Under the pieces are notes generated by a model. That model did not search any database and was not told the DNA's origin. It saw only the letters and a list, made by a program, of their open reading frames with translations. The translations under genes and the position numbers were made by a program. 64,000 nt of DNA from contig JAKAUN010000002.1 of NCBI GenBank assembly GCA_021817605.1, forward strand, positions 3,676 through 67,675. The letters are read 5' to 3'. This document shows, piece after piece, positions 1 through 64,000 of this stretch. The stretch is from Thermoplasmata archaeon (lineage in GTDB: Archaea > Thermoplasmatota > Thermoplasmata > Lutacidiplasmatales > UBA184). Every line of letters starts with the position of its first letter. The stretch's first letter is position 1.

Positions 1-1606
1 CTTCGACCCCGTCGGACGTGCCGACGAACTGGATGTGGATGTCGTAGCGGGAGATGTCCTCTCCCGTGTACTTCTTGATGAGCGCGCTCACGTTCTGCAC
101 GGCCTCCTTGGCGATCTCCCCGAGCTTGCCGGTCGCGACCACGACCCCGCCGTCCCGGGTCTGGGCCGGGGTCACCTCCGCGACGATCGGGAGGACGATG
201 CCCGAGAACTCCGCCATGCCTGTTTGGGCGTTGATCGCGGCGAGGCCGTTCACCACGCCCACCGCGGCACCCTCGGTGGAGAACATCCGGTACTCCTTGC
301 GCCGCTCGATGTAGCGGTCGGCGATCTGCTGCTCGAGCGAGCGGCTGGCGCGCTTCGCCTTGACCACGTGCTCCGCACGGACGATCGGCGAGCCCTCGGC
401 GAGAGCGATGTCACCGGCGACGCGGACCAGGCCGCCGAGCTCGCGGAGGCGTAGCGTGAGCTGCCCCGAGCGGCCGGACCGCCGCTGGGCCTCGCGGATG
501 ACCTCGACGACCGCGGGCTTGTCGAACTGGCCGATCTTCTTGTCCTTGGCAATCTCCTGGGCGATGAACCGCACGAGCTTGAGCCGGTTCTCCGGCACGT
601 CCGGCATCGTCGTCTTGACGTAGAGCTCGTAGCCGTAGCCACGGATGCGGGAGCGCAGCGCGGGATGCATCGACTGGACCGAGTCGACGTTGCCCGCGGC
701 GACCAGGACGAAGTCGGCGGGGACCGGCTCGGTCTTCACCATCGCGCCGGCGGAGCGCTCCGACTGTCCGACGATAGGGAACTTGCGCTCCTGCAGCGCG
801 GTGAGCAACGAGTGCTGGCTCTCGATCTTGAGAAGGTTGATCTCGTCGACGAACAGCACCCCGCCGTTCGCCTTGTGGATCGCCCCGACCTCGACCCGCT
901 CGTGGGGCGGGGTCTCGAGCCCGCCGGACTGGAAGGGGTCGTGCTTCACGTCACCCAGGAGCGCGCCGGCATGGGCGCCGGTGGCATCGACAAACGGCGG
1001 CCTCTCGTCCGAGGTATGCGAGACGAGCAGTTTCGCCACCCCGCTCGCGGAATCCGGCCGCCCACCGGAAAAGCGGGCGAGCGCGTAGATGAAGACCACG
1101 ATGAGCACGCCGAGGAGCAGGGCGGTGAGGTCCCGGGTCGTCCATACGATGTAGAGGACCACGGCGAAGATCGCGAGGGAGATCGCGACGAAGACGAAGG
1201 TGCGGGTCTCCTTCTTCTGGGCCGCTTCGACCTTCTGGGCCGCGACGATCTCCTTGCCTTTGCCCGACGGAACGACCCGTATCTTCGGCTCGTTCGGGTC
1301 CTCGTTGTTGGGGTAGGCCAGGATGTCCTGGAGCGGCTCGTGGGGAAGGAAGTCGACCATCGCCCGGGCGAGCATGCTCTTGCCGGTCCCGGGCTCGCCG
1401 ATGAGGATCATGTGGCGCTTCTGCGTCGCCGCCTTGCGCGCCACCTCGACGGCATCGTCCTGCCCGATCACCTGGTCGAGCAGGCGCGGCGGGACCTCGA
1501 CGTCGGCGGTCGTCTGGTAGGGAAGGGTCTTTGCCCAGGAGTCGAGGTCGGCCGCTGGCGCGGGCTCCCCGACCTGCCCCGACGGTGTATCCGCGCCTTC
1601 TGCCAT
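1..1606 (-). CDS. lonB: Membrane-bound archaeal Lon protease LonB, N-terminal ~535 aa; 3' end lies beyond the window start
   Basis: Manual minus-strand translation from ATG (cat at 1604-1606): [10 protein letters not shown]...[34 protein letters not shown] (Walker A). Two hydrophobic TM helices are inserted in the AAA+ module, the archaeal LonB hallmark. It then runs to ...[16 protein letters not shown] without stops. Absent from the ORF track because it runs off the edge. Confidence 0.85.
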
Positions 1607-1668
1607 GGTGGCGTCTCGCCCCTTCGTCCCGAAGGACCGTTGCGCCAGTCAAAGAAGGCGGGAGTCGC

Positions 1669-1675
1669 TATAAAT
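1669..1675. promoter_or_regulatory. TATAAAT box in the divergent lonB/folD intergenic region
   Basis: gcTATAAATgc is the only AT-rich element in the 195-nt GC-rich intergenic region. It is about 30 nt upstream of the lonB ATG on the minus strand. Confidence 0.4.
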
Positions 1676-1801
1676 GCTCTCGGTGGCCGGAGCGCCACCC
1701 CAGGGTCCCGGCGCGGCCAAAGGCGCGTCGGGAGCCGTGCGACGCCCGCTACCGGCCCGTTGTTATCTACCGAGCGCGGCTCGGTCGCGAGAGCACCGCC
1801 G

Positions 1802-2695
1802 ATGACGCTCCGTCTGGAGGGCCGGCCCGTCACCGAGGCGATCGACAGGGAGACCCGTTCGATCCTCGCCTCCCTCGGCATGGGAGCCCCACCTCCGCTC
1901 CTCGTCAGCGTGCACCGGGGGGTCGACAGCCCGTTCCGTTTCTACCTAAAGCGCCAGGCGAAGGCCGCCCAGGCGCTCGGAATCGGCTTTCGGGACGACA
2001 CCCTCGCCCCCGGCAACGGGACGGACGAGCTCGCGGCGCGCCTGCGATCGCTCGACCGCGACCCTTCGGTCCACGGCGTGATCGTGGAGCACCCGCTGCC
2101 CGCCCCCTTCGACTTCTTCCGGGCACTCGAGGAGCTTCGTCCCGAGAAGGACATCGACGGCGTCGGCGCGCGGAACTTGGGCAGGCTCCTCGCCCAGCGG
2201 CCGCTCCATGTTCCCGCCGTCGCCCGCGCCGCCCTCGCCATCGCGCGCCACTACCGCCTCCCGCTCGAGGGGCAACCGACGGCGGTCGTGGGCCGCTCCC
2301 CGACCGTCGGGCTCCCTCTCGCGGTCCTCTTGGCCTCGCGGCCCCCGGGCGGCAACGCGAGCGTCCGGCTGCTCCACTCGCAGAGCCGGGACCTCGTCGA
2401 GGGCCTTGCGGGCACCCGGACCATCTTCTCCTGCGCGGGGCGCCCCGGGCTCCTCGACCGTCGCCTGGTGCCCGAGGGGGCGCACGTGGTCGACGTGGGC
2501 CTCTCCAGCGTGCCGGACCCCGGGCGACCGGGCGGCGCTCGGGCGGTCGGCGATGCCGACCCGGACTCCCTGGACGGCTGGGCGGCCTCGCTCACTCCCG
2601 TGCCAGGAGGGGTCGGACCGGTGACCGTCGCCGAGCTGATGGCGAACACCGCGCGAGCCTGGCAGGTTCAGCTTAAGGGAACGGGCGACGCATGA
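1802..2695 (+). CDS. folD: Bifunctional methylenetetrahydrofolate dehydrogenase/cyclohydrolase
   Basis: ATG at 1802 (MTLRLEGRPV...), in frame with the tail of track ORF 665..2695. The upstream part of that ORF is the antisense of lonB. Length 297 aa. FolD-like ...HGVIVEHPLP..., GRSPTVGLPLAVLL, PVPGGVGPVTVAEL. Confidence 0.85.
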   Translation: MTLRLEGRPVTEAIDRETRSILASLGMGAPPPLLVSVHRGVDSPFRFYLKRQAKAAQALGIGFRDDTLAPGNGTDELAARLRSLDRDPSVHGVIVEHPLPAPFDFFRALEELRPEKDIDGVGARNLGRLLAQRPLHVPAVARAALAIARHYRLPLEGQPTAVVGRSPTVGLPLAVLLASRPPGGNASVRLLHSQSRDLVEGLAGTRTIFSCAGRPGLLDRRLVPEGAHVVDVGLSSVPDPGRPGGARAVGDADPDSLDGWAASLTPVPGGVGPVTVAELMANTARAWQVQLKGTGDA

Positions 2696-2870
2696 GCCCG
2701 CCCCGGCCCGCCCGACGCGCTCGCTCCGCTCGGCCGCCCCCTCCCCTGCACTGCCGCGACTGCCCGATGTGGTACGGGGCGGAGGACGGGGGCTGGGGAC
2801 CCTGTTCGATCAAACACCGGCGCGGAGACCCCCGCTACCTCACCTTCGGGGGCCACCCGTGCGACGAGGG

Positions 2871-4010
2871 TTACGTGCCGCCCGAGCCGACGCCCAGCTG
2901 GGATCTGGCCGCCTCGTTGAGCGGCGAGCGCTCGACCTCGAGCGCGTCGGCGGTGGGGTACTCCTCGACCTCGAAGGCAGGCCAGGGGAGCCGAGCCGCC
3001 ACGCGGCGCAGGCGGGCCGGGGCGAGCTCGACGCGGCGGCGAGCCAGGTCGAGGCGGTAGCTCCCCGTCGGAAGCTTCGAGCGACGCGCCACCCGTGTCG
3101 CCCAACGGCCCAGCTCGCCGACCGGCCCCGCCTCGACCACGCCGAGGACGATCGTGCCGTCCTCGGTGGTCTCGGCAAAGGTCGGGGCCGTCCGTTCGGC
3201 CCTCCGCAGCAGTCGCCGGCGGAGCTGCACGCCGTCCTTGAACCGGGAGGAGCAGTAGTGGACCGGGAGCCCCGGGGGAGCCTCCCGCACGAGACGCTCC
3301 GCCACGGAGCGGCTTCCCCGGACCCCCCAGCCGTTGCGGGCATCGGTGCGGTAGCCGCGGTCGAGCAGCAAGGCCTCGTTGGTCTCGGAGAACTCGAGCT
3401 CGTTGAGGTTGACGAAATCGACCCCGATCTCCCGCAGGGTCCGCAGAAGACGGCGCAGCTCGGCCTCCTTCTCGGGGAGGACGGGGATCTCCACCCCCCG
3501 GCGGATCCCCCAGCGTGGCGCCTCCTCGAGGACCTTGCGGTAGGCGCCTCCCGACGACGCGAGCGGCCCCCAGAGGTAGTGGGGAACGTGGAGGCGGAAC
3601 TCGTCCAGACCCGCGGCGGCGAGCCGCCTAAGCTTCTCGGCGTTGGGCTCGTGCGTGTAGAGATGGATGTGGTGGTCCGGCCCGAACTCGCGCTTGAGCA
3701 GGCGCACGTAGTGCTCCACGCGATCGACGACCCCAAGCGGGTCCCCTCCCGTGATGCCGGTGCCCGCGGCGCCGATCGCCCGGGCCTCCTCGAGGAGGTC
3801 GGAGTCGCTGCGGACCCGCCGTTCGTTGGCGTAGACGACGTCAATCTGGTTGCGTGAGGGGGAAACCGGGCAGTAAAAGCAGCGGAACCTGCAGAGCCCC
3901 GTGACGAAGAGCACCATCTTACGCCCCTCGCCGCACTGCGTGCACGCCGGCGAGAGCGCCCCCCGGTGGCTCGACGCCATCGGCAGAAGCGCAAGGCCCG
4001 TGGTCTCCAT
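2871..4010 (-). CDS. Radical SAM protein (PflA-like activase / AmmeMemoRadiSam-like family), function unknown
   Basis: CxxxCxxC motif in VTGLCRFRCFYCP, with CTQCG just upstream. About 379 aa. Divergent from psmA. Confidence 0.7.
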   Translation of the reverse strand: METTGLALLPMASSHRGALSPACTQCGEGRKMVLFVTGLCRFRCFYCPVSPSRNQIDVVYANERRVRSDSDLLEEARAIGAAGTGITGGDPLGVVDRVEHYVRLLKREFGPDHHIHLYTHEPNAEKLRRLAAAGLDEFRLHVPHYLWGPLASSGGAYRKVLEEAPRWGIRRGVEIPVLPEKEAELRRLLRTLREIGVDFVNLNELEFSETNEALLLDRGYRTDARNGWGVRGSRSVAERLVREAPPGLPVHYCSSRFKDGVQLRRRLLRRAERTAPTFAETTEDGTIVLGVVEAGPVGELGRWATRVARRSKLPTGSYRLDLARRRVELAPARLRRVAARLPWPAFEVEEYPTADALEVERSPLNEAARSQLGVGSGGT

Positions 4011-4189
4011 GGGAGGGAAGCGAGCGGCGCGCCCGCTCTAAGGATTTCCGCCCGCTCGGCGGCTCCTCCGGAGGCGGCGTCGGGCCCGGTCCGGTTGCGT
4101 CGGGCCACCTGGTGGGGTCAGGGCGAGAGCTAGGCGCAGGCTCAAATGCCCCACCTGATTCGCCGCCACCACTTCGGGGGCCGCTAGCG

Positions 4190-4954
4190 ATGGAGATGCA
4201 ACCGGGCCAGATGGCGTACGACCGTGCGAGCACCGTGTTCTCGCCGGACGGGCGGCTCTTCCAGGTCGAGTACGCCCTCCAGGCGATCCAGATGGGAGGC
4301 ACGGCGGTCGCCGTGACCTACGACACGGGGATCGTCTTCGTCGCCTACCGCAACCTGCCGGTGAGCACGCTCGCCGAGGCCAGGTCGATCGAGAAGAGCT
4401 TCGCCGTCGACAGCGGCCTCGGCTGCGTCACCGCCGGCCTCATCGCCGACTCGCGGGTCTTGGTCGAGTTCCTCCGCGTCGAGGCCCAGCGCCATCGCCT
4501 CACCTACGGTGAGACGATCCCCTACAGCCTTCTCGGCCATTCTCTCGGGACCCTTCTCCAGCAGTACACGCAGTTCGGAGGGACCCGGCCGTTCGCCGTG
4601 TCGCTCCTCCTCGGAGGCTTCACGGGCAGGGCCCCGGGCCTCATCGAGCTCGACCCGAGCGGCGCGACGATCGGCTGGAGGGCATATGCCATCGGCCGCA
4701 ACCGCCGCGCGGTCGCCGACTTCCTCGAGGAGAAGATGCCCGAGCGGCCGAACGAGGAGGCGGCCTTCAAGCTCGCCGTCCAGGCGGTCGCCGAGGGGTC
4801 GCCCACGCCGTTCCAGCCCGAATCTCTGGACGCTGCGATCCTCGAACCCGACTCGGAGCTCCGTCGCCTGCCGACGGCCGATATCGCCCGCCGAGTCCAG
4901 GGGCTGCCGTTCATCGGCGCCCCGGAGCGCAAGGGAGCCGCCCGCGGGGCGTGA
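4190..4954 (+). CDS. psmA: Proteasome alpha subunit
   Basis: MEMQPGQMAYDRASTVFSPDGRLFQVEYALQAI... is the canonical 20S alpha N-terminus. ATG 4190 is in frame inside track ORF 4112..4954. Confidence 0.9.
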   Translation: MEMQPGQMAYDRASTVFSPDGRLFQVEYALQAIQMGGTAVAVTYDTGIVFVAYRNLPVSTLAEARSIEKSFAVDSGLGCVTAGLIADSRVLVEFLRVEAQRHRLTYGETIPYSLLGHSLGTLLQQYTQFGGTRPFAVSLLLGGFTGRAPGLIELDPSGATIGWRAYAIGRNRRAVADFLEEKMPERPNEEAAFKLAVQAVAEGSPTPFQPESLDAAILEPDSELRRLPTADIARRVQGLPFIGAPERKGAARGA

Positions 4955-5511
4955 CGTCCCGACGCGCTCCGGTGGCTGCTCCTCGCCTCGCTTTCGGCAA
5001 GGACGACGCGCGCGCGCTCGTCGCCTACAACGAGGCCGTCTTCGAGAGGTACGCCCGTCGGCTCGCGCGCCTTCCCCGGGACGCGGCGACGCGCCGACGG
5101 GAGATAGGGCACCAGAGCCTCTTCGACACCCTCGTCCACATCCTCAACGTCCACGAGGTCTGGCTCGTCTACATCGTGCCGGGCCGGCAGCGCGAGCTGC
5201 CCGGGCTCTTCCGCCAGAGCTACCGGCGCCCGAAGGATCTCGCCGGCCTTCGCAGCTACGCGCGGCAGGTCTGGGAAGGGGCCCGTTCGACCGTCGAGGG
5301 GCTCACCGAACGCACGCTCGGAGAGCGGGTGAAGGCGCCGTGGATGCCCGGCCGCTACACCGTCCGCGACGCGCTCCTCCAGACCACGCTCGAGCAGGCG
5401 CACCACCTGGGGGAGGTCATCGCGGCGCTCTGGCAGGACGACATCGAACCTCCCGAGATGACCTGGATCGACACGCGCCGCTCGGCGGCCCGCACGCGGC
5501 GCCGCCCTTGA
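4951..5511 (+). CDS. DinB/YfiT-like (DUF664) putative metal-dependent hydrolase
   Basis: His-rich motifs HILNVHEVW and HHLGEV. 186 aa. GTG start overlaps the psmA stop (GTGA). Confidence 0.5.
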   Translation: MTSRRAPVAAPRLAFGKDDARALVAYNEAVFERYARRLARLPRDAATRRREIGHQSLFDTLVHILNVHEVWLVYIVPGRQRELPGLFRQSYRRPKDLAGLRSYARQVWEGARSTVEGLTERTLGERVKAPWMPGRYTVRDALLQTTLEQAHHLGEVIAALWQDDIEPPEMTWIDTRRSAARTRRRP

Positions 5512-5545
5512 CGGCCGGCGCCCCTTCCTGACGAGGCGTCGGGGG

Positions 5546-7273
5546 CTACGGCGCGTCGGCACGGCCGGCAGCGCGGGACGCGCCGTCGAACTCCTCGTGG
5601 AGACGCATGCGACGGCGGGTCCTGTGGTAGCTCACCGCGAAGCGATGCGCCTCGTCGCGCACCGCGCGAAGGAGGAGCATCGGCGGGGAGTTCGGGTTCG
5701 GGCGGATCGGATCGCGTCGGTCAGGCAGGTAGACCTCCTCCTCGCGCTTGGCCAGCCCGATCGCCGGAAGTCGGTCGGCGAGCCCCAGCGCCGCGAGCGA
5801 GGAGAGGGCCGCAGAGAGCTGGCCGGCCCCGCCGTCCACCACCAGGAGGTCGGGGAGACGTTCCTCCTCGGCCAGGCGGCGGAGGTAGCGGCGTCGGACG
5901 ACCTCGGCGATCATGGCAAAGTCGTTGGTCCCGGCGACCGAGCGGATGCGGAAGCGGCGGTACTCCGAGCGCTTGGCCACCCCGCGCTCGAAGACGACCA
6001 GCGAGCCGACGGCCTCGGAGCCCTGGAAGAGCGAGATGTCGGTCCCCTCGATGTGGGTGGGCAGGGTCGGCAGTTCGAGCAGGCTCTGGAGGGCGGCGAG
6101 GACCTCGCGCGGGGCCGGCCGGGCGACGACCTGGTCGACGGTCGCGCGCGCGAGACGCTCGGCGAGGCGGGCGAGCGACGCGTAGCGGCCCGTCGGGCGG
6201 AACTGTACCTCGACCCCCCGCGCGCCGAGAAGCTCGTCGATCGTCACGTCGATCCCCGCGGGCCGCGGCCCCGAGAGGTAGATCCTCCCGGGCAGCTCGA
6301 TCCGGCCGCCGTAGAACTGCGTGAGGAACTGCCGCCAGAGCTCCCCCGGTTCGGGGATGTCGTCCGCCGGCACCGCCATGAGGTGCGGCTCGGTCGCGCG
6401 GACCTCGCCGTCCTCCACGTGGAGAAGGCCGACCGCGACCCGGAGCGTGGACGGCTCGTTGGGATAGGCTAGGGCGAGGACGTCGACCCGTCCGGAGCCG
6501 GGACCGACGACCGACTGGCGCTCGCGCAGCGCCCCGAGGCCGGCGAGGGCGTCCCGGAGGAGACCCGCGCGCTCGAACTCCTCGCGACGGGCGGCCGAGC
6601 GCATCTCGGACTCCACCTCCTGGCGGAGGCCGGCGGTCTCGCCGCGGAGGACCTCGGTCGCCCGGTCGATCTGGGCACGGTAGCCCTTCGGGTCGATCGC
6701 GCCGATACACGGCGCGCTGCAGACCCCGAGGTGGTAGTAGAGGCACGCCGCCTTGGGGAGGCGCACGCACCGCCGCAGCCGGAACAGGTCCCCGAGCAGG
6801 CGCTCGACGCCGCGCGCCTCGCGCACGCTCGTATACGGCCCGAAGAGGACGAGCCCGCGGCGACGGCGCGGGCGGCGGACGAGCACGATCCTCGGGAACT
6901 CCTCCTCGAGGGTGACGGCGAGGTACGGGTAGCTGCGATCGTCCTTGAGGAGGGCGTTGTACGCCGGCTGGTACTGGCGCACCAGGCTCGCCTCGAGCAG
7001 GAGCGCCTCGCGCTCGCTCGCGGTCGGGACGAACTCGACGCTCGCGCTCTTGGCGAGGATCGTCCCGTCCTTCTCGACGCGCGCGCGGAGGTGGTCGAGG
7101 ACCCTCCGCCGAAGGTTGCGCGACTTGCCGACGTAGACGACCTCGCCGGTCGGCGAGCGGAACAGGTAGACTCCCGGCGAATTCGGGCCGGCCTTGAACC
7201 CCTCCTGCTGGACGGCCGCGAGCTCGCTCGCCCGCACGAAGCCGGCGGCCTCGGTCGCCCCGGGCTCGCTCAT
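5546..7273 (-). CDS. uvrC: Excinuclease ABC subunit C
   Basis: Start [11 protein letters not shown] at 7273 (ATGA overlap with the uvrA stop). GIY-YIG motif GVYLFRSPTGEVVYVGKSRNLRRRVLDH, UvrBC domain and C-terminal HhH. Track ORF 5546..8296 is this gene fused to an antisense read of uvrA. Confidence 0.9.
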   Translation of the reverse strand: MSEPGATEAAGFVRASELAAVQQEGFKAGPNSPGVYLFRSPTGEVVYVGKSRNLRRRVLDHLRARVEKDGTILAKSASVEFVPTASEREALLLEASLVRQYQPAYNALLKDDRSYPYLAVTLEEEFPRIVLVRRPRRRRGLVLFGPYTSVREARGVERLLGDLFRLRRCVRLPKAACLYYHLGVCSAPCIGAIDPKGYRAQIDRATEVLRGETAGLRQEVESEMRSAARREEFERAGLLRDALAGLGALRERQSVVGPGSGRVDVLALAYPNEPSTLRVAVGLLHVEDGEVRATEPHLMAVPADDIPEPGELWRQFLTQFYGGRIELPGRIYLSGPRPAGIDVTIDELLGARGVEVQFRPTGRYASLARLAERLARATVDQVVARPAPREVLAALQSLLELPTLPTHIEGTDISLFQGSEAVGSLVVFERGVAKRSEYRRFRIRSVAGTNDFAMIAEVVRRRYLRRLAEEERLPDLLVVDGGAGQLSAALSSLAALGLADRLPAIGLAKREEEVYLPDRRDPIRPNPNSPPMLLLRAVRDEAHRFAVSYHRTRRRMRLHEEFDGASRAAGRADAP

Positions 7274-10116
7274 GGGGCGCGAGCGCGCGCCCGGGGCGCC
7301 GGGCCGTGGCCCACAAGCCCGCTCAGGAACCGACCGGTGTGCGAGCGGCTCTCGCGGGCGACCTCCTCGGGGGTCCCCGAGGCGACGACGTGGCCGCCGC
7401 CCGGCCCGCCCTCCGGACCGAGGTCGATGAGCCAGTCGGCGCTCTTGAGCACGTCCAGATGGTGCTCGATGACGACCACGGTGTTGCCCCCCGCGCGCAG
7501 GCGCAGGAGGACCGAGAGCAACCGCTCGACGTCGGCGAAGTGAAGGCCCGTCGTCGGCTCGTCCAGAAGGTAGAGGGTCCGGCCCGTCGGCGGCTTGGCG
7601 AGCTCGAAGGCGATCTTGATCCGCTGGGCCTCCCCGCCCGAGAGGGTGGTCGCGCTCTGGCCGAGCCGGACGTAGCCAAGGCCGACCTCGCTCAGCAGCT
7701 TGAGCCGCGAGGCGATGCGCCGGTGGTTGGCGAAGAACGCGAGCGCCTCGTCCACGGTCATGTCGAGGACGTCGGCGATCGTCTTCTCCTTGAACGTCAC
7801 CTCGAGGGTCTCGGAGTTGAACCTCTTGCCGTGGCACTCCTCGCAGACGACGTAGACGTCGGGAAGGAAGTGCATCTCGTAGCGCAGCACCCCGTCCCCG
7901 TCGCACGCCTCGCAGCGTCCGCCGGCGACGTTGAAGCTGAACCGCCCCGGCGCGAAGCCACGGGCCTTCGCCTCGGGGAGGCTCGCGAAGAGCTCGCGGA
8001 CCGGGGTCATCACTCCGGTGTACGTCGCCGGGTTCGATCGCGGGGTCCGGCCGATAGGCGACTGGTCGATGAACAGGACCCGGTCGATCGTCTCGATCCC
8101 TTCGATGAACTCGTGCTGTCCGGGACGCTCCCGCCCCAGACCGAGGTGGCGGCGGACCGCCTTGTAGAGGATCTCCTCGAGGACCGTGGACTTCCCGCTT
8201 CCCGAGACCCCCGAAAGGGCCACGAGGAGGCCGAGCGGGATGCGGACGTCCTCTCCCTTGAGGTTGTGCTCCGTGGGGCCGTGGATCGTCAGCCACCGGC
8301 CGGTCGGCCGCGCCCGGGTCGCGGGGACGAGGATCGACCTCCGTCCCGAGAGGAACTCGGCGGTGAGCGAGCGCGGGGTGCCTCCGACCGACTCGGGCGG
8401 GCCGGCGTAGAGGAGCTCGCCGCCGTGGACGCCGGCTCCCGGTCCCAGGTCGAGCAACCAGTCGGCCTCGCGCATCGTCATCTCGTCATGCTCGACGACC
8501 AGCAGGGTGTTGCCCAGATCGCGCAGCGTCTTGAGGGTCGAGAGCAGGCGCGCGTGATCGCGGGGATGGAGCCCGATCGACGGCTCGTCCAGGATGTAGA
8601 GGACACCGACGAGCCCCGAGCCGATCTGCGTCGCGAGCGCGATGCGCTCCGCCTCGCCTCCCGAGAGCGAGCCGGAGGCACGGTCGAGCGAGAGGTAGTT
8701 GAGCCCGACGTTCTCGAGGAAGGAGAGGCGGGAGCGGATCTCCTTGACGACCGGTCCCACGATCTTGAGGTCCCTCTCGGCCAGCCGAAGGTCGCGGAAC
8801 AGCTCGATGGCGTCGCTGACGGTCATCGAGGCGATCTCGGCGACCGACCGACCCTCGACCGTCACGGCGAGGCTCGCCGGTTTTAGACGACGACCGGCGC
8901 ACGAGCGGCAGGTGACGAAGGAGAGGAAGCCGAGGTAGTACTCCTTCGCCCCCTCGCTCTTGGTCGTGCGCCACCGCCTCTCGACCGCCGCGACCAGGCC
9001 TTCCTTGCGCCAGCCGCCGACCCACCAGTGCTCGGGCCCCCGGGCGGAGGGGACGGCGGCGCGCTCGGAGCCGTACATGAGCGCCTTCCACCCCTTCTCG
9101 GAGAGCTCGCGGATCGGACGACGGGAGTCGGAACCGAACTCCCGCGAGAACCTCGCGAGCGACTCGGAGGCCGGCGTGAGCCCCCAGACGGCGATCGCGC
9201 GTCCGATCGGCTTGTCCTTGTCCGGGACGATCCGGTCCGGGTCGCCGTGGAGCGTGGCGCCGATGCCGAGGCATTCCGGGCAGGCGCCGATGGGGTTGTT
9301 GAACGAGAACATCCGCGGCGTGAGCTCCTCGATGGAGAAGCCGCAGGTCGGGCAGGCCCGGCGGCTCGAGAAGGTCGTGCGCTCCCCGCCCGCCCGGCGG
9401 ACGACGAGGAGCCCGTCGCCGAGCTCGCGTGCGAGCGCGACGGACTCGGAAAGCCGGCTCTCCTCCTCGGGGCCGACCTCGAGGCTGTCGACGAGCACCT
9501 CGATCGTGTGCTTCTTGTTCTTGCCCAGTCGGATCTCCGGGCCGGGGAGGCGGACCTCGACACCATCGATGACGAAGCGCCGGTAGCCCTGGGCCCTCAG
9601 CTTGGCGAGGAGCTCGCGATGCTCGCCTTTCATCGCCCGGACGACCGGGGCGATGAGGTCGACCTTCTCGCCGCGGGCGGTGCGGGAGATCGCCTCGACG
9701 ATCCGGTCGATCGACTGGGGAGCGATCTCCTCTCCGTCGTTCGGGCAGTGCGGTACTCCGACCCGGGCGAAGAGGAGCCTCAGGTAGTCGTAGATCTCGG
9801 TGACGGTCCCGACCGTCGAGCGGGGATTGCGGCTGCCGGCACGCTGCTCGATCGCGATCGCCGGCGAGAGCCCCTCGATCGAGTCGACCTCGGGCTTGTC
9901 CATCTGGCCCAGGAACTGGCGGGCGTAGGCCGAGAGGCTCTCGATGTAGCGGCGCTGCCCCTCGGCGTAGAGGGTGTCGAAGGCCAGCGACGACTTTCCC
10001 GAGCCGCTCACTCCGGTGACGACGACGAACTTGCCTCGGGGGATGTCGACGGAGATGTTCTTGAGGTTGTGCTGGCGTGCGCCGCGGACCCGGATCCCGT
10101 CAAGGTCGGCGGCCAT
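7270..10116 (-). CDS. uvrA: Excinuclease ABC subunit A
   Basis: [69 protein letters not shown] is near-identical in pattern to bacterial UvrA. Two ABC modules. ATG at 10116 is preferred over the upstream GTG at 10128. Confidence 0.9.
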
Positions 10117-10124
10117 GGACGTTC

Positions 10125-10820
10125 TCACGCGGCCAGCAGCTTGCCGACCGTCTCCACGAGGCGGTCGAGCACGTAGCCCTGGACCTTGCGTCCGAGCTCG
10201 GCGCTCGCGGGCCGGCTGTCACCGATGACGCTCTCGGGCCAATCCTCCTCGCGGGGGGAGCCCGGGACGAACGGGCTGTGGCGGTACTCCCCGACCGGAC
10301 GCGCGTCGCCGACGGTCTCGGGGGCGAGGGCGAGGACGCGAGAGGTCTCGAGCAAGCCCCCGTGACCGTCGGTCGGAGGGCTCTCCTTGCCTCGAAGCTC
10401 GTAGACGAAGTCGTAGTCGGAAAGGACGACCACCCGCGTCCCCGGGTGCTCCCGCATCGTGGACTCCCCGGCCTCGCGCAGCGCGGCCATGTGGCCTCGC
10501 TCGGCGTGGCCCGAGAGGACGAGGAGCCGGCGGGCACCGGAACGGGCGAGTTCGCCGAGTACGGCGCTCACGTAGCTCCCGAGCTCCCCGAGGCGCAGCG
10601 AGACGGTCCCGGGGAAGCGGCGGGCCCCAGGCGCGGAGCCGTAGGCGACGCTCGGCGCGACAAGCGCGTCGATCCGCTCGGCGAGGGCGTCGGCGGTCGC
10701 CTCGGCCTGGATCTGGTCCGCGCCGAGGGGCAGGTGCGGCCCGTGGGCCTCGAGGGCACCGACGGGCAGGATCACCACCGGGTTGGACGCGAGCCGTCGC
10801 TCGAACGTCCGCGAGTCCAT
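10125..10820 (-). CDS. Creatininase-family amidohydrolase (ArfB-like deformylase family)
   Basis: [35 protein letters not shown]... matches the creatininase fold signature. ATG at 10820 is chosen because the TATA at 10869-10875 would put the track's GTG 10847 upstream of the transcription start. Confidence 0.65.
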
Positions 10821-10868
10821 CCCGAGGAGTTTTCGGGCTCCGACCACGAGCGTTCGAGCGGGGGGCGC

Positions 10869-10875
10869 TATTTAA
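10869..10875. promoter_or_regulatory. TATA-like box (ctatTTAAc / TTAAATA on minus) upstream of the creatininase-family gene
   Basis: AT-rich heptamer about 45 nt upstream of ATG 10820 in otherwise GC-rich DNA. Confidence 0.3.
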
Positions 10876-11156
10876 CGCGGGGCGAGAGGTAGGGAAACGG
10901 TCTCCCGCGTCGTGGCGCGGGGGGACCTTTTGGGCGAGCGCCGCGTTGCGTTCGGCTTCGCTCCCCGTCGGGGCGCGAGGCGCTCCCGGGACCCCTCGGG
11001 GCGGTCCGGAGCCTCGGGCGGACTCCCCCGCACCCTGACGGCGGCCCGGAGGCCGTGAACCCCCGGGACGGGGAGGCGAGGCGGCACCGGCCCCGACAGC
11101 CACGAGCTCCTGTCGCCGTCGCCCCGTGCTCCCCGGCGAGGGAGGGCGGAGAGCCG

Positions 11157-13607
11157 CTAAGGAGGCGTGGCCACGGGCCCGGAGCCTTCGGGAGCCGCGG
11201 GTGACGGGCTCCCACCGGTCCGTGGTCGGGACCGACCGCCGGTGGCCCGTTTGCCCGACGGGGCCTTGCGGGGGGCCTTCTTCGTCGAACCTGCGGCGCG
11301 GGAGGTCTTGCTCCGCTTCTCCTGGGCGGGCTCCTTCTTGCGGGACGGGCACTCCGGGTTGATGCACAGGGTCCAGGGGGGCCGACCGGCCTCGATGGCG
11401 GTGACGACCGGCGCCTTGCAGACCGGGCAGGGCGGCTGGTCCTTGAGGAGCTTGCCGCGCTGGGGAAGCGGATAGGTGACGCGGCACTCCGGATAGCCCG
11501 AGCAGCCGACGAACCGCTTGCCGGCGAACGAGTAGCGGATCTGCAACGGATGCCCCGAGCTCGGGCAGGTGCCGATGCGGAACGCCTTCTGGTTCTCGGC
11601 GCACTCCGGATTGATGCAGTAGAGCTCGGGCCGCTGGCCGCGGAAGGTGATCTTCACCCGCGGGACCTGGCAGGCCGCGCAGAGGAACTCCGGCGCGGGC
11701 TCGACGAATCCGGCCGGCGGCAGCGAATAGCTCACGGTGCAGGAGGCCGGGTTGTTCGAGCACTGCACCCAGCGCGACCCGCGCGGGCTCCTTCCCAGGC
11801 GGAGAGCGCCGCCGCAGCGAGCGCACGGTCCGACGAAGTGCTGCGCGTCCAGCGCGCCGGTGAGGGTCGCCCGTACCCCCTCGGAGTTCTTCGCGAGGAG
11901 CTCGTAGGCATCCCGAAGCATCTCGCGGGAGTCGGCAAGCACGTCCGACTTCGCCTTCTTCGTCTCGGCGACCAGCTCCATCTCCTCCTCGAGGCGGTGG
12001 GTCATCTCCGGCCGGGTGATGAGAGGCGCATGGGCACGGAGCGCCTCGGTGACCGCGATCCCCGTCGACGTCGGCTCGAGCTGGCGCGCGCTCACGTAGT
12101 GGCGGTCGAAGAGCTTCTGCAGGACGTCGTGACGGGTGCTCTTCGTCCCGAGCCCGAGGCGCTCCATCTCCTGGATGAGGGAGCCCTGCGTGTAGCGACG
12201 CGGAGGCTTGGTCTGCTCCTCCCGTAGTTCGACCGCGTCCAGCACCACCGTCTCGCCGACGGCGAGGGCAGGCATCGGGCTCTCGTCCGGCTGGGAATAC
12301 GGGTAGATCCGGTACCAGCCGGGGTCGGTAAGGCGATGGCCCTTCCCCTCGAACCGCTCCCCGCGTACGTCGACCGCCACGGTGCGGCTCCAGCCCAGAG
12401 CGTCCGGGCCCAGCGTCGCGAGGAACCGCCGCACGACGAGCTCGTAGAGCTGGGCGGCCTCCGGCTTGAGCTTCTTCGGGTCGATGGCCGCGGTCGGGTA
12501 GATCGGAGGGTGGTCGGTCGTCTCCGTCCTACCCCGCGTGGCCCTAAACGTCGGCTGGGAGAGGACGAGTTCGGCGGCGGAGGCGAACGGGGTCTCCTTG
12601 AACTTCTCGGCGAGCGTCCTGAGCCCGAGGCCGCGCGGGTAGACGGTGTTGTCCGTCCTCGGGTAGCTGATGATCCCCTGGGTGTAGAGGTCCTCGGCGA
12701 TCCGCATCACCCGCGCCGCCCCGAGACCGAGACGGGTCGCCTCCGCGACGAAGAGGGTCGTGGAGAACGGCACCGGCGGCCGACGTCGGGTCTCCTCCTC
12801 GGAGAACTCTCGGACGCTCCCGTCCCTTGCGTCCCGGACGCGGGCGAAGACCGCTTCGGCCTCCTCCTTCTTCTCCCAGATGCCGTGGGCGTGGTGGAGG
12901 GTGAACGCCTCCTCGCCTTTCGAGGCGCGGGCGACCAGCTCCCAGTAGGGGGTCGGCTCGAACTCCTTGATCGACTGGTCGCGTTCCACGAGCAGCGCGA
13001 GGGTCGGGGTCTGCACCCGTCCCACGGAAAGGAACCCTCGGCCCTGCGTGCCGGCGGTGAGGGAGAGGTAGCGGGTGAGCAGCGCTCCCCAGACGAGATC
13101 GATCTCCTGCCGGGACTCCGCCGCCTCGGCGAGAGCTCGGTCGACCTCGACCAGCTGGGTGAAGCTCCGCTCGATCTCGTCGCGCGTGAGCGCGCTGTAG
13201 CGCGCGCGCTTCACGTCGATCCCGGGGTGGATCTCCTGGAGGAGGGTGAGCGCCTCGAGGCCGATGAGCTCGCCCTCGCGGTCGAAGTCGGTCGCGATGA
13301 TGACCCGATCGAACTCTCGCACGATCTCCTGGAGCGCCCCGACGATCGCCGGCTCGGTCACCCGCTTCTCGGGGGCGGCGTCCAAAAGCCGGGGGAGGCC
13401 CGCGAGGCTCCACTGGGAGTGCTCTTCGGGGTAGTCGAGCTCGACGATATGCCCGCGAAGCCCGACCACGGCGTAGGGCCCCTCGCTCCGCTGGAACCGG
13501 AACACCGGGGTCCCGCGCACGCGCGCGCGCTCCATCCGGCCGTCGGAGAGGACGATGGCGATCCGCAGGGCCGTGCTGAACTTCTCGGTGACGACGAGGG
13601 TGCGCAT
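11157..13607 (-). CDS. topA: DNA topoisomerase I (type IA) with C-terminal zinc-ribbon repeats
   Basis: Toprim N-terminus MRTLVVTEKFSTALRIA. 816 aa. Active-site region ...ISYPRTDN.... Multiple C-terminal CxxC...CxxC fingers. Confidence 0.85.
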   Translation of the reverse strand: MRTLVVTEKFSTALRIAIVLSDGRMERARVRGTPVFRFQRSEGPYAVVGLRGHIVELDYPEEHSQWSLAGLPRLLDAAPEKRVTEPAIVGALQEIVREFDRVIIATDFDREGELIGLEALTLLQEIHPGIDVKRARYSALTRDEIERSFTQLVEVDRALAEAAESRQEIDLVWGALLTRYLSLTAGTQGRGFLSVGRVQTPTLALLVERDQSIKEFEPTPYWELVARASKGEEAFTLHHAHGIWEKKEEAEAVFARVRDARDGSVREFSEEETRRRPPVPFSTTLFVAEATRLGLGAARVMRIAEDLYTQGIISYPRTDNTVYPRGLGLRTLAEKFKETPFASAAELVLSQPTFRATRGRTETTDHPPIYPTAAIDPKKLKPEAAQLYELVVRRFLATLGPDALGWSRTVAVDVRGERFEGKGHRLTDPGWYRIYPYSQPDESPMPALAVGETVVLDAVELREEQTKPPRRYTQGSLIQEMERLGLGTKSTRHDVLQKLFDRHYVSARQLEPTSTGIAVTEALRAHAPLITRPEMTHRLEEEMELVAETKKAKSDVLADSREMLRDAYELLAKNSEGVRATLTGALDAQHFVGPCARCGGALRLGRSPRGSRWVQCSNNPASCTVSYSLPPAGFVEPAPEFLCAACQVPRVKITFRGQRPELYCINPECAENQKAFRIGTCPSSGHPLQIRYSFAGKRFVGCSGYPECRVTYPLPQRGKLLKDQPPCPVCKAPVVTAIEAGRPPWTLCINPECPSRKKEPAQEKRSKTSRAAGSTKKAPRKAPSGKRATGGRSRPRTGGSPSPAAPEGSGPVATPP

Positions 13608-13767
13608 CGGGGGACGTAGAGAGGAGGAAGGGGTTAGATAAGGTATCAGGCGACCCGATGCCCTGCCGGCGGCCCGAACGCGGGCGCGCGCGTTCGTCCT
13701 TGGGCGACGGGGCTCGGAGCCCCCTCGCCGTTGTGGCCACGACGCCGGGCCGGTCGGGTTGGCACGC

Positions 13768-13774
13768 TTTATAC
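13768..13774 (+). promoter_or_regulatory. TATA box (TTTATAC) for tRNA-Phe
   Basis: Centred about 27 nt upstream of the mature tRNA 5' end at 13799, the canonical archaeal spacing. Confidence 0.55.
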
Positions 13775-13798
13775 TGGGCTCGTGGTCGGGGCCACCGC

Positions 13799-13872
13799 GC
13801 CGCGGTAACTCAGTTTGGGAGAGTGCAAGACTGAAGATCTTGAAGCCGCCGGTTCAAGCCCGGCCCGCGGCA
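13799..13872 (+). tRNA. tRNA-Phe (anticodon GAA), no intron, CCA not encoded
   Basis: Folded manually. Acceptor stem GCCGCGG/CCGCGGC. D arm ACTC-AGTTTGGGA-GAGT. Anticodon stem CAAGA/TCTTG with loop CTGAAGA. T arm GCCGG-TTCAAGC-CCGGC. Discriminator A. 74 nt. Confidence 0.9.
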
Positions 13873-13953
13873 TCCCCTTCGGCCCGGTAGCTCGCGAGAT
13901 CCCCTGAGAGAGGCCGACCGGAGACGGCCGGTCGGCCGGGGCGATCGGCCTGG

Positions 13954-14487
13954 CTACCGGTGCGTTTGGTCGGGAACGAACCAGACGTCCGTGATGCGGT
14001 ACTTCGGGCGGTCGGTGAACCGCGCGACGACGGGCATCCCGACGTAGATCTCCGGCTCGGTGCAGTCCTTGAGGCGGCCGAGAAGGAGGCTGCCGACCTT
14101 GTCGAACTCCACCAGGGCGAGGTTGTACGGCGTCTCGGAAAGGAACGCCTCGCTCCCGAAGTGGCAGGTGGTCCAGGAGTGGACCCGGCCGCTCTTGGGC
14201 AGCTCGAACCAGTCGGTCGGCTCCCCGCATACCATGCAGTTCGACCGCGGCGTGGCGTAGCGGAAGCCGCAGCTCCCCGACGTACAGCGCGAGCCGAGCA
14301 GCTTGCCCTCGGCCAGGCCGAGGAAGAACGGCGAGTCCTCGGCGTAGCTGTGGATGTACTCGATGGCGTAGGGATCGCGGATGACCAGGTTCTCGGAGCC
14401 CTGGGCGTCGCGGAAGATCGCCGAGCCGCTTCGTCCGAGCTCGGACTGGACGTCGCGGAACTTGTCGAAGGCGAGAGGTCGGGGCAT
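13954..14487 (-). CDS. DUF35 Zn-ribbon/OB-fold protein (thiolase-associated scaffold)
   Basis: MPRPLAFDKF... contains CTSGSCGFRYATPRSNCMVCG (CxxC...CxxC) then an OB-fold. ATG at 14487 is 3 nt below the stop of the upstream thiolase-like gene. Track ORF 13954..15948 fuses the two out of frame. Confidence 0.75.
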   Translation of the reverse strand: MPRPLAFDKFRDVQSELGRSGSAIFRDAQGSENLVIRDPYAIEYIHSYAEDSPFFLGLAEGKLLGSRCTSGSCGFRYATPRSNCMVCGEPTDWFELPKSGRVHSWTTCHFGSEAFLSETPYNLALVEFDKVGSLLLGRLKDCTEPEIYVGMPVVARFTDRPKYRITDVWFVPDQTHR

Positions 14488-14489
14488 GG

Positions 14490-15911
14490 TCAGAACCCCC
14501 GCTCGAGGATCGAGACGGTCACCGACGAGCCGGTACCGGCGTGGCTGTGGATGGCTCCGCGCTTGGCCCCGGCGATCTGGAGCGTGCCGTCGCCGAAGTG
14601 CTTGTCCACCGTCCCTTGCAGCTGCCAGAGCGCGAAGACGGCCTGCATGAGCCCCGTGGCGCCGACCGGGTGCCCGCAGGCGATGAGCCCGCCGGAAGGG
14701 TTCACGGGGATCGTCCCGGCCTTGGGCACCTCGAGCCCGTAGTCGAGCCCCTTGAGGAACGGCGCTCCGGAGAGGGTGAAGTCGTAGCCTTCGCCGTAAC
14801 GGCAGAGCCCGAGGTCCTCGTAGGTCTGGATCTCGCTCGAGGCGTAGGCGTCGTGCAGCTCGACAAAGTCGAGCTCCTTGATCGGGTTGACGATCCCCGC
14901 CATCCGGTAGGCCTCGAGGCCCGCCGCGCGCCCCGCGCGGAAGGAATGCACACCGGGATAGGAGAGCCCGGCATAGTCGTTCTCGGTCTCGTGGGGGAAC
15001 CGCGGCACCTTGCCGAACGGTCGGTCGGCGAGACGCATCGTGTCGGTGCCGCAGCCGACCCCCGTGACCCGGACCGGGTGATCGGTGAACTCGCGGGCCC
15101 GCGACTCGTCGCAGAGGACCGCGACCGCGGCCCCGTCCGACATCGTGCAGATCTGCTCGCGGGTGAGCGGATAGCTGATCATCTCCGAGGCGAGGACGTC
15201 CTCGACGGTGAGCCGCTTCGGATACTGGGCGTAGGGGTTGTACAGGGCGTTGAGGTGGTTCTTCACCGAGACCCAGCTCATGATCCGCTGGCCCTCGGCG
15301 ATCGCGCGGCGCTGCGCCTCGCGCTCGTCGGTGATCCCGGCGAACTTGCCCCGGCGCAGGTACTCGTAGATGTGCCGGACGACCATGAGCGCGTAGTAGC
15401 CGGTGTAGAAGCCGCCGAGGGGGAAGTCGAAGTTCGTGTCGGAGGCGAGGGCGATGAACTCGTTGCCCTTCCAGGTCGCCACCCGGCTCATCGTCTCGTA
15501 GCCGGCAGCGAGGCAGACGTCCATCCGTCCGCTCGCCACGGCCTCGTAGGCGGCCTGGAAGCACTCGCCGCCGGTCGCTCCGCCCCACTCGATACGGACC
15601 GAACCCTTCGGGTTGAGCCCGAGGTAGTCCTGGACCATGCTCGCCGCCTTGAGCTGCCGGGAGAAATGGTCGGAGAAGTAGGAGATCCGCGAGCCGTCGA
15701 TCCGGTCCCTCGTCAGGTTCGGGGTGTCCTTGAGGGCGTAGTCGTAGGCTTTCTTCACCATCAGGCGGAAGTCCATCCCCGGATGGGCCTTGGCGAACTT
15801 CGTCACCCCGCCCGTAACGAGGTAGACCTTCCTCCCGGTCGACGCATGGGGACTTTCCGGATCGCGCCGCGACTCGGGGCGACGCTCCGGCGATGACGCT
15901 GTGGCGGACAT
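14490..15911 (-). CDS. Thiolase-like protein (SCP-x/Ltp-type, DUF35-partnered)
   Basis: Thiolase C-terminal motif NPSGGLIACGHPVGATGL. The N-terminal region carries GGATGGEC instead of the classic CASG nucleophile motif. 473 aa. Confidence 0.7.
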   Translation of the reverse strand: MSATASSPERRPESRRDPESPHASTGRKVYLVTGGVTKFAKAHPGMDFRLMVKKAYDYALKDTPNLTRDRIDGSRISYFSDHFSRQLKAASMVQDYLGLNPKGSVRIEWGGATGGECFQAAYEAVASGRMDVCLAAGYETMSRVATWKGNEFIALASDTNFDFPLGGFYTGYYALMVVRHIYEYLRRGKFAGITDEREAQRRAIAEGQRIMSWVSVKNHLNALYNPYAQYPKRLTVEDVLASEMISYPLTREQICTMSDGAAVAVLCDESRAREFTDHPVRVTGVGCGTDTMRLADRPFGKVPRFPHETENDYAGLSYPGVHSFRAGRAAGLEAYRMAGIVNPIKELDFVELHDAYASSEIQTYEDLGLCRYGEGYDFTLSGAPFLKGLDYGLEVPKAGTIPVNPSGGLIACGHPVGATGLMQAVFALWQLQGTVDKHFGDGTLQIAGAKRGAIHSHAGTGSSVTVSILERGF

Positions 15912-16013
15912 CTTGACGCTCCGGCGCGCGCAGACGGGTCCCCTTCATAACATGCGCACGGCGCGCTCCCGGCCGGGGCGAGACGTTTTGCCGCGGGGGC
16001 GCTGCCCTCGGCG

Positions 16014-17039
16014 ATGCCCGAGCGTTCCCCGAAACGCGACCTCCTTTCGCTCGCAGATGTCGCGGACGAGCTGCCGGCGCTCCTCGAGCATGCGACGCGG
16101 CTCAAGGCCGAGCGCGCGGGGGGCCGAGCGCGCGCGACCCTGCCGGGGAGGAACCTCGCCATGATCTTCGAAAAGCCGTCGACGCGCACCCGCGCCTCCT
16201 TCGAGGTCGCGATCGGGGACCTGGGAGGCCACGCGCTCTACCTCTCGGCGAACGACCTCCAGCTGGGGCGCGGCGAGACGATTTCCGACACGGCGCGCGT
16301 GCTCTCCCGCTACGTCGACGCGATCACCTACCGCGCCTTCCGCCACGAGAACATGGTGGAGCTCGCCCGTTCGGCGAGCGTCCCGGTCATCAACGCCCTC
16401 GACGACCTCGAGCATCCCTGCCAGATCGTCGCCGATCTCATGACGCTCCGCGAGAGGTGGGACGGAGGTTTCCGTGGCCGTCGCCTCGCCTGGATCGGCG
16501 ACGGCAACAACGTCTGCCACTCGCTGTTGCTCGGGGCGGCGGCGGTCGGGCTCGACCTGGCCGCGGCCATCCCCGAGGACTACCGCCCGCGACCCGAGCT
16601 CTTGAGCGCCGCCCGCACGCTCTCCGACAGGACCGGCGCGACGATCAGCCTCGTCGCCGATCCCCGCGAGGCAGCCCGCGGCGCGGATGCGCTCTACACC
16701 GACGTCTGGGTCTCGATGGGAGACGAGAGCGAGAAGGAAGCGCGCGAGCGCGCCTTTCGCGGCTACCAGATCAACGCCGAGCTGCTCGGTCTTGCCCGAC
16801 CCGAGGCGTTCGTGCTCCACGACCTCCCCGCCCATCGGGGGCAGGAGATCACCGACGAGGTGCTGGACGGGCCCCGTTCCGCCGCGTGGGACCAGGCCGA
16901 GAACCGTCTCCACGCCCAGAAAGCGATCCTCGAGACGCTCCTTCTCCCCAGGTCGGCCCAGGTCTCCCCCCGAGGGTCCGACCCCGGCCCGGCCACCCCG
17001 TCCCGCCGACGGGGCGGGACCGAGCGGGCAGCGCGCTAG
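16014..17039 (+). CDS. argF: Ornithine carbamoyltransferase
   Basis: STRTR carbamoyl-phosphate motif and HPCQ (OTC-type, not the HPTQ of ATCase). 341 aa with a short low-complexity C-terminal tail. Confidence 0.8.
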   Translation: MPERSPKRDLLSLADVADELPALLEHATRLKAERAGGRARATLPGRNLAMIFEKPSTRTRASFEVAIGDLGGHALYLSANDLQLGRGETISDTARVLSRYVDAITYRAFRHENMVELARSASVPVINALDDLEHPCQIVADLMTLRERWDGGFRGRRLAWIGDGNNVCHSLLLGAAAVGLDLAAAIPEDYRPRPELLSAARTLSDRTGATISLVADPREAARGADALYTDVWVSMGDESEKEARERAFRGYQINAELLGLARPEAFVLHDLPAHRGQEITDEVLDGPRSAAWDQAENRLHAQKAILETLLLPRSAQVSPRGSDPGPATPSRRRGGTERAAR

Positions 17040-17048
17040 CCCGGCGGT

Positions 17049-17498
17049 CTATTCCGACGCGGCTCCCGCTTCCGCGCGCAGGCGGACCTTGAGAAGACGC
17101 TCGAGCTTGCGCACGAGCTCGTCCGGCGGGTGGATGCCCCCGGTCTCGACCTTGAGGACGACCGACTTCTTCTCGTTGAGACGCTTGCCGAGCTCCTCGG
17201 GGGTCCAGCCGAGGCCCTCGCGTGCCAGGCGGACCCGGCGGCCCCAGTCGGGGGCGAGCTCGAGCTCGCCGATCTCCGTGTAGAGGTCCCGCTCCTCGAG
17301 CCGACGCGGTCCGGCCGAGGCGCGCGTCGCCCCGACGGCCGGGCGGGGGCCGGAGCTCGTCGCCGCCGCGGCCGTCGCGGGGGGCGGATCGAGCGGGGTC
17401 CCGAACTTGGCGCACTCGGCGCAGAGCGAGAGCACCGAGCGCTCGATGCGCACCCGGCTCGTCGCCTCGACCTCTTTGCCGCACATCTCGCAGAGCAT
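17049..17498 (-). CDS. mbf1: Archaeal multiprotein-bridging factor 1 (Zn-ribbon + XRE HTH)
   Basis: MLCEMCGKEVEATSRVRIERSVLSLCAECAKFG is the aMBF1 Zn ribbon. C-terminal HTH WTPEELGKRLNEKKSVVLKVETG. Confidence 0.8.
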   Translation of the reverse strand: MLCEMCGKEVEATSRVRIERSVLSLCAECAKFGTPLDPPPATAAAATSSGPRPAVGATRASAGPRRLEERDLYTEIGELELAPDWGRRVRLAREGLGWTPEELGKRLNEKKSVVLKVETGGIHPPDELVRKLERLLKVRLRAEAGAASE

Positions 17499-17987
17499 CT
17501 ACGGAACCTCCCCGCGCCGACGGGAGCGGCGCCGCTCCTCGGTCCTCCGTCGCCCCTCCTCGAACATGGCGCGCTCCTCCTCCGTGAGGGGGTGAAGCGG
17601 CGGAACCGCGGTCGGGCGGCCGTCCCGGTCGACCGCCACCATCGTGACGAACGCGTCGCCGACCTTGCGGACCGGCCCACCCTCGACCGCGCGCGAGGAG
17701 ATGCGCACCACCACTTCCATCGAGGTCCGGCCGGCGAACGTGAGCTCGCCGGAGAAGTCGACGACCTCGCCGACGTGCACCGGAGCGAGGAAATCGACAC
17801 GGTCGAAGGACGCCGTCACGCACGTCCGCTGGGCATGGCGGCTCGCCGCGACGTAGGCGACCCGGTCGACCTCGGCGAGGATCACCCCGCCGAAGACGTT
17901 CCCCATGAAGTTCGCGTCGCTCGGGACCATGAGACGAACGACCGACGCGCGGCTGGCGGCTACGGTTCCCGCGGACGGTTCGCTCAA
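17499..17987 (-). CDS. Acyl-CoA thioesterase (hotdog fold, YciA-like)
   Basis: ...VVRLMVPSDANFMGNVFGGVILAEVDRVAYVAA... is the typical hotdog thioesterase core. Abuts mbf1 with no gap. Confidence 0.7.
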   Translation of the reverse strand: MSEPSAGTVAASRASVVRLMVPSDANFMGNVFGGVILAEVDRVAYVAASRHAQRTCVTASFDRVDFLAPVHVGEVVDFSGELTFAGRTSMEVVVRISSRAVEGGPVRKVGDAFVTMVAVDRDGRPTAVPPLHPLTEEERAMFEEGRRRTEERRRSRRRGEVP

Positions 17988-18346
17988 CGACCCAGATCAC
18001 CCCGGCTTCGGGCAGGGCTCCTCAACGGTCCCCCGCTAAAATTGTTTCCGCGGGACCGGGGGCTTCCCGAACGGACCGCCACGACGACGGCCTCGGAGCG
18101 GCGCGGCCTGGGCGTGGGACGGACACCGCCGGCCCACTCCGAGCCCGAGGGCGAACGCGAGAAGCCCCCGAGCCCGCGCCGGGGCCCCCCGGCGGGAACC
18201 GCCGGAGGACGGGTCGGCCGTCCGGCCGGAATCCGACCCCGTGCCGCGACGGGGCGGGAGAGGGCTCGGGACGTGGGCGCTCTTCTCCGCGCCCGAGCCG
18301 CCGGTCCGAGAGACCGCCGCGCTCCCGGTGAGCCTCCTGGTGACTG

Positions 18347-21300
18347 CTAGGGCACTTCCTTGCGGTCTGCGCACGCCGCGTCCGTGGGACGGTCCTCGTC
18401 TCCCGCGGTCTGCCCCCCAAGAGCAGCTCCCGACCGGGAGGCGCCCGCCGCGGCCAGGAGCAACGTCGTCGCGAGAGCGGCTGCCGCGGGGAGCGCGAGC
18501 CCGGCACCGCCCACCGGCCCGCCGACCGACAACGCGGACGGAAGGCGGGGGAGCGCGGGGGGGTTCATGGTGACGTTGACGAGCTGCCTCGGAGACGGCG
18601 CGTGGAGCACCGCAATCGTTCCGCTGGCAGGGGTCGGGGCCTGCGTGTTCGCGACCCCCACGGTGTAGGTGTAGTTGCCTATCGGCAAGAGGAAACGGAT
18701 GACGCCCTTGCCGGCGAGCTTCGAAAGGGTCGTGGGGAAGGTGAGCGCCGGGGTCGAGCCGGTCGCGATCGTGACCGTCCAGGTCGCCCCAGCCTGTAGG
18801 CCCTTCTCGCGGAAGACGATCGCCTCGGTCAGTAGGCGGAACTTCACCACCTTGGTGAGGGCATGCTTGGGAACGTGGAACCCACCCTTGGCCGGCAGGA
18901 CCTTGTACTCCGCTCCCGGGCCGGCGATCGCGAAGTGGAAGGCGGCGCCGGTCGGTAGGGAGAACGATATCGAGGTGCCGGTCGATGTCTTCGACTGGCC
19001 GGCGGGTCCGCCGTGGGGGAACGCGGGGGTGAGATCAACTCCCCAGGTCGACCCCGCGTACTTCTGGAACTTCGCTAGCGAGCTCTGGTTGAAGGTGACC
19101 GTCTGGAGGTGCCCGAAGATGACCGTCCACGTGGCGACCCCCGACAGCGAGTAGGTCGGGGTCCCGTAGGTCTGGTTGGGCGACCCCGGACCCGCGATCC
19201 TGGCGACCCCCCATCCTGCGGGCCCACTGATGTTGTAGACGAGGGCGCCTGCCGCCTCCGAGAACGAGACCGAACCTGTCGACCCGGTCCCGGTCGTCAC
19301 CGTGGTGTCGCTCCTCACGATCCCGAGAACATCCACCGACCAGAGCGCCCCGGCCGGGAGGTGGAGCTCCCGGAAGCGCAAGGTGTGCCCGAGCGACGCC
19401 GTGAAGACGATGGGGATGTTCACGGGGCTCCCGCTGATCGAGAACTGCCCGCCGTAGAGGCTCGCGGCGAACCCCGGCACGAAGGGGATGGTGAAGTTGT
19501 AGCTGATGTTTTGGGCGTCCATGACCATCGCGTCGGGAGCCGGGGCGGTCGCCGTCACCGTGCCCGGAGGCGTGCCGAAAGCATGGCCGATCGAGAGCGA
19601 CCAATTCGTCCCGTTCGGGAGACCGGTCTCCGTGAACGTGGCGAGTTCGCCGGCTAGCAGGCTCGAGTTCGTCACCGCGTAGGCCTTCGACCAGTAGACG
19701 CTGGTCCCCGCGAACACGTTCTCTTGGAGGGTGATCGTGGTGAGCCCGTTGAAGCAGTCCGTCGCCTCGATGGACGCCGTCGGCACGACACTGGCGGCGC
19801 AGCTAGCCGCCGACTGGCTCGCGCCGTTGGACCCGGACGTGCTGGTCCCGATCAGCACGTTGTGGGCTGCCATCTGCGCCGTCCCGATGAGGAAGATCCC
19901 CGGCGCCCCGCTCGCCGCGTTGTTGACCACGTTCGCATCCACGGTGGTGATTCCCGTGCCTTGCGGCTCGGTCACGATGCCGTAGGCGAGGCTGTCGGTC
20001 ACGGTGTTGCCGTCGATCGTCGCCGGGGCGCCCGCGATGCCCGCGTAGCTCGAGGTGTACATCGCATACAAGATTCCGACCGAGCTCGAGCCCACGTGGT
20101 TCGCCTCGATGTTGCACGTCAAAGCCCCCGGAGCACATCCGGCCCAGATCGCCGACGATTGGGTCTGGGTGAAGTAGGAGCCGCCGGTCTCGAAGGAGAA
20201 GCCGCGGACGGTGTTGCCTGAGACGGTCACCGAGCTACCCCAGACGATGATCCCGCCCTCGGAGGCCGCCGTATCGGCTGCCCCTGGGCCGAGAACCGTG
20301 TTGCCGATCACCGAGAAGGTCCCGGTGGGCTCGACCGACGTTGCGGGGAAGATGTCGCCCGCCTCGATCCCCACCGGGCCGCCGGGGCCGGCCCCGCCGG
20401 CTCCGAGCGTGACCGTCGAGGATTCGATCGTGGCGCTCGTCAGGGCGGGGGCCACGATGATCCCGTTGACAGCGCCCGTTCCGAGCGTCGTCGCGTCCTT
20501 CACCGTGACCCCGTTCGCTTGGACCCCGATCGAGTTGCCGTCGCTCGGGTAGCCCGTCGTGTTGATCGTGAAACTCGCCCCGTTGAGCGTGCTGTCGGCC
20601 CAGTAGTCCGTAACGTTGCCCGCAAAGCTCGAGCGCAACGTGGCGACCGTGCCGGCTACCGACACCAGGCTGGCGTTCGTCGGGATCCCGCTCGAGCTCA
20701 GCACGAGCTGGCCGGGAGCCGCGTGGACGAACACGAGCACCGGCTCGACCACCGCCGAGCCGCTGACGGAGCCAACACCCGGGGTGATCAGCGTGTTCTC
20801 GTACCACCCGCCAATCGCTCCGATGCCGTAGGAGAACGATCCGTTCTGGAGATCGCCGACGATCGACGCCGGCGCGGGAACGTTGGCCGTGGTGCCGTTC
20901 ATCGTCACGGACCAGTCGAGGCCCGGGGTAAGGCCGCTCTCGGACCACGTAACATGCTCCCCACCCCGCTGGAACGAAGTCGCCGGGTAGGTCGGGAAGG
21001 TCGCCGTCCAGTCCGGCGCGTTCGTCTGAGCGAAGATGTTGGCGTTCAGCGTGACCTCGGTCGCGGGGTTGAAGCAATCGGTGGCCTCGACCGACGCGGT
21101 CGGGATCGTCGAAGCGACGCAGCTCGCCTGACCTTGGAGCGCCCCGTTGGTGCCGGTGGTGTTCGTCCCCAGGAAGACGTTCCCGGTCAGCGAGAAGGTC
21201 CCTCCAATGAGATAGGCGCCTGGGGCGCCGCTGGGAGCACTGGCGAACGTGTTGGACTCGACCAGGGAGACTCCCGCGGCCCCGGTGGGCTCAAGGACCA

Positions 21301-22240
21301 TCCCGTAGGCGAGGCTGTTGGTGATGGTGTTGTGCAGGACCACTACGGCCGATTGAGCGATGCTCCCAAAACCGGAGGTCATGAGGGCGTAGACGATGCC
21401 GATGCCGTTCGTGTTGAGGGTGTTGGAGTTGATGTCGCACGCAGGCGCGCCTACGGCGCAGCCGGCGAGGATCCCCACGGACTGGGTGTCCTGGAACCAT
21501 GAGGAGTAGGTATTCGCACCGGAGGTCGTGGTCGTGTCCAGGGAGAATCCGCTCACCGTGCTGTTGGTGATCGCGACGGAGTTTCCGTAGACGACGATCC
21601 CGGTCTCGCCGGCGGTGCCTCCCGCACCAGGACCGACGACCGTGACCGCGTTCACGACGAAGGTGCCCGTGGGCTCGACCGCCGTGGCCGGGAATACGTT
21701 GCCGAGCTGAATCCCCAGAGCCGTCGTGCTTCCGGCGGCGAGCGTCACCGTCGAGCTTTCGATCGTCGCCGAGGAGGTGACGAGCGAAGGCGCCGCAAGG
21801 ATCCCGTCCGTGCTGCCGCTCGAGATCGTCACGAAATTCTGCACCGTGATGCCGTTCGCCTCGAGGCTGAGAGCCGCGAGGTCGGTGGGATACGCCGTCG
21901 CGTTGACCACGCACCCGGAGCCGTCCAGCATACTGTTGGCAAACGAATCAGAAAGGTTGCCCGAGAAGCCCTCGAGCACCGTCACCACCGAACCGTTGAC
22001 GGAGACCGCTGTCGGGTCGCTCGAGACCCCTCCGGCAGAGATGGTGACCGTCCCGAGACTACCGGCGGAGGGGCAGGCGGCCAAGGTGGAGAAGGCAGGC
22101 CCTCCCGGCGCCGATCCGACGGAGGACCCGAGGAAGGGGCCCGCGCCGGCAATCGTGGGGGCAAGGGCGAACCCCACCACCGCGAGGAGGCCGACCAGGG
22201 CCGCCCGGACCACCACGCGTCGAGGGGCGCTCATAGCCAC
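18347..22240 (-). CDS. Large secreted/cell-surface protein (1297 aa): signal peptide, two tandem right-handed beta-helix modules each followed by a beta-sandwich domain, further beta-sandwich repeats, C-terminal membrane anchor
   Basis: N-terminal signal MAMSAPRRVVVRAALVGLLAVVGFALAPTIAGA. Dozens of N-x-S/T sequons. Gly/Thr/Ser/Asn/Val-rich beta-helix-like repeats with conserved TIESSTVTL, FPAT(A/S)VEPTGTF, ASCxAS..PTAS(V/I)EATDCFN. C-terminal hydrophobic stretch LALPAAAALATTLLLAAAGA followed by a charged tail. Confidence 0.75.
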   Translation of the reverse strand: MAMSAPRRVVVRAALVGLLAVVGFALAPTIAGAGPFLGSSVGSAPGGPAFSTLAACPSAGSLGTVTISAGGVSSDPTAVSVNGSVVTVLEGFSGNLSDSFANSMLDGSGCVVNATAYPTDLAALSLEANGITVQNFVTISSGSTDGILAAPSLVTSSATIESSTVTLAAGSTTALGIQLGNVFPATAVEPTGTFVVNAVTVVGPGAGGTAGETGIVVYGNSVAITNSTVSGFSLDTTTTSGANTYSSWFQDTQSVGILAGCAVGAPACDINSNTLNTNGIGIVYALMTSGFGSIAQSAVVVLHNTITNSLAYGMVLEPTGAAGVSLVESNTFASAPSGAPGAYLIGGTFSLTGNVFLGTNTTGTNGALQGQASCVASTIPTASVEATDCFNPATEVTLNANIFAQTNAPDWTATFPTYPATSFQRGGEHVTWSESGLTPGLDWSVTMNGTTANVPAPASIVGDLQNGSFSYGIGAIGGWYENTLITPGVGSVSGSAVVEPVLVFVHAAPGQLVLSSSGIPTNASLVSVAGTVATLRSSFAGNVTDYWADSTLNGASFTINTTGYPSDGNSIGVQANGVTVKDATTLGTGAVNGIIVAPALTSATIESSTVTLGAGGAGPGGPVGIEAGDIFPATSVEPTGTFSVIGNTVLGPGAADTAASEGGIIVWGSSVTVSGNTVRGFSFETGGSYFTQTQSSAIWAGCAPGALTCNIEANHVGSSSVGILYAMYTSSYAGIAGAPATIDGNTVTDSLAYGIVTEPQGTGITTVDANVVNNAASGAPGIFLIGTAQMAAHNVLIGTSTSGSNGASQSAASCAASVVPTASIEATDCFNGLTTITLQENVFAGTSVYWSKAYAVTNSSLLAGELATFTETGLPNGTNWSLSIGHAFGTPPGTVTATAPAPDAMVMDAQNISYNFTIPFVPGFAASLYGGQFSISGSPVNIPIVFTASLGHTLRFRELHLPAGALWSVDVLGIVRSDTTVTTGTGSTGSVSFSEAAGALVYNISGPAGWGVARIAGPGSPNQTYGTPTYSLSGVATWTVIFGHLQTVTFNQSSLAKFQKYAGSTWGVDLTPAFPHGGPAGQSKTSTGTSISFSLPTGAAFHFAIAGPGAEYKVLPAKGGFHVPKHALTKVVKFRLLTEAIVFREKGLQAGATWTVTIATGSTPALTFPTTLSKLAGKGVIRFLLPIGNYTYTVGVANTQAPTPASGTIAVLHAPSPRQLVNVTMNPPALPRLPSALSVGGPVGGAGLALPAAAALATTLLLAAAGASRSGAALGGQTAGDEDRPTDAACADRKEVP
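19370..22009 (-). repeat. Intragenic tandem duplication: two ~440-aa modules (about aa 78-517 and 518-957) of the surface protein
   Basis: Manual alignment of the two halves shows colinear conserved blocks, estimated ~45-55% identity. Examples: GNLSDSF.../GNVTDYW..., TIESSTVTL in both, GFSLDT/GFSFET, TDCFNPATEVTLNANIFAQ/TDCFNGLTTITLQENVFAG, VTWSESGLTPGLDWSVTM/ATFTETGLPNGTNWSLSI. Module boundaries are approximate. Confidence 0.6.
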
Positions 22241-22419
22241 CCCTCGCTTAGGTCGACCCGTTCGAACCGCGCAGAACCGCTTCGGGATTCGGGAGCAAAC
22301 ACCATCTCCGCTACCTTACCTTAGATTTGAGAGGGTCAGCTGAATAAATACCAGTTGCCCCCCGGGCCAAGGACCGGCGGTCGGCGTCCGCTTTTCGGCC
22401 CTCGGGAAGCAACAACGCC

Positions 22420-22425
22420 TAAATA
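22420..22425 (+). promoter_or_regulatory. TATA box (cCTAAATAgg) for the EF-1alpha operon
   Basis: About 36-41 nt upstream of ATG 22461. Sits in the AT-rich 220-nt divergent intergenic region. Confidence 0.45.
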
Positions 22426-22460
22426 GGGGTGATTTGTCGGCGCGCCCGGAGCGCAAATCC

Positions 22461-23738
22461 ATGGCACAGAAGCCCCACCTCAACATCGTGTTCATTGGCC
22501 ACGTCGACCACGGGAAGTCCACGACCGTCGGCCGGCTGCTCCTGGATACCGGCTACATCCGCCAGGAGGAGATCGACAAGTTCCGCGCCGAGGCCGAGGC
22601 GAAGGGCAAGGCGACGTTCGAGTTCGCCTGGGTGATGGACGAGCTCAAGGAGGAGCGCGAGCGCGGTGTGACGATCGACATCGCCCACCGACGGTTTGAC
22701 ACCCAGAAGTACTACTTCACCATCATCGACGCCCCCGGCCACCGCGATTTCGTCAAGAACATGATCACGGGGACGAGCCAGGCCGATGCGGCGGTCCTCG
22801 TCTGCTCCGCGGCCGAAGGGATCCAGGAGCAGACCCGCGAGCACATCTTCCTCTCCCGTACGCTCGGGGTAGCCCAGCTCATCTGCGCCGTCAACAAGAT
22901 GGACCGCCAGGAGGTCGCCTACTCCGAGGCGAAGTACGAGACGATCAAGGAAGAGCTCACCAAGCTGCTCAAGAACGTCGGCTTCAAGGTCGACCAGCAG
23001 GTGACGTTCGTCCCGATCTCGGCGTTCAAGGACGACAACATCAACAAGGCGAGCCCCAACATGTCCTGGTTCAAGGGCCCGACCCTGCTCCAGGCGCTCG
23101 ACGCGCTCAAGGTCCCCGAGAAGCCTACCGATAAGCCTCTCCGCCTCCCCGTCCAGGACGTCTACACGATCACCGGGATCGGAACGGTCCCCGTGGGCCG
23201 GGTCGAGACCGGGAAGCTCAAGCTCGGCGACAAGATCACCTTCATGCCCAGCGGCAAGACCGGCGAGGTGAAGACCATCGAGATGCACCACGAGGCGGTC
23301 CCCGAGGCGATCCCGGGCGACAACATCGGCTTCAACGTCCGCGGGATCGACAAGAACGACATCCGCCGCGGGGACGTCGCCGGGCCGGCCTCCAACGCCC
23401 CGACGGTCGTGGAGAGCTTCATCGCCAACATCCAGGTGCTCAACCACCCGAGCGTGATCACGGTGGGCTACACACCGGTGTTCCACTGCCACACGGCGCA
23501 GGTCGCCTGCGAATTCACCGAGCTCCAGAAGCGACTCGACCCGAAGACCGGGCAGGTCGCCGAGGAGAACCCCCAGACCTTGAAGACGGGGGACGCGGCG
23601 GTGGTGAAGATCACCCCGAAGCGCCCGCTGGTCCTCGAGAAGTACAAGGAGTTCCCCCAGCTCGGCCGTTTCGCCGTGCGCGACATGGGCCAGACCGTCG
23701 CCGCCGGCGTCGTCGTCGACGTCAAGAAGCGCGCCTAG
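22461..23738 (+). CDS. tuf: Translation elongation factor 1-alpha
   Basis: [27 protein letters not shown]..., [12 protein letters not shown]. Full length 425 aa. Confidence 0.95.
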
Positions 23739-23781
23739 GCCCCGGGCACACGCACCGGGGCTTGGGAGGGGGAGGGCGTCG

Positions 23782-24093
23782 GTGGTGCAGAGGGCTCGGA
23801 TCTCGCTCAGCGGGATCGACGCCGGCAAGGTCGACTCGATCTGCAAGCAGATCCGGGAGATCTCCCAGAAGACCGGTGTCGCGATCGCGGGGCCGATCCC
23901 CCTTCCGACCAAGAAGCTCAAGGTCCCCGTGCGCAAGGGCCCGGACGGTGGCGGCACGAGCACCATCGACCACTGGGAGATGCGCATCCACAAGCGCCTC
24001 ATCGACATCGACGCGGACGAGCGGGCGCTTCGCCAGGTGATGCGCATCCAGGTTCCCGACGGCGTCAACATCGAGATCGTCCTCACGGGGTAG
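23782..24093 (+). CDS. rps10: 30S ribosomal protein S10 (uS10)
   Basis: ...[61 protein letters not shown] matches archaeal uS10 nearly residue for residue. Confidence 0.92.
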
Positions 24094-24097
24094 GGGC

Positions 24098-24724
24098 GTG
24101 CTCGCCCCCGGGGCCGGTCGCTTTCTTCTGCCGGTCGCCCTGCTCCTTTTCCTCGACCTCGTTCTCCTCCTCCTCGGAACCCCGCCTCTCGGAGCGGCGG
24201 GCTTCGGGCTCGCGGCGGTCCTTGTCGGTCTTTTCGGCTTCTTCGCCGTCTTCTTCCGCGATCCCGAGCGGAGGGTCGGGGAGGGGATCGTTTCCGCCGC
24301 GGACGGCCGCATTCGGGCCGTCGAGCGGCTCGGGGAGCGCTGGCTCGTCTCGGTGTTCATGAACGTCACCGACGTTCACGTGAATCGCCTCCCCTTCGAT
24401 GCGACGGTCGAGGCGATCGACGCTCTGGGCGAGGGGTTCCGCCCCGCCTACCGCCACGACGCGGAGGCGAACGTTAAGCGTCGCTACCGGCTCGCCACGT
24501 CGCTCGGCACGGTGGAGGTCGTCCAGATCACCGGGATCCTGGCGCGTCGCCTGGTCCCGTTCGTCCGGGTCGGGGACTCCGTGGCGAAGGGAGCGCGGCT
24601 CGGCATGATCGTGCTCGGCTCGCGGGTGGACGTGCTGCTGCCGGCGGAGAGGACCGAGCCGACGGTCCGTGTCGGGGACCGGGTCGTCGCGGGGGTCACC
24701 ACGATCGCGAGGGTCCGGCCGTGA
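24098..24724 (+). CDS. psd: Archaetidylserine (phosphatidylserine) decarboxylase proenzyme, small archaeal type
   Basis: N-terminal TM segment. LGSRVD (G-S-x pyruvoyl-forming motif) near the C-terminus. 208 aa. Immediately upstream of pssA with a 4-nt overlap. Confidence 0.7.
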   Translation: MLAPGAGRFLLPVALLLFLDLVLLLLGTPPLGAAGFGLAAVLVGLFGFFAVFFRDPERRVGEGIVSAADGRIRAVERLGERWLVSVFMNVTDVHVNRLPFDATVEAIDALGEGFRPAYRHDAEANVKRRYRLATSLGTVEVVQITGILARRLVPFVRVGDSVAKGARLGMIVLGSRVDVLLPAERTEPTVRVGDRVVAGVTTIARVRP

Positions 24725-25464
24725 CGGACCGCTGGCGTGTCGGCGCGAACCTCGCCACCCTCGGCAACGGCCTTCTCGGAGTCGGCGCGGTCCTCTACAC
24801 GGTCGCGGGCAACAAGCTCTGGGCGATGCTCCTCATCACCCTCGCCATCGGGCTCGACGGACTGGACGGGCTGCTCTCCCGCCGGAGCGGCTCTGCGCCC
24901 GGGGCGTTCGGGCGCATCGCCGACTCGGCGGCGGACGCCGTCTCCTTCGGGGTCGCTCCCGCCGTCCTGGTCGCTGTGCACACCTCGGAGGTCGGCCTCT
25001 GGGCCCCGTACGCGACGCTGACGCTCCTCGCGGCCCTCGTCTACCTCGGCGCCGCCGTCGCGCGGTTGGCCTACTTCACCGCCCGAGCCCACGCGCTCCC
25101 GCACTTCCTCGGCATCCCGAGCCCCCAGGCGGCCCTCGCGGTGATCGTGACGGGGCTGTTCCTCGACACGCCGGCGCTCGCCCGGGTGGACCCGGCCGTC
25201 ACGGTCGCCGTCGTGCTCGCCATCGCCGTCCTCATGCTCGTGCCCGTGCCCTATCCGAAGATCCGGCGCGGGAGCCCGCTGCGCTGGCCGATGGCGACGA
25301 CCGCCGCCTTCGGGGCCCTCGCGCTCGTCCCCCTCCAGTTCCGCCTCGGCCGAGGGAGCCCGCTCTACGACCTCGCCTCCGCGGGGGCCTGGGGGCTCCT
25401 GGTCGGGGTGGCCGCCTATTACCTCGTGGGACCGTTCACGCTGGGTCGGCGAAAGGAGGGCTAG
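24721..25464 (+). CDS. pssA: CDP-alcohol phosphatidyltransferase, archaetidylserine synthase
   Basis: DG-x2-AR-x8-G-x3-D-x3-D signature: GLDGLDGLLSRRSGSAPGAFGRIADSAADAV. Multi-TM protein. Confidence 0.75.
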   Translation: MTDRWRVGANLATLGNGLLGVGAVLYTVAGNKLWAMLLITLAIGLDGLDGLLSRRSGSAPGAFGRIADSAADAVSFGVAPAVLVAVHTSEVGLWAPYATLTLLAALVYLGAAVARLAYFTARAHALPHFLGIPSPQAALAVIVTGLFLDTPALARVDPAVTVAVVLAIAVLMLVPVPYPKIRRGSPLRWPMATTAAFGALALVPLQFRLGRGSPLYDLASAGAWGLLVGVAAYYLVGPFTLGRRKEG

Positions 25465-25467
25465 CAG

Positions 25468-25929
25468 GTGCGGTCGGCACGCTCGTTCCATCGGGCCCGG
25501 CTCAGCGGCCGGGAGGCGCTGCTCTTCGAGGCCGGCATCAAGCTCGGCGGGATCTTCCACCAGTACCTGGGGATCCCGGTGAGCCGCCGGACCTCCCGAG
25601 CGCTCTCCCGCTCGGTCGAGGCGGCGGTCGGCCTCCAGCCGTTCGTCACCCGCGTGCGCGTGACGATCGACCCCTCCCGCGGCGGTCGGCTCGGGCGGCC
25701 GCCGTTCGACTACCGTTACCTGACCGCGGAGATGCTCAGCGCCAAGGTCGAGCTCTCGGACGGCCCCTGGAAGGTCGTCGCGCGCCTCGGCTACCGGGCC
25801 GATCTCCGCTACCCGCTCATGCGCGTCGAGCGGCTCAGTGTCCTCGAGCGCGACCGGCCTAGCGCCGGTCGGCGATCGGCACGTAGGGAAGGTCGGTCGG
25901 GCCGACGTACTTCGCCGTCGGCCGGATGA
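25468..25929 (+). CDS. Conserved archaeal protein, possibly dihydroneopterin aldolase MptD family; low-complexity Arg-rich C-terminal tail
   Basis: Motifs EAGIKLGGIFHQYLGIPVS and DLRYPLM resemble the MptD family; this rests on recollection of the family and is not verified. The last ~30 codons overlap the convergent citrate synthase by 71 nt. Confidence 0.4.
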   Translation: MRSARSFHRARLSGREALLFEAGIKLGGIFHQYLGIPVSRRTSRALSRSVEAAVGLQPFVTRVRVTIDPSRGGRLGRPPFDYRYLTAEMLSAKVELSDGPWKVVARLGYRADLRYPLMRVERLSVLERDRPSAGRRSARREGRSGRRTSPSAG

Positions 25930-26983
25930 GGCGGAGGTCCTCGTACTCCTCGAGGACGTGGGCGGTCCACCCCACGACGCGGCTCGCCGCGAAGATCGGG
26001 GTGAACAGGTCGTGGGGGATGCCGAGGAGCGTGTACATCGACCCCGAATAGAGGTCGACATTGGGGTAGAGGCCTTTTTCCCGGTGGACGACCGCCTCGA
26101 CCTGGCGCAACAGCTCGTAGTAACGGAGCTCGTTCTTCGCCTCCCCGACCCGCCGCGACCACTCCCTCAGGATCGTGGCACGGGGGTCCTCCACCTTGTA
26201 GACGCGGTGGCCGAAACCCATGATCCGCTCGTGGCGGGAGAGCTTGCCCGTGACGACCTCCTCGGCGCGCTCGGGGTTCCCGATCTCCGCGAGCAGTTCC
26301 ATGACCCTCTCGTTCGCGCCCCCATGGAGCGGCCCCTTGAGGGTCCCGACGGCGCTGGTGATCGAGCTGTAGAGGTCCGAGAGGGTCGACGCGGTCACGC
26401 GCGCGGAGAAGGTCGATGCGTTGAGCTCGTGGTCGGCGTGGAGGATGAGCGCCACGTCCAGCGCCCGTGCCTCGAGCTCGGTGGGCTCGCGGTCGAGCAG
26501 GGCGTAGAGGAGGTAAGCGGCGGCGGAGAGGCCGGGGCGGGCTTCGGGCGGTTTCCCTCCGTTGCGCCGCCGGTGGAAGCGGCCGAGGATGGTGGGGAGG
26601 GCGGCGGTCAGCCGCTGGGCCCCGCCGATCGACGTCGGTCCCGGTCGGGTCTCCTCCGGCTCGACCAGGGCGAGGGCGCTTACGGCCGTCCTCAGGATGT
26701 CCATCGGATGGGCGGAGAGCGGCAGCTCGTCGATCTCCCGGGCGAGCGCCGGCGGGAGCTCGCGCAACGGGACGAGACGGGAGGTGAGCTCGTCCAGCTG
26801 GGACGCCGTAGGTAGGCGGCCGTACCAGAGGAGGTAGGCGACCTCCTCGAAGGTCGAACGCTCCGCGAGTTCGCGGATGTCGTAGCCTCGGTAGATGAGA
26901 CGTCCTTTCTGGCCGTCGATGAAACAGATCCGCGACTCGAGCGCGACCACGTCCTCCAAGCCCCGCTGGATCTCCGCCGCCAC
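25859..26983 (-). CDS. gltA: Citrate synthase
   Basis: GFGHRVYK catalytic-His motif, LHADHE. 374 aa. Confidence 0.9.
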   Translation of the reverse strand: MAAEIQRGLEDVVALESRICFIDGQKGRLIYRGYDIRELAERSTFEEVAYLLWYGRLPTASQLDELTSRLVPLRELPPALAREIDELPLSAHPMDILRTAVSALALVEPEETRPGPTSIGGAQRLTAALPTILGRFHRRRNGGKPPEARPGLSAAAYLLYALLDREPTELEARALDVALILHADHELNASTFSARVTASTLSDLYSSITSAVGTLKGPLHGGANERVMELLAEIGNPERAEEVVTGKLSRHERIMGFGHRVYKVEDPRATILREWSRRVGEAKNELRYYELLRQVEAVVHREKGLYPNVDLYSGSMYTLLGIPHDLFTPIFAASRVVGWTAHVLEEYEDLRLIRPTAKYVGPTDLPYVPIADRR

Positions 26984-27023
26984 GTTCCTCTACCCCTGCG
27001 CCCCGGCGTGAGGGGCGGGGGAG

Positions 27024-28412
27024 TTAATGGGGTTTCGCGGCCGGCGGCGGCTCCGGGCCCTGCGGCACGACGGCCGCGGACGAGGCGGCCGGACGTCGCC
27101 GCTCGTAGGCCAGGCTCGCCGCCGCCCAGATCGGCAAGGAGGCGAGCAGGAGCCCTCCCGAGACGAAGAAGACGAGACGGAAACTGCCGACGAGGGCGAG
27201 GGCCCAGGAGAGCGCCGCGCCGGCGACCGCCGCGGCGCCTCCGAAGGCGCTGTTGAGCCCGAGCAGGCTCCCCGGGTCGCGTCGCTGGAGCCCACGGAAC
27301 AGCATGAGGGAGCTGCCCGTCGTGTAGACGGCGATCGCACCGCCCAGGAGCGCGTAAACGAGCACGTTGGCGAGCAGGGCGTCCCGCCGGCCGAAGGCGA
27401 GCAGGGCGAAGCCGCCGGTGACCAGGTAGCCGAGCCCGCGGACGTAGGTCGCCCGCCGGACGAGGCGGTCGGCGCCGATGCGGTTGGCGAGCGGTCCCGT
27501 GACCGGGAAGACGAGCGTCTGGGTGAAGTTGTTGGTGAGGTTCACGAGGAAGATCGACGCGGGGACCAGCCCCGAGACGACGAGGAACGGCGTGTAGGAG
27601 ATGTTGAAGAGGTTGGCCGCGAGGGTGAAGAGGAACGAGCTGATCATGATGAGCGGGAGCTCGTGGTGGAGCTCCTCGCGTCCCCAGTGCGTCAGGCGGC
27701 CCAGCGGCCGAGGCCGGAGGTGCGGGCGTCGGGGGAAGAACGGGACGGCGTTCTGCAGCGGTCCGATGGGACGGATCCGGGAGAAGAGGCTCTCGGTGTG
27801 CCGGGCGACCTGGCGGGTCGTGAGCGAGCGGGAGGCCTCCGTGATCCCGAACCCGAGGGCGAAGGCGCTCGTGAGGGCGAGGGCCGAGAGGACGTAGAGC
27901 AACTCCCCGAGCGCGCCGTTCCCCAGGGTCCAGAAATACCCGATCAGGAGGCCGACGATCGAACCGACCATGCTCATCTCCTGGAAGGAGGCAAAAGCGA
28001 CGGCCCGCTCTCCCTCCGGGAACTTCTCCAGGATGAGGAGGTTCGAGGCGCTCGCCCCGGCCGGAGCGAGCACGCCGACGACCCCGTAGGCGACCAGCAG
28101 CTCGGTAAAGGAGCCCACGTGGGCGAGGAGGAGGTAGATCCCCGCGTAACCGGCGTAGTTGATGACGAGGAACAGGCGCCGCCGGGGGTAGACGTCCGAG
28201 AAGTGCCCCCAGAGCACCGAGGAGAGGGTGACGGACGCGTTGAACAGCGTCGCGGCCACCGCGACATCCGTCCACGAGCCGTGAAGCGGGAAGAGGATGA
28301 GGAGCGGGAGCGCGACCCCGAAGCCGGCGGTCGCGGAGTTGATCGGAACGAATCCCAGCAGCCAGGGCCGGGCGACCAGGCGGCCGGACCAGGTCCGAAA
28401 CGGGGCGACCAT
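27024..28412 (-). CDS. MFS transporter
   Basis: 12 predicted TM helices, 462 aa. Substrate unknown. Confidence 0.7.
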   Translation of the reverse strand: MVAPFRTWSGRLVARPWLLGFVPINSATAGFGVALPLLILFPLHGSWTDVAVAATLFNASVTLSSVLWGHFSDVYPRRRLFLVINYAGYAGIYLLLAHVGSFTELLVAYGVVGVLAPAGASASNLLILEKFPEGERAVAFASFQEMSMVGSIVGLLIGYFWTLGNGALGELLYVLSALALTSAFALGFGITEASRSLTTRQVARHTESLFSRIRPIGPLQNAVPFFPRRPHLRPRPLGRLTHWGREELHHELPLIMISSFLFTLAANLFNISYTPFLVVSGLVPASIFLVNLTNNFTQTLVFPVTGPLANRIGADRLVRRATYVRGLGYLVTGGFALLAFGRRDALLANVLVYALLGGAIAVYTTGSSLMLFRGLQRRDPGSLLGLNSAFGGAAAVAGAALSWALALVGSFRLVFFVSGGLLLASLPIWAAASLAYERRRPAASSAAVVPQGPEPPPAAKPH

Positions 28413-28499
28413 CGCTATGGCACGCCCCTAGACGACCCCCCTTTAAGGACGGTAGATTCCACGGGCGGTCCCGGTGGCGCCCTCACGCGCCGGCGGGAA

Positions 28500-28521
28500 A
28501 AGCGTGCTTTTCGACACGCTT
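28500..28521. promoter_or_regulatory. 7-bp inverted repeat AAGCGTG-(8 nt)-CACGCTT followed by TATTAG, in the divergent MFS/RAM-protein intergenic region
   Basis: Seen directly in the sequence. About 45 nt upstream of the GTG of the RAM-domain gene. Confidence 0.25.
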
Positions 28522-28565
28522 ATTAGCAAGGCACCTTCTCGCGCCCTCCGGCGGGTGCGCGACGG

Positions 28566-28799
28566 GTGGCGGTAGGATTCGTCCTCATCAGCACGGCCCC
28601 GGCCAAGGAGCACGAGGTTTACACCGAGCTCCTGCGCGTGAAGGGGATCGTGGAGCTTCATCCCCTCTTCGGGGAGTACGACCTCATCGCCAAGGTCGAG
28701 GCCGAGGATTTCAACGCCTTGGGCCAGCTCGTGGTCGACAAGATCCGCTCGGTGAGCGGAGTTATCGACACGAAGACTCTGACAGGTATCAAATTCTGA
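28566..28799 (+). CDS. Stand-alone RAM (Lrp/AsnC C-terminal) domain protein, 77 aa
   Basis: MAVGFVLISTAPAKEHEVYTELLRVKGIVELHPLFGEYDLIAKVEAEDFNALGQLVVDKIRSVSGVIDTKTL is the classic RAM domain without an HTH. Confidence 0.65.
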   Translation: MAVGFVLISTAPAKEHEVYTELLRVKGIVELHPLFGEYDLIAKVEAEDFNALGQLVVDKIRSVSGVIDTKTLTGIKF

Positions 28800-28800
28800 G

Positions 28801-29148
28801 GTGCAACGAACGATGTTTGATTGGGTGGGTACGTCGGCTCTGAATGTCGGTGCGTGGCAGTTCCTGGAGATCCTTCTCCTGGTCTTCTCGCTCTTCCTCA
28901 TCCTGGCGGGGGTCTTCACTGCCTACTTTGGGAGCGGGAAGAGCCGGACGGTCGGAGTGAGCCTCCTGGTCGCGGGTCTCGTGGTCGGGATCCTCTCGGG
29001 GTACTTCTACCACACCGGCCTGCTCAACGGCAGCTCGAGCGGCCACCTGGGCGACCTCATCTGGGAGGCGTTCCTCGTGATCGTCGCGGCGGTCATCGGC
29101 GCCCTCATCGCGGTCGGGATCTTCCTGGTCGCGATCATGAAGTCGTAG
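28801..29148 (+). CDS. Small integral membrane protein (3 TM), unknown function
   Basis: Hydrophobic segments LEILLLVFSLFLILAGVFTAYF, VSLLVAGLVVGILSGYFY, FLVIVAAVIGALIAVGIFLVAI. Start may be ATG 28813. Confidence 0.45.
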   Translation: MQRTMFDWVGTSALNVGAWQFLEILLLVFSLFLILAGVFTAYFGSGKSRTVGVSLLVAGLVVGILSGYFYHTGLLNGSSSGHLGDLIWEAFLVIVAAVIGALIAVGIFLVAIMKS

Positions 29149-29167
29149 TCCCGAGCTCCCGCGCGCC

Positions 29168-29989
29168 GTGCCGCGTCGCCACGGCGGGGTTTCCCGCCGG
29201 CGCCTCCCGCTCGTCACCCTGACGAGCGACGTGGGAGCGGAGTACGCCGCGCAGATGCGGGCCGTGCTCCTTGCCACCGTCCCCCCGGAGCGGGTCGTGG
29301 AGCTCACCCACGAGCTCCGCCCTCACGGGATCCTCGAGGCGGCGTTCCTCCTTCGGGCGATGGCGTCGGGGTTCCCGGCAGGGACGATCCATCTGGTCGT
29401 GGTCGACCCCGGTGTCGGGGGCCGAAGGGTCCCTCTGGTCGTGGAGTGTCGGGACGGCTCGCTCCTGGTCGGACCGGACAACGGGGTCCTCATGCCTCTC
29501 GCCGAGGAGCTGGGGCTCGCCCGGGCGTTCCGGATCGAGCGCTCCCGCTCCTGGCTGCCGACCCGGGTCGGCACGACCTTTGACGGCCGGGACCTCTTCG
29601 CCCCGGTCGCGGCGCGGCTCGCCCGAGGCCTGGCCCCGGAGCGGGCCGGCGCACCCACCGTGCCGGTGCCCTTCGCGATGCCCTCGCCCGAGCGGCGCTC
29701 CGGAGGAGCCCGGGGAGCCATCCTGCACTCCGACCACTTTGGCAACCTCATCACCAACGTGCCGACCGCCTGGATCCCGGCCGGGACGGTCGGTCTCCGC
29801 CTCCGCTTTGGGAGGTCGTCGCGCCGGCTCCCCTGGGTGACGAGCTACGAGGCCGGGGGAGCCGACAGGCTCGTGGCGCTGGGCTCGAGCTTCGGGACGG
29901 TCGAGCTCGCGGTCGCCGAGGGGTCGGCGGCCCGACGGCTCCGCCTCGCCGTGGGAGTGGGGGTCGAGCTCGCCTGGCGGGCCGGCTAA
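29168..29989 (+). CDS. SAM hydroxide adenosyltransferase (DUF62, fluorinase/chlorinase-like)
   Basis: N-terminal LVTLTSDVGAEY and the TFDGRDLFAPVAA block are conserved in DUF62. 273 aa. Confidence 0.7.
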   Translation: MPRRHGGVSRRRLPLVTLTSDVGAEYAAQMRAVLLATVPPERVVELTHELRPHGILEAAFLLRAMASGFPAGTIHLVVVDPGVGGRRVPLVVECRDGSLLVGPDNGVLMPLAEELGLARAFRIERSRSWLPTRVGTTFDGRDLFAPVAARLARGLAPERAGAPTVPVPFAMPSPERRSGGARGAILHSDHFGNLITNVPTAWIPAGTVGLRLRFGRSSRRLPWVTSYEAGGADRLVALGSSFGTVELAVAEGSAARRLRLAVGVGVELAWRAG

Positions 29990-30046
29990 TGCGTAAATAG
30001 CGCCCGTCGTAGCAGTACACGGGTTCCGACGAGTCGGCCCTCTCCG

Positions 30047-31192
30047 ATGCCGAAACGCGACTACTACCAGGTCCTGGGTCTCCCACGGACCGCGAGCACG
30101 GAGGAGATCAAGACCGCCTATCGACGCCTGGCACGCCAGCACCACCCGGATGTCTCCAAGGAGAACACGAAGGTCGCCGAGGAGAAGTTCAAGGAGCTCT
30201 CGGAGGCCTACGAGGTCCTCGCCGACGAGCAGAAGCGTCACCGCTACGACCAGCTTGGCTTCGAGGGGGTCGCCTCCGACTTCGGTCCGACGGGGTTCAC
30301 ATGGCAGAACTTCACCCACGTCCAGGACCTCGAGGACCTTCTCGGCGCCTCGCCCCTCTTCGCCCAGTTCTTCGGAGGGTTCGGTGGCGCCTTCGGCGGG
30401 TTCACCCGCGCCGAGCGCAACCGCGGCGCGGACGTGGAGCTCACGGTCCGCCTTCCGCTCCTCGCGGCCGTCCGGGGTGCCCACCCGACGGTCGAGGTGC
30501 CCCGCACGAGCCCCTGCCCGGCCTGCCGGGGGACCGGCGCCAAGGACGGCACGGCCCTCGAGACCTGCCCGGAATGCCAGGGGCAGGGCCAGGTCCGACG
30601 CGTCCGCAGCCAGGGCTACACGCAGCTCATCACGATCGGCGAGTGTCCGCGCTGCCACGGCGCCGGCCGTCGCATCCTCGAACGCTGCCCGGAGTGCCAG
30701 GGCCGAGGACGCACCTCCACGGTCGAGAAGATCGAGCTCGCCGTTCCGGCGGGGGTCGAGGACGGCGCCGTGCTGCGGATCCCCGGCCACGGAGAGGCGG
30801 GGCGGCCGGGCGGCCGCTCGGGGGACCTCTACGTGCAGGTCGTCTTCGAGCCGTCCCCGATCCGTCGCGACGGCCAGGAGGCCCACGCCGAGATCGCCGT
30901 CCCGCTCGCCGTCGCGCTGCTCGGAGGGGAGGTGAGCGTGCCGACCCTCGAGGGCCACGCCGAGCTCAAGATCCCTGCCGGCACGCAACCCGAGACCCAG
31001 TTCCGCCTGCGCGGGCACGGCTTCCCGCCGCTGAGGGGAAGCTCCCGCGGCGACCTCCTCGTCACCGCCCACGTCGAGCTCCCCCGGAGCCTCTCGGCCC
31101 ACGAGCGCGAGCTCCTCAAGGAGGCGCTCGGCGAGACGTCCCGCCCGACGGCGAGCCGCCGGGAGCCGTTCTTCCGGCGACGCGGAACGTGA
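30047..31192 (+). CDS. dnaJ: Chaperone DnaJ (type I: J domain, G/F region, 4x CxxCxGxG zinc centre, C-terminal domains)
   Basis: [36 protein letters not shown] (HPD motif). [32 protein letters not shown]. Confidence 0.9.
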
Positions 31193-31971
31193 CGCCCCCG
31201 AAGAGCGACCTGGCCGGCGAGACCTACTTCAGCGAGCGACCGCGCTCGCGCTCGATCCGGCGGGAGCTGCGCTTCCTCTACCGGGGGGAGATGCTCTCCT
31301 TCACCGTGGACACGGGCGTCTTCTCCGCCCGGGGGCTCGATCCGGGGACAGCGTTGCTCATCGAGCATCTTGCGGTCGCCCCCGAGGCGCGGGTGCTCGA
31401 GGTGGGCTGTGGCTGGGGCGCGGTCGGCGTCGCGGTGGCGAAGGCCGCCTCCCGCGGCACGGTCGTGCTCACGGAGGTGAACCGGCGAGCGGCCCGCCTC
31501 GCCGTGGAGAACCTCGCCCGCAACCGGCTCACCAACGCCGAGGTGCGCGTGGGAAGCCTGTTCGAGCCGGTCGCCGACGCCTCCTTCGACCTGATCCTGT
31601 CGAACCCGCCCTACCGGGCCGGCCGCGAGCTCGTCCTGCGCTTCCTCGAAGAGGTCCCCGCACACCTGCGGCCGGGAGGGCGCCTCCTCCTCGTCGGGAA
31701 AGGCTCCCAGGGGATACGGTTCTACCAATCCTGGCTCGAGGAGCACTTCCAAGGCGGGGTCCGTGTCCTCGGCAGGAAGTCCGGCTACCGCGTCCTCGAG
31801 GCGCTCCCGCTCCGGAGCCCCCCCGCGGAGACGCCCCGGGCGGTCCCGAGAGCCGAAGGTGTTAAGAACCGAGCCCGGCTCGGTGAGCTCTCCCGAGGAC
31901 GCCGGCCCGGTCGGCGAGGGTGGAACGCCGAGCCGGACGTGCGGACCCAGGGATCCAGAACAGGGGAGTGA
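31189..31971 (+). CDS. Class I SAM-dependent methyltransferase, small-domain RsmC/RlmG-like
   Basis: [35 protein letters not shown] (motif I), LILSNPPY (NPPY motif IV). GTG start overlaps the dnaJ stop (GTGA). Alternative ATG at 31291 is less likely. Confidence 0.65.
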
Positions 31972-32153
31972 GTCCCGCGCCGAAGGAGACCAAGGACCCG
32001 GAGAAAGCAGCCGCCGCGCCGCCGGCCGACGAGGCCGCCGCGCCGGCGGAGAAGCCGGGGAAGAAGGAGCGCTCTCCGAAGGGCAAGGACTCCAAGGAAG
32101 GGAAGGAGGGCAAGGAGGCCAAGGGCAAGGGCCGTTCGGGACCCCCCTCCAAG

Positions 32154-32711
32154 GTGGCGAAGATCGTCTCCGACAACCCGAACTTCCGCTACATCGTGCG
32201 CGTGGCGGACACGGACCTTGACGGAACCCGGGCGGTCGGCCTGGCGCTCACGAGGGTCCGAGGGGTCGGGCTTCGGCTCGCCGAAACGAGCTGTCGGCTC
32301 GCCCGGGTGAACCCGGTCGAGCTCATCGGCAACCTCCCCGAACCGTCGGTCGAGGCGCTCGAGACCGCCCTCCGCACCCTGCCCACTGCCGTCCCGGCCT
32401 GGATGGTCAACCACCACACCGAGCCGGTCCTCGGCGATACGATCCACTACATCGGGACCGACGTGGAGACCCGACGTCGGGACGACGTGAACATGATGAA
32501 GATGATCCGCAGCTACCGCGGCGTGCGCCACGAGCGCGGCCAGAAGGTCCGCGGCCAGCGCACGCGCTCGAACGGACGGACGGGGATGGCCGCCGGCGTC
32601 CTCAAGAAGGCAGCCAAGGAGGCCGCAGCGGCCGGCTCGAAGGAGGCCGCCCCTGCGGCGGCCCCCGCAGCCGCTGCCGCACCGGCCCCCGCTGCCGTGA
32701 AGAAGGAGTGA
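32154..32711 (+). CDS. rps13: 30S ribosomal protein S13 (uS13) core with Ala/Lys/Pro-rich C-terminal tail; an in-frame lysine-rich N-terminal extension is possible from GTG 31920
   Basis: From GTG 32154: MAKIVSDNPNFRYIVRVADTDLDGTRAVGLALTRVRGVGLRLAE... is the canonical archaeal uS13 start. The track ORF 31920..32711 prepends 78 in-frame codons. Confidence 0.75.
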   Translation: MAKIVSDNPNFRYIVRVADTDLDGTRAVGLALTRVRGVGLRLAETSCRLARVNPVELIGNLPEPSVEALETALRTLPTAVPAWMVNHHTEPVLGDTIHYIGTDVETRRRDDVNMMKMIRSYRGVRHERGQKVRGQRTRSNGRTGMAAGVLKKAAKEAAAAGSKEAAPAAAPAAAAAPAPAAVKKE

Positions 32712-32721
32712 ACCCACGGCG

Positions 32722-33318
32722 ATGGGCGACCCGAAGTTCCTTAGGCGCCGCTACGACACCCCGAAGCACCCGTGGGAAGGTAGCCGCATGGAGGAGGAGC
32801 GCAAGCTCCTCGAGCGCTACGGCCTCAAGAACAAGCGCGAGCTGTGGAAGGCCCAGTCGATCCTGCGCGGCTTCCGTCGTCAGGCCCGCGAGCTCCAGGC
32901 ACGCCTGAGGGCGCGCGAGGAGCAGGCGACGCGCGAGACCGCCCAGCTCTTGGCCCGGCTCAGCCGGCTTGGCGTGCTCTCGGTCGCCTCCCCGAGCCTG
33001 GACGACGTCCTCGCTCTTACGACGGAGGACATCCTGCGCCGACGGCTCGAGTGGATCGTCTTCTCCCGCGGGCTGGCCCCCACGCCCCGCGGCGCCCGGC
33101 AGTGGATCGTCCACGGCCACTTCGCGGTCGGCGATCACCGGGTGACCCGACCGGGCTATCTCCTGCCTTCCGGGGACGAGAGCCGACTTGCCTTCAGCCC
33201 GACGAGCCCGTATGCCGACGACGGGCACGCGATGCGCGTGGCGCTTCGGGAGCGGCAGGAGCGCCGGGAGGCCGGCGCCCAGGCCCCGGCCCCCGCGCCC
33301 GAGGGGGAGGCGTCGTAG
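32722..33318 (+). CDS. rps4: 30S ribosomal protein S4 (uS4)
   Basis: MGDPKFLRRRYDTPKHPWEGSRMEEE... plus S4 RNA-binding domain. Confidence 0.9.
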   Translation: MGDPKFLRRRYDTPKHPWEGSRMEEERKLLERYGLKNKRELWKAQSILRGFRRQARELQARLRAREEQATRETAQLLARLSRLGVLSVASPSLDDVLALTTEDILRRRLEWIVFSRGLAPTPRGARQWIVHGHFAVGDHRVTRPGYLLPSGDESRLAFSPTSPYADDGHAMRVALRERQERREAGAQAPAPAPEGEAS

Positions 33319-33702
33319 ATGGTCAAGATCGGGATCGCCCACATCTTCGCCAGCTACAACAACATCCACATCACCGTCACCGACATCACCGGCGCCGAGA
33401 CGCTCGCCAAGGCGACCGGAGGCATGGTCGTCAAGGCCGCCCGGGACGAGTCGAGCCCCTACGCCGCGATGAAGGCCGCCGACCAGGTCGCCGCGGTCCT
33501 CAAGGAGAAGGGCTACGACACCCTGCACGTCCGGGTCCGCGCCCCCGGCGGCAACCGCTCGCGCTCGCCGGGGCCCGGCGCCCAGGCGGCGATCCGCGCG
33601 CTCGCCCGCGCGGGAGTCAAGATCCAGCGCATCGAGGACGTCACCCCGGTCCCGCACGACGGGACCAAGCCGAAGGGCGGGCGACGCGGTCGTCGGGTGT
33701 AA
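33319..33702 (+). CDS. rps11: 30S ribosomal protein S11 (uS11)
   Basis: [37 protein letters not shown].... Confidence 0.9.
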
Positions 33703-33707
33703 CCACC

Positions 33708-34553
33708 ATGCCGGTCCGTGTCGAGGAGCTCACTCCCCGCTCGACCTCCCTCGAGCTCGAGGGAGTCTCCGCCTCCCAGGTCAACGCCATCCGCCGCACG
33801 CTCCTCTCCGACGTGCCGAAGCTCGCGATCGAGGACGTCGAGTTCCACCTGGGACCTATCCGCGACGAGGCGACCGGCAAGGACTACGACTCCTCGACCA
33901 GCATGTTCGACGAGGCGGTCGCCCTGCGCCTCGGCCTTCTGCCGATCCCGACCGACCTCTCCCAGTTCCGCCGTCGCTCCGAGTGCACCTGCGAGGGGGC
34001 CGGCTGCCCGAACTGCCAGGTGATGTACTCGATCGACCGCAAGGGCCCGTGCACCGTCTACGCCAAGGATGTCGTCCCGCTCGGGGACGCCTCGCTGGCC
34101 ATCCTCGAGCCGAACGTCCCGATCGTCCGTCTCGGGGCGCGGCAGGCGCTGCTCGCCTACGCGACCGCGATCGTCGGGACGGCCCGCGAGCATGCGAAGT
34201 GGCAGGCCGCCCACGGGGTCGGGGTCTTCCCGAGGCCGCACGTCAACATCTCTCGCAAGGAGGGCTGCTCGGACGCCTGCCTCAAGCGCGCCGCCGCCTC
34301 CTGTCCGGTCAACATCCTCGAGTTCTCCGGCGGCAAGCTCTCGGTCACGGACGAGGTGAAGTGCATCGACTGCGACGCGTGCGAGAAGAGCTGCGAGCAC
34401 GGCTCCATCCGCGTGGAGCCGGACGAGGAGCGGTTCTTCCTCCGGTTCGAGACCGACGGCTCGCTCACCGCCCGCGAGGCGCTGCGCTTCGCCCTCAAGG
34501 ACCTCAAGCGCCGCTTCGAGGACCTTCGGGAGTCGCTCCAGTCGATCCCGTAG
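33708..34553 (+). CDS. rpoD: DNA-directed RNA polymerase subunit D (Rpo3) with 4Fe-4S ferredoxin-like cysteine clusters
   Basis: MPVRVEELTPRSTSLELEGVSASQVNAIRRTLLSDVPKLAIEDVEF... Cys clusters CTCEGAGCPNC and CIDCDACEKSCEHG. ATG 33708 is in frame inside track ORF 32844..34553. Confidence 0.85.
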   Translation: MPVRVEELTPRSTSLELEGVSASQVNAIRRTLLSDVPKLAIEDVEFHLGPIRDEATGKDYDSSTSMFDEAVALRLGLLPIPTDLSQFRRRSECTCEGAGCPNCQVMYSIDRKGPCTVYAKDVVPLGDASLAILEPNVPIVRLGARQALLAYATAIVGTAREHAKWQAAHGVGVFPRPHVNISRKEGCSDACLKRAAASCPVNILEFSGGKLSVTDEVKCIDCDACEKSCEHGSIRVEPDEERFFLRFETDGSLTAREALRFALKDLKRRFEDLRESLQSIP

Positions 34554-35613
34554 CGCGCCCGGCGCTCGTCCAGTCGTAGCGAAGGATCGCGGCGATCCCG
34601 CCGAACCCGCGCAGCGTCGCCCCCGGGGTGTCGACGCTCCGCACGACGAAGAGGCGGGCGCGCGAGCCACGAGAACGCTCGAGGAGGGCCACGACCTCGG
34701 GCTCGACGAGGAGCTCCTCGGAGACGAGGAGCGTCTCGACGGCCCCGGCAGCGATCGCCTCGCCGACCTCGGCCCTGCCGACCGCGGCCCGCACCCCGGT
34801 TCCGACCGCGCGGACAAGACGCTCGACCGTCGCGGCCTCCTCTGCTGCGACGCTCGTACGCAGCTGCTCGCTCGCCCGGCCCGAGCGCAGGATCTCGTCG
34901 ACTCCCGCACGCCCGCTCTCGCTCGCGGGGTAGACCTTCACGCGACGGGCGAGCGCCGGGGCGCTCTCCGTGAGGCGGCGAAGGAGGCTCTCCTTGAAGA
35001 ACCCCGGACCGGCGAGGACGACCGCCTGGGCCTCGGCCGCTTCCCGCTCGAGGACGAGGCGGACCTCCTCGAGGTAGCTCGCCCGATCCTTCTCGGCGAT
35101 CCCGGGTTCGAAGCGCTTGCCGGCGAGGGTGCGACGGATGTCCGCGACCGGCTCGATCGCGCGCCCCCTCAGACGGACGAGCGACGAATCGCCCCAGTCG
35201 ACCGCCGCGACCAAGAGGGTCGGCTCGCCGCTCCGGGCGAGACCCTCGTCCAGGAGCGCGCGGTCCCCCGCGGTGAGCCCGGCCTTGACGACCGTGATGT
35301 CGTCGCCCTCGCCGAGGTCGAGGGTGTGGTGACGTCCGATGTCGAACGGCCCCTCGACGATCGGGCCGGTGATGCGCACGTGCTTGCTGAACCCGTGGAA
35401 CTCGACCTGCTCGGCGCGCACGGCCAGGAAGATCCGTCGCCGGGTCCGCTGCGCCCCGGGGACCTCCTCGGGGGCCTCCGGGTCGCGTCGGGTGGTGGAC
35501 GCACCGACGAGCTCGCCCGGGCGGACCAGACGGGCGAGACGCCAGAGGTCGCTCGGCGTCTCGAGACGCAGCCGGTAAAGCCCGGTCTTCGGGTCGCTCG
35601 AGATGAGGCGCAC
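34504..35613 (-). CDS. pelA: mRNA surveillance protein Pelota (Dom34 homologue)
   Basis: From GTG (cac 35611-35613): MRLISSDPKTGLYRLRLETPSDLWRLARLVRPGELVGASTTRR matches the Pelota N-domain. eRF1-like central and C-terminal domains follow. Upstream in-frame ATG 35847 is judged spurious. Confidence 0.75.
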   Translation of the reverse strand: MRLISSDPKTGLYRLRLETPSDLWRLARLVRPGELVGASTTRRDPEAPEEVPGAQRTRRRIFLAVRAEQVEFHGFSKHVRITGPIVEGPFDIGRHHTLDLGEGDDITVVKAGLTAGDRALLDEGLARSGEPTLLVAAVDWGDSSLVRLRGRAIEPVADIRRTLAGKRFEPGIAEKDRASYLEEVRLVLEREAAEAQAVVLAGPGFFKESLLRRLTESAPALARRVKVYPASESGRAGVDEILRSGRASEQLRTSVAAEEAATVERLVRAVGTGVRAAVGRAEVGEAIAAGAVETLLVSEELLVEPEVVALLERSRGSRARLFVVRSVDTPGATLRGFGGIAAILRYDWTSAGRATGSTGATPEGPRSGA

Positions 35614-35746
35614 GGTCGTTCCCGGTAGCGTCGGACGGGCCGAGGCTACAAGCACGTTTCGTCCGTCCCACGCGCTTGCACAACGCCGTGCATCCTCCGT
35701 CGCCTTCGATAGTCTTATCGAGGGAGCGAAGGGTCGGGGGCCCGGC

Positions 35747-37078
35747 GTGGCGCAGCCGAGCGAGGGAGGTTTCGCCGGGGTCCTCCACCGGGAATCGTTC
35801 CCTGCCTTCCTCGCCGCCGGGGCGGCGCAGTTCGCCGGCCCGTCCACGGCCTTCGTCGTGCTGATCTTCTCGGTGGCGGTCGCCTACCCGCGCGCCGACT
35901 CCTCCTTTGTCGCCGTCGCGCTCGCCCTCATGGGACTCTCTTCGGCCCTGCCGACGCTCGCCGGGGCGTTCTTCGCCGGACCGCTGGCGGACCGGCACGA
36001 CCGGCATTTGCTCATGCGCACGGCGAACCTCGTCTCCCTCGTCGCCACCGCGCTGCTGGCGGTCGATCTGTTCTTCGCTCCCTCGAAAAAGGTCGCGCTG
36101 CCGCTGTTGCCGGGCTTCTACCTCCCCCTCTGGCTGCTCCTTCTCTATCCCGTCTGGGCAGGGCTCATCACGACGGCGACCCTCTTCCGACCCGCCTACA
36201 ATACCTCCGTCCCCAAGTTCGTCTCGACCGCCGAGCTCGGCAGGGCCAACGGCCTCATCTACGCCATCGCCGCCGCGGTGAGCGCCGGCGGCACGCTCCT
36301 GGTCGGGGTCGTCCTCACGCTCGGCGGCAGCGTGCTCGCGCTCTCGATACCGTTCGTGCTCTTCCTTGCCACGCAGGTCGCGCTCCTCCTCGTGACCACG
36401 GACCTCAAGGTCCGTCGGGAGGGTACCCCGCCGAAGATCCTCCGCTTCGCGGCCGAGGGGCTCTCCTACCTCGTCCGACGCCGCGACCTCTTCGAGGTGA
36501 CGATCGCGGCGTTGTTCGTCAACCTCCTGGCTGCGGTCGCCTTCGTCGAGCTCGGCCTCTTCGTGCGGGACTCGCTCGGACTGCTCTCGGGGATATGGTA
36601 CGGCGCCATGATCTCGGCGTCGACCGCGGGAGCGGCGTGCGGCCTGCTCGCGATCTCCCGTATCCCCTTCGAAAAGCACGCCGGCCTCTGGCTCATCGTG
36701 CTGGTCCTGGCGATGGGAGGCGCCCTGTCCGCGCTCTCGTTCGTCCGGAACATCTGGCTCGCCCTGCCGATCATCTTCGTCTACGGCCTGATGCCGGGGA
36801 TGATCCAGACCGTGTTCCTCTCCGCGGTCCAGGCGACGGTGCCGGACGAGGTGATGGGACGGGTCTTCGCCGCGGACGAGGTCGGCAGCTACATGCTCGT
36901 GCCGGTCGGCCAGAGCCTCGGCGGCCTCCTCGCCGTCGAGGTCGGGGTGGAGGGGGCCTACCTGTTCGCCGGCGGGTCGATGGTGGCTCTCGGCGTCGTC
37001 ATGCTCGGAACGTTCGGTTCGCTCCGGGGCCTCAGGATCCGCGTGGACGAGCCGGGGGCCGGGCCGACGGCGAGCTAA
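35747..37078 (+). CDS. MFS transporter (EntS/MFS_3-like)
   Basis: About 12 TM helices. GTG 35747 chosen because the track's ATG 35603 would overlap the Pelota N-terminus on the opposite strand. Confidence 0.6.
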   Translation: MAQPSEGGFAGVLHRESFPAFLAAGAAQFAGPSTAFVVLIFSVAVAYPRADSSFVAVALALMGLSSALPTLAGAFFAGPLADRHDRHLLMRTANLVSLVATALLAVDLFFAPSKKVALPLLPGFYLPLWLLLLYPVWAGLITTATLFRPAYNTSVPKFVSTAELGRANGLIYAIAAAVSAGGTLLVGVVLTLGGSVLALSIPFVLFLATQVALLLVTTDLKVRREGTPPKILRFAAEGLSYLVRRRDLFEVTIAALFVNLLAAVAFVELGLFVRDSLGLLSGIWYGAMISASTAGAACGLLAISRIPFEKHAGLWLIVLVLAMGGALSALSFVRNIWLALPIIFVYGLMPGMIQTVFLSAVQATVPDEVMGRVFAADEVGSYMLVPVGQSLGGLLAVEVGVEGAYLFAGGSMVALGVVMLGTFGSLRGLRIRVDEPGAGPTAS

Positions 37079-38043
37079 CGCGCCGGCGCGCGCGACGCCC
37101 TCGAAGGTCCAAAGGGGATGCAGGCGGTGTTGTACCAGTCGCGACTCGGGCCGAGGGAACGCGCGAAACCGAGCCGCTGGTAGAGGGCGACGGCCGGCTG
37201 GTTGCCCTCCGTGACGTTGAGGTAGATCCGCTTCGCCGCCGGTGCCGCTCGGAGCCTCCGGAGGCTCTCAAGGAGCGTCCGGCGGCCGAGCCCCTGGCCT
37301 TGGTGCCCCGGGTCGACCGCGACATCGGCCAGGAGGACCCCGTCGGGCCGACGGACCGCCAGGACCTGGGCGACGGGCTTCCCCTCGATCTCGAGGACGA
37401 CCGAGCCGTCCGGGTCGAGCTCGCCGAAGCGCCCGTCCAGGATGTCGCGGACCTCCCGCAGCGCGTCCGAGGCCTCGTCCGCTTCCTGAAGGAAGAGGTA
37501 GCGGTCGAAGCGGTCGTGGTAGGCGCGGCGGTGGACCTCGGCAAGGCTCGCGAGGTCCGAGGCGACCACCCCCCTCACCCTACCGGGACCTTCCGACGTT
37601 TCCCGAGGGAGGTCCCGGGCGACGGGCAGTTGCATCTCGCTGCGACCGTAGGGGGCGAACCCGAGCCCGGTCATCAGCCGCTCTTCCTCCGCCGGGGCCA
37701 CCCCGGCGAGCGGCCCCGGAGCGAAGACGAGCCGACCCACCTCACCGATCACCGCGGCGAGGGCCGAAGCATACGCTTCCGCCGAGGCAGTGCCGGCGTT
37801 CAGGTAGAAGAGGTCCAGGTTCGTTCCCATCGCCGTCGCTGCCGACCACGCGGCCAGGCCCACCGGACGGCCGTCGAGCCGAAGGAGCCGGGCCACGAGG
37901 CGGCCGGCCCTACGGTCCGCTTCGAGCGACGCGTGCCAGGCGCTGGCATCGACCGCCGGACCCGCACGCGCCTCGACCGCCCGGAGCAACCACCGGCTCG
38001 CCACCTCGGGCGCGTCGTCCAACCCCGCGAGCTCGATCTTCAC
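37075..38043 (-). CDS. GNAT-family N-acetyltransferase (two GNAT-like halves)
   Basis: C-terminal QPAVALYQRLGFAR is a GNAT motif, with a second ...GLGFAPYG half upstream. GTG start at 38043 (MKIELAGLDD). Confidence 0.55.
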   Translation of the reverse strand: MKIELAGLDDAPEVASRWLLRAVEARAGPAVDASAWHASLEADRRAGRLVARLLRLDGRPVGLAAWSAATAMGTNLDLFYLNAGTASAEAYASALAAVIGEVGRLVFAPGPLAGVAPAEEERLMTGLGFAPYGRSEMQLPVARDLPRETSEGPGRVRGVVASDLASLAEVHRRAYHDRFDRYLFLQEADEASDALREVRDILDGRFGELDPDGSVVLEIEGKPVAQVLAVRRPDGVLLADVAVDPGHQGQGLGRRTLLESLRRLRAAPAAKRIYLNVTEGNQPAVALYQRLGFARSLGPSRDWYNTACIPFGPSRASRAPAR

Positions 38044-38273
38044 GGTGCCTCCTGTCCGCGCCGGTACAAAGGCCCTCCTTGGGAGGAGGACGACCCCCGG
38101 GTGCGGCCGCCCGAGGGACGGACACTCGCCTCGCCGAGCTCCTCGGTCGCGCTCGTCGCGATGCTTGCGGGGGAGCACGGGGGATCGAAACCGCGAGAGG
38201 AGCTTACGGTCCGTTCGGGTCGCGCCGGGTCAGGTGGCCCGCTCAAGCAGCCACACCGCGGCCGGGGCCAACC

Positions 38274-38279
38274 TATATA
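38274..38279 (+). promoter_or_regulatory. TATATA box of the RHH/ftsZ-like operon
   Basis: cCTATATAGg is the only AT-rich element upstream of the operon. About 55 nt upstream of ATG 38335. Confidence 0.5.
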
Positions 38280-38301
38280 GGCGACCTCAGATATGTCAAT
38301 C

Positions 38302-38330
38302 GTCAGACAAAGAACCATATCTTGTCTGAC
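38302..38330 (+). promoter_or_regulatory. Perfect 9-bp inverted repeat GTCAGACAA-(11 nt)-TTGTCTGAC at the predicted transcription start, candidate operator
   Basis: Seen directly in the sequence. Lies between the TATA (38274-38279) and ATG 38335 of the RHH regulator gene. Confidence 0.45.
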
Positions 38331-38334
38331 AATC

Positions 38335-38700
38335 ATGTCCGACACGTCCGAGCGGGTCACCGTCCGCATCCCACAAGAGCTGCTGGAGAAGCTCAAGCAG
38401 ATTCAGCTATCCAAGGGGACGGCGACGATCTCCGACACGATACGGGAGGGGCTCGAGCAGTACATCGAGCTCAACCTGCCCCCCCAGCACATCCGCAAGG
38501 TCGTGGTCGAGCTCTCCCGCCAGGACAACAGCCGGCTCGAGGAGTTCGTCCGGGAAGGCAACTCCGTCAGCGTCGACGACGCCGTCCGCTCGGCCGTGCG
38601 GGAGTACATCCGCAGCCGGATCGATCAGCTGGCTCCGGCGTCCCGCTCCCCGCGCCGCGAGGGCGATACCGTCGCCGCCGCCGGCTCTCCGCCGGCGTGA
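38335..38700 (+). CDS. Tandem ribbon-helix-helix (CopG/Arc/MetJ-like) DNA-binding protein, 121 aa
   Basis: Two consecutive beta-strand/helix/helix units: VTVRIPQELLEKLKQIQLSKGTATISDTIREGLEQYIE and KVVVELSRQDNSRLEEFVREGNSVSVDDAVRSAVREYIRSR. ATG 38335 preferred over ATG 38293, which would lie upstream of the predicted TSS. Confidence 0.65.
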   Translation: MSDTSERVTVRIPQELLEKLKQIQLSKGTATISDTIREGLEQYIELNLPPQHIRKVVVELSRQDNSRLEEFVREGNSVSVDDAVRSAVREYIRSRIDQLAPASRSPRREGDTVAAAGSPPA

Positions 38701-38714
38701 TAGGTCCCCTGTCC

Positions 38715-39740
38715 ATGTTCGACGGTCCGACGGCGGACGCCCTCCACGGCCTCTCGCTCGCCCCGTCGATCGCGGTCGTCGGGCTCGGAGGCGCCGGTTC
38801 GGAGGCGGTCGACGACCTCGTCAACCTCGGCCTGCCGGGGGCGCGCTCGCTCGCGGTGAACACCGACGCCCGCCACCTCAGCCACGTCCGGGCCGAGGAG
38901 CGGATCCTTCTCGGCCAGCGAGAGCTCGGCGGACGCGGGAGCGGCGGCGACCGTGCGGCGGTCCTTCGTGCCGCCGAGGACAGCCGCGAGGAGATCCTCC
39001 GAAGGCTCTCACGGTTCGAGCTCGTCTTCCTTCTCGCCGGCCTCGGAGGCGGAACCGGGAGCGCCCTGCTCCCGTTCCTCGTCAAGGAGCTCAGGAAGAC
39101 CGAGGCGCTCCCCGTGCCGGTCGTCTTCCTGCCGTTCCGCGTGGAGCTCGAGGCGAACCCCGGCCGTCGGCAGAACGTCGAGGAGACGATCGCCGAGCTC
39201 GAAGGACTCGGGGGCCTCCTCCTCGTCCTCGCCAACGAGAAGCTCCGCCGGTTCGAGTCGCTGCCGGTCCACCGCGTCTTCGGCGTGCGCAACGCCTACC
39301 TCCACGCCCTGATCGCCAACCTGGTCGACATCGTCGACCATCCCTCGCAACTCAACGTCGATCTCGCGAGCGTGAAGAGCCACCTTCGTCAGTCGGGGCT
39401 CTCGACCCTGATCATCGGCGAGGAGCACATCTCCGAGCCGGCCCGGCTCGTGCAGCGCGCCCTCTCCGATTCGCTCCTTGATTTCGAGCTCCCCTACCGG
39501 CCGAGCGCGCTCGTCCACCTGGAAGGGGGAACGAACCTCACGCTCCGCGTCCTGGACGAGGTGCTCCACACCGTTCGGGAGCACCTCGGCGAGCCGGCCC
39601 GCCTCACCTTCGGGGCGAGGATCCGCCCGGAACCGTGCGAGGTCGTCCGACTGACCGCTGTCCTCGGCGGGCTCAAGCCCCGCACCGTCCACGAGGCCGT
39701 CGCCCGGCTTCCCCCGTCGGCTCCGCTCGCCGCCCGCTAG
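38715..39740 (+). CDS. Divergent FtsZ/tubulin-superfamily GTPase (FtsZ-like), 341 aa
   Basis: IAVVGLGGAGSEAV (T1), AVNTDARHL (NTD motif), GRGSGGD (T3), LLAGLGGGTGSALLP (tubulin signature GGGTGS), ANEKL (T5), LNVDLASVKSHL (T7 NxDxxD). Deviates from canonical archaeal FtsZ1/2 (GGGGGN). Starts 15 nt after the RHH gene stop. Confidence 0.75.
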   Translation: MFDGPTADALHGLSLAPSIAVVGLGGAGSEAVDDLVNLGLPGARSLAVNTDARHLSHVRAEERILLGQRELGGRGSGGDRAAVLRAAEDSREEILRRLSRFELVFLLAGLGGGTGSALLPFLVKELRKTEALPVPVVFLPFRVELEANPGRRQNVEETIAELEGLGGLLLVLANEKLRRFESLPVHRVFGVRNAYLHALIANLVDIVDHPSQLNVDLASVKSHLRQSGLSTLIIGEEHISEPARLVQRALSDSLLDFELPYRPSALVHLEGGTNLTLRVLDEVLHTVREHLGEPARLTFGARIRPEPCEVVRLTAVLGGLKPRTVHEAVARLPPSAPLAAR

Positions 39741-40375
39741 CCTTCGGGCCGCGCCCGAGCCTCCCGGGACCGAGCCCGGGCTTCCCGGACGTCGAGCTCG
39801 TGGTGAAAGATGTCCAGCACCTGGCTGGTCCGCAGCACCCTCGGGCCGACCGACAGCCGGGGGACCCCGCTCCGTTCGAGGACCGCGCGCTCCTCGACTG
39901 TCGGGTCGTGGGGGTCGGAGACGACCGCCGCGACCTCCGGGCCGGCCGGGAGCCCCTCCGCGAGCGGGTTTCCGTCCTCGGAAAGCCAGAGAGCGCCCGA
40001 CCGGGAGAGAAAGCTCCCGAGGTAGGCGAGGGGGTCGACCGGTCCCACGGAGAGACCCGGCGAGGACTCGAAGTCACGCTCGACGTTCGCGGCACGCACG
40101 AGGGCGTTCTTGAGCAGAGCGGCGGTCGACCGCTCGTCCGGATTGAGATAGCGGAGGCGGGCCCCGACAAGCTCCACCCGGCGGGAGGCCGGGGGAGGCT
40201 CGGCGGCGAAGAGGATCGCGACCTCGGTGTCGCGGCGAAGGGTGTTCGACAGGGTGAAGGCGGTCGAGACCGCGCGGGCGACCTCGTCCATCCGTCCCGC
40301 GCCGCCCGCGAGGTCGTTGAGAGTGAACTCCCCCCGGACCGGAACCTTGTGGGCGAGCAGGAGGAAGCGGCGCAT
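39737..40375 (-). CDS. trmY: tRNA (pseudouridine54-N1)-methyltransferase TrmY (SPOUT, COG1901/DUF358)
   Basis: From ATG 40375: MRRFLLLAHKVPVRGEFTLNDLAGGAGRMDEVARAVSTAF... matches the TrmY N-terminus. About 212 aa. The upstream part of the track ORF is Arg/Pro-rich junk. Confidence 0.7.
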   Translation of the reverse strand: MRRFLLLAHKVPVRGEFTLNDLAGGAGRMDEVARAVSTAFTLSNTLRRDTEVAILFAAEPPPASRRVELVGARLRYLNPDERSTAALLKNALVRAANVERDFESSPGLSVGPVDPLAYLGSFLSRSGALWLSEDGNPLAEGLPAGPEVAAVVSDPHDPTVEERAVLERSGVPRLSVGPRVLRTSQVLDIFHHELDVREARARSREARARPEG

Positions 40376-40428
40376 CGCCCGCCAGCGGGGCGCCGGGCCG
40401 CTATAACTTTGGGCGGACGGAGAGTCGT

Positions 40429-41091
40429 CTACCCGACCCCGCCCGCGCGACGGCCACGCGGGGCGGCGGGAGGCTCCGGCGCGGGGCTCTGGCGTCGCTC
40501 GAGCCAGATCTCGTCGCCGAGCTCGTGGTAGACGGCGTGGTCGGCCATGCCGGTCCCCCGCTCCCCGTGGGGGAGACGGAAGCCCGAGGCCCGGTTGAGG
40601 TTCGGCGAGTAGACGACATCGGCCTCGCCGGCGGCAGCCATCGCCGCGGACTCCTCCCGAGCCAGCTCGAAGATGCGCTCCTTGCGGAACATCCAGTAGT
40701 GGATGCGCCACTCGCGCCCGTCGTAGAGGGTGGTCTCGTCCCGCTCGGTCTCGAGGATCCCGGTGTCCTCCAGCATGTAGAACGTGTCGCGGTCGTCCGG
40801 CTCTAGGACGTTGTCGATGATACGCTCGTTGAAGCCAAAGAAGTTGAGGACGTGGGCAGCGATCGAGCGGGCATCCTCGGCACGCATCCCGTCGTGCCCG
40901 ACGGAGCGGCGGATCGCCTTGGCGAGCGAGTCGAAATCGACCGGCCCGCTCGCGTCGACCAACGTCGCGTCGGTCGGCAGACCCATCCGGGTCTGCGAGA
41001 TGTCCTCCGCGGTCCTCAACGGGACCGGGTTCCTAAGAGTATAATGCGCCGTGCCCTCCGCCCGCGAAGGGCGCCCCCCCGTGCCCGTCAC
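40429..41091 (-). CDS. Hypothetical protein (conserved core ...RIIDNVLEPDDRDTFYMLEDTGILETERDETTLYDGREWRIHYWMFRKERIFEL...)
   Basis: ORF with a non-low-complexity core. No recognisable domain. True start may be at the internal MGLPTDATL. Confidence 0.45.
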   Translation of the reverse strand: MTGTGGRPSRAEGTAHYTLRNPVPLRTAEDISQTRMGLPTDATLVDASGPVDFDSLAKAIRRSVGHDGMRAEDARSIAAHVLNFFGFNERIIDNVLEPDDRDTFYMLEDTGILETERDETTLYDGREWRIHYWMFRKERIFELAREESAAMAAAGEADVVYSPNLNRASGFRLPHGERGTGMADHAVYHELGDEIWLERRQSPAPEPPAAPRGRRAGGVG

Positions 41092-41189
41092 GAACGAATC
41101 TATCCTCTGGTTCGCTATTTATATCTTGGCTGAGCCCCAAGGACCGAAAGGAACGACCCCATCCCGCGCGGGCGGCCGTCCGAGGCTCT

Positions 41190-41771
41190 TCAGAGCACGA
41201 CCCGACGGCCCCGTCCGACGCGCTGAAGCGCCTCGACCCCCGGACGCCACTCCTCCTCCTCGATCCGGAACTCGACCTCCGCGAGCTGGGAGAGCTCCTT
41301 CGGGAACGGCAGGAGAGACTTCGCGAGGTAGACGTGGGCGTACGGCGAGCCGGACGGGGCGCTCCAGCCCTTGCCCGTGTCCACCACGCCGCGGAACTCG
41401 TAGTACTCGGGCGCCGGCAAGAACCAGACCACGCTGTCGTCGGTCGCTCTCAGTCCCGAGGGCGGACGAGGAAGGAGCTGGAGCCCGAGGTGGTGGGCGA
41501 CCTGAGCGGGGAGCGTGAAGAGCAGCCGTTCGCCCGGGCGCGCGGTGGCGATGAGACGGTTGCGGACCGTCTCCACCGCGAGGGCCTCCCGAGCGGGGTA
41601 GGTCGCGATCACCCGCGCGATCCCCGACCCCCGGCTGAGGAAGGAGATCGAGCGGCTTGCGGGCCGACCACCCGCCCCGACCGGGTCGTAGCGGAGGAGC
41701 GCGGCGACCTCGGTGGGAAGCTGCATGGTGAGCCACGTCGGGTGCGTCGCGCGCAGGACGACGTACTCCAT
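41190..41771 (-). CDS. Hypothetical protein, 193 aa
   Basis: Globular-looking sequence (MEYVVLRATHPTWLTMQLPTEV...EVEFRIEEEEWRPG). No recognised motifs. TATA-like cTATAAGa at about 41789-41796 immediately upstream. Confidence 0.45.
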   Translation of the reverse strand: MEYVVLRATHPTWLTMQLPTEVAALLRYDPVGAGGRPASRSISFLSRGSGIARVIATYPAREALAVETVRNRLIATARPGERLLFTLPAQVAHHLGLQLLPRPPSGLRATDDSVVWFLPAPEYYEFRGVVDTGKGWSAPSGSPYAHVYLAKSLLPFPKELSQLAEVEFRIEEEEWRPGVEALQRVGRGRRVVL

Positions 41772-41850
41772 CGCCGGTAGCCACCGCGCCAGGCTATAAG
41801 AAATCTGTCAGAAGGACGGCCTATCGGCGGAACGTGCAGGGGCGGACGGT

Positions 41851-43173
41851 CTACTCCGCGGGAGGGGCGAGGTCGTACTCGCCGCCCTCGGGCGGAAGGG
41901 CCGTGTCGAGCCACGGCCGCAAGGCGCCTTCGGGTTCCCTGCGTCCCGCCGACCCGAGATGGCGGACGAAAGGCCGCGCTCCGATCGGGGAGAGAAGGGT
42001 GGTCGCGACGCCCACTCCCGCGACCACGGTGAACAGCTCGGGGGAGAAGATCCCCCGCACCTCGAGGATGACGGCCATGGCGAGCTCGACCGCTCCCCGG
42101 CTTGCGACCAGGAAGCCGGCGCCGAGCGCCTCGGACGGCGACCAGCCGAACAGGCGGGTCACCATCGCTCCGACGGCGACCTTGGAGAGAAGGGCGAACA
42201 GGCAGAGGGCCGCGAACGAGAATAGGACGAGAGGGGAGGAGACCAGGCTCCTCAGGTTCATGTCGAAGCCGACCAGCGCGAAGAACAGGGGGATGAAGAA
42301 CCCCCAGGTTATCGTATCGAAGACGCGGGCGATCTGGCGGTGCTCGTGGGGCCCGGCGCTCTCGGGGGTGATGAGCAGCCCGGCGTAGAAGGCGCCGACC
42401 AGGAAGGTGAGGCCGAGGGCCTGGGAGTAGAGCGCCGCCCCGAGACCGCTCACCATGAGGATGGCAAAGCCGGCCTCCCGCGAGCGCCAGCTGCCCCGGA
42501 ACCGGGCGACCCAGCGGTCCCAGATGCGCAGGTGACGGAGGCTCCGCAGCCCGTTGTGGACGGCCAGAATGGACGTGAGGAACACCCCCACGGTGAGCAC
42601 CGCGACCGCCACGGCGGTCGTGGTAGAGCCGTGCGCGCCCCAGACGCTCAGGAGGATCGAGAAGGTCGTCACCGCCGCAAGCTCGTTGAGGAGCGAGCTG
42701 TTGAGCAGGGTCGTCCCGAACTTGCTTCCGAGCAGGCCGAACTCCCGCAGCATGATCCCAAGGACGGGGAGCGCCGTGATCGAGATGGTCAGCGCGACGA
42801 AGAGGTCGGTCGTGGTGGAGAACGCCGGATAGAGCAGGTGGACGACCTCGGCCCCGGCAAGGAACGGGGCGACGAACATGGTGATCCCCAACGCCGCCGC
42901 GGGGACGCCGGTCGCGTAGACCTGCTCGGGCGTGACGGCGAGGCCGGCGGTCATCAGGATGAAGAACGTCGCCAGGAACTGCAGTCCCGTGAGCTCCGTG
43001 TTGAGGCTCAGGAAGCCGAGGGGCGCGCCGAGGAGCGTCGGGCCGAAGACGACCCCGACCGCGAGCTGGCCGACCAGCGCGGCCTGCCCGAGCCGGCTCA
43101 TGAGCTCGCCCACGAGCACCGAGCAGGCGACCAGCAGGAACAGCGCGACGATGAACAGCGTCGTGGGGTCCAT
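41851..43173 (-). CDS. Cation:proton antiporter (CPA2 / Kef-NhaP-like), 440 aa
   Basis: From ATG 43173: MDPTTLFIVALFLLVACSVLVGELMSRLGQAALVGQLAVGVVFGP... 11-13 TM helices typical of Na+/H+ or K+/H+ exchangers. Upstream track extension judged spurious. Confidence 0.75.
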   Translation of the reverse strand: MDPTTLFIVALFLLVACSVLVGELMSRLGQAALVGQLAVGVVFGPTLLGAPLGFLSLNTELTGLQFLATFFILMTAGLAVTPEQVYATGVPAAALGITMFVAPFLAGAEVVHLLYPAFSTTTDLFVALTISITALPVLGIMLREFGLLGSKFGTTLLNSSLLNELAAVTTFSILLSVWGAHGSTTTAVAVAVLTVGVFLTSILAVHNGLRSLRHLRIWDRWVARFRGSWRSREAGFAILMVSGLGAALYSQALGLTFLVGAFYAGLLITPESAGPHEHRQIARVFDTITWGFFIPLFFALVGFDMNLRSLVSSPLVLFSFAALCLFALLSKVAVGAMVTRLFGWSPSEALGAGFLVASRGAVELAMAVILEVRGIFSPELFTVVAGVGVATTLLSPIGARPFVRHLGSAGRREPEGALRPWLDTALPPEGGEYDLAPPAE

Positions 43174-43444
43174 GCGATCGACCTCCTGTTGTACCAGCTG
43201 ACGGCGAAACGCCCCGGCTCGTCGTCCGCCACCCCCCACGGGACATTCCGGCGGTCGACGGGGTCCGGGCCAGCGCCTTCTTGTGCAGGCGAACCTGCCA
43301 CCCCTTTTATGGGGCGCCTTCCAGGGGGCGGACCGCTGCTTAAGCCGCCGGCGCCCTGCGGACGGGGTGACCTCGCCTTCCGCGCCCCGGCCGCGACGCA
43401 GCAAAGAGACTTCGCCCCCCGGCTCGGCCATCGACGAACGGAGG

Positions 43445-43831
43445 ATGCGCGCGCTCGCCGAGCCGCTGGATGTGCGGTGGAGGTCCCGCGAGCCCTACCC
43501 CCTTCTCGAGGTGCGCAACCCGCTCCGCGGGACGCGCTATCTCGTACTGCTGCCGGCCTACCCCGACCGGGAGAGCGCCCTGTGCACGTGCACCGATTTC
43601 GCCCGGCGGGGCCTGGGAGACTGCAAGCACATCGAGTCCGCGTGGCGTTGGCTCGGCTCCCGTTCCGAGACCGACGACCCGCTCCCCGCCGTGGAGGAGC
43701 GGCCGGCGCCTCCCGCTGTGTGGGAAGAGGTGGATCGCCGCCTTCGTGGTGATCCCCCTCTCGAGCTACGGGACATTCGCGCGCTAGGCGCTCCGGGAAG
43801 GGTGCTCTTCGAGCGGAGAAGCGAGGGCTGA
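43445..43831 (+). CDS. SWIM zinc-finger domain protein
   Basis: CxCx(n)CxH signature ALCTCTDFARRGLGDCKHIESAW. Start placed at ATG 43445 (MRALAEPLDV). The track's GTG 43283 adds a low-complexity leader. Confidence 0.5.
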   Translation: MRALAEPLDVRWRSREPYPLLEVRNPLRGTRYLVLLPAYPDRESALCTCTDFARRGLGDCKHIESAWRWLGSRSETDDPLPAVEERPAPPAVWEEVDRRLRGDPPLELRDIRALGAPGRVLFERRSEG

Positions 43832-44202
43832 GGGCCGTCCACGGCCCAGCGGCTGCGCCCCGTCCCCGGAACGCTCGCTCCGGGGCGTTGTTGAACCGGC
43901 ACGCCGTTCCGCTCGTTCGGGGTCATCGTGCCCGGGAACCCGCAGACGATCGCACCCGCGGAGCGCCCGCTTCTGAACGCGATCCCGGTGGAAGGGTACG
44001 AGGGGGGAACCCGGCAGCGAACCGGACTTCCCGTCACGCTCCTCCGGCCCTCGGCCCTTCTGACCGCTACGGCGGAGGACTCTCGGGAACGGAGCCCGCC
44101 TGGAGGAAAGGTCCCCCAAGGCAGGGACGGGACCGCTGGCGAAAGCGGGTCGGGAGAAGGCGGAAGGAAGAGGTTCGCCCTGAGACGACCGACCGAGGGG
44201 CC

Positions 44203-45912
44203 CTAGGTCGACATCCCCGGCGCGCTCTTGAGCGCCCGGATCTTGTAGTACTCGGGGTCGACGATGACCTCGCCGTTGACGCCCATCGTCTCGATCGTCT
44301 TCAGCTTGAGGCCGCCCTGCGACTTCGCCCGCTGCCAGTCGGGGATCGGGATCGAGAACTTCTTCTCGACCTCGGTCCGGTAGATCGGCCCGGAGTTGTA
44401 CGAGCAGAACGGGATGACCCGCCCGTCCGGGACCGCGTAGTGGATGTCGCAGCGCATCAGCCGCTGGATGTCGTAGTCGTAGGCGTCCTGGAAGTGCATG
44501 TTGCCGATGTAGAGCGTCCTCCAGGTGAACTTCGCGACGGCCTCCTTGTTGCCCTCGGTGAAGATCGAGGCGATCAGCCGCACGCAGTTCTTCTCCGTCA
44601 CGCCCTCCGGCGCCTTGGTGAAGTCGAAGTACTTCGCGACGTCGTGGAGGAGCCGCGCCCCGGCGACCACCGTCCGCACGCGCGAGAACCGCGCGTCGCG
44701 GTACTTCTCGATCATCCCCTCGACGTTCTCGAAGAAGCCGTCGACGTCCATGAACCGCGGCAGCGGGGTGATCTTCTCCCCGTCCTTGGAGACGAAGGCG
44801 AAGGTCGCGCAGCCGCAGCCCGGGTGCGTCGTGAGGGTCATCTTCTCCTCGCCGTGGATGATCGAGGCGAGCTCGGAGATCGGCGCGACCGACGGCACGG
44901 GGAAGAAGTCGGACTTGTCGAAGGGCCCGTCGGTGCAGAGGATGCGGACGAGGTCGGACTGGGTGAACCGCATCTGGAAGCGGTCCTTGTCGGGGATGCG
45001 GGCGGTCAGGGCGACCGGCTGGAAGTTGACGCCGCGCACGACGTCAAGGTTGTCGATCGCGAACTTGACCGTCGGCCAGATCTCCTTCTCGTTGAACCCG
45101 CCGACCAGCGTCGGGACGAGCACGACGGAGAGAGGCTTGTCCGGCTTACCCGCGGCGAGCTCGGAGGCCGGCGAGTGGGTCTCGCGGGCCGCCTGGATCG
45201 CCTTCTGCTTCACCTTGAACAGCGGCACACCACGGACCTTGCGGTAGATCTCGTCGTCCAGACCGTCGAACTGCAGGTAGAGGGTGTGCAGGCCCGCGTC
45301 CCGGGAGGCCTGGGCGAAGCCGGGCTCGTTGGCCACGCGGATCCCGTTGGTCGCGACCTGGATCTGCTTGAAGCCGAGGTCGCGGGACATCGACACCGCG
45401 TCTAGGAACAGCGGAGAGAGGGTCGGCTCGCCTCCGGAGAACTGGACCGCGACGGTGCCGACCGGCTTCTGCTCGCGCAGGGTCTTCAGCATGAAGTAGA
45501 TCTGCTCGCGGGTGGGCTCGAAGACGTAGCCTGCGGCGTTCGCGTTCGCGAAGCAGACAGGGCACTTGAGATTGCAGCGGTTGGTCAGGTCCACCAGGGC
45601 GAGCCCGGTGTGCGACTTGTGGTGGCTGCACATCCCGCAGGTGGTGGGGCAGCCGCGGAACTTGTCGTAGTAGGGGTTCTCGTAGCCGACCCCGTCGTGG
45701 GCATAGACCTCCATCCGCAGGTAGAAGTCCACGTCGTTGGAGATGATGTCCCAGAAGTAGCCGTGGGCTCGGCAGGTCTTCTCCATGATGACCCGGCCGT
45801 CTTTCTCGCGGACGATGGCGGGAATGACCTTGATGCACTCCGGGCAGACCGAGGCGGTCTTCCGGGGGAGGCCCCGCGGGGCCTGGAACTCCTTCATCAC
45901 TCGTGCCGGCAT
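44203..45912 (-). CDS. Radical SAM protein with N-terminal zinc-ribbon/rubredoxin-like motif and C-terminal auxiliary Cys clusters; Tes (GDGT/MAS tetraether lipid synthase)-like
   Basis: CNLKCPVCF (CxxxCxxC). N-terminal CPECIK...TCRAHG. C-terminal Cys pairs HPGCGCATF, RLMRCDIHY, FCSYN. 569 aa. The Tes assignment rests on domain architecture and lipid-gene neighbourhood and is not verified. Confidence 0.8.
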   Translation of the reverse strand: MPARVMKEFQAPRGLPRKTASVCPECIKVIPAIVREKDGRVIMEKTCRAHGYFWDIISNDVDFYLRMEVYAHDGVGYENPYYDKFRGCPTTCGMCSHHKSHTGLALVDLTNRCNLKCPVCFANANAAGYVFEPTREQIYFMLKTLREQKPVGTVAVQFSGGEPTLSPLFLDAVSMSRDLGFKQIQVATNGIRVANEPGFAQASRDAGLHTLYLQFDGLDDEIYRKVRGVPLFKVKQKAIQAARETHSPASELAAGKPDKPLSVVLVPTLVGGFNEKEIWPTVKFAIDNLDVVRGVNFQPVALTARIPDKDRFQMRFTQSDLVRILCTDGPFDKSDFFPVPSVAPISELASIIHGEEKMTLTTHPGCGCATFAFVSKDGEKITPLPRFMDVDGFFENVEGMIEKYRDARFSRVRTVVAGARLLHDVAKYFDFTKAPEGVTEKNCVRLIASIFTEGNKEAVAKFTWRTLYIGNMHFQDAYDYDIQRLMRCDIHYAVPDGRVIPFCSYNSGPIYRTEVEKKFSIPIPDWQRAKSQGGLKLKTIETMGVNGEVIVDPEYYKIRALKSAPGMST

Positions 45913-45999
45913 ACTTCGGTTCCTCCGTTTCCTGGTCCCTCGTTCCCGACTGGACCAAGAAGCTCACCCATCCCGCCCTACATAATCCATGTGTAGTTC

Positions 46000-46023
46000 G
46001 GACAGCGACAAATTCGGCTGTCC
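46000..46023. promoter_or_regulatory. 7-bp inverted repeat GGACAGC-(10 nt)-GCTGTCC in the 247-nt divergent promoter region between the Tes-like gene and ORF 46160
   Basis: Seen directly in the sequence. A cATAATcc TATA-like element lies at about 45980. Confidence 0.2.
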
Positions 46024-46159
46024 ATGACGTGTATTCGCATGGTAGAAAGCGCTACAACTCTCGTCAGCCGGCCCGTCTTCGCTCCTCGCACGCCGCTGGC
46101 CTGCGTGCCGGTCCCGACGAGAGGTTAAGCGAGCCGACGGCTGGACCGGGGAACCTACC

Positions 46160-46744
46160 ATGGCTCCTTCGCGCACCTCCCGTCGGTCGAGCCGCCGCGG
46201 CGGCCGCTCCCGGAAAGCTGGGACCACGCGACGGGTCCGAAAGCCGCCCGTGCCGAAGTTCGTGGGGCGGGACCCTTCCCCTGTGCTGGACCGCTACCCC
46301 CCGCGGGCGCCGCACGAGGGGCGGCCGACGCCCACAGCCGCCTCCGTCGCGACACCGTCGCCGGCACCGAGCGGCCGGGTAGCCCCTCCGGCCCGCGCCG
46401 CGGCCCCCCCTGCCCCCGCCCAAGGGCCGCCGGCCGGCCTCATCCGGCTCGACCGGCCGTTCGACCTCGACGAGTTCTCCCGGCTCCTCGGGGAGACCTC
46501 GATCCGGCTGAAGGTGCCTCGGGAGAACCTCCTGGAGGTGCTCGGGCGCGTTTTGGAGTTCATGGGCTTCGGGATCTACGTCTACGCGATCTCGGTGCGT
46601 CCTGCGCCCGCCGCTCTCCTCAAGGAGTTCGAGGTGGAGCTCCAGCGCGTGGACTACTCTGCCGAGCGGAGCCGCTGGGAGCCGTTCGTGGAGAGGGGGA
46701 GCGCGTCGTCGCCCCCCGGTTCGAGCTCGGGGAGCCCTCCGTAG
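46160..46744 (+). CDS. Hypothetical protein: Arg/Pro-rich basic N-terminal ~95 aa plus conserved-looking ~90-aa C-terminal domain
   Basis: Good ATG context (accATGg). C-terminal IRLDRPFDLDEFSRLLGETSIRLKVPRENLLEVLGRVLEFMGFGIYVYAISVRP... No recognised domain. Confidence 0.5.
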   Translation: MAPSRTSRRSSRRGGRSRKAGTTRRVRKPPVPKFVGRDPSPVLDRYPPRAPHEGRPTPTAASVATPSPAPSGRVAPPARAAAPPAPAQGPPAGLIRLDRPFDLDEFSRLLGETSIRLKVPRENLLEVLGRVLEFMGFGIYVYAISVRPAPAALLKEFEVELQRVDYSAERSRWEPFVERGSASSPPGSSSGSPP

Positions 46745-46811
46745 CCGGCGCTCCCTTCCGCGGACCTACCTCCTGCTCGCCCTTCGGAGCCGGCCGCAGC
46801 CGCTCGTCGGG

Positions 46812-47072
46812 GTGTTCATCTACTGGAAAGGGCTCGCCGAAGCCGAGAGGACCATGACGGCCGCTGGAGGATCCGACCGCTGGGAAGCCGAGCTCAAGGC
46901 GCTCCGGAGCGAGCTCAACGCCCTTCGGCAGGAACAGAGGGAGATGGCCGAGGCGATCAACCAGCTGCTGACGACCTTCCGGGGACTCGCGGCACATCTC
47001 GGGATCGCGACCGAGCCGTATGGCGGCCGCGGGACCCGCGCGTCGGAGCGCGACCTGCCCGGCTTCGGCTGA
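46812..47072 (+). CDS. Hypothetical small coiled-coil protein (86 aa; may start at ATG 46854)
   Basis: Heptad-like WEAELKALRSELNALRQEQREMAEAINQLL. No motifs. Confidence 0.35.
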   Translation: MFIYWKGLAEAERTMTAAGGSDRWEAELKALRSELNALRQEQREMAEAINQLLTTFRGLAAHLGIATEPYGGRGTRASERDLPGFG

Positions 47073-47118
47073 GCGGCTCGGACCTACGGGTTCCAAGACG
47101 GCCGTTGCCGATCGACGC

Positions 47119-48141
47119 TCAGCCCGGGGTCGGCTGGCGAACGACGGCCTTGCGCCCGTAGCGCCAGGACCCCTCGATGGCGTAGAGGCGCCGCAGCCTC
47201 GTGTCGACCCGGCCGCCTAGCCGGATCTCACCCGGCTCCGTATCGGTGAGGGCCACCGTGGCTCGGAGACCGTCGGCGAGCGCGACGAGCGCCACCCCGT
47301 AGGGCCCGACAGCGGCGACCTGCTCGTCGAACTCGGTAGGCTGGCCTCCGGGGCCGATCCAGGTGAGCGCGACGACCTCGAGCCCGTCTCGGGGGAGCGA
47401 CTCCGCGGTGAGCGTGTCCGCCCGGCCGCAGCGGCGGCAGCGACCCCGGGAAGGGAAGCTGAGTGTCGAGCAGGAGCGGCATCTCTCGCCGGAGAACCTC
47501 CAGCGGCTGGCGACGGCCTCGAGGTAGCTCGCCCGCGGGACGTAGGCGCCCTCGGAGACGGCCGCCGACGGGAACGCCGGCGGTCCCTGGGGGGGCGGAG
47601 GACGTCCCACGGCAGGGCTAGCCGCCCAGTCGCCCACCCAAGCTTTCGCCGCGGCTGCGTCGGCCCGTTGGGCGATCGGGACGAGCGCGGCGAGCTCCTG
47701 CCCCGGGAGGGGAGCTGTCCCCGCGGGGAGAAGGCTCGCCGTCGAGGAAGGGAGCTCGTCGACCAGGAGGGCAAAGGCCCCCTCGCCCGGGGGCGGGACG
47801 GCCGACGCGGGGGAGCCCGAGGCCTCCTCCACGGCACCGACCAGCAGTTCCGGTCCGGCTCCGTGGGAGGCACGTTCGAGGGCGTCGGCAAGGGGGGAGG
47901 CGGTCGGGTCGGGCGCGGGAACCACCGTCACGCTCTCGCCGAGGATCCCGGCAAGCAGCTCCGGAGGGAGGGCCCGTGCGGCGCCGACTTCCCGGATCGT
48001 CCAGGCGGGTGGCCTCGAGGTGCTGCCGGCTAGTAGCCGCTCAAGCGCCGTCGCCACCAGCGTGAAGGCGTCCTCGTCCCAGGAGCGGACGCGGCGCCGG
48101 CCGTCGGTGCGGGTGGGGAGGTAGGCGGCGGCCCGCAGCAC
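47119..48141 (-). CDS. DUF35 Zn-ribbon/OB-fold protein preceded in-frame by a degenerate HMG-CoA-synthase-like segment
   Basis: C-terminal CRSCSTLSFPSRGRCRRCG (CxxC...CxxC) plus OB fold. N-terminal AAAYLPTRTDGRRRVRSWDEDAFTLVATALERL and GEGAFALLV resemble the HMGCS N-terminus and oxyanion-loop region, but the catalytic Cys position reads PDPTASPL. ATG 48141 is 14 nt below the thiolase stop. A shorter DUF35-only product from an internal start cannot be excluded. Confidence 0.6.
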   Translation of the reverse strand: MLRAAAYLPTRTDGRRRVRSWDEDAFTLVATALERLLAGSTSRPPAWTIREVGAARALPPELLAGILGESVTVVPAPDPTASPLADALERASHGAGPELLVGAVEEASGSPASAVPPPGEGAFALLVDELPSSTASLLPAGTAPLPGQELAALVPIAQRADAAAAKAWVGDWAASPAVGRPPPPQGPPAFPSAAVSEGAYVPRASYLEAVASRWRFSGERCRSCSTLSFPSRGRCRRCGRADTLTAESLPRDGLEVVALTWIGPGGQPTEFDEQVAAVGPYGVALVALADGLRATVALTDTEPGEIRLGGRVDTRLRRLYAIEGSWRYGRKAVVRQPTPG

Positions 48142-48157
48142 CCCGCGCGTCGTCCTC

Positions 48158-49321
48158 TCACCCCACCGAGTAGATCGTCACGGCGCAGGTCGCCCCGGCC
48201 CCGCCGACATTGTGCGTGAGCGCGCTTCGGGCCCCCGGGACCTGGCGGGGGCCGGCGCTCCCGCGGAGCTGGTGGAAGACCTCGTAGGCCTGAGAGACGC
48301 CCGTCGCTCCGATCGGATGGCCCTTGGCCTTGAGCCCCCCGTCGGGGTTGACAGGGATCCGGCCGTCGCGGCGCGTCGCCCCCGAGAGGGTGAGGGCTCC
48401 GGCCTCCCCACGGCCGGCGAAGCCGAGGTCCTCGAGGGCGAGGAGCTCGGCGATCGTGAAGCAGTCATGGACCTCGAGGAAGGAGATCGACCCACGCTCG
48501 GCCCCGGCGGAGCGGAAGGCGGTCTCGGCGGCCCGTCGGCTCGCCTCGAAGCCGGTGAGCTCGGCCCGCTCCTGCACGGCGAGGCGGTCGGAGGCCGCCC
48601 CGATCCCGTCGACGTAGACCGGCGTGTCGGTGTACCGTTTCGCCGTTTCGGTCGAGGCGAGGAGGACGGCGGCGGCCCCGTCGCTCACCGGACAGCAGTC
48701 GTAGAGCCCGAGCGGATCGGCGACCCGGGGGCTGCGCAGGGCCTGTTCGCGCTCGATGCGCTTCTGGAAGTGCGCGTTCGGGTTGAGCGCGCCGTTCTCG
48801 TGGTTCTTGACCGCGACCTCGGCGAGGGCCTCGCGCCCGAGCCGGTAGCGGTCGAGATAGGCCGAGGCGAGAAGCCCGTAGACCCCGGCGAAGGTGAGCC
48901 CGGCCTGGCGCTCCCACTCGGTGTCGCCCGAGACACCGAGCCAGAAGCGGCGGCGGGCGTTGGAGACGTCGGTCATCTTCTCGAGGCCCGCGACGAGGAC
49001 GAGGTCGGCCGACCCCGAGGCGATGGCGTGGACCGCCTCGTGAAGCGCAAAGCCGCCGGACGCGCAGGCGTTCTCGACCCGGACGCAGGCCAGCCCGGGG
49101 ACGCCGAGCTCCTCGGCGAGCAGGGCGGAGGAGTTGCCGATCTGCCAGCCGCCGAAGCCCAGCGACGCGAGGTAGCTGCGGTCCACCGCCGACGGCTCGA
49201 AAGCGCGGTCGACGCTGCCGAGCGCCTGGCGCACCGCGCTCCCCAGAAGGGCCCGGGGTCCCTCGGGAAGGACGCCGAACCGGGTGTGCCCCGCCCCGAC
49301 GATCGCCGCGCGATGCACCAC
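48158..49321 (-). CDS. Acetyl-CoA C-acetyltransferase (archaeal thiolase)
   Basis: MVHRAAIVGAGHTRFG... Catalytic ENACASGG. C-terminal NVGGAGATCAVTIY. 387 aa. Confidence 0.85.
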   Translation of the reverse strand: MVHRAAIVGAGHTRFGVLPEGPRALLGSAVRQALGSVDRAFEPSAVDRSYLASLGFGGWQIGNSSALLAEELGVPGLACVRVENACASGGFALHEAVHAIASGSADLVLVAGLEKMTDVSNARRRFWLGVSGDTEWERQAGLTFAGVYGLLASAYLDRYRLGREALAEVAVKNHENGALNPNAHFQKRIEREQALRSPRVADPLGLYDCCPVSDGAAAVLLASTETAKRYTDTPVYVDGIGAASDRLAVQERAELTGFEASRRAAETAFRSAGAERGSISFLEVHDCFTIAELLALEDLGFAGRGEAGALTLSGATRRDGRIPVNPDGGLKAKGHPIGATGVSQAYEVFHQLRGSAGPRQVPGARSALTHNVGGAGATCAVTIYSVG

Positions 49322-49387
49322 GTCTTCCCCGTTGCACGAACCGTCTTAACGCCTCAGTCGCTGCGCCGGCCGGGCAGCGGGGCCAGG

Positions 49388-49963
49388 GTGGGCGACGATC
49401 GTCCGTTGGTCGTGGGAGTCACGGGAGCGAGCGGAGCCCCGATCGCCGTGCGGGTCCTCGAGGCCCTGCAAGGGGCCGGCGTGCCGGTCGCCCTCGTCCT
49501 CTCGGAGGCCGGGCGGGCGGTCCTCCGGGCCGAGACCGACCTCGAGCCGCTCGCCGTCGAGCACCTCGCGGGCGTCACCTACCGCGACGACGACATCGCC
49601 GCCCCGATCGCCAGCGGCTCGCGCGCCACCCGAGGGATGGTCGTGGTTCCCTGCTCGGCGTCGACCGCGGCGAAGATCGCCGTCGGGCTCGCCGACACCC
49701 TGCTGACCCGGACCGCCTTCGTCCACCTCAAGGAGCGACGGCCGCTCGTCCTGGTTCCCCGCGAGACGCCGATGCCCAGTGTCCTCCTGAGGCACCTCGC
49801 CGCGCTCAGCGAGATGGGGGCCGTCGTCCTGCCGGTGAGTCCCCCTTACTACCTGCGGCCGAGGTCGCTCGCGGACCTCACCGACTACATGGCCGGCAAG
49901 GTCCTCGACCACGTCGGAGTGCCGCACCAGCTCTACCGTGGCTGGCGCGAGCCCGAGGAGTAG
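49388..49963 (+). CDS. ubiX: Flavin prenyltransferase UbiX (prenyl-FMN synthase)
   Basis: From GTG 49388: MGDDRPLVVGVTGASGAPIAVRVLEAL... and ...VVVPCSASTAAKIAVGLADTLLTR... match the UbiX/Pad1 flavoprotein. About 191 aa. The upstream track frame is antisense of the thiolase. Confidence 0.75.
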   Translation: MGDDRPLVVGVTGASGAPIAVRVLEALQGAGVPVALVLSEAGRAVLRAETDLEPLAVEHLAGVTYRDDDIAAPIASGSRATRGMVVVPCSASTAAKIAVGLADTLLTRTAFVHLKERRPLVLVPRETPMPSVLLRHLAALSEMGAVVLPVSPPYYLRPRSLADLTDYMAGKVLDHVGVPHQLYRGWREPEE

Positions 49964-49965
49964 GG

Positions 49966-50562
49966 ATGAGCGCACGGGTCCCCTCGCGCTCGAAAAGCCC
50001 GGCCGACCCGCTCGGTCGCTACGCGCCCGCGCCGTTCGTCGCGGCCAGCGCGGTGCTCGTCCTGCTCATCGTCTTCACCCCGGTCCTTTTGTCGACGGGG
50101 CCGAGCCCTCTGCTCACGCAGGGGGAGCTCACCATCGACCGCGTCGCGGGCCAGAACTGGACGAAGTTCTGGGTCATGCCGCTCGACCCGCACGCGGTCC
50201 TCTACCGGTCGATCACGCTCGCCGTCGGCACGGGATTCAGCTGGAACGGCACCTGCCCGACCTCTCCGCTCTCCTGGAGCACCACCTCCGACACGCAGAC
50301 CCACGCCCTCAGCGTAAACACGACCGCGGACCCGGTCGTGGTGAACGCGACCGCGGTCTACGCGATGGGCGCCGGACGCACGGTCTACGCCGGGGAGTAC
50401 GCCTTCGATGTGGTGAACCCCGGCGGCCCGAGCCCGACGATGCTCATGGTGCCGTGCACCTCCGCGACCCCGGGAGCCACCGTTCCGGAGCCCTCGGTCG
50501 CGGTGACCAACGCTTCGATCACCTTCGGCCTCGTCAACTACGGCAGCGGAGGGGTCCCGTGA
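49966..50562 (+). CDS. N-terminally membrane-anchored extracytoplasmic protein with N-glycosylation sequons, unknown function
   Basis: TM FVAASAVLVLLIVFTPVLL, then Ser/Thr/Asn-rich region with NWT, NGT, NTT, NAT, NAS sequons. Confidence 0.45.
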   Translation: MSARVPSRSKSPADPLGRYAPAPFVAASAVLVLLIVFTPVLLSTGPSPLLTQGELTIDRVAGQNWTKFWVMPLDPHAVLYRSITLAVGTGFSWNGTCPTSPLSWSTTSDTQTHALSVNTTADPVVVNATAVYAMGAGRTVYAGEYAFDVVNPGGPSPTMLMVPCTSATPGATVPEPSVAVTNASITFGLVNYGSGGVP

Positions 50563-50930
50563 GGCCGGGGAGGGCCGTTCTCGTCGTCTGGAGCGTCGTC
50601 GTGGGGGTCCTCGTGATCCTCGAGGTCGCGGAGGTGACCCGGGTGTTCACGGTCCCCATCGCCCGCGCCGTCGCCGACCCGCTCGTGCTGCTCGTCTCCC
50701 TTCTGTTCACGACGGTCATCGCGGTGGTCGGGGCGATCTTCGTCGGGATCTCGATGTCGGCGCGCCTGCTCAATCCCCGGGGATTCACCCCCTTCGAGGA
50801 AGAGATGCTCCGGATGCGCGCCGACCTCCTCGAAGTCAAGCGGTCGGTCGAGGAGGTCCTCCGGCGGGAGGGGGCCTCGCCGCCGACGGCTCCGCCGCGC
50901 GACCCGCCGAGGCCAGGAGACCGCCGGTGA
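50559..50930 (+). CDS. Small membrane protein (2 TM + charged C-terminal tail), unknown
   Basis: GTG 50559 overlaps the preceding stop (GTGA). AVLVVWSVVVGVLVILEV and PLVLLVSLLFTTVIAVVGAIFVGI. Confidence 0.4.
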   Translation: MRPGRAVLVVWSVVVGVLVILEVAEVTRVFTVPIARAVADPLVLLVSLLFTTVIAVVGAIFVGISMSARLLNPRGFTPFEEEMLRMRADLLEVKRSVEEVLRREGASPPTAPPRDPPRPGDRR

Positions 50931-51490
50931 AGGTCCCCGTCATCGACAACGGCGGGCAGTGGACGCATCGGGAGTACCGGGTCCTCCGCGACCTGGGCTC
51001 GGAGAGCCGGATCGTCCCGAACACGACCCCGCTCGAAGAGCTCGACGCGGACGGCATCGTCCTCTCGGGAGGCGCGCTCAGCCTGGAGGGCTCCGAGGCA
51101 CCTCTCGGGCGGGTCGACGAGTGGATCGACCGGGCCACCGTGCCGGTCCTGGCGATCTGCCTCGGTCACGAGTTCCTCGGCCGCCACTTCGGCGGGACGG
51201 TCGCTGGCGGCGGCGCGGAGTTCGGCTCGGTCGAGCTGACCGTCGACCGCCCGGACCACCCGCTCTTTCTCGGCCTACCGAACCGTCTCACCGTCTGGGC
51301 GAGCCACAACGACCAGGTCGTCCGGGCGCCTCCGGGCTGGTCGATCCTCGCGCACTCGGCCGCCTGCCCGATCGAGGCGATGGCCAGCCCCGACCGGCCC
51401 CTCTGGGGGCTGCAGTTCCACCCGGAGGTCGAGCACACCCAGGGCGGCAAGGAGATCTTCCGCCACTTCCTCGAGGCCTGTCGCCGCTGA
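50927..51490 (+). CDS. guaAA: GMP synthase glutamine amidotransferase subunit (GuaA subunit A, class I GATase)
   Basis: MKVPVIDNGGQWTHREYRVLRDLG, catalytic ICLGHEFLG, GLQFHPEV. 187 aa. The following gene lacks the SGGxDS PP-loop, so the ATP-pyrophosphatase subunit is encoded elsewhere. Confidence 0.8.
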   Translation: MKVPVIDNGGQWTHREYRVLRDLGSESRIVPNTTPLEELDADGIVLSGGALSLEGSEAPLGRVDEWIDRATVPVLAICLGHEFLGRHFGGTVAGGGAEFGSVELTVDRPDHPLFLGLPNRLTVWASHNDQVVRAPPGWSILAHSAACPIEAMASPDRPLWGLQFHPEVEHTQGGKEIFRHFLEACRR

Positions 51491-51545
51491 CCGGCCACGG
51501 TGCCCTCTCGCTATGTAGGGCTCACCGCTCGGGCCTGCAGGTCGG

Positions 51546-53111
51546 ATGGCGCGGATCCGAAGAGGCTCCACAGTCCGGGAGGCGGACCTCCTTTCGCGAG
51601 CCAAGGCGCTGAGGTCGAGCGTCGAGCCGCTGCTCCCGCGGCTCACCGCCGAGTGCCCGACCGAGCGGTTCGACCGTCTTCGGCAGGAGCTCGAGGAGGT
51701 CCGGGCCGCACGCGAGGACGACAAGCGGCTCACGCGTCTCTCCCGCTGGGGGGATCCTCTCGCCCGGGCCTACGCCGGCCTGCTCAAGTTCGCCCTCGAA
51801 CCGACGGCGCCCGCGGTGGTCGCCTTCGAGATCCCGGGTGGCGAGGTCTCCTTCGCGCCGCTCGCCCGCACCGACCGGGAGGCAGAGGTCGCGGTGCAAC
51901 AGTCGGACGACCCGGGACGCCTGCTCCTCGGCTACCTCACCTGGGGGAAACGCGGCTTTCACTTCTTCGCGACCCGCAAGACGCTCTGGTGCACGGGACG
52001 CTCGCCGACCCCTCCTGAGGAGTTCCTCGCGGAACGGATCGCCGAGCAGCCGTACCGCCTCATCGAGAACGCTGCGGAACGACGGTTCGACTGCCCGCAC
52101 CTTTCCAGCGGAGAGCCTCGACCCTACCTCGAGGTCGGCTGGGTCGGCGCGGACCGGCGGTTCCGGGTCTGCCGCCGCTGCGCGAAGGAGGGCCGTCAGC
52201 TGCTCTCGAGCCTGTCGGAAGGGGCGCTCGGGCCGGACCCCGTCGCGGAGTTCCCCGTCGCGGCCTCGCTCAACGTCCGCTGCTCCGGCGGGCAGGCGTG
52301 CGTGCACGCCGTCCTCCCGGAGCTGCCCCGCCCGCTCCGCCAGAGCTACGAGCGAGGGCGCCTTTCGGACGCGCAGCTGATCGACGAGTACCTCCTCGAG
52401 CTCAGGCCGCGTCTCGAGCGGGTGAGCCGGCCGACGTTCGTTGCCGGCGGGGTCTGCTACGGCTCCGATCTCTCGGGCTTTCTCCAGGCACTAGATCCCA
52501 CCCCGGCCGAACGGGCCGCGCTCGAGACGGTCCTCGGCGGACGCCCCGGGCTCTTTGAGGTGGACGAGCCGTCCGCGAGCCGGGCGCTCGAGAAGCTCTG
52601 GGCGTCGCACGCGGAGGAGATCGTCTCGGCGATCGTCCACGACCCGAAGGAGGCCCGACGGCTCGTCGACCAAGCCCGCGGCGCCCCGGGGCGCGTCGCG
52701 GAGATCCTCAAGCGCGCCCAGCGCCAGAGCGAGACCCGGGAGCTTCTGGGGACCTTGCCACAGTACGCTTCGCTCGCCCCCGAGGCCGCGTGGGCGGACC
52801 GGATCGCCCGCGTCCATCGCACCGGAGGGGATGCGGCCGCCGAGCGCGCCGTCACCGAGTCGCTCCCCCGCGAGGGCAAGACCCGCGGGCTCGCCTACGG
52901 GATGCTCCTCGCCATCGGGCGGACCGGCCCGCATGCCTGGCAGTTCTCCCCGACGGAGAAGGAGTTCGGCCAGTCGCTCGAGCCGCGGGCCCGTGCGCTC
53001 CTCGGCTCGACGCCGGAGGGCTACCACGAGGCGCTCGGCGCCCTCCTTACCGCCGCCGGCGTCGCGGGGTGGGGAACTCTGGCGGCTCCCAACGTTCCGC
53101 GCGAAGGGTAG
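51546..53111 (+). CDS. Hypothetical 521-aa protein with scattered Cys/His motifs
   Basis: No recognisable domain. Cys motifs CPHLSSG, RVCRRCAKEG, VRCSGGQACVHAV. Non-repetitive composition argues it is real. Confidence 0.5.
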   Translation: MARIRRGSTVREADLLSRAKALRSSVEPLLPRLTAECPTERFDRLRQELEEVRAAREDDKRLTRLSRWGDPLARAYAGLLKFALEPTAPAVVAFEIPGGEVSFAPLARTDREAEVAVQQSDDPGRLLLGYLTWGKRGFHFFATRKTLWCTGRSPTPPEEFLAERIAEQPYRLIENAAERRFDCPHLSSGEPRPYLEVGWVGADRRFRVCRRCAKEGRQLLSSLSEGALGPDPVAEFPVAASLNVRCSGGQACVHAVLPELPRPLRQSYERGRLSDAQLIDEYLLELRPRLERVSRPTFVAGGVCYGSDLSGFLQALDPTPAERAALETVLGGRPGLFEVDEPSASRALEKLWASHAEEIVSAIVHDPKEARRLVDQARGAPGRVAEILKRAQRQSETRELLGTLPQYASLAPEAAWADRIARVHRTGGDAAAERAVTESLPREGKTRGLAYGMLLAIGRTGPHAWQFSPTEKEFGQSLEPRARALLGSTPEGYHEALGALLTAAGVAGWGTLAAPNVPREG

Positions 53112-53194
53112 GCAGAAATAGAGCCGATCGCCTATTCGACGCCGTCTGCCGTCCGGGGACCCGGGTCGGGCCGGTAGCGGCAGGCGCTAGGACG

Positions 53195-53596
53195 GTGCGC
53201 GCTGCGGAGTCGGGAGGCCCCAGTGCGGTCGTCGCGGCGGGAGACGAGGAGACTCGCATCCTGCTGCGGGGCCTGCTTCGGCTCCATCACGTGCGGGTCG
53301 AAGGAGAGGCGCGCAACGCTTCCGTGGCTCTCGAGCTGCTTCGGCGCGTCCGTCCGTCGCTGCTCGTGCTCGACGTCGATCTTGCCGACGGCGGCTTCGA
53401 GAAGCTCTTGGCCGGCGCCCGCGCGCAGCTTCCCGGCCTCAGGATCGTCCTGGTCGCCCCGTCCTCCCGTCCCCCGCCGGCCCTGCCCGACGGCCCCGCG
53501 CCGGACGTGACGCTCCTGCGCCCGTTCCGCATTCGGGCCTTCGCCGAGGCGATCGCCCCGTCGGCCGGCGGCGCCCCGCCCGGCCCTCCTCCCTAG
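53195..53596 (+). CDS. Single-domain response-regulator receiver-like protein (possibly atypical: conserved Lys not evident)
   Basis: From GTG 53195: ...AVVAAGDEETRILLRGLLRLHHVRVEGEARNASVALELLRRVRPSLLVLDVDLADG... shows the acidic pocket and phospho-acceptor Asp context of CheY-like domains. Confidence 0.45.
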   Translation: MRAAESGGPSAVVAAGDEETRILLRGLLRLHHVRVEGEARNASVALELLRRVRPSLLVLDVDLADGGFEKLLAGARAQLPGLRIVLVAPSSRPPPALPDGPAPDVTLLRPFRIRAFAEAIAPSAGGAPPGPPP

Positions 53597-54360
53597 AGCT
53601 TGCGGAACCGGGCGAGAGCGGCGTCCTCCTCGAAGTGGAGGGTCGGCGCGAGGACGACCACGCAGTGCATCGGCGGGCCAAAGTCGCGGCCGACCAGGCG
53701 CGCGAAGGTCCCGACGTAGCCTCGTGCCTCCGGGCGGCCGACCCGGGCGGCCACGGCGAGCTCCTCGTCGTCGCCGACGACCTTCCCGTCGGGATCGCGC
53801 TCGCGCAGGAGCGCGAGCGCCCTGCCCGCCAGGAGGAACTCTCCGCGCTCGGGGGCGAGGTCGAGCAGGAGGAGGGTGTGCAGCCCCGCGCGACGGTTCT
53901 CGGCGATCCGCTCGAGAGGCGAGGTCGGGGAGAACCTCGGATCCGGTAGAGGCAGCGAGACCGGCCGGCCGAACCGGTAATGCATGAGCCCGAGGAAACC
54001 GGCCGCCGCGGAGAGGATCGAGGCGTTCGGAAGGTAGCTCCAGGTGTGGCCGGCGCGCTCGGCCGCGAGCCGCAGCGCGACATGCGTGGTCGCCGCGAAC
54101 GGGTCGCCGACCGCGAGGAGCGCCACGGAGGCCGAGCGCCCGAGAGCGGCGAGCACCGGTGCCTCCCCCTCGAGCGCCCCCCGCGCGAGAGTGACGATCG
54201 GCCGTCCGAGCTCCTGCGACAGGCGGTCCATCGACCCCGGGGCGGCGACCGCGGTGTACTCCTCGGCGAAGACCTCCGAGCGGGAAAGGACCTCGAGGGC
54301 CCGGCGCGAGAGCCCGCGCTCGTCATCCAGGCCCAGCCCGACGAACCAGAGCTCGGACAC
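53593..54360 (-). CDS. dphB: Diphthine synthase (Dph5/DphB)
   Basis: MSELWFVGLGLDDERGLSRRALEVL... tetrapyrrole-methylase fold. GDPFAATTH. Confidence 0.8.
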   Translation of the reverse strand: MSELWFVGLGLDDERGLSRRALEVLSRSEVFAEEYTAVAAPGSMDRLSQELGRPIVTLARGALEGEAPVLAALGRSASVALLAVGDPFAATTHVALRLAAERAGHTWSYLPNASILSAAAGFLGLMHYRFGRPVSLPLPDPRFSPTSPLERIAENRRAGLHTLLLLDLAPERGEFLLAGRALALLRERDPDGKVVGDDEELAVAARVGRPEARGYVGTFARLVGRDFGPPMHCVVVLAPTLHFEEDAALARFRKL

Positions 54361-54377
54361 GGCCGCTCGGCCCCTCG

Positions 54378-55181
54378 CTAGGCCCGCACGGCCATCACCG
54401 GGCAGGGAGCCGCCCTAAAGAGCGCCTCGAGGAAACGCCGCGTCAGCAGCCGCCCGCCGGCGAACTCCTCCTCGCCGACGATCACCAGCCCGTAGCGCTC
54501 CGCCGCGGCGGCCTGGAGCATGAGCTCGGGGAGGCGGCGGCGTCGGCCGAGCATCGCGGAGGGGAGCGGGCTGACGCGCCTCATGATCGGCACCCCTCGC
54601 GCGGTCCAGTCCTCGCCCGGGGCGGCCGCGGCCCGTCCGGCCGACGCTCCGACCGCGAGCGCGATCACCTGGACCCCGCCGGCCTTGACCGAGAGCTCCT
54701 CGGCGAGGGCGAGCGCCCGCGGCGGGGGGCTCTCGCGGAACGTGGGCAAAAGGATGCGCGGGAGAGCGTCGGTCGCCAGGGCGAGGCGGTTGACGACCAG
54801 CACGTTGGCGCGGGCGTGCTGGAGCAGCGCGCTCGCCGTCCGGCCGACGAACGGGTTGCGGCTGCGCCGGTCGCCTCGCAGCGTGAAGAGGATGGCATCG
54901 ACCCCGTGGGCCTCGGCGCTCTCGAGGATCTCCCCCGCGACGTCGGAGGCCGCGCGCACCTCGGGCTCGACGCGGATGTCGAGGACGGCGCCGGCCTCGT
55001 GCGCGGGGACGACCAGGTTGACGGACGCCCGCCACTCGCGCGTCACCTCCGGGAGGGTCGTGGTCGGGATGACGTGGAGCACGCGCACCTCGCCGTCCGG
55101 CTCCAGCAGCCGGGAAGCGAAGCGGACGAGCGGCTCGACCTCGGCTGCGACCTGGACGGGGACGAGGATCTTGCGGTACAC
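54378..55181 (-). CDS. Universal stress protein (tandem UspA domains), KdpQ-like position downstream of kdpC
   Basis: Two UspA-like halves (MYRKILVPVQ... and ...RILLPTFRESPP...). Sits 2 nt downstream of kdpC. Confidence 0.7.
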   Translation of the reverse strand: MYRKILVPVQVAAEVEPLVRFASRLLEPDGEVRVLHVIPTTTLPEVTREWRASVNLVVPAHEAGAVLDIRVEPEVRAASDVAGEILESAEAHGVDAILFTLRGDRRSRNPFVGRTASALLQHARANVLVVNRLALATDALPRILLPTFRESPPPRALALAEELSVKAGGVQVIALAVGASAGRAAAAPGEDWTARGVPIMRRVSPLPSAMLGRRRRLPELMLQAAAAERYGLVIVGEEEFAGGRLLTRRFLEALFRAAPCPVMAVRA

Positions 55182-55182
55182 G

Positions 55183-55845
55183 CTAGCACTTCCCTACGAG
55201 GCTCAGCAGAGCCATGTCGAGCTCAAGAACGTTCACGAAGGACTCGCCGAGGTAGGGAAGGGGTGGGGAGCTAATGTGGGCGTTCACCAGCGCGAGGACC
55301 TCCGCGACGGAGAGGTTGTTCTCCTGGGCGACCCGGGGGACCTGGACGAGGACGGCCTCGGGGACGAGGTCGGGGTCGACGGAGGAGGCGGACGGAGCGG
55401 CGTACCAGAAGGGGACGGTCGCATTGACCGAGAGGTTGCCGTAGAGACGCATGTAGTCGATCGTCTCGTTGAGCAGGCGGCCAAGAGCCGGGTCGCTCGG
55501 CCCGGGAGGGACCGCGGCGCCGAGAGTGGTGTTGTAGTCGGTGAGCGACGGACGGGCCCAGAACAGCGACGGGCCGAGCGTGCCGGCCGAGAGGTTCTGC
55601 GCGATGTCGACCGAGCCGACCACGGTCCCGTTCGGGCAGCGCAGCAGCGAGCCGCCGGCGCTCCCCGGGACCAGGAGCTCCGCCACGGCGCTCACCGCCA
55701 GCGGGTAGACGACGCCGGAGAGGAGGAGGGCGAGGACGAGGAAGATCCCGGCGGCCCGTGCGTGGGTCCTCAGCCGGTGCTCGGTCGGGACCGCCGGCTC
55801 GGTGGGCGGGCCGAGAGGCGCCGGCGGGCCCCGCGGGGCGCTCAC
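55183..55845 (-). CDS. kdpC: Potassium-transporting ATPase subunit C
   Basis: From GTG (cac 55843-55845, GTGA overlap with the kdpB stop). TM IFLVLALLLSGVVYPLAV. KdpC motifs LLRCPNGTVVGS..IAQNLS and LFWARPS..DYN. The upstream part of the track ORF to 56553 is out-of-frame overlap with kdpB. Confidence 0.8.
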   Translation of the reverse strand: MSAPRGPPAPLGPPTEPAVPTEHRLRTHARAAGIFLVLALLLSGVVYPLAVSAVAELLVPGSAGGSLLRCPNGTVVGSVDIAQNLSAGTLGPSLFWARPSLTDYNTTLGAAVPPGPSDPALGRLLNETIDYMRLYGNLSVNATVPFWYAAPSASSVDPDLVPEAVLVQVPRVAQENNLSVAEVLALVNAHISSPPLPYLGESFVNVLELDMALLSLVGKC

Positions 55846-57977
55846 GGGCCTCCGAGGGGAAGGTGGCGGACGACGAGCCGGGCGACCGTGGCGAACGCGG
55901 GCTCGCGGACGAGCCAGGCGAGGAAGTGGTAGCAGAGCCAGATCCCCACGAACGCGCTCACGAGGCCTCCCAGGCCGTAGCTCACCAGGTTGCGCCGCAA
56001 CAGGTCGATCGCGCTCCGAGGCCGGAACGGCACGCCGGCGAGCGCGAGGGGGATGAGCAGGGGGATGATGAGCGCGTTGAAGACGAGGGCCGCGAGCACC
56101 GCGAGGTACGGGTTGGAGAAGCCGAGCAGGTTGAGCAGCGCGATCCCCGGTAGCGCGACGGCCCCTCCGCCCAGGAAGATCGCCGGGATGATGGCGAAGT
56201 ACTTCGCCACGTCGTTCGTGATCGAGAACGTGGTCAGCGCCCCGCGCGTGATGAGCAGCTGCTTGCCGATCGAGACGACCTCGATGATCTTGGTGGGGTC
56301 GTTGTCGAGGTCGACCATGTTGCCGGCCTCCTTCGCCGCGCTGGTCCCCGAGTTCATGCACAGGCCCACGTCCGCCCGTGCGAGCGCGGGGGCGTCGTTG
56401 GTCCCGTCGCCGGTCATCGCCACGAGCCTCCCGGCGCTCTTCTCCCGCTGGATGAGCTCGAGCTTGCTCTCGGGCTTCGCCTCGGCGACGAACTCGTCGA
56501 CGCCGCTCTCCTCGGCGATCGCCGCCGCGGTGAGACGGTTGTCGCCGGTGCACATGATCGTCCGGATCCCCATCGTGCTGAGCTCGTGGATCCGGTCGCG
56601 GATGCCCGGCTTCACCACGTCCTTGAGGATGACGAGGCCGACCACGCGCTTGTTGACGGCGATCGCCAGAGGGGTCATCCCCTTGCGCGCGGCCTCCGCG
56701 GCGGCAGAACGGGTCGGGGCCGGGAGAGGCGCCCCGTAGGCCTCGATCGAGCTGAGCGCCCCCTTGAAGACCTCCGTGCCGTCGGCGAGCGTGAGCCCGC
56801 TCATGCGCCGCTCGGCGGTGAACGGCATCACCTTGTAGGAGCCCGGCTCCAGGCGACGCGAAGGAGCGCTGCGCCGGGCCGCGAGGCGCACGATCGAGCG
56901 GCCCTCGGGGGTCTCGTCCAGGGTCGAGGAGAGCAGCGCGGCCTCGAGCAGCTCGGACGCCGGCACGTCGGGGGCCTGCACGAACTGCACGGCGAGACGG
57001 CTCCCCACCGTGATCGTCCCGGTCTTGTCGAGGATGAGCACGTCCAGATCGCCGGAGGCCTCAACCGCCTTACCGGATTTGGCGATGACGTTCGCCCGCG
57101 CCACACGGTTGACCCCCGAGATGCCGATCGCCGGGAGGAGCGCTCCGATGGTCGTCGGCATGAGGCAGACGAACAGGGCGATGATCGTCGCGAGGTCGAC
57201 CGTGACCTCGCCGGAGAAGTTGGCGAGGTAGACGAAGCTCAGGACGACCACGAAGAGCGTGACCGTGAACGCCGCGAGGAGGACCGAGAGCGCGATCTCG
57301 CTGGGCGTCGGCTCGCGTCCGAGCCCTTCGACCAGGCGGATGAGCCTATCGAGGAACGATTCGCCGCGCGCGGCGCTCACCCGCACGCGGACGGTCCCCT
57401 GCAACACCCGGGTCCCGCCGAGGACGCTCGTCTTGTCGCCTCCGCTCTCGCGGGTGACCGCCTCGGACTCGCCGGTCATCATCGACTCGTCGATGAGCGC
57501 CACGCCCTCGATGACGTCACCGTCCATCGGGATCGGTTCGCCGGGGGCGACCTCGACCGTGTCCCCGACATGCAGCACGTCCGAGGGGACCCAGCGGAGC
57601 GCGCCGTCCGGCAGGACCTGGCGGGCGCGGATCCCGCTGCGGATCGCCCGCAGGCTCTCGGCCTGCGCGCGACCCTGCGCCTCGGCGATCGCTTCGGCGA
57701 GGTTGGCGAACCAGACCGTCAGGAACAGGATGATCGCGACGGCGACGTAGTAGCCGGCCTGGTAGCTTGCCGCGATGTCCGGGAACGCCCGCGGGTAGAG
57801 GGTGACCAGGCTCACGAAGAGGAAGAGGACGAAGACGCAGAACATGAGCGGGTGGCGCATCTGGCGGCGCAGCCCGAAGTGCTTGACCGAGTCGACCAGG
57901 ACCCGACGGACCGAGGTATGCGGCCTACGCCGCACCGAGACGCGGGCGCCGGGTTCGACGGGATCGGGGGCGGCCAC
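55842..57977 (-). CDS. kdpB: Potassium-transporting P-type ATPase subunit B
   Basis: DKTGTIT phosphorylation motif, TGDN, GDGTNDAPAL. Colinear with E. coli KdpB from the N-terminus (...MRHPLMFCVFV...). Confidence 0.92.
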   Translation of the reverse strand: MAAPDPVEPGARVSVRRRPHTSVRRVLVDSVKHFGLRRQMRHPLMFCVFVLFLFVSLVTLYPRAFPDIAASYQAGYYVAVAIILFLTVWFANLAEAIAEAQGRAQAESLRAIRSGIRARQVLPDGALRWVPSDVLHVGDTVEVAPGEPIPMDGDVIEGVALIDESMMTGESEAVTRESGGDKTSVLGGTRVLQGTVRVRVSAARGESFLDRLIRLVEGLGREPTPSEIALSVLLAAFTVTLFVVVLSFVYLANFSGEVTVDLATIIALFVCLMPTTIGALLPAIGISGVNRVARANVIAKSGKAVEASGDLDVLILDKTGTITVGSRLAVQFVQAPDVPASELLEAALLSSTLDETPEGRSIVRLAARRSAPSRRLEPGSYKVMPFTAERRMSGLTLADGTEVFKGALSSIEAYGAPLPAPTRSAAAEAARKGMTPLAIAVNKRVVGLVILKDVVKPGIRDRIHELSTMGIRTIMCTGDNRLTAAAIAEESGVDEFVAEAKPESKLELIQREKSAGRLVAMTGDGTNDAPALARADVGLCMNSGTSAAKEAGNMVDLDNDPTKIIEVVSIGKQLLITRGALTTFSITNDVAKYFAIIPAIFLGGGAVALPGIALLNLLGFSNPYLAVLAALVFNALIIPLLIPLALAGVPFRPRSAIDLLRRNLVSYGLGGLVSAFVGIWLCYHFLAWLVREPAFATVARLVVRHLPLGGP

Positions 57978-57980
57978 GGA

Positions 57981-59693
57981 CTAGCCGACCCCCACGATCT
58001 GGGCGAGAGGCCCCAGCGCCATCACCGGCAGGAATACCAGCGCCGTGACGACCACGACGAAGAGCGCCAGGTAGACCGCGAAGGTGCCCGTGGCGGTGTT
58101 GAGCGTCCCGGGGCCCTGCGGCAGCGTCGCCTCTCCGGCGAAGTAGCCGCCCACGCGAAGCATCACGTAGATCGGGACGAACCGACCGAGGAGCATCACG
58201 AGGCCGCCGACCACGTTGAAGTAGGGGGTCGTGTCGTTGAAGGCGTTGGACGAGAGCGCCGAGCCGTTGTTCGCCGACTCGCTCGCGAACTCGTAGAGGA
58301 CCGAGCTGAAGGTGTGCGCCGTCACTCCTATCGATGCCCCGCCCACGGAGACCCAGCCGCCCACGACGGCGATGGAGAACGGGACCAGGATGAGCGCCGG
58401 GTGCAGGATGAGGGCGAGGGCCGCCCAGCGCACCTGGCTCGTCCCGATCTTCTTGCCCAGGTACTCGGGGGTCCTCCCGACCATGAGGCCGCCGACGTAG
58501 ATCGCCAGCACCGTGAACACGAGCAGCATGGCAAACCCGGTCCCGTCGCCCCCGGGGGTCGCCTGGGTGAACATGCCGAAGAGCAGGACGAGCTGGGCGA
58601 TCGGGGAGATCGCCCCGATCTGCATCGAGTTCGCGCCGACGTTGTTGTAGACGCTCACCACCTGGAAGAACGCCGTCTCCGGAAGGCTCCAGCGTGTCTC
58701 CTGGCCGACCGGATAGCCGTTGGTCGACGGACCGAGGCCGGGGATGCCCCCGAGGAGGGGGTTGGCGGCGGCCTGGTAGGCGACGAAGAGGCCCACCGCG
58801 ATCGCGACGATCAGCACGATGACGGCCACGAAGGGCCACGCTTCGGCGCGTCGGCGCACCATCGTCCCGAAGGCGAACGGCGTGGAGAACGGCACGAGGA
58901 GCATCAGGAACGTCCCGAGCAGCAGGCTCGCCGAGGACGGGTTGGCAAGCGGGCTCGCTGCGTTCGCGGTGTAGTAGCCCCCTCCGTTCGTCCCGAGGAG
59001 GCTGATCGCCTGGAACGAGGCGACCGGGCCGAGGTAGATCGTCTGGGTCCCTCCGGTGAGCGGGTGGGCCCTCACCGCTGCGACAAGCGTCTCGGGCACC
59101 CCAAGAGCGACAAAGACGAGCGCCCCGAGCACCGCGACCGGAAGGAGGATGCGCGTGATCGAGCGGGTGAGGTCGACGTAGAAGTTGCCGAGACGCCCGT
59201 CCTTGCGGACGAAACCCCGGATCATCGCGGCGGCGACGGAGAGGCCGGTCGCCGCCGAGAGGAAGAGCGCGAGCTGCCAGGCGATCATCGCGGAGCCAAG
59301 GCTCAGCTGCGACTCGTTGACGAAGTGGGTGAAGTCGGTGTTGGTCGTGAAGCTCGCCGCGGAGTGGAAGGCGAGGTCCCACGGCATCCCGGGCGCGCCG
59401 GTCGGGTCGAGCGGGAGCGCGTGCTGGAGGAGGAAGAACAGGAAGAGGAAGGCGAACGTCCCCCCGTTGACGAACAGGACGGCGACCATGTACTCGCCGG
59501 CGCGCATCGGCCGACGCGGCGAGGTGCCGAGGAGCCGGTAGACCGCCCGCTCGAGCGGGAGGAGGAGGCTGTCGCCCGCCACGGGCCGCTCGAGGTAGAC
59601 CTTCCCGACGTAGCGGCCGAACCAGGGAGCGACGGCGAGCACGACCCCCAGAAGGACGAGGACGTCCCAGAGCGACTGGAGGGCGAAGGCCAT
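57981..59693 (-). CDS. kdpA: Potassium-transporting ATPase subunit A
   Basis: 570 aa, 10-12 TM. KdpA selectivity-filter-like GTNGGG and NNGS segments. Confidence 0.9.
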   Translation of the reverse strand: MAFALQSLWDVLVLLGVVLAVAPWFGRYVGKVYLERPVAGDSLLLPLERAVYRLLGTSPRRPMRAGEYMVAVLFVNGGTFAFLFLFFLLQHALPLDPTGAPGMPWDLAFHSAASFTTNTDFTHFVNESQLSLGSAMIAWQLALFLSAATGLSVAAAMIRGFVRKDGRLGNFYVDLTRSITRILLPVAVLGALVFVALGVPETLVAAVRAHPLTGGTQTIYLGPVASFQAISLLGTNGGGYYTANAASPLANPSSASLLLGTFLMLLVPFSTPFAFGTMVRRRAEAWPFVAVIVLIVAIAVGLFVAYQAAANPLLGGIPGLGPSTNGYPVGQETRWSLPETAFFQVVSVYNNVGANSMQIGAISPIAQLVLLFGMFTQATPGGDGTGFAMLLVFTVLAIYVGGLMVGRTPEYLGKKIGTSQVRWAALALILHPALILVPFSIAVVGGWVSVGGASIGVTAHTFSSVLYEFASESANNGSALSSNAFNDTTPYFNVVGGLVMLLGRFVPIYVMLRVGGYFAGEATLPQGPGTLNTATGTFAVYLALFVVVVTALVFLPVMALGPLAQIVGVG

Positions 59694-59702
59694 GGGCTCC
59701 GC

Positions 59703-59816
59703 TCAGAACCGCTCGGGGTGGATCATCACTCGGACGAGATAGGTGACCAACCCCGCCGCAAGAACGCTCAGGACCAAGAGTCCAAGGTTCGTCTCTACCC
59801 ACGCCAACGGACCCAT
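59703..59816 (-). CDS. kdpF: Potassium-transporting ATPase subunit F (37 aa, single TM); not in the ORF track
   Basis: Manual translation: MGPLAWVETNLGLLVLSVLAAGLVTYLVRVMIHPERF*. Ends 7 nt upstream of the kdpA ATG. Hydrophobic single-TM micro-protein with a KdpF-like C-terminal ...YLV..M..PE.F. Confidence 0.7.
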   Translation of the reverse strand: MGPLAWVETNLGLLVLSVLAAGLVTYLVRVMIHPERF

Positions 59817-59848
59817 CGCGTGCCCGGGCAGGGTCGAGCCGGCCTTCC

Positions 59849-59856
59849 GTATTTAG
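59849..59856 (-). promoter_or_regulatory. TATA-like box (cTAAATAc on minus strand) upstream of kdpFABC
   Basis: About 33-40 nt upstream of the kdpF ATG, in the 82-nt intergenic region. Confidence 0.3.
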
Positions 59857-59898
59857 CGTGCCGGACCGAAGGGCAACGGCTCCCCCCGGCGGGCCGCC

Positions 59899-61590
59899 CT
59901 ACGCCGCGTCGGGGGACGGGGGATCCTCCCGCCGCTGTCGCGCCTCGGCGGAGAGGCGGCGGACGATCCGTTTCATCGCCTTCTCCCGTCGCGCCTCGGC
60001 GACCTGGTAGGAGACGTCCCGGGTCTCTCGCGTGAGAAGGACCGTCACCTTCCCCTCCGAGCTCCTCCCGGTCCTCCCGCGGCGCTGGATCGCGCGGATC
60101 TCGCTCGGGACCGACTCGAAGAAGACCACGCGGTCGACATCCGGCACGTCCAGTCCCTCCTCCGCCACGCTGCTCGCCACGAGGATGGGGAACGCCCCCT
60201 GGCGGAAGCCGGCCAGCACGCGGCCCTGCTCCTTCTGGTCCATCCCCGGGTCGTCCTGGTCGCGGGTCGACTGGCCGACGAACCGCCCGACCGTCCAGCC
60301 TTCGCCTTCGAGCCTCTGCTGGATCGTGCGGATCGTGTCACGGTACTGCGCGAAGACGAGCAGCCGGCCTCTCCCCTCTCCCGGCGTTCCGAGCGTCTCC
60401 CGGGCCAGCTCGGCGAGGGCGTCGAGCTTCGGATGGGACGGCTCTCGGCCGGAGGAAAGGAACTCCGTGGCGATCCGCTTCGCCTCGAGGACCCCGGGAA
60501 GCTTGAGGAAGGCGAGGTCGCCGCGGCTCGGCTTCTCCTTCGCTCCGACGCGCTTGAGGTACTGCACGAGCGGCTCTATCCCCTGGGTCTCGAGCCGCTC
60601 GAGCGCGTGGTGGAGGTGAAGGAGAACGAGCTGGTGGAACAGGGGGCCGAAGCGCCGCACCATCGGGCCGGGACGGGCGAAGATCTCGGCCCGGAGGGCG
60701 ATGAGGTCCTTCACCGAGATCGAGGCGATCGGCTTCTTGCGCAGATAGCCCATCTTCTGCAGCTTGCGCGCGGTGGCCCCCGCGGCCTCCCTAAGGCCGT
60801 CGCGGATCGCCTCGGCGGTCGGGGAGAGCTCGACCCAGCGGTACTCGACCTCCACCGGCTGGACGTGCTCGCGCACCCCCTCGTCCTCGCGGGCGCGCGC
60901 CTCGATCCGTCGGACGCCGAGCGCGCCGACCACCGCCTCGATCCGCTCGTCCTTTCCCCCGGGCGACGCGGTGAGCCCGAGCACGCGGCCGTCCGCGGGC
61001 CGGTCGGTGAGATACTGCCGCGCGATGGGGACGTAGGCGTACTTCCCCACCGCGTGGTGGGCCTCGTCGAAGACCAGCAGCTCGACCTCCCCGAGCGTGT
61101 AACGTCCCGCGGCCAGGTCGTTCGCCACGATCTCGGGCGTCGCGAAGACGAGGTCGGCCGGCTCCCACGCCCCTTCGCGGATCGGCCGCTTGACCGTCCC
61201 CGTGAAACGGGCCGTGGTGAGAGGCGCGAGCAGGCGGGCGAACGACTCGGCGTGCTGCTGCACCAGCGGGCGCGTCGGCGCGAGGACGAGGACCTTTCCC
61301 GGCGAGCGGCGAAGGACCTCGGCCGCCACGAGCGCGGCGATGACGGTCTTGCCGAGCCCGGTGGGAAGGACGACCAGAAGGTCCTCCGAGAGGCCGACGC
61401 GGGCGAGGTCGAGCTGGAACGGAAGGGCGCGCGCGGCCCCGTCGGCGAGGAGGGGGTGGCGGACGAACCCGTCCTTCACCTCCCAGATCGTGGGAAGCGC
61501 CGGCAGGTCCCGGCGGAGCGTGCGCCGGGCACGTGCGAGGGGCGCCGGGGTTTCGCCCTCGAAGTCGTTGAGGGTACGCTGGAGGCCCAC
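59899..61590 (-). CDS. Hef/FANCM-family DEAH-box helicase (helicase domains only, no nuclease domain)
   Basis: Walker A LPTGLGKT, DEAH in LLVFDEAHHAVG, helicase-C VASSVAEEGLDVPDVDRVVFFESVPSEIRAIQRRGRTGR. 563 aa. Confidence 0.75.
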   Translation of the reverse strand: MGLQRTLNDFEGETPAPLARARRTLRRDLPALPTIWEVKDGFVRHPLLADGAARALPFQLDLARVGLSEDLLVVLPTGLGKTVIAALVAAEVLRRSPGKVLVLAPTRPLVQQHAESFARLLAPLTTARFTGTVKRPIREGAWEPADLVFATPEIVANDLAAGRYTLGEVELLVFDEAHHAVGKYAYVPIARQYLTDRPADGRVLGLTASPGGKDERIEAVVGALGVRRIEARAREDEGVREHVQPVEVEYRWVELSPTAEAIRDGLREAAGATARKLQKMGYLRKKPIASISVKDLIALRAEIFARPGPMVRRFGPLFHQLVLLHLHHALERLETQGIEPLVQYLKRVGAKEKPSRGDLAFLKLPGVLEAKRIATEFLSSGREPSHPKLDALAELARETLGTPGEGRGRLLVFAQYRDTIRTIQQRLEGEGWTVGRFVGQSTRDQDDPGMDQKEQGRVLAGFRQGAFPILVASSVAEEGLDVPDVDRVVFFESVPSEIRAIQRRGRTGRSSEGKVTVLLTRETRDVSYQVAEARREKAMKRIVRRLSAEARQRREDPPSPDAA

Positions 61591-61609
61591 GGCCGCCCCG
61601 GGCTCGGGC

Positions 61610-62944
61610 CTAGCCCGCCCCGCCGGCGGGCGTCACGCCCGGGGCCGGTCGGGAGGCAGGCGTCGCGGCCGTGATCGTGCCGAGGCCTCCGAGGTACGGC
61701 CGCAGCACCTCGGGAACCGTCACCGAGCCGTCGGGCTGCTGGTACTGCTCGAGGAGCACGGCGAGGGCTCTCGAGGTGGCGACGGCCGTCGAGTTGAGCG
61801 TGTGCGGGACGAGCTTACCGGGCTTACCGGCCTTTCCGCAGCGGATCCCCAGCCTCCGGGCCTGGTAATCGGTGCAGTTCGAGCAGCTCACCACCTCCCG
61901 GTAGGCCTGCTGACGGGGGAACCAGGCCTCGATGTCGTACTTCTTCGCGGGGACGCTGCCGAGATCGCCGGTGCAGACGTTGACGACGCGGTAGGGGACC
62001 TTCAGGCGACGGAAGACCTCCTCGGCGTTGGCACGCAGCTCCTCGTGGAGGCGGGGAGAGTCGCCGGGGAGGCAGAAGACGAACTGCTCGACCTTCTCGA
62101 ACTGGTGGACCCGGAAGATCCCCTTCTGGTCGACCCCGTGGCCGCCGATCTCTTTTCGGAAGTTGGTGCTCACCCCCGCGAGGCGGAGGGGGAGCTCGGA
62201 CTCCTCCAGGATCTCGCCCATGTGCAGGGCGGCGAGCGGGTGCTCGCTGGTGGCGATGAGGTAGAGGTCCTCCTGGTCGATCTTGTACATCACGTTCTCG
62301 AAGTCCGCAAGGTCCGTCACGCCCTCGTACGGTTCGCGTCGGAGCATGTAGGGAGGCAGCACCGGCGTGAACCCGCGGTCCGCCAGGAGGTCGAGGGCGA
62401 AGTGCTGGAGCGCGAGGTCGAGCAGCACGATCGGTCCCTTGAGGTAGTAGAACCCTGCGCCGCTCGCGCGGCGGGCGCGCTCGAAGTCAGCGAGGCCGAG
62501 GGTCTCGAGCAGCTCTCCGTGGGCGCGCAGCCCCTCGGCGGCGCGCATCGGCTCGCCCCAGCTCGCGACGACGACGTTCTCCCGGTCGTCGACGCCGTAG
62601 GGGACCGAGTCGTCCAGGAGGTTGGGGACCCGGCGGAGCAGCGTGTCGCGGGTGCGCCGAAGCTCCTCCTCCCCGGTCTCGATCTCCTTGAGACGGGCCG
62701 CGAGCTGCCGGGCCTCCGTCTCGAGCTCGGAGCTCGCCTCCCCCTTCGCCCGCGCCGCGGAGACCTTGCGGCCGAGCTCGTTGCGCTGCTGGCGGACCAT
62801 GTCGGCCTCACGACGGGCCTTGCGCCAGGCCTCGTCGCGCTCGCGGACCGAGGCCAGGAGAGTGAGGAGCTCGGGCCGCCGTCGCCGAGCGAGGTTCGCC
62901 TCGACCTGCTCCGGCCGGTCCCTCAGGAGCTCGATGTCGATCAT
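61610..62944 (-). CDS. serS: Seryl-tRNA synthetase
   Basis: From ATG 62944: MIDIELLRDRPEQVEANLARRR... (N-terminal coiled coil). Class II motifs ...FRKEIGGHGVDQKGIFRVHQFEKVEQF... and GDLGSVPAKKYDIEAWFP. Confidence 0.9.
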   Translation of the reverse strand: MIDIELLRDRPEQVEANLARRRRPELLTLLASVRERDEAWRKARREADMVRQQRNELGRKVSAARAKGEASSELETEARQLAARLKEIETGEEELRRTRDTLLRRVPNLLDDSVPYGVDDRENVVVASWGEPMRAAEGLRAHGELLETLGLADFERARRASGAGFYYLKGPIVLLDLALQHFALDLLADRGFTPVLPPYMLRREPYEGVTDLADFENVMYKIDQEDLYLIATSEHPLAALHMGEILEESELPLRLAGVSTNFRKEIGGHGVDQKGIFRVHQFEKVEQFVFCLPGDSPRLHEELRANAEEVFRRLKVPYRVVNVCTGDLGSVPAKKYDIEAWFPRQQAYREVVSCSNCTDYQARRLGIRCGKAGKPGKLVPHTLNSTAVATSRALAVLLEQYQQPDGSVTVPEVLRPYLGGLGTITAATPASRPAPGVTPAGGAG

Positions 62945-63067
62945 CGTCCCCGGGGAGGAGCCCCCCTCGAAAGTCTTTGTCCCTGCGTCCCGAGGCCGCC
63001 GGGGAGGGCCCGGCAACCCCTATGTAGGTTCGTCGGGGGTCGCCCGACCGGAGCTTCGGAGCGGTCC

Positions 63068-64000
63068 ATGGAGACGGAATACGGCCTGTTTGTAGGCGGC
63101 AAGTGGACCACACCCGCGCATGCGGGTCGGTTCCAGACGACCAACCCGGCGACCCGCGAGACGGTCGCCTCCTTCGTGTCGGCGACGGCCGACGAGGTCG
63201 CGCGCGCTACCTCGGAGGCGGCGAAGGCGTTCTCCGCTTGGCGCGATACCCCGGCCCCGAAACGGGGCGAGATCCTGCTCAACGCTGCGTCGATCATGAA
63301 GCGGCGCAAGGCCGAGCTCGGACGCATCGTCACCCGGGAGATGGGCAAGGTCATCGCCGAGGGTCTCGGGGACGTCCAGGAGTCGATCGACTTCATCGAG
63401 TACATGGCCGGGGAGGGCCGTCGGCTCTTCGGGGAGACCGTACCCTCCGAGCTACGCTCGAAGTTCTGCCTGACCGTACGCCAGCCGAAGGGGGTCGTCG
63501 CGTGCATCACCCCGTGGAACTTCCCGACGGCGATCCCCAACTGGAAGATCGCCGCCGCCCTCATCACGGGCAACACGATCGTCTTCAAGCCGGCGTCCAA
63601 CACGGCGCAGTGCGCCGCCGAGGTCGTCAAGGTCTACGAGGAGGCCGGCGTCCCGCCCGGCGTGCTCAACCTCGTCACCGGCTCGGGCGCGGTCGTCGGG
63701 CACGCCCTGGTGAGCGACCCGAGGGTCCGGACCGTCTCCTTCACCGGCGGGGTGGAGGCGGGACGCGACGTCTACGTCCGCGGGGCCGCGGGGCTCAAGA
63801 TGGTCCATCTCGAGCTCGGAGGGAAGAACCCGGTGATCCTCATGGAGGATGCCGACCTCAAGCTCGCGCTCGACGGGGTCCTCTTCGGGGCGTTCGGCAC
63901 CGCGGGTCAGCGCTGCACGGCGACCAGCCGGCTCATCGTCCACGAGAAGGTCTACGACGCGTTCCTCGGGATGCTCACCGAGCGCCTCGGCTCGTTCACG
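63068..64000 (+). CDS. NAD(P)-dependent aldehyde dehydrogenase, N-terminal 311 aa (continues beyond window end)
   Basis: METEYGLFVGGKWTTPAHAGRF... ITPWNFP, FTGGVEAGR, ELGGKNP, GQRCTA (catalytic Cys) all present in order. Missing from the ORF track because it runs off the edge. Confidence 0.85.
   Translation, partial: METEYGLFVGGKWTTPAHAGRFQTTNPATRETVASFVSATADEVARATSEAAKAFSAWRDTPAPKRGEILLNAASIMKRRKAELGRIVTREMGKVIAEGLGDVQESIDFIEYMAGEGRRLFGETVPSELRSKFCLTVRQPKGVVACITPWNFPTAIPNWKIAAALITGNTIVFKPASNTAQCAAEVVKVYEEAGVPPGVLNLVTGSGAVVGHALVSDPRVRTVSFTGGVEAGRDVYVRGAAGLKMVHLELGGKNPVILMEDADLKLALDGVLFGAFGTAGQRCTATSRLIVHEKVYDAFLGMLTERLGSFT

What the first reader, a model, noticed from the sequence alone, without database searches (positions are those of the whole stretch)
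47119..48141. Catalytically dead HMG-CoA-synthase-like N-terminal half fused to a DUF35 scaffold protein
The DUF35 Zn-ribbon/OB-fold module is preceded in frame by ~200 aa. The first ~40 and a middle block resemble the HMGCS N-terminus (AAAYLPTRTDGRRRVRSWDEDAFTLVATAL; GEGAFALLV). The region where the catalytic Cys should lie is Pro/Ala-rich (VVPAPDPTASPLADAL), and the segment is far shorter than a real HMGCS. The ATG sits 14 nt after the thiolase stop, so the long form is probably made. This looks like either a decaying HMGCS gene remnant captured into the DUF35 ORF or a pseudo-enzyme extension of the thiolase/HMGCS/DUF35 complex scaffold.
Basis: partly seen in the sequence, partly recalled or inferred. 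Interest (0 to 1): 0.5.

Follow-up and report, generated by a model that had tools for sequence, protein, structure and literature searches.

The report
Dead half-HMG-CoA-synthase fused to thiolase scaffold
This archaeal gene fuses the catalytically dead front half of an HMG-CoA synthase to the small DUF35 scaffold protein and sits beside a live thiolase, and related genomes also carry the reverse pairing (live synthase beside a dead thiolase), so the first two enzymes of lipid-precursor synthesis appear to have been divided between two half-dead modules.

Summary
ORF 47119-48141 (-) encodes 340 aa and starts at GTG, not ATG, 16 nt after the thiolase stop. Residues ~206-335 are a DUF35 Zn-ribbon/OB module.

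Residues 1-135 are homologous to the N-terminal half of HMG-CoA synthase:
- The family profile hits only HMGCS in the PDB (E=5e-5).
- hhalign against archaeal HMGCS gives 91.5% probability.

The HMGS-like part is dead. There is no cysteine before residue 221, the Glu is replaced, and the His/Asn half is absent.

It is not decaying. Full-length homologues occur in at least 129 Thermoplasmata species genomes, and dN/dS for the N-domain is 0.15-0.43.

The adjacent thiolase keeps all catalytic motifs in 72/72 loci. Three MAGs that carry the fusion also carry a canonical HMGCS-thiolase-DUF35 operon. In that operon the thiolase has lost its Cys and His yet is under purifying selection.

Best reading: a non-catalytic scaffold subunit for the live thiolase. 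Biochemistry is untested. This is a new variant of the known inactive HMGS-DUF35 fusions.

The parts
47119..48141 (-). Whole gene: pseudo-HMGS(N-half)::DUF35 fusion, 340 aa, GTG start, TGA stop at 47119-47121
   Evidence: ORF; 355 homologues at E<=0.001; the 120 listed cover 90-100% of the query; 129 Thermoplasmata genomes. AF2 pLDDT 91.5, pTM 0.91.
47737..48141 (-). Residues 1-135: N-terminal half of an HMG-CoA-synthase (thiolase-superfamily) fold, catalytically dead. The invariant DEDxxT motif (D22 E23 D24 T27) is shared with archaeal HMGCS.
47608..47736 (-). Residues 136-178: a variable Pro/Ala-rich stretch, then helices 149-158 and 162-165 and strand 168-170 (WVGDW). This looks like the remnant of the last helix and strand of the lost C-terminal half of the HMGS fold.
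   Evidence: secondary structure; alignment with 366-500 aa relatives, whose xWxGxW strand ends a complete C-half; the correspondence is inferred from that alignment; relaxed selection, dN/dS 0.10-1.02.
47560..47607 (-). Residues 179-194: Pro-rich flexible linker
   Evidence: pLDDT 58-80 in blocks 181-200; no conserved columns.
47497..47559 (-). Residues 195-215: nearly invariant VSEGAYVP motif and the N-terminal helix of the DUF35 module, leading into SRWRF
   Evidence: G198 and A199 invariant; S196, P202 and S212 at least 90% conserved; R213 and W214 invariant; helix 203-215.
47398..47496 (-). Residues 216-248: DUF35 rubredoxin-like zinc ribbon (C221, C224, C235, C238)
   Evidence: PF12172, residues 215-242; four invariant Cys; 6esq_E.
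47140..47397 (-). Residues 249-334: DUF35 OB-fold domain (GGQPTEFD and EGxWRYGRK family motifs)
48153..48157 (-). GAGGA Shine-Dalgarno-like motif 11-15 nt upstream of the GTG, inside the 16-nt gap after the thiolase stop
   Evidence: sequence read directly. Function as a ribosome-binding site is inferred.
48158..49321 (-). Partner gene: catalytically intact SCP2/archaeal-type thiolase, 387 aa (NACASGG nucleophile Cys, EVHDCFT, KGHPIGATG)
   Evidence: Thiolase_N/C; PRK06064, 448 bits; 7yvy_A 265 bits, 6esq_A 237 bits; motifs kept in 72/72 syntenic loci, 66-81% identity.
49370..49963 (+). Divergently transcribed UbiX flavin prenyltransferase, a conserved neighbour (start approximate)
   Evidence: TIGR00421, 203 bits; same position in relatives.
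44203..45912 (-). Tetraether lipid synthase Tes (radical SAM), a conserved neighbour about 1.2 kb downstream
   Evidence: NF045702, 569 bits, cut-off 450; same position in relatives.

Best explanation
SHOWN:
- The gene encodes a two-part non-enzyme. One part is a DUF35 zinc-ribbon/OB-fold module of the kind that clamps thiolase-superfamily enzymes together. In front of it sits the N-terminal half of an HMG-CoA-synthase fold that has lost every catalytic residue.
- The gene is tightly linked to a thiolase that keeps all of its catalytic motifs. This arrangement is conserved across a large clade of high-GC soil and peat Thermoplasmata, which includes proteins named Lutacidiplasmatales.
- Positional orthologues in the same UbiX/thiolase/.../Tes neighbourhood are 478-500 aa and still carry a complete, dead HMGS fold. 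The 340-aa form is therefore the product of internal deletion of most of the C-terminal half.
- Three MAGs that carry the fusion also carry a canonical HMGCS-thiolase-DUF35 operon. There the HMGCS is intact and the thiolase has lost its nucleophilic Cys and its GHP His, yet stays under purifying selection.

INFERRED:
- The fusion protein is the structural (beta) subunit of the adjacent live thiolase. DUF35 would bind the thiolase as in the solved complexes. The pseudo-HMGS half would occupy the surface that a real HMGCS occupies there, stabilising the thiolase and possibly completing its CoA-binding surface.
- This live thiolase is then the most likely source of acetoacetyl-CoA for the separate HMGCS/dead-thiolase/DUF35 module.
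- On this reading, an ancestral channelling complex was duplicated and each copy kept one live enzyme and one dead partner.
For: - Homology and fold of the N-part.
- No Cys in residues 1-220, Glu position replaced, His/Asn half missing.
- DUF35 identity.
- Conservation and purifying selection.
- Live partner thiolase.
- Canonical operon in the same MAGs: DATGZQ01, DASPQC01, JBKQPJ01.
- Dead operon thiolase, EAACASGG -> EGGGASGA and GHx -> GRP, although it is the closer orthologue of 6esq_A (345 vs 237 bits). Its dN/dS has a median of 0.20.
- Precedent: a bacterial ACAT plus fused inactive HMGS-DUF35 complex is stable and still cleaves acetoacetyl-CoA (PMC12960953).
- Lipid-related conserved neighbours Tes and UbiX.
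Against: - No biochemical, proteomic or complex-structure evidence exists. Binding of the fusion to the thiolase is inferred from gene linkage and from solved complexes of homologues.
- The canonical operon was shown in three related MAGs, not in the genome this window comes from.
- MAG-level co-occurrence can be affected by binning errors.
- Splitting thiolase and HMGCS into different complexes would abolish the shared-CoA-site channelling that is thought to be the purpose of the archaeal complex. The pathway logic is therefore unexplained.
- The window holds another thiolase-family gene (14490-15944), and the genome may hold more. The claim that this is 'the' acetoacetyl-CoA thiolase is not secure.
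- The characterised bacterial analogue only performs thiolysis, which fits a degradative role equally well.
Confidence: 0.5

Rival explanations
1. Degradative module. The live thiolase plus pseudo-HMGS::DUF35 is a beta-oxidation or ketone-body type thiolase that cleaves acetoacetyl-CoA or longer 3-ketoacyl-CoAs, and it has nothing to do with feeding the mevalonate pathway. HMGCS would get acetoacetyl-CoA from beta-oxidation or from another thiolase.
For: - The only characterised ACAT/inactive-HMGS-DUF35 complex (P. fluorescens) cleaves acetoacetyl-CoA but makes neither acetoacetyl-CoA nor HMG-CoA.
- A full-length dead HMGS::DUF35 relative (P0341) follows a thiolase next to an enoyl-CoA hydratase gene.
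- Lutacidiplasmatales are predicted to use fatty acids (PMC9287336).
- Archaeal thiolase/DUF35 pairs occur in several copies with different roles (bioRxiv 10.1101/2024.07.05.601840).
Against: - The conserved neighbours are Tes and UbiX (lipid and prenyl metabolism), not beta-oxidation genes.
- The canonical operon thiolase is dead, so some other thiolase must supply acetoacetyl-CoA.
- The window thiolase's best matches among solved structures are archaeal acetyl-CoA acetyltransferases (7yvy_A, 6esq_A), and its best NCBIfam models include the M. thermolithotrophicus acetyl-CoA acetyltransferase.
Confidence: 0.25
2. Super-complex. The two half-dead modules co-assemble, for example through live/dead thiolase heterodimers or through the pseudo-HMGS half docking on a real HMGCS. 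Live thiolase and live HMGCS would then still sit in one particle and channelling would be kept.
For: - Both dead partners are conserved under purifying selection, as expected for adaptor subunits.
- Thiolase-superfamily enzymes commonly form heterodimers with dead paralogues (PqsBC and KS-CLF appear among the fold hits).
- The DEDxxT motif is invariant in both real archaeal HMGCS and the pseudo-HMGS, consistent with a shared interface.
Against: - The two modules are at separate loci and sit on different contigs in all three MAGs.
- Live and dead thiolases are only about 42% identical.
- Nothing was modelled or measured about hetero-assembly.
Confidence: 0.15
3. Decaying remnant or mis-annotated start. 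The upstream ~200 codons are a dying HMGCS fragment, and the real product is a normal-size DUF35 started internally.
For: - The mid region (residues 136-194) is Pro/Ala-rich, poorly conserved and in part nearly neutral (dN/dS up to 1.0).
- High-GC genomes keep long spurious open frames.
Against: - Full-length conservation in hundreds of proteins and at least 129 genomes.
- dN/dS of 0.15-0.43 for residues 1-135.
- Invariant residues D22, E23, D24, E34 and G68 in the 49-sequence alignment, with T27 at least 90% conserved there and invariant in the 32-sequence N-domain alignment.
- A confident compact AF2 model with pTM 0.91.
- Start codons of homologues align within a few residues of the window's GTG.
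- Gene callers on independent assemblies call the same 340-aa product.
Confidence: 0.04
4. New function of the half-domain. The retained N-half binds CoA, an acyl-CoA or another ligand, or carries a new catalytic site built from its invariant acidic residues. It would act as a regulator or as an enzyme of another kind.
For: - Invariant D22, E23, D24 and E34, and nearly invariant R17, Y7 and P9.
- The N-half of KAS III/HMGCS folds carries most contacts to the nucleotide part of CoA (general knowledge of the fold, not tested here).
Against: - The same DEDxxT motif is invariant in real archaeal HMGCS, so it is more likely structural or interfacial than a new active site.
- There is no Cys, and only one His (H93), in the window protein's N-domain.
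- No match to any other family was found.
Confidence: 0.06

Closest known systems
PfACAT/HMGS-DUF35 complex of Pseudomonas fluorescens and the ~1,000 similar bacterial loci (Nat Commun 2026, PMC12960953)
   Same: - One polypeptide fuses an HMGS-like domain lacking the E-C-H-N tetrad to DUF35.
- It is encoded next to a thiolase that keeps Cys, HDxF and GHx.
   Different: - The bacterial protein has a full-length HMGS domain. The window protein keeps only the N-terminal half plus one helix and strand.
- The window gene is archaeal, sits with Tes and UbiX, and co-occurs with a canonical operon whose thiolase is dead.
- Sequence relationship to the bacterial proteins was not tested directly.
[quoted passage not shown]
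   Same: - All three building blocks are homologous.
- DUF35 is the best PDB match of the C-terminal module (E=1e-16).
- The thiolase is related to 6esq_A (237 bits).
   Different: - There the three proteins are separate, both enzymes are active, and the intermediate is channelled through a shared CoA site.
- Here the HMGS part is half-sized, dead and fused to DUF35.
- The true orthologue of the 6ESQ thiolase lies at another locus and is itself dead.
PhlACB (Pseudomonas protegens) and MucABC (Streptococcus) acyltransferases
   Different: - They are three separate full-length subunits.
- Their thiolase subunit has lost HDxF and was repurposed for Friedel-Crafts acetylation in secondary metabolism.
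- The window thiolase keeps HDCF and GHP, and no PKS/NRPS context is present.
Haloarchaeal two-subunit beta-ketothiolases (PhaA and BktB alpha/beta of Haloferax mediterranei). Cited from my own knowledge of Hou et al. 2013; the paper is not in the held library.
   Same: A thiolase catalytic subunit that needs a co-encoded OB-fold (DUF35) subunit.
   Different: As I recall it (from memory, not checked here), the beta subunit there is a plain DUF35 without an HMGS-derived extension. No sequence comparison was made.
Dead partners in thiolase-superfamily heteromers (KS-CLF of type II PKS, PqsB in PqsBC)
   Same: A catalytically dead, sometimes shortened thiolase-fold paralogue kept as an obligatory structural partner of a live one. 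PqsB and CLF-type chains appear among the fold matches.
   Different: Those partners keep both halves of the fold and form a pseudo-homodimer with the live subunit. Here only half a fold remains, and it is fused to a different scaffold domain.

Membership tests
HMG-CoA synthase (active enzyme; Pfam PF01154/PF08540, NCBIfam HMGCS models) | Matches the family HMMs above the curated thresholds | tested here: not met
   No HMGCS model reported by Pfam or NCBIfam even at E<=1.
HMG-CoA synthase (active enzyme; Pfam PF01154/PF08540, NCBIfam HMGCS models) | Nucleophilic Cys in the (F/N)AC(K/Y)(A/G)GT motif | tested here: not met
   There is no cysteine in residues 1-220. The Cys motif aligns to a gapped, non-conserved Pro/Ala stretch.
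HMG-CoA synthase (active enzyme; Pfam PF01154/PF08540, NCBIfam HMGCS models) | Catalytic Glu (GSES), His (FHQPN) and Asn (GNTY) | tested here: not met
   The Glu position aligns to A55 and is variable in the family. The segment that carries His and Asn is absent.
HMG-CoA synthase (active enzyme; Pfam PF01154/PF08540, NCBIfam HMGCS models) | Complete two-half thiolase-superfamily fold (~350 aa) | tested here: not met
HMG-CoA synthase superfamily (descent from HMGCS) | Statistically supported remote homology of residues 1-135 to the HMGCS N-terminal domain, with HMGCS as best match | tested here: met
   - Profile vs PDB: only HMGCS at E<0.1, best E=5e-5.
- Genuine HMGCS P0359 at E=2.6e-4 in 1.84 billion proteins.
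- hhalign 91.5% probability, E=8.6e-7.
DUF35 / ChsH2-type scaffold (PF12172 + PF01796) | Four-Cys rubredoxin-like zinc ribbon followed by an OB fold | tested here: met
DUF35 / ChsH2-type scaffold (PF12172 + PF01796) | Pfam gathering score reached | tested here: inconclusive
   The window sequence alone is just below threshold (24.7 vs 27.1 bits; 20.5 vs 23.2 bits). The family profile hits 6esq_E at E=1e-16, and many homologues carry precomputed PF12172/PF01796 hits.
DUF35 / ChsH2-type scaffold (PF12172 + PF01796) | Encoded next to a thiolase-superfamily partner | tested here: met
   The thiolase is immediately upstream in the window and in the syntenic loci examined.
Inactive HMGS-DUF35 fusion of ACAT/HMGS-DUF35 complexes (PMC12960953) | HMGS-like domain without the E-C-H-N tetrad fused N-terminally to DUF35 | tested here: met
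Inactive HMGS-DUF35 fusion of ACAT/HMGS-DUF35 complexes (PMC12960953) | Partner ACAT retains the catalytic Cys, HDxF and GHx | tested here: met
   NACASGG, EVHDCFT and KGHPIGATG, or conservative variants, in 72/72 loci.
Inactive HMGS-DUF35 fusion of ACAT/HMGS-DUF35 complexes (PMC12960953) | Full-length HMGS domain | tested here: not met
   Only the N-half is retained in the window protein. The feature is met by its 420-500 aa relatives.
Inactive HMGS-DUF35 fusion of ACAT/HMGS-DUF35 complexes (PMC12960953) | Complex formation with the ACAT and thiolysis-only activity | not testable with these tools
   Needs protein biochemistry.
Canonical archaeal thiolase/HMGCS/DUF35 mevalonate module | Active HMGCS gene adjacent to thiolase and a stand-alone DUF35 | tested here: not met
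   - No HMGCS in the window or within +-10 kb in 80 related loci (probe validated).
- The canonical operon lies at another locus in the same MAGs.

The most novel reading that the evidence does not exclude
A whole clade of Thermoplasmata has taken the archaeal thiolase/HMGCS/DUF35 channelling machine apart by duplication and reciprocal inactivation. One module keeps a live HMGCS with a dead thiolase. The other keeps a live thiolase with a dead HMGS that has shrunk to half a fold and is fused to DUF35. The dead subunits would survive as obligatory structural adaptors, either holding two separate particles together or linking them into one super-complex. That would be a natural example of complementary pseudo-enzyme subfunctionalisation in an essential pathway, and it would show that half a thiolase fold can be a stable, selected domain.
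Probability: 0.35. Interest if true: 0.8.

Novelty: new variant of a known kind. Interest (0 to 1): 0.62.

Why it matters
The thiolase/HMGCS/DUF35 complex is thought to exist in archaea so that the unfavourable condensation of two acetyl-CoA is pulled forward by the next enzyme through a shared CoA site.

A large and abundant soil and peat lineage appears to keep both halves of that machine only as live-plus-dead pairs at two loci. This raises three questions:
- whether channelling is dispensable in these organisms;
- where their HMGCS gets acetoacetyl-CoA;
- what the dead subunits are selected for.

The case also offers a graded natural series, from a full-length dead HMGS, through intermediates, to half a fold. 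That series could be used to study how a pseudo-enzyme is pared down to the part needed for assembly.

There is a practical point as well. These proteins are annotated as 'uncharacterized OB-fold protein', as 'scaffold protein', or occasionally as 'HMG-CoA synthase'. The dead operon gene is a full-length thiolase-family member by sequence, so similarity-based annotation would score it as a thiolase. Automated pathway reconstructions for these archaea could therefore assign the thiolase step to the wrong gene.

Tried and rejected
- Single-sequence searches of the 340-aa protein (Pfam, NCBIfam, phmmer vs PDB) see only the DUF35 part. The HMGCS link needs a family profile.
- hhalign of the N-domain profile against one HMGCS sequence was weak (3.5% probability). 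It became significant only against an HMGCS alignment.
- No HMGCS was found in the window. Pfam was run on 30 window ORFs in three calls.
- No HMGCS was found within +-10 kb of the fusion in 80 genomes.
- A homologue search seeded with the M. thermolithotrophicus HMGCS returned only methanogen proteins in its top 120. The clade's HMGCS was instead reached with a GC-rich-codon DNA pattern for the FHQPN...GN.Y motifs, followed by a second protein search.
- No contig carries both loci.
- BLAST of genes around the HMGCS loci against genes around the fusion loci found no shared neighbourhood.
- The AFDB50 fold library was unavailable.
- The Vogeli et al. 2018 paper (PMC5879682) is not held.
- A paper search for haloarchaeal ketothiolase OB-fold subunits found nothing.
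- The Lutacidiplasmatales genome paper does not discuss mevalonate or lipid genes.
- I considered a thiolase-fusion triple fusion because of 730-750 aa open frames in some loci. I rejected it: the thiolase is in a different frame, and the long frames are a high-GC artefact (checked against the gene calls).
Full report
**1. Observation.** The ORF lies on the minus strand at 47119..48141 and encodes 340 aa.
- It starts with GTG (48139-48141), not ATG.
- The start is 16 nt after the TGA of the upstream thiolase gene (48158..49321).
- A GAGGA motif lies 11-15 nt upstream of the GTG.
- No other in-frame start is available upstream.
- For this single sequence, Pfam, NCBIfam and phmmer against the PDB recognise only the C-terminal DUF35 module. 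That module comprises a zinc ribbon at residues 215-242 and an OB fold at 276-314. Its best PDB match is the DUF35 chain of the Methanothermococcus thermolithotrophicus thiolase/HMGCS complex, 6esq_E.

**2. The long form is a conserved protein family.**
- A search of 5.8 billion proteins found 355 homologues. The 120 listed cover 90-100% of the query, are 317-369 aa long and 42-59% identical. Those that carry names come from Thermoplasmata MAGs, one of them named Candidatus Lutacidiplasmatales.
- A scan of one genome per species found the gene in 129 genomes. Among the 80 loci kept, all but one are titled Thermoplasmata or Thermoplasmatales.
- The 49-sequence alignment has invariant residues in the N-terminal part (D22, E23, D24, E34, G68). 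Nearly invariant positions include Y7, P9, R17, T27, G53, A124 and the GDW of WVGDW.
- Pairwise dN/dS in seven moderately diverged pairs is 0.15-0.43 for residues 1-135 and 0.08-0.27 for the DUF35 part. Residues 136-178 are more relaxed, at 0.10-1.02.
- The 'decaying remnant' and 'internal start' readings are therefore rejected.

**3. What the N-terminal part is.**
- A profile of the full-length family hits DUF35 (6esq_E, E=1e-16). With positions 8-135 it also hits HMG-CoA synthases: Myxococcus xanthus MvaS at E=4e-5 and Enterococcus faecalis HMGCS at E=0.02.
- A profile of residues 1-178 alone hits nothing but HMGCS in the PDB at E<0.1.
- In an exhaustive HMMER search of 1.84 billion representatives, that profile still reaches a genuine HMGCS at E=2.6e-4. 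This protein, P0359, matches PF01154 and PF08540.
- hhalign against an alignment of archaeal HMGCS gives 91.5% probability, E=8.6e-7. Query columns 3-137 align to HMGCS 2-170.
- AlphaFold2 with the family alignment gives a confident single-body model (pLDDT 91.5, pTM 0.91). Only the Pro-rich stretch 181-200 has low confidence.
- Foldseek ranks DUF35 chains first, followed by HMGCS and KAS III.
- Residues 1-135 are thus one half of the thiolase-superfamily fold, and their closest sequence relatives are HMGCS.

**4. The domain is catalytically dead.**
- The window protein has no cysteine before C221, the first zinc ligand, so the superfamily's nucleophile is absent.
- In the profile and MAFFT alignments, the GSES/GTE glutamate aligns to A55, in a variable column.
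- The FACKAGT / ACYGGT motif aligns to a gapped, non-conserved Pro/Ala stretch.
- The segment that carries FHQPN (His) and GNTY (Asn) does not exist.
- What is conserved is the DEDxxT motif. It is invariant in the fusion family and also invariant in archaeal HMGCS as D49 E50 D51 T54. This points to a structural or interface role rather than a new active site. That is an inference.

**5. A reduction series.** The exhaustive search also returned relatives of 366-396 aa and 408-500 aa, and full-length HMGS-like::DUF35 proteins of 464-496 aa. All share the VSEGAY...SRWRF...(G/A)QPTEFD...WRYG(R/L)K DUF35 module or variants of it.
- In a joint alignment, the full-length forms still show recognisable but mutated versions of all four catalytic motifs. 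Examples are TTNPP, TQSIAG, HQPD and LGDAGS.
- The 420-500 aa forms have a complete second half with the motifs obliterated.
- The 340-aa forms lack that half except for a helix and the xWxGxW strand.
- An AF2 model of a 439-aa member (pLDDT 86, pTM 0.88) shows two thiolase-like halves plus DUF35.
- Two long-form genes (P0298, 500 aa; P0371, 478 aa) sit in the same neighbourhood as the window gene: GATase, two small genes, UbiX, then divergently thiolase, fusion..., Tes (compare). They are positional orthologues. The window form is best explained by internal deletion within an already dead, already fused HMGS domain.
- One long-form cluster member is deposited as 'hydroxymethylglutaryl-CoA synthase 1, partial' from a mine-drainage metagenome.

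**6. The partner and the neighbourhood.**
- The upstream gene is a 387-aa archaeal/SCP2-type thiolase. Its best solved relatives are Pyrococcus furiosus thiolase 7yvy_A (265 bits) and the complex thiolase 6esq_A (237 bits).
- In 72 of 72 syntenic loci it keeps the nucleophile motif NACASGG, the motif EVHDCFT and the motif KGHPIGATG, or conservative variants. It is 66-81% identical to the window protein across the clade.
- UbiX flavin prenyltransferase is divergently transcribed next to it.
- The tetraether lipid synthase Tes lies about 1.2 kb beyond the fusion gene. Both positions are conserved in relatives.

**7. Where the real HMGCS is.**
- No HMGCS is in the window.
- None is within 10 kb of the fusion in 80 related genomes. 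The probe was the M. thermolithotrophicus HMGCS sequence, verified against 6esq_I.
- A DNA pattern for the FHQPN...GN.Y motifs in GC-rich codons recovered about 119 archaeal HMGCS loci from metagenomes. Nearly all have the order HMGCS, thiolase, stand-alone DUF35.
- Ten high-GC peat and soil loci form a tight cluster at 82-92% identity.
- A protein search seeded with one of these returned 350-aa HMGCS proteins. Nearly all of those that carry an organism name are from 'Thermoplasmata archaeon'.
- Three of these HMGCS genes lie in the same MAG assemblies as fusion genes:
  - DATGZQ010000032.1 with DATGZQ010000039.1;
  - DASPQC010000044.1 with DASPQC010000029.1;
  - JBKQPJ010000006.1 with JBKQPJ010000017.1.
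- The lineage therefore has a canonical operon as well, and the window pair is a second, paralogous module.

**8. An unexpected reciprocal pattern.**
- In every thiolase sequence recovered from the canonical operons of that Thermoplasmata cluster (about 20 loci), the HMGCS has all four catalytic motifs where examined. The operon thiolase, however, reads EGGGASGA where 6esq_A has EAACASGS.
- It also reads G(R/Q/L)P where the His of the GHx motif should be, and mostly HDAY (with variants) where 6esq_A has HDCF.
- The alignment to 6esq_A is unambiguous (345 bits). This makes the dead protein a closer relative of the complex thiolase than the live window thiolase is.
- The dead thiolase is under purifying selection. 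Across 55 pairs, median identity is 79% and median dN/dS is 0.20.
- In these organisms, one locus encodes live HMGCS, dead thiolase and DUF35. The other, the window type, encodes live thiolase and dead half-HMGS::DUF35.
- Other, unidentified archaeal groups in the same metagenome set also have operon thiolases without the Cys and His. I did not follow this up.

**9. How it most likely works.**
- Shown: the domain identities, the loss of catalytic residues, the conservation, the gene linkage, the series of orthologues, and the co-occurrence with the reciprocal operon.
- Inferred: the fusion protein is the non-catalytic subunit of the adjacent thiolase. DUF35 would bind as in 6ESQ, PhlACB and MucABC. 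The pseudo-HMGS half would fill the place of HMGCS on the thiolase. This thiolase would then supply, or alternatively cleave, acetoacetyl-CoA.
- The bacterial PfACAT/HMGS-DUF35 complex shows that such an assembly is stable and catalyses thiolysis but makes no HMG-CoA (PMC12960953).
- It is open whether the archaeal module works biosynthetically, degradatively, or as part of a super-complex with the HMGCS module.
- Separating the two live enzymes would abolish the shared-CoA-site channelling described for the methanogen complex. I have no explanation for that.

**10. Comparison and novelty.**
- Inactive HMGS fused to DUF35 beside an active ACAT is known in bacteria, and dead HMGS-like subunits are known in PhlACB and MucABC.
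- Three things are new here:
  - the archaeal lineage and its lipid-gene context;
  - the reduction of the pseudo-enzyme to half a fold, documented by a graded series of positional orthologues;
  - the co-occurrence with a canonical operon whose thiolase is the dead partner.
- I found no paper in the held library that describes this.
- I file it as a new variant of a known kind.

**11. Limits.**
- There is no experimental evidence.
- The canonical operon was not shown for the window's own genome.
- Co-occurrence is at MAG level.
- Complex geometry was not modelled.
- The taxonomy of the long-form carriers and of the other groups with dead operon thiolases was not resolved.

Noticed in passing
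L210:5057-6226 (DATGZQ010000032.1); also L089, L106, L136, L141, L152, L159, L161, L166, L199, L205-L215: In the canonical HMGCS-thiolase-DUF35 operon of the same Thermoplasmata clade, the thiolase has lost the nucleophilic Cys (EGGGASGA) and the His of the GHx motif (GRP/GQP/GLP). It is nevertheless the closer relative of the 6esq_A complex thiolase and is under purifying selection (median dN/dS 0.20).
   Followed up: yes
L087, L091, L108, L114, L118, L120, L124, L125, L127, L153 (GGGACGA...RGQP/RGYP); L093, L098, L101, L119, L138, L140, L165, L204 and others (AAGASGG/ASGASGG...RGD/N/E/F): Other, taxonomically unidentified archaeal HMGCS operons from metagenomes also carry thiolase genes that lack the catalytic Cys and His. 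Dead operon thiolases may therefore be widespread beyond this clade.
   Followed up: no
window 44203-45912 (-) and 49370-49963 (+): Tetraether lipid synthase Tes (NF045702, 569 bits) and UbiX flavin prenyltransferase flank the thiolase/fusion pair. The arrangement is conserved in short-form and long-form relatives (L003, L223, L225).
   Followed up: partly
window 14490-15944 (-): A second thiolase-family gene (up to 484 codons in the open frame; PRK06365-like, 621 bits, just under its 695-bit cut-off) has no DUF35 gene anywhere else in the window. An acyl-CoA thioesterase-like gene lies at 17499-17996 (-).
   Followed up: no
window 18347-22315 (-): An open frame of about 1,320 codons with coding-like GC3 (0.88) has no Pfam match at E<=1e-4.
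   Followed up: no
window 51519-53111 (+); L003:5081-6622: A protein of about 513-530 aa without any Pfam match is conserved in the same position (between GATase and the TP_methylase/Usp/Kdp genes) in a related 1-Mb contig.
   Followed up: no
P0323 cluster (member P0492, EQD72160.1): A fragment of a 500-aa long-form dead HMGS::DUF35 protein from a mine-drainage metagenome is deposited as 'hydroxymethylglutaryl-CoA synthase 1, partial'. This annotation would mislead pathway reconstruction.
   Followed up: partly
L228:3832-6395 (JBQTJL010000099.1): A full-length dead HMGS-like::DUF35 protein (P0341, 464 aa) overlaps the stop of an upstream thiolase and lies next to an enoyl-CoA hydratase gene. 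This suggests that some members of the wider family sit in a beta-oxidation-like context.
   Followed up: no
L210:6237-6725: The stand-alone DUF35 of the canonical operon in this clade is 162-163 aa. It is longer than the 130-aa M. thermolithotrophicus protein because of a Pro/Ser-rich C-terminal tail.
   Followed up: no
L048 (DAIDCO010000004.1): One carrier of the fusion gene is titled 'bacterium isolate clean3188', whereas the other 79 loci kept are titled Thermoplasmata or Thermoplasmatales. This is probably a mislabelled MAG.
   Followed up: no
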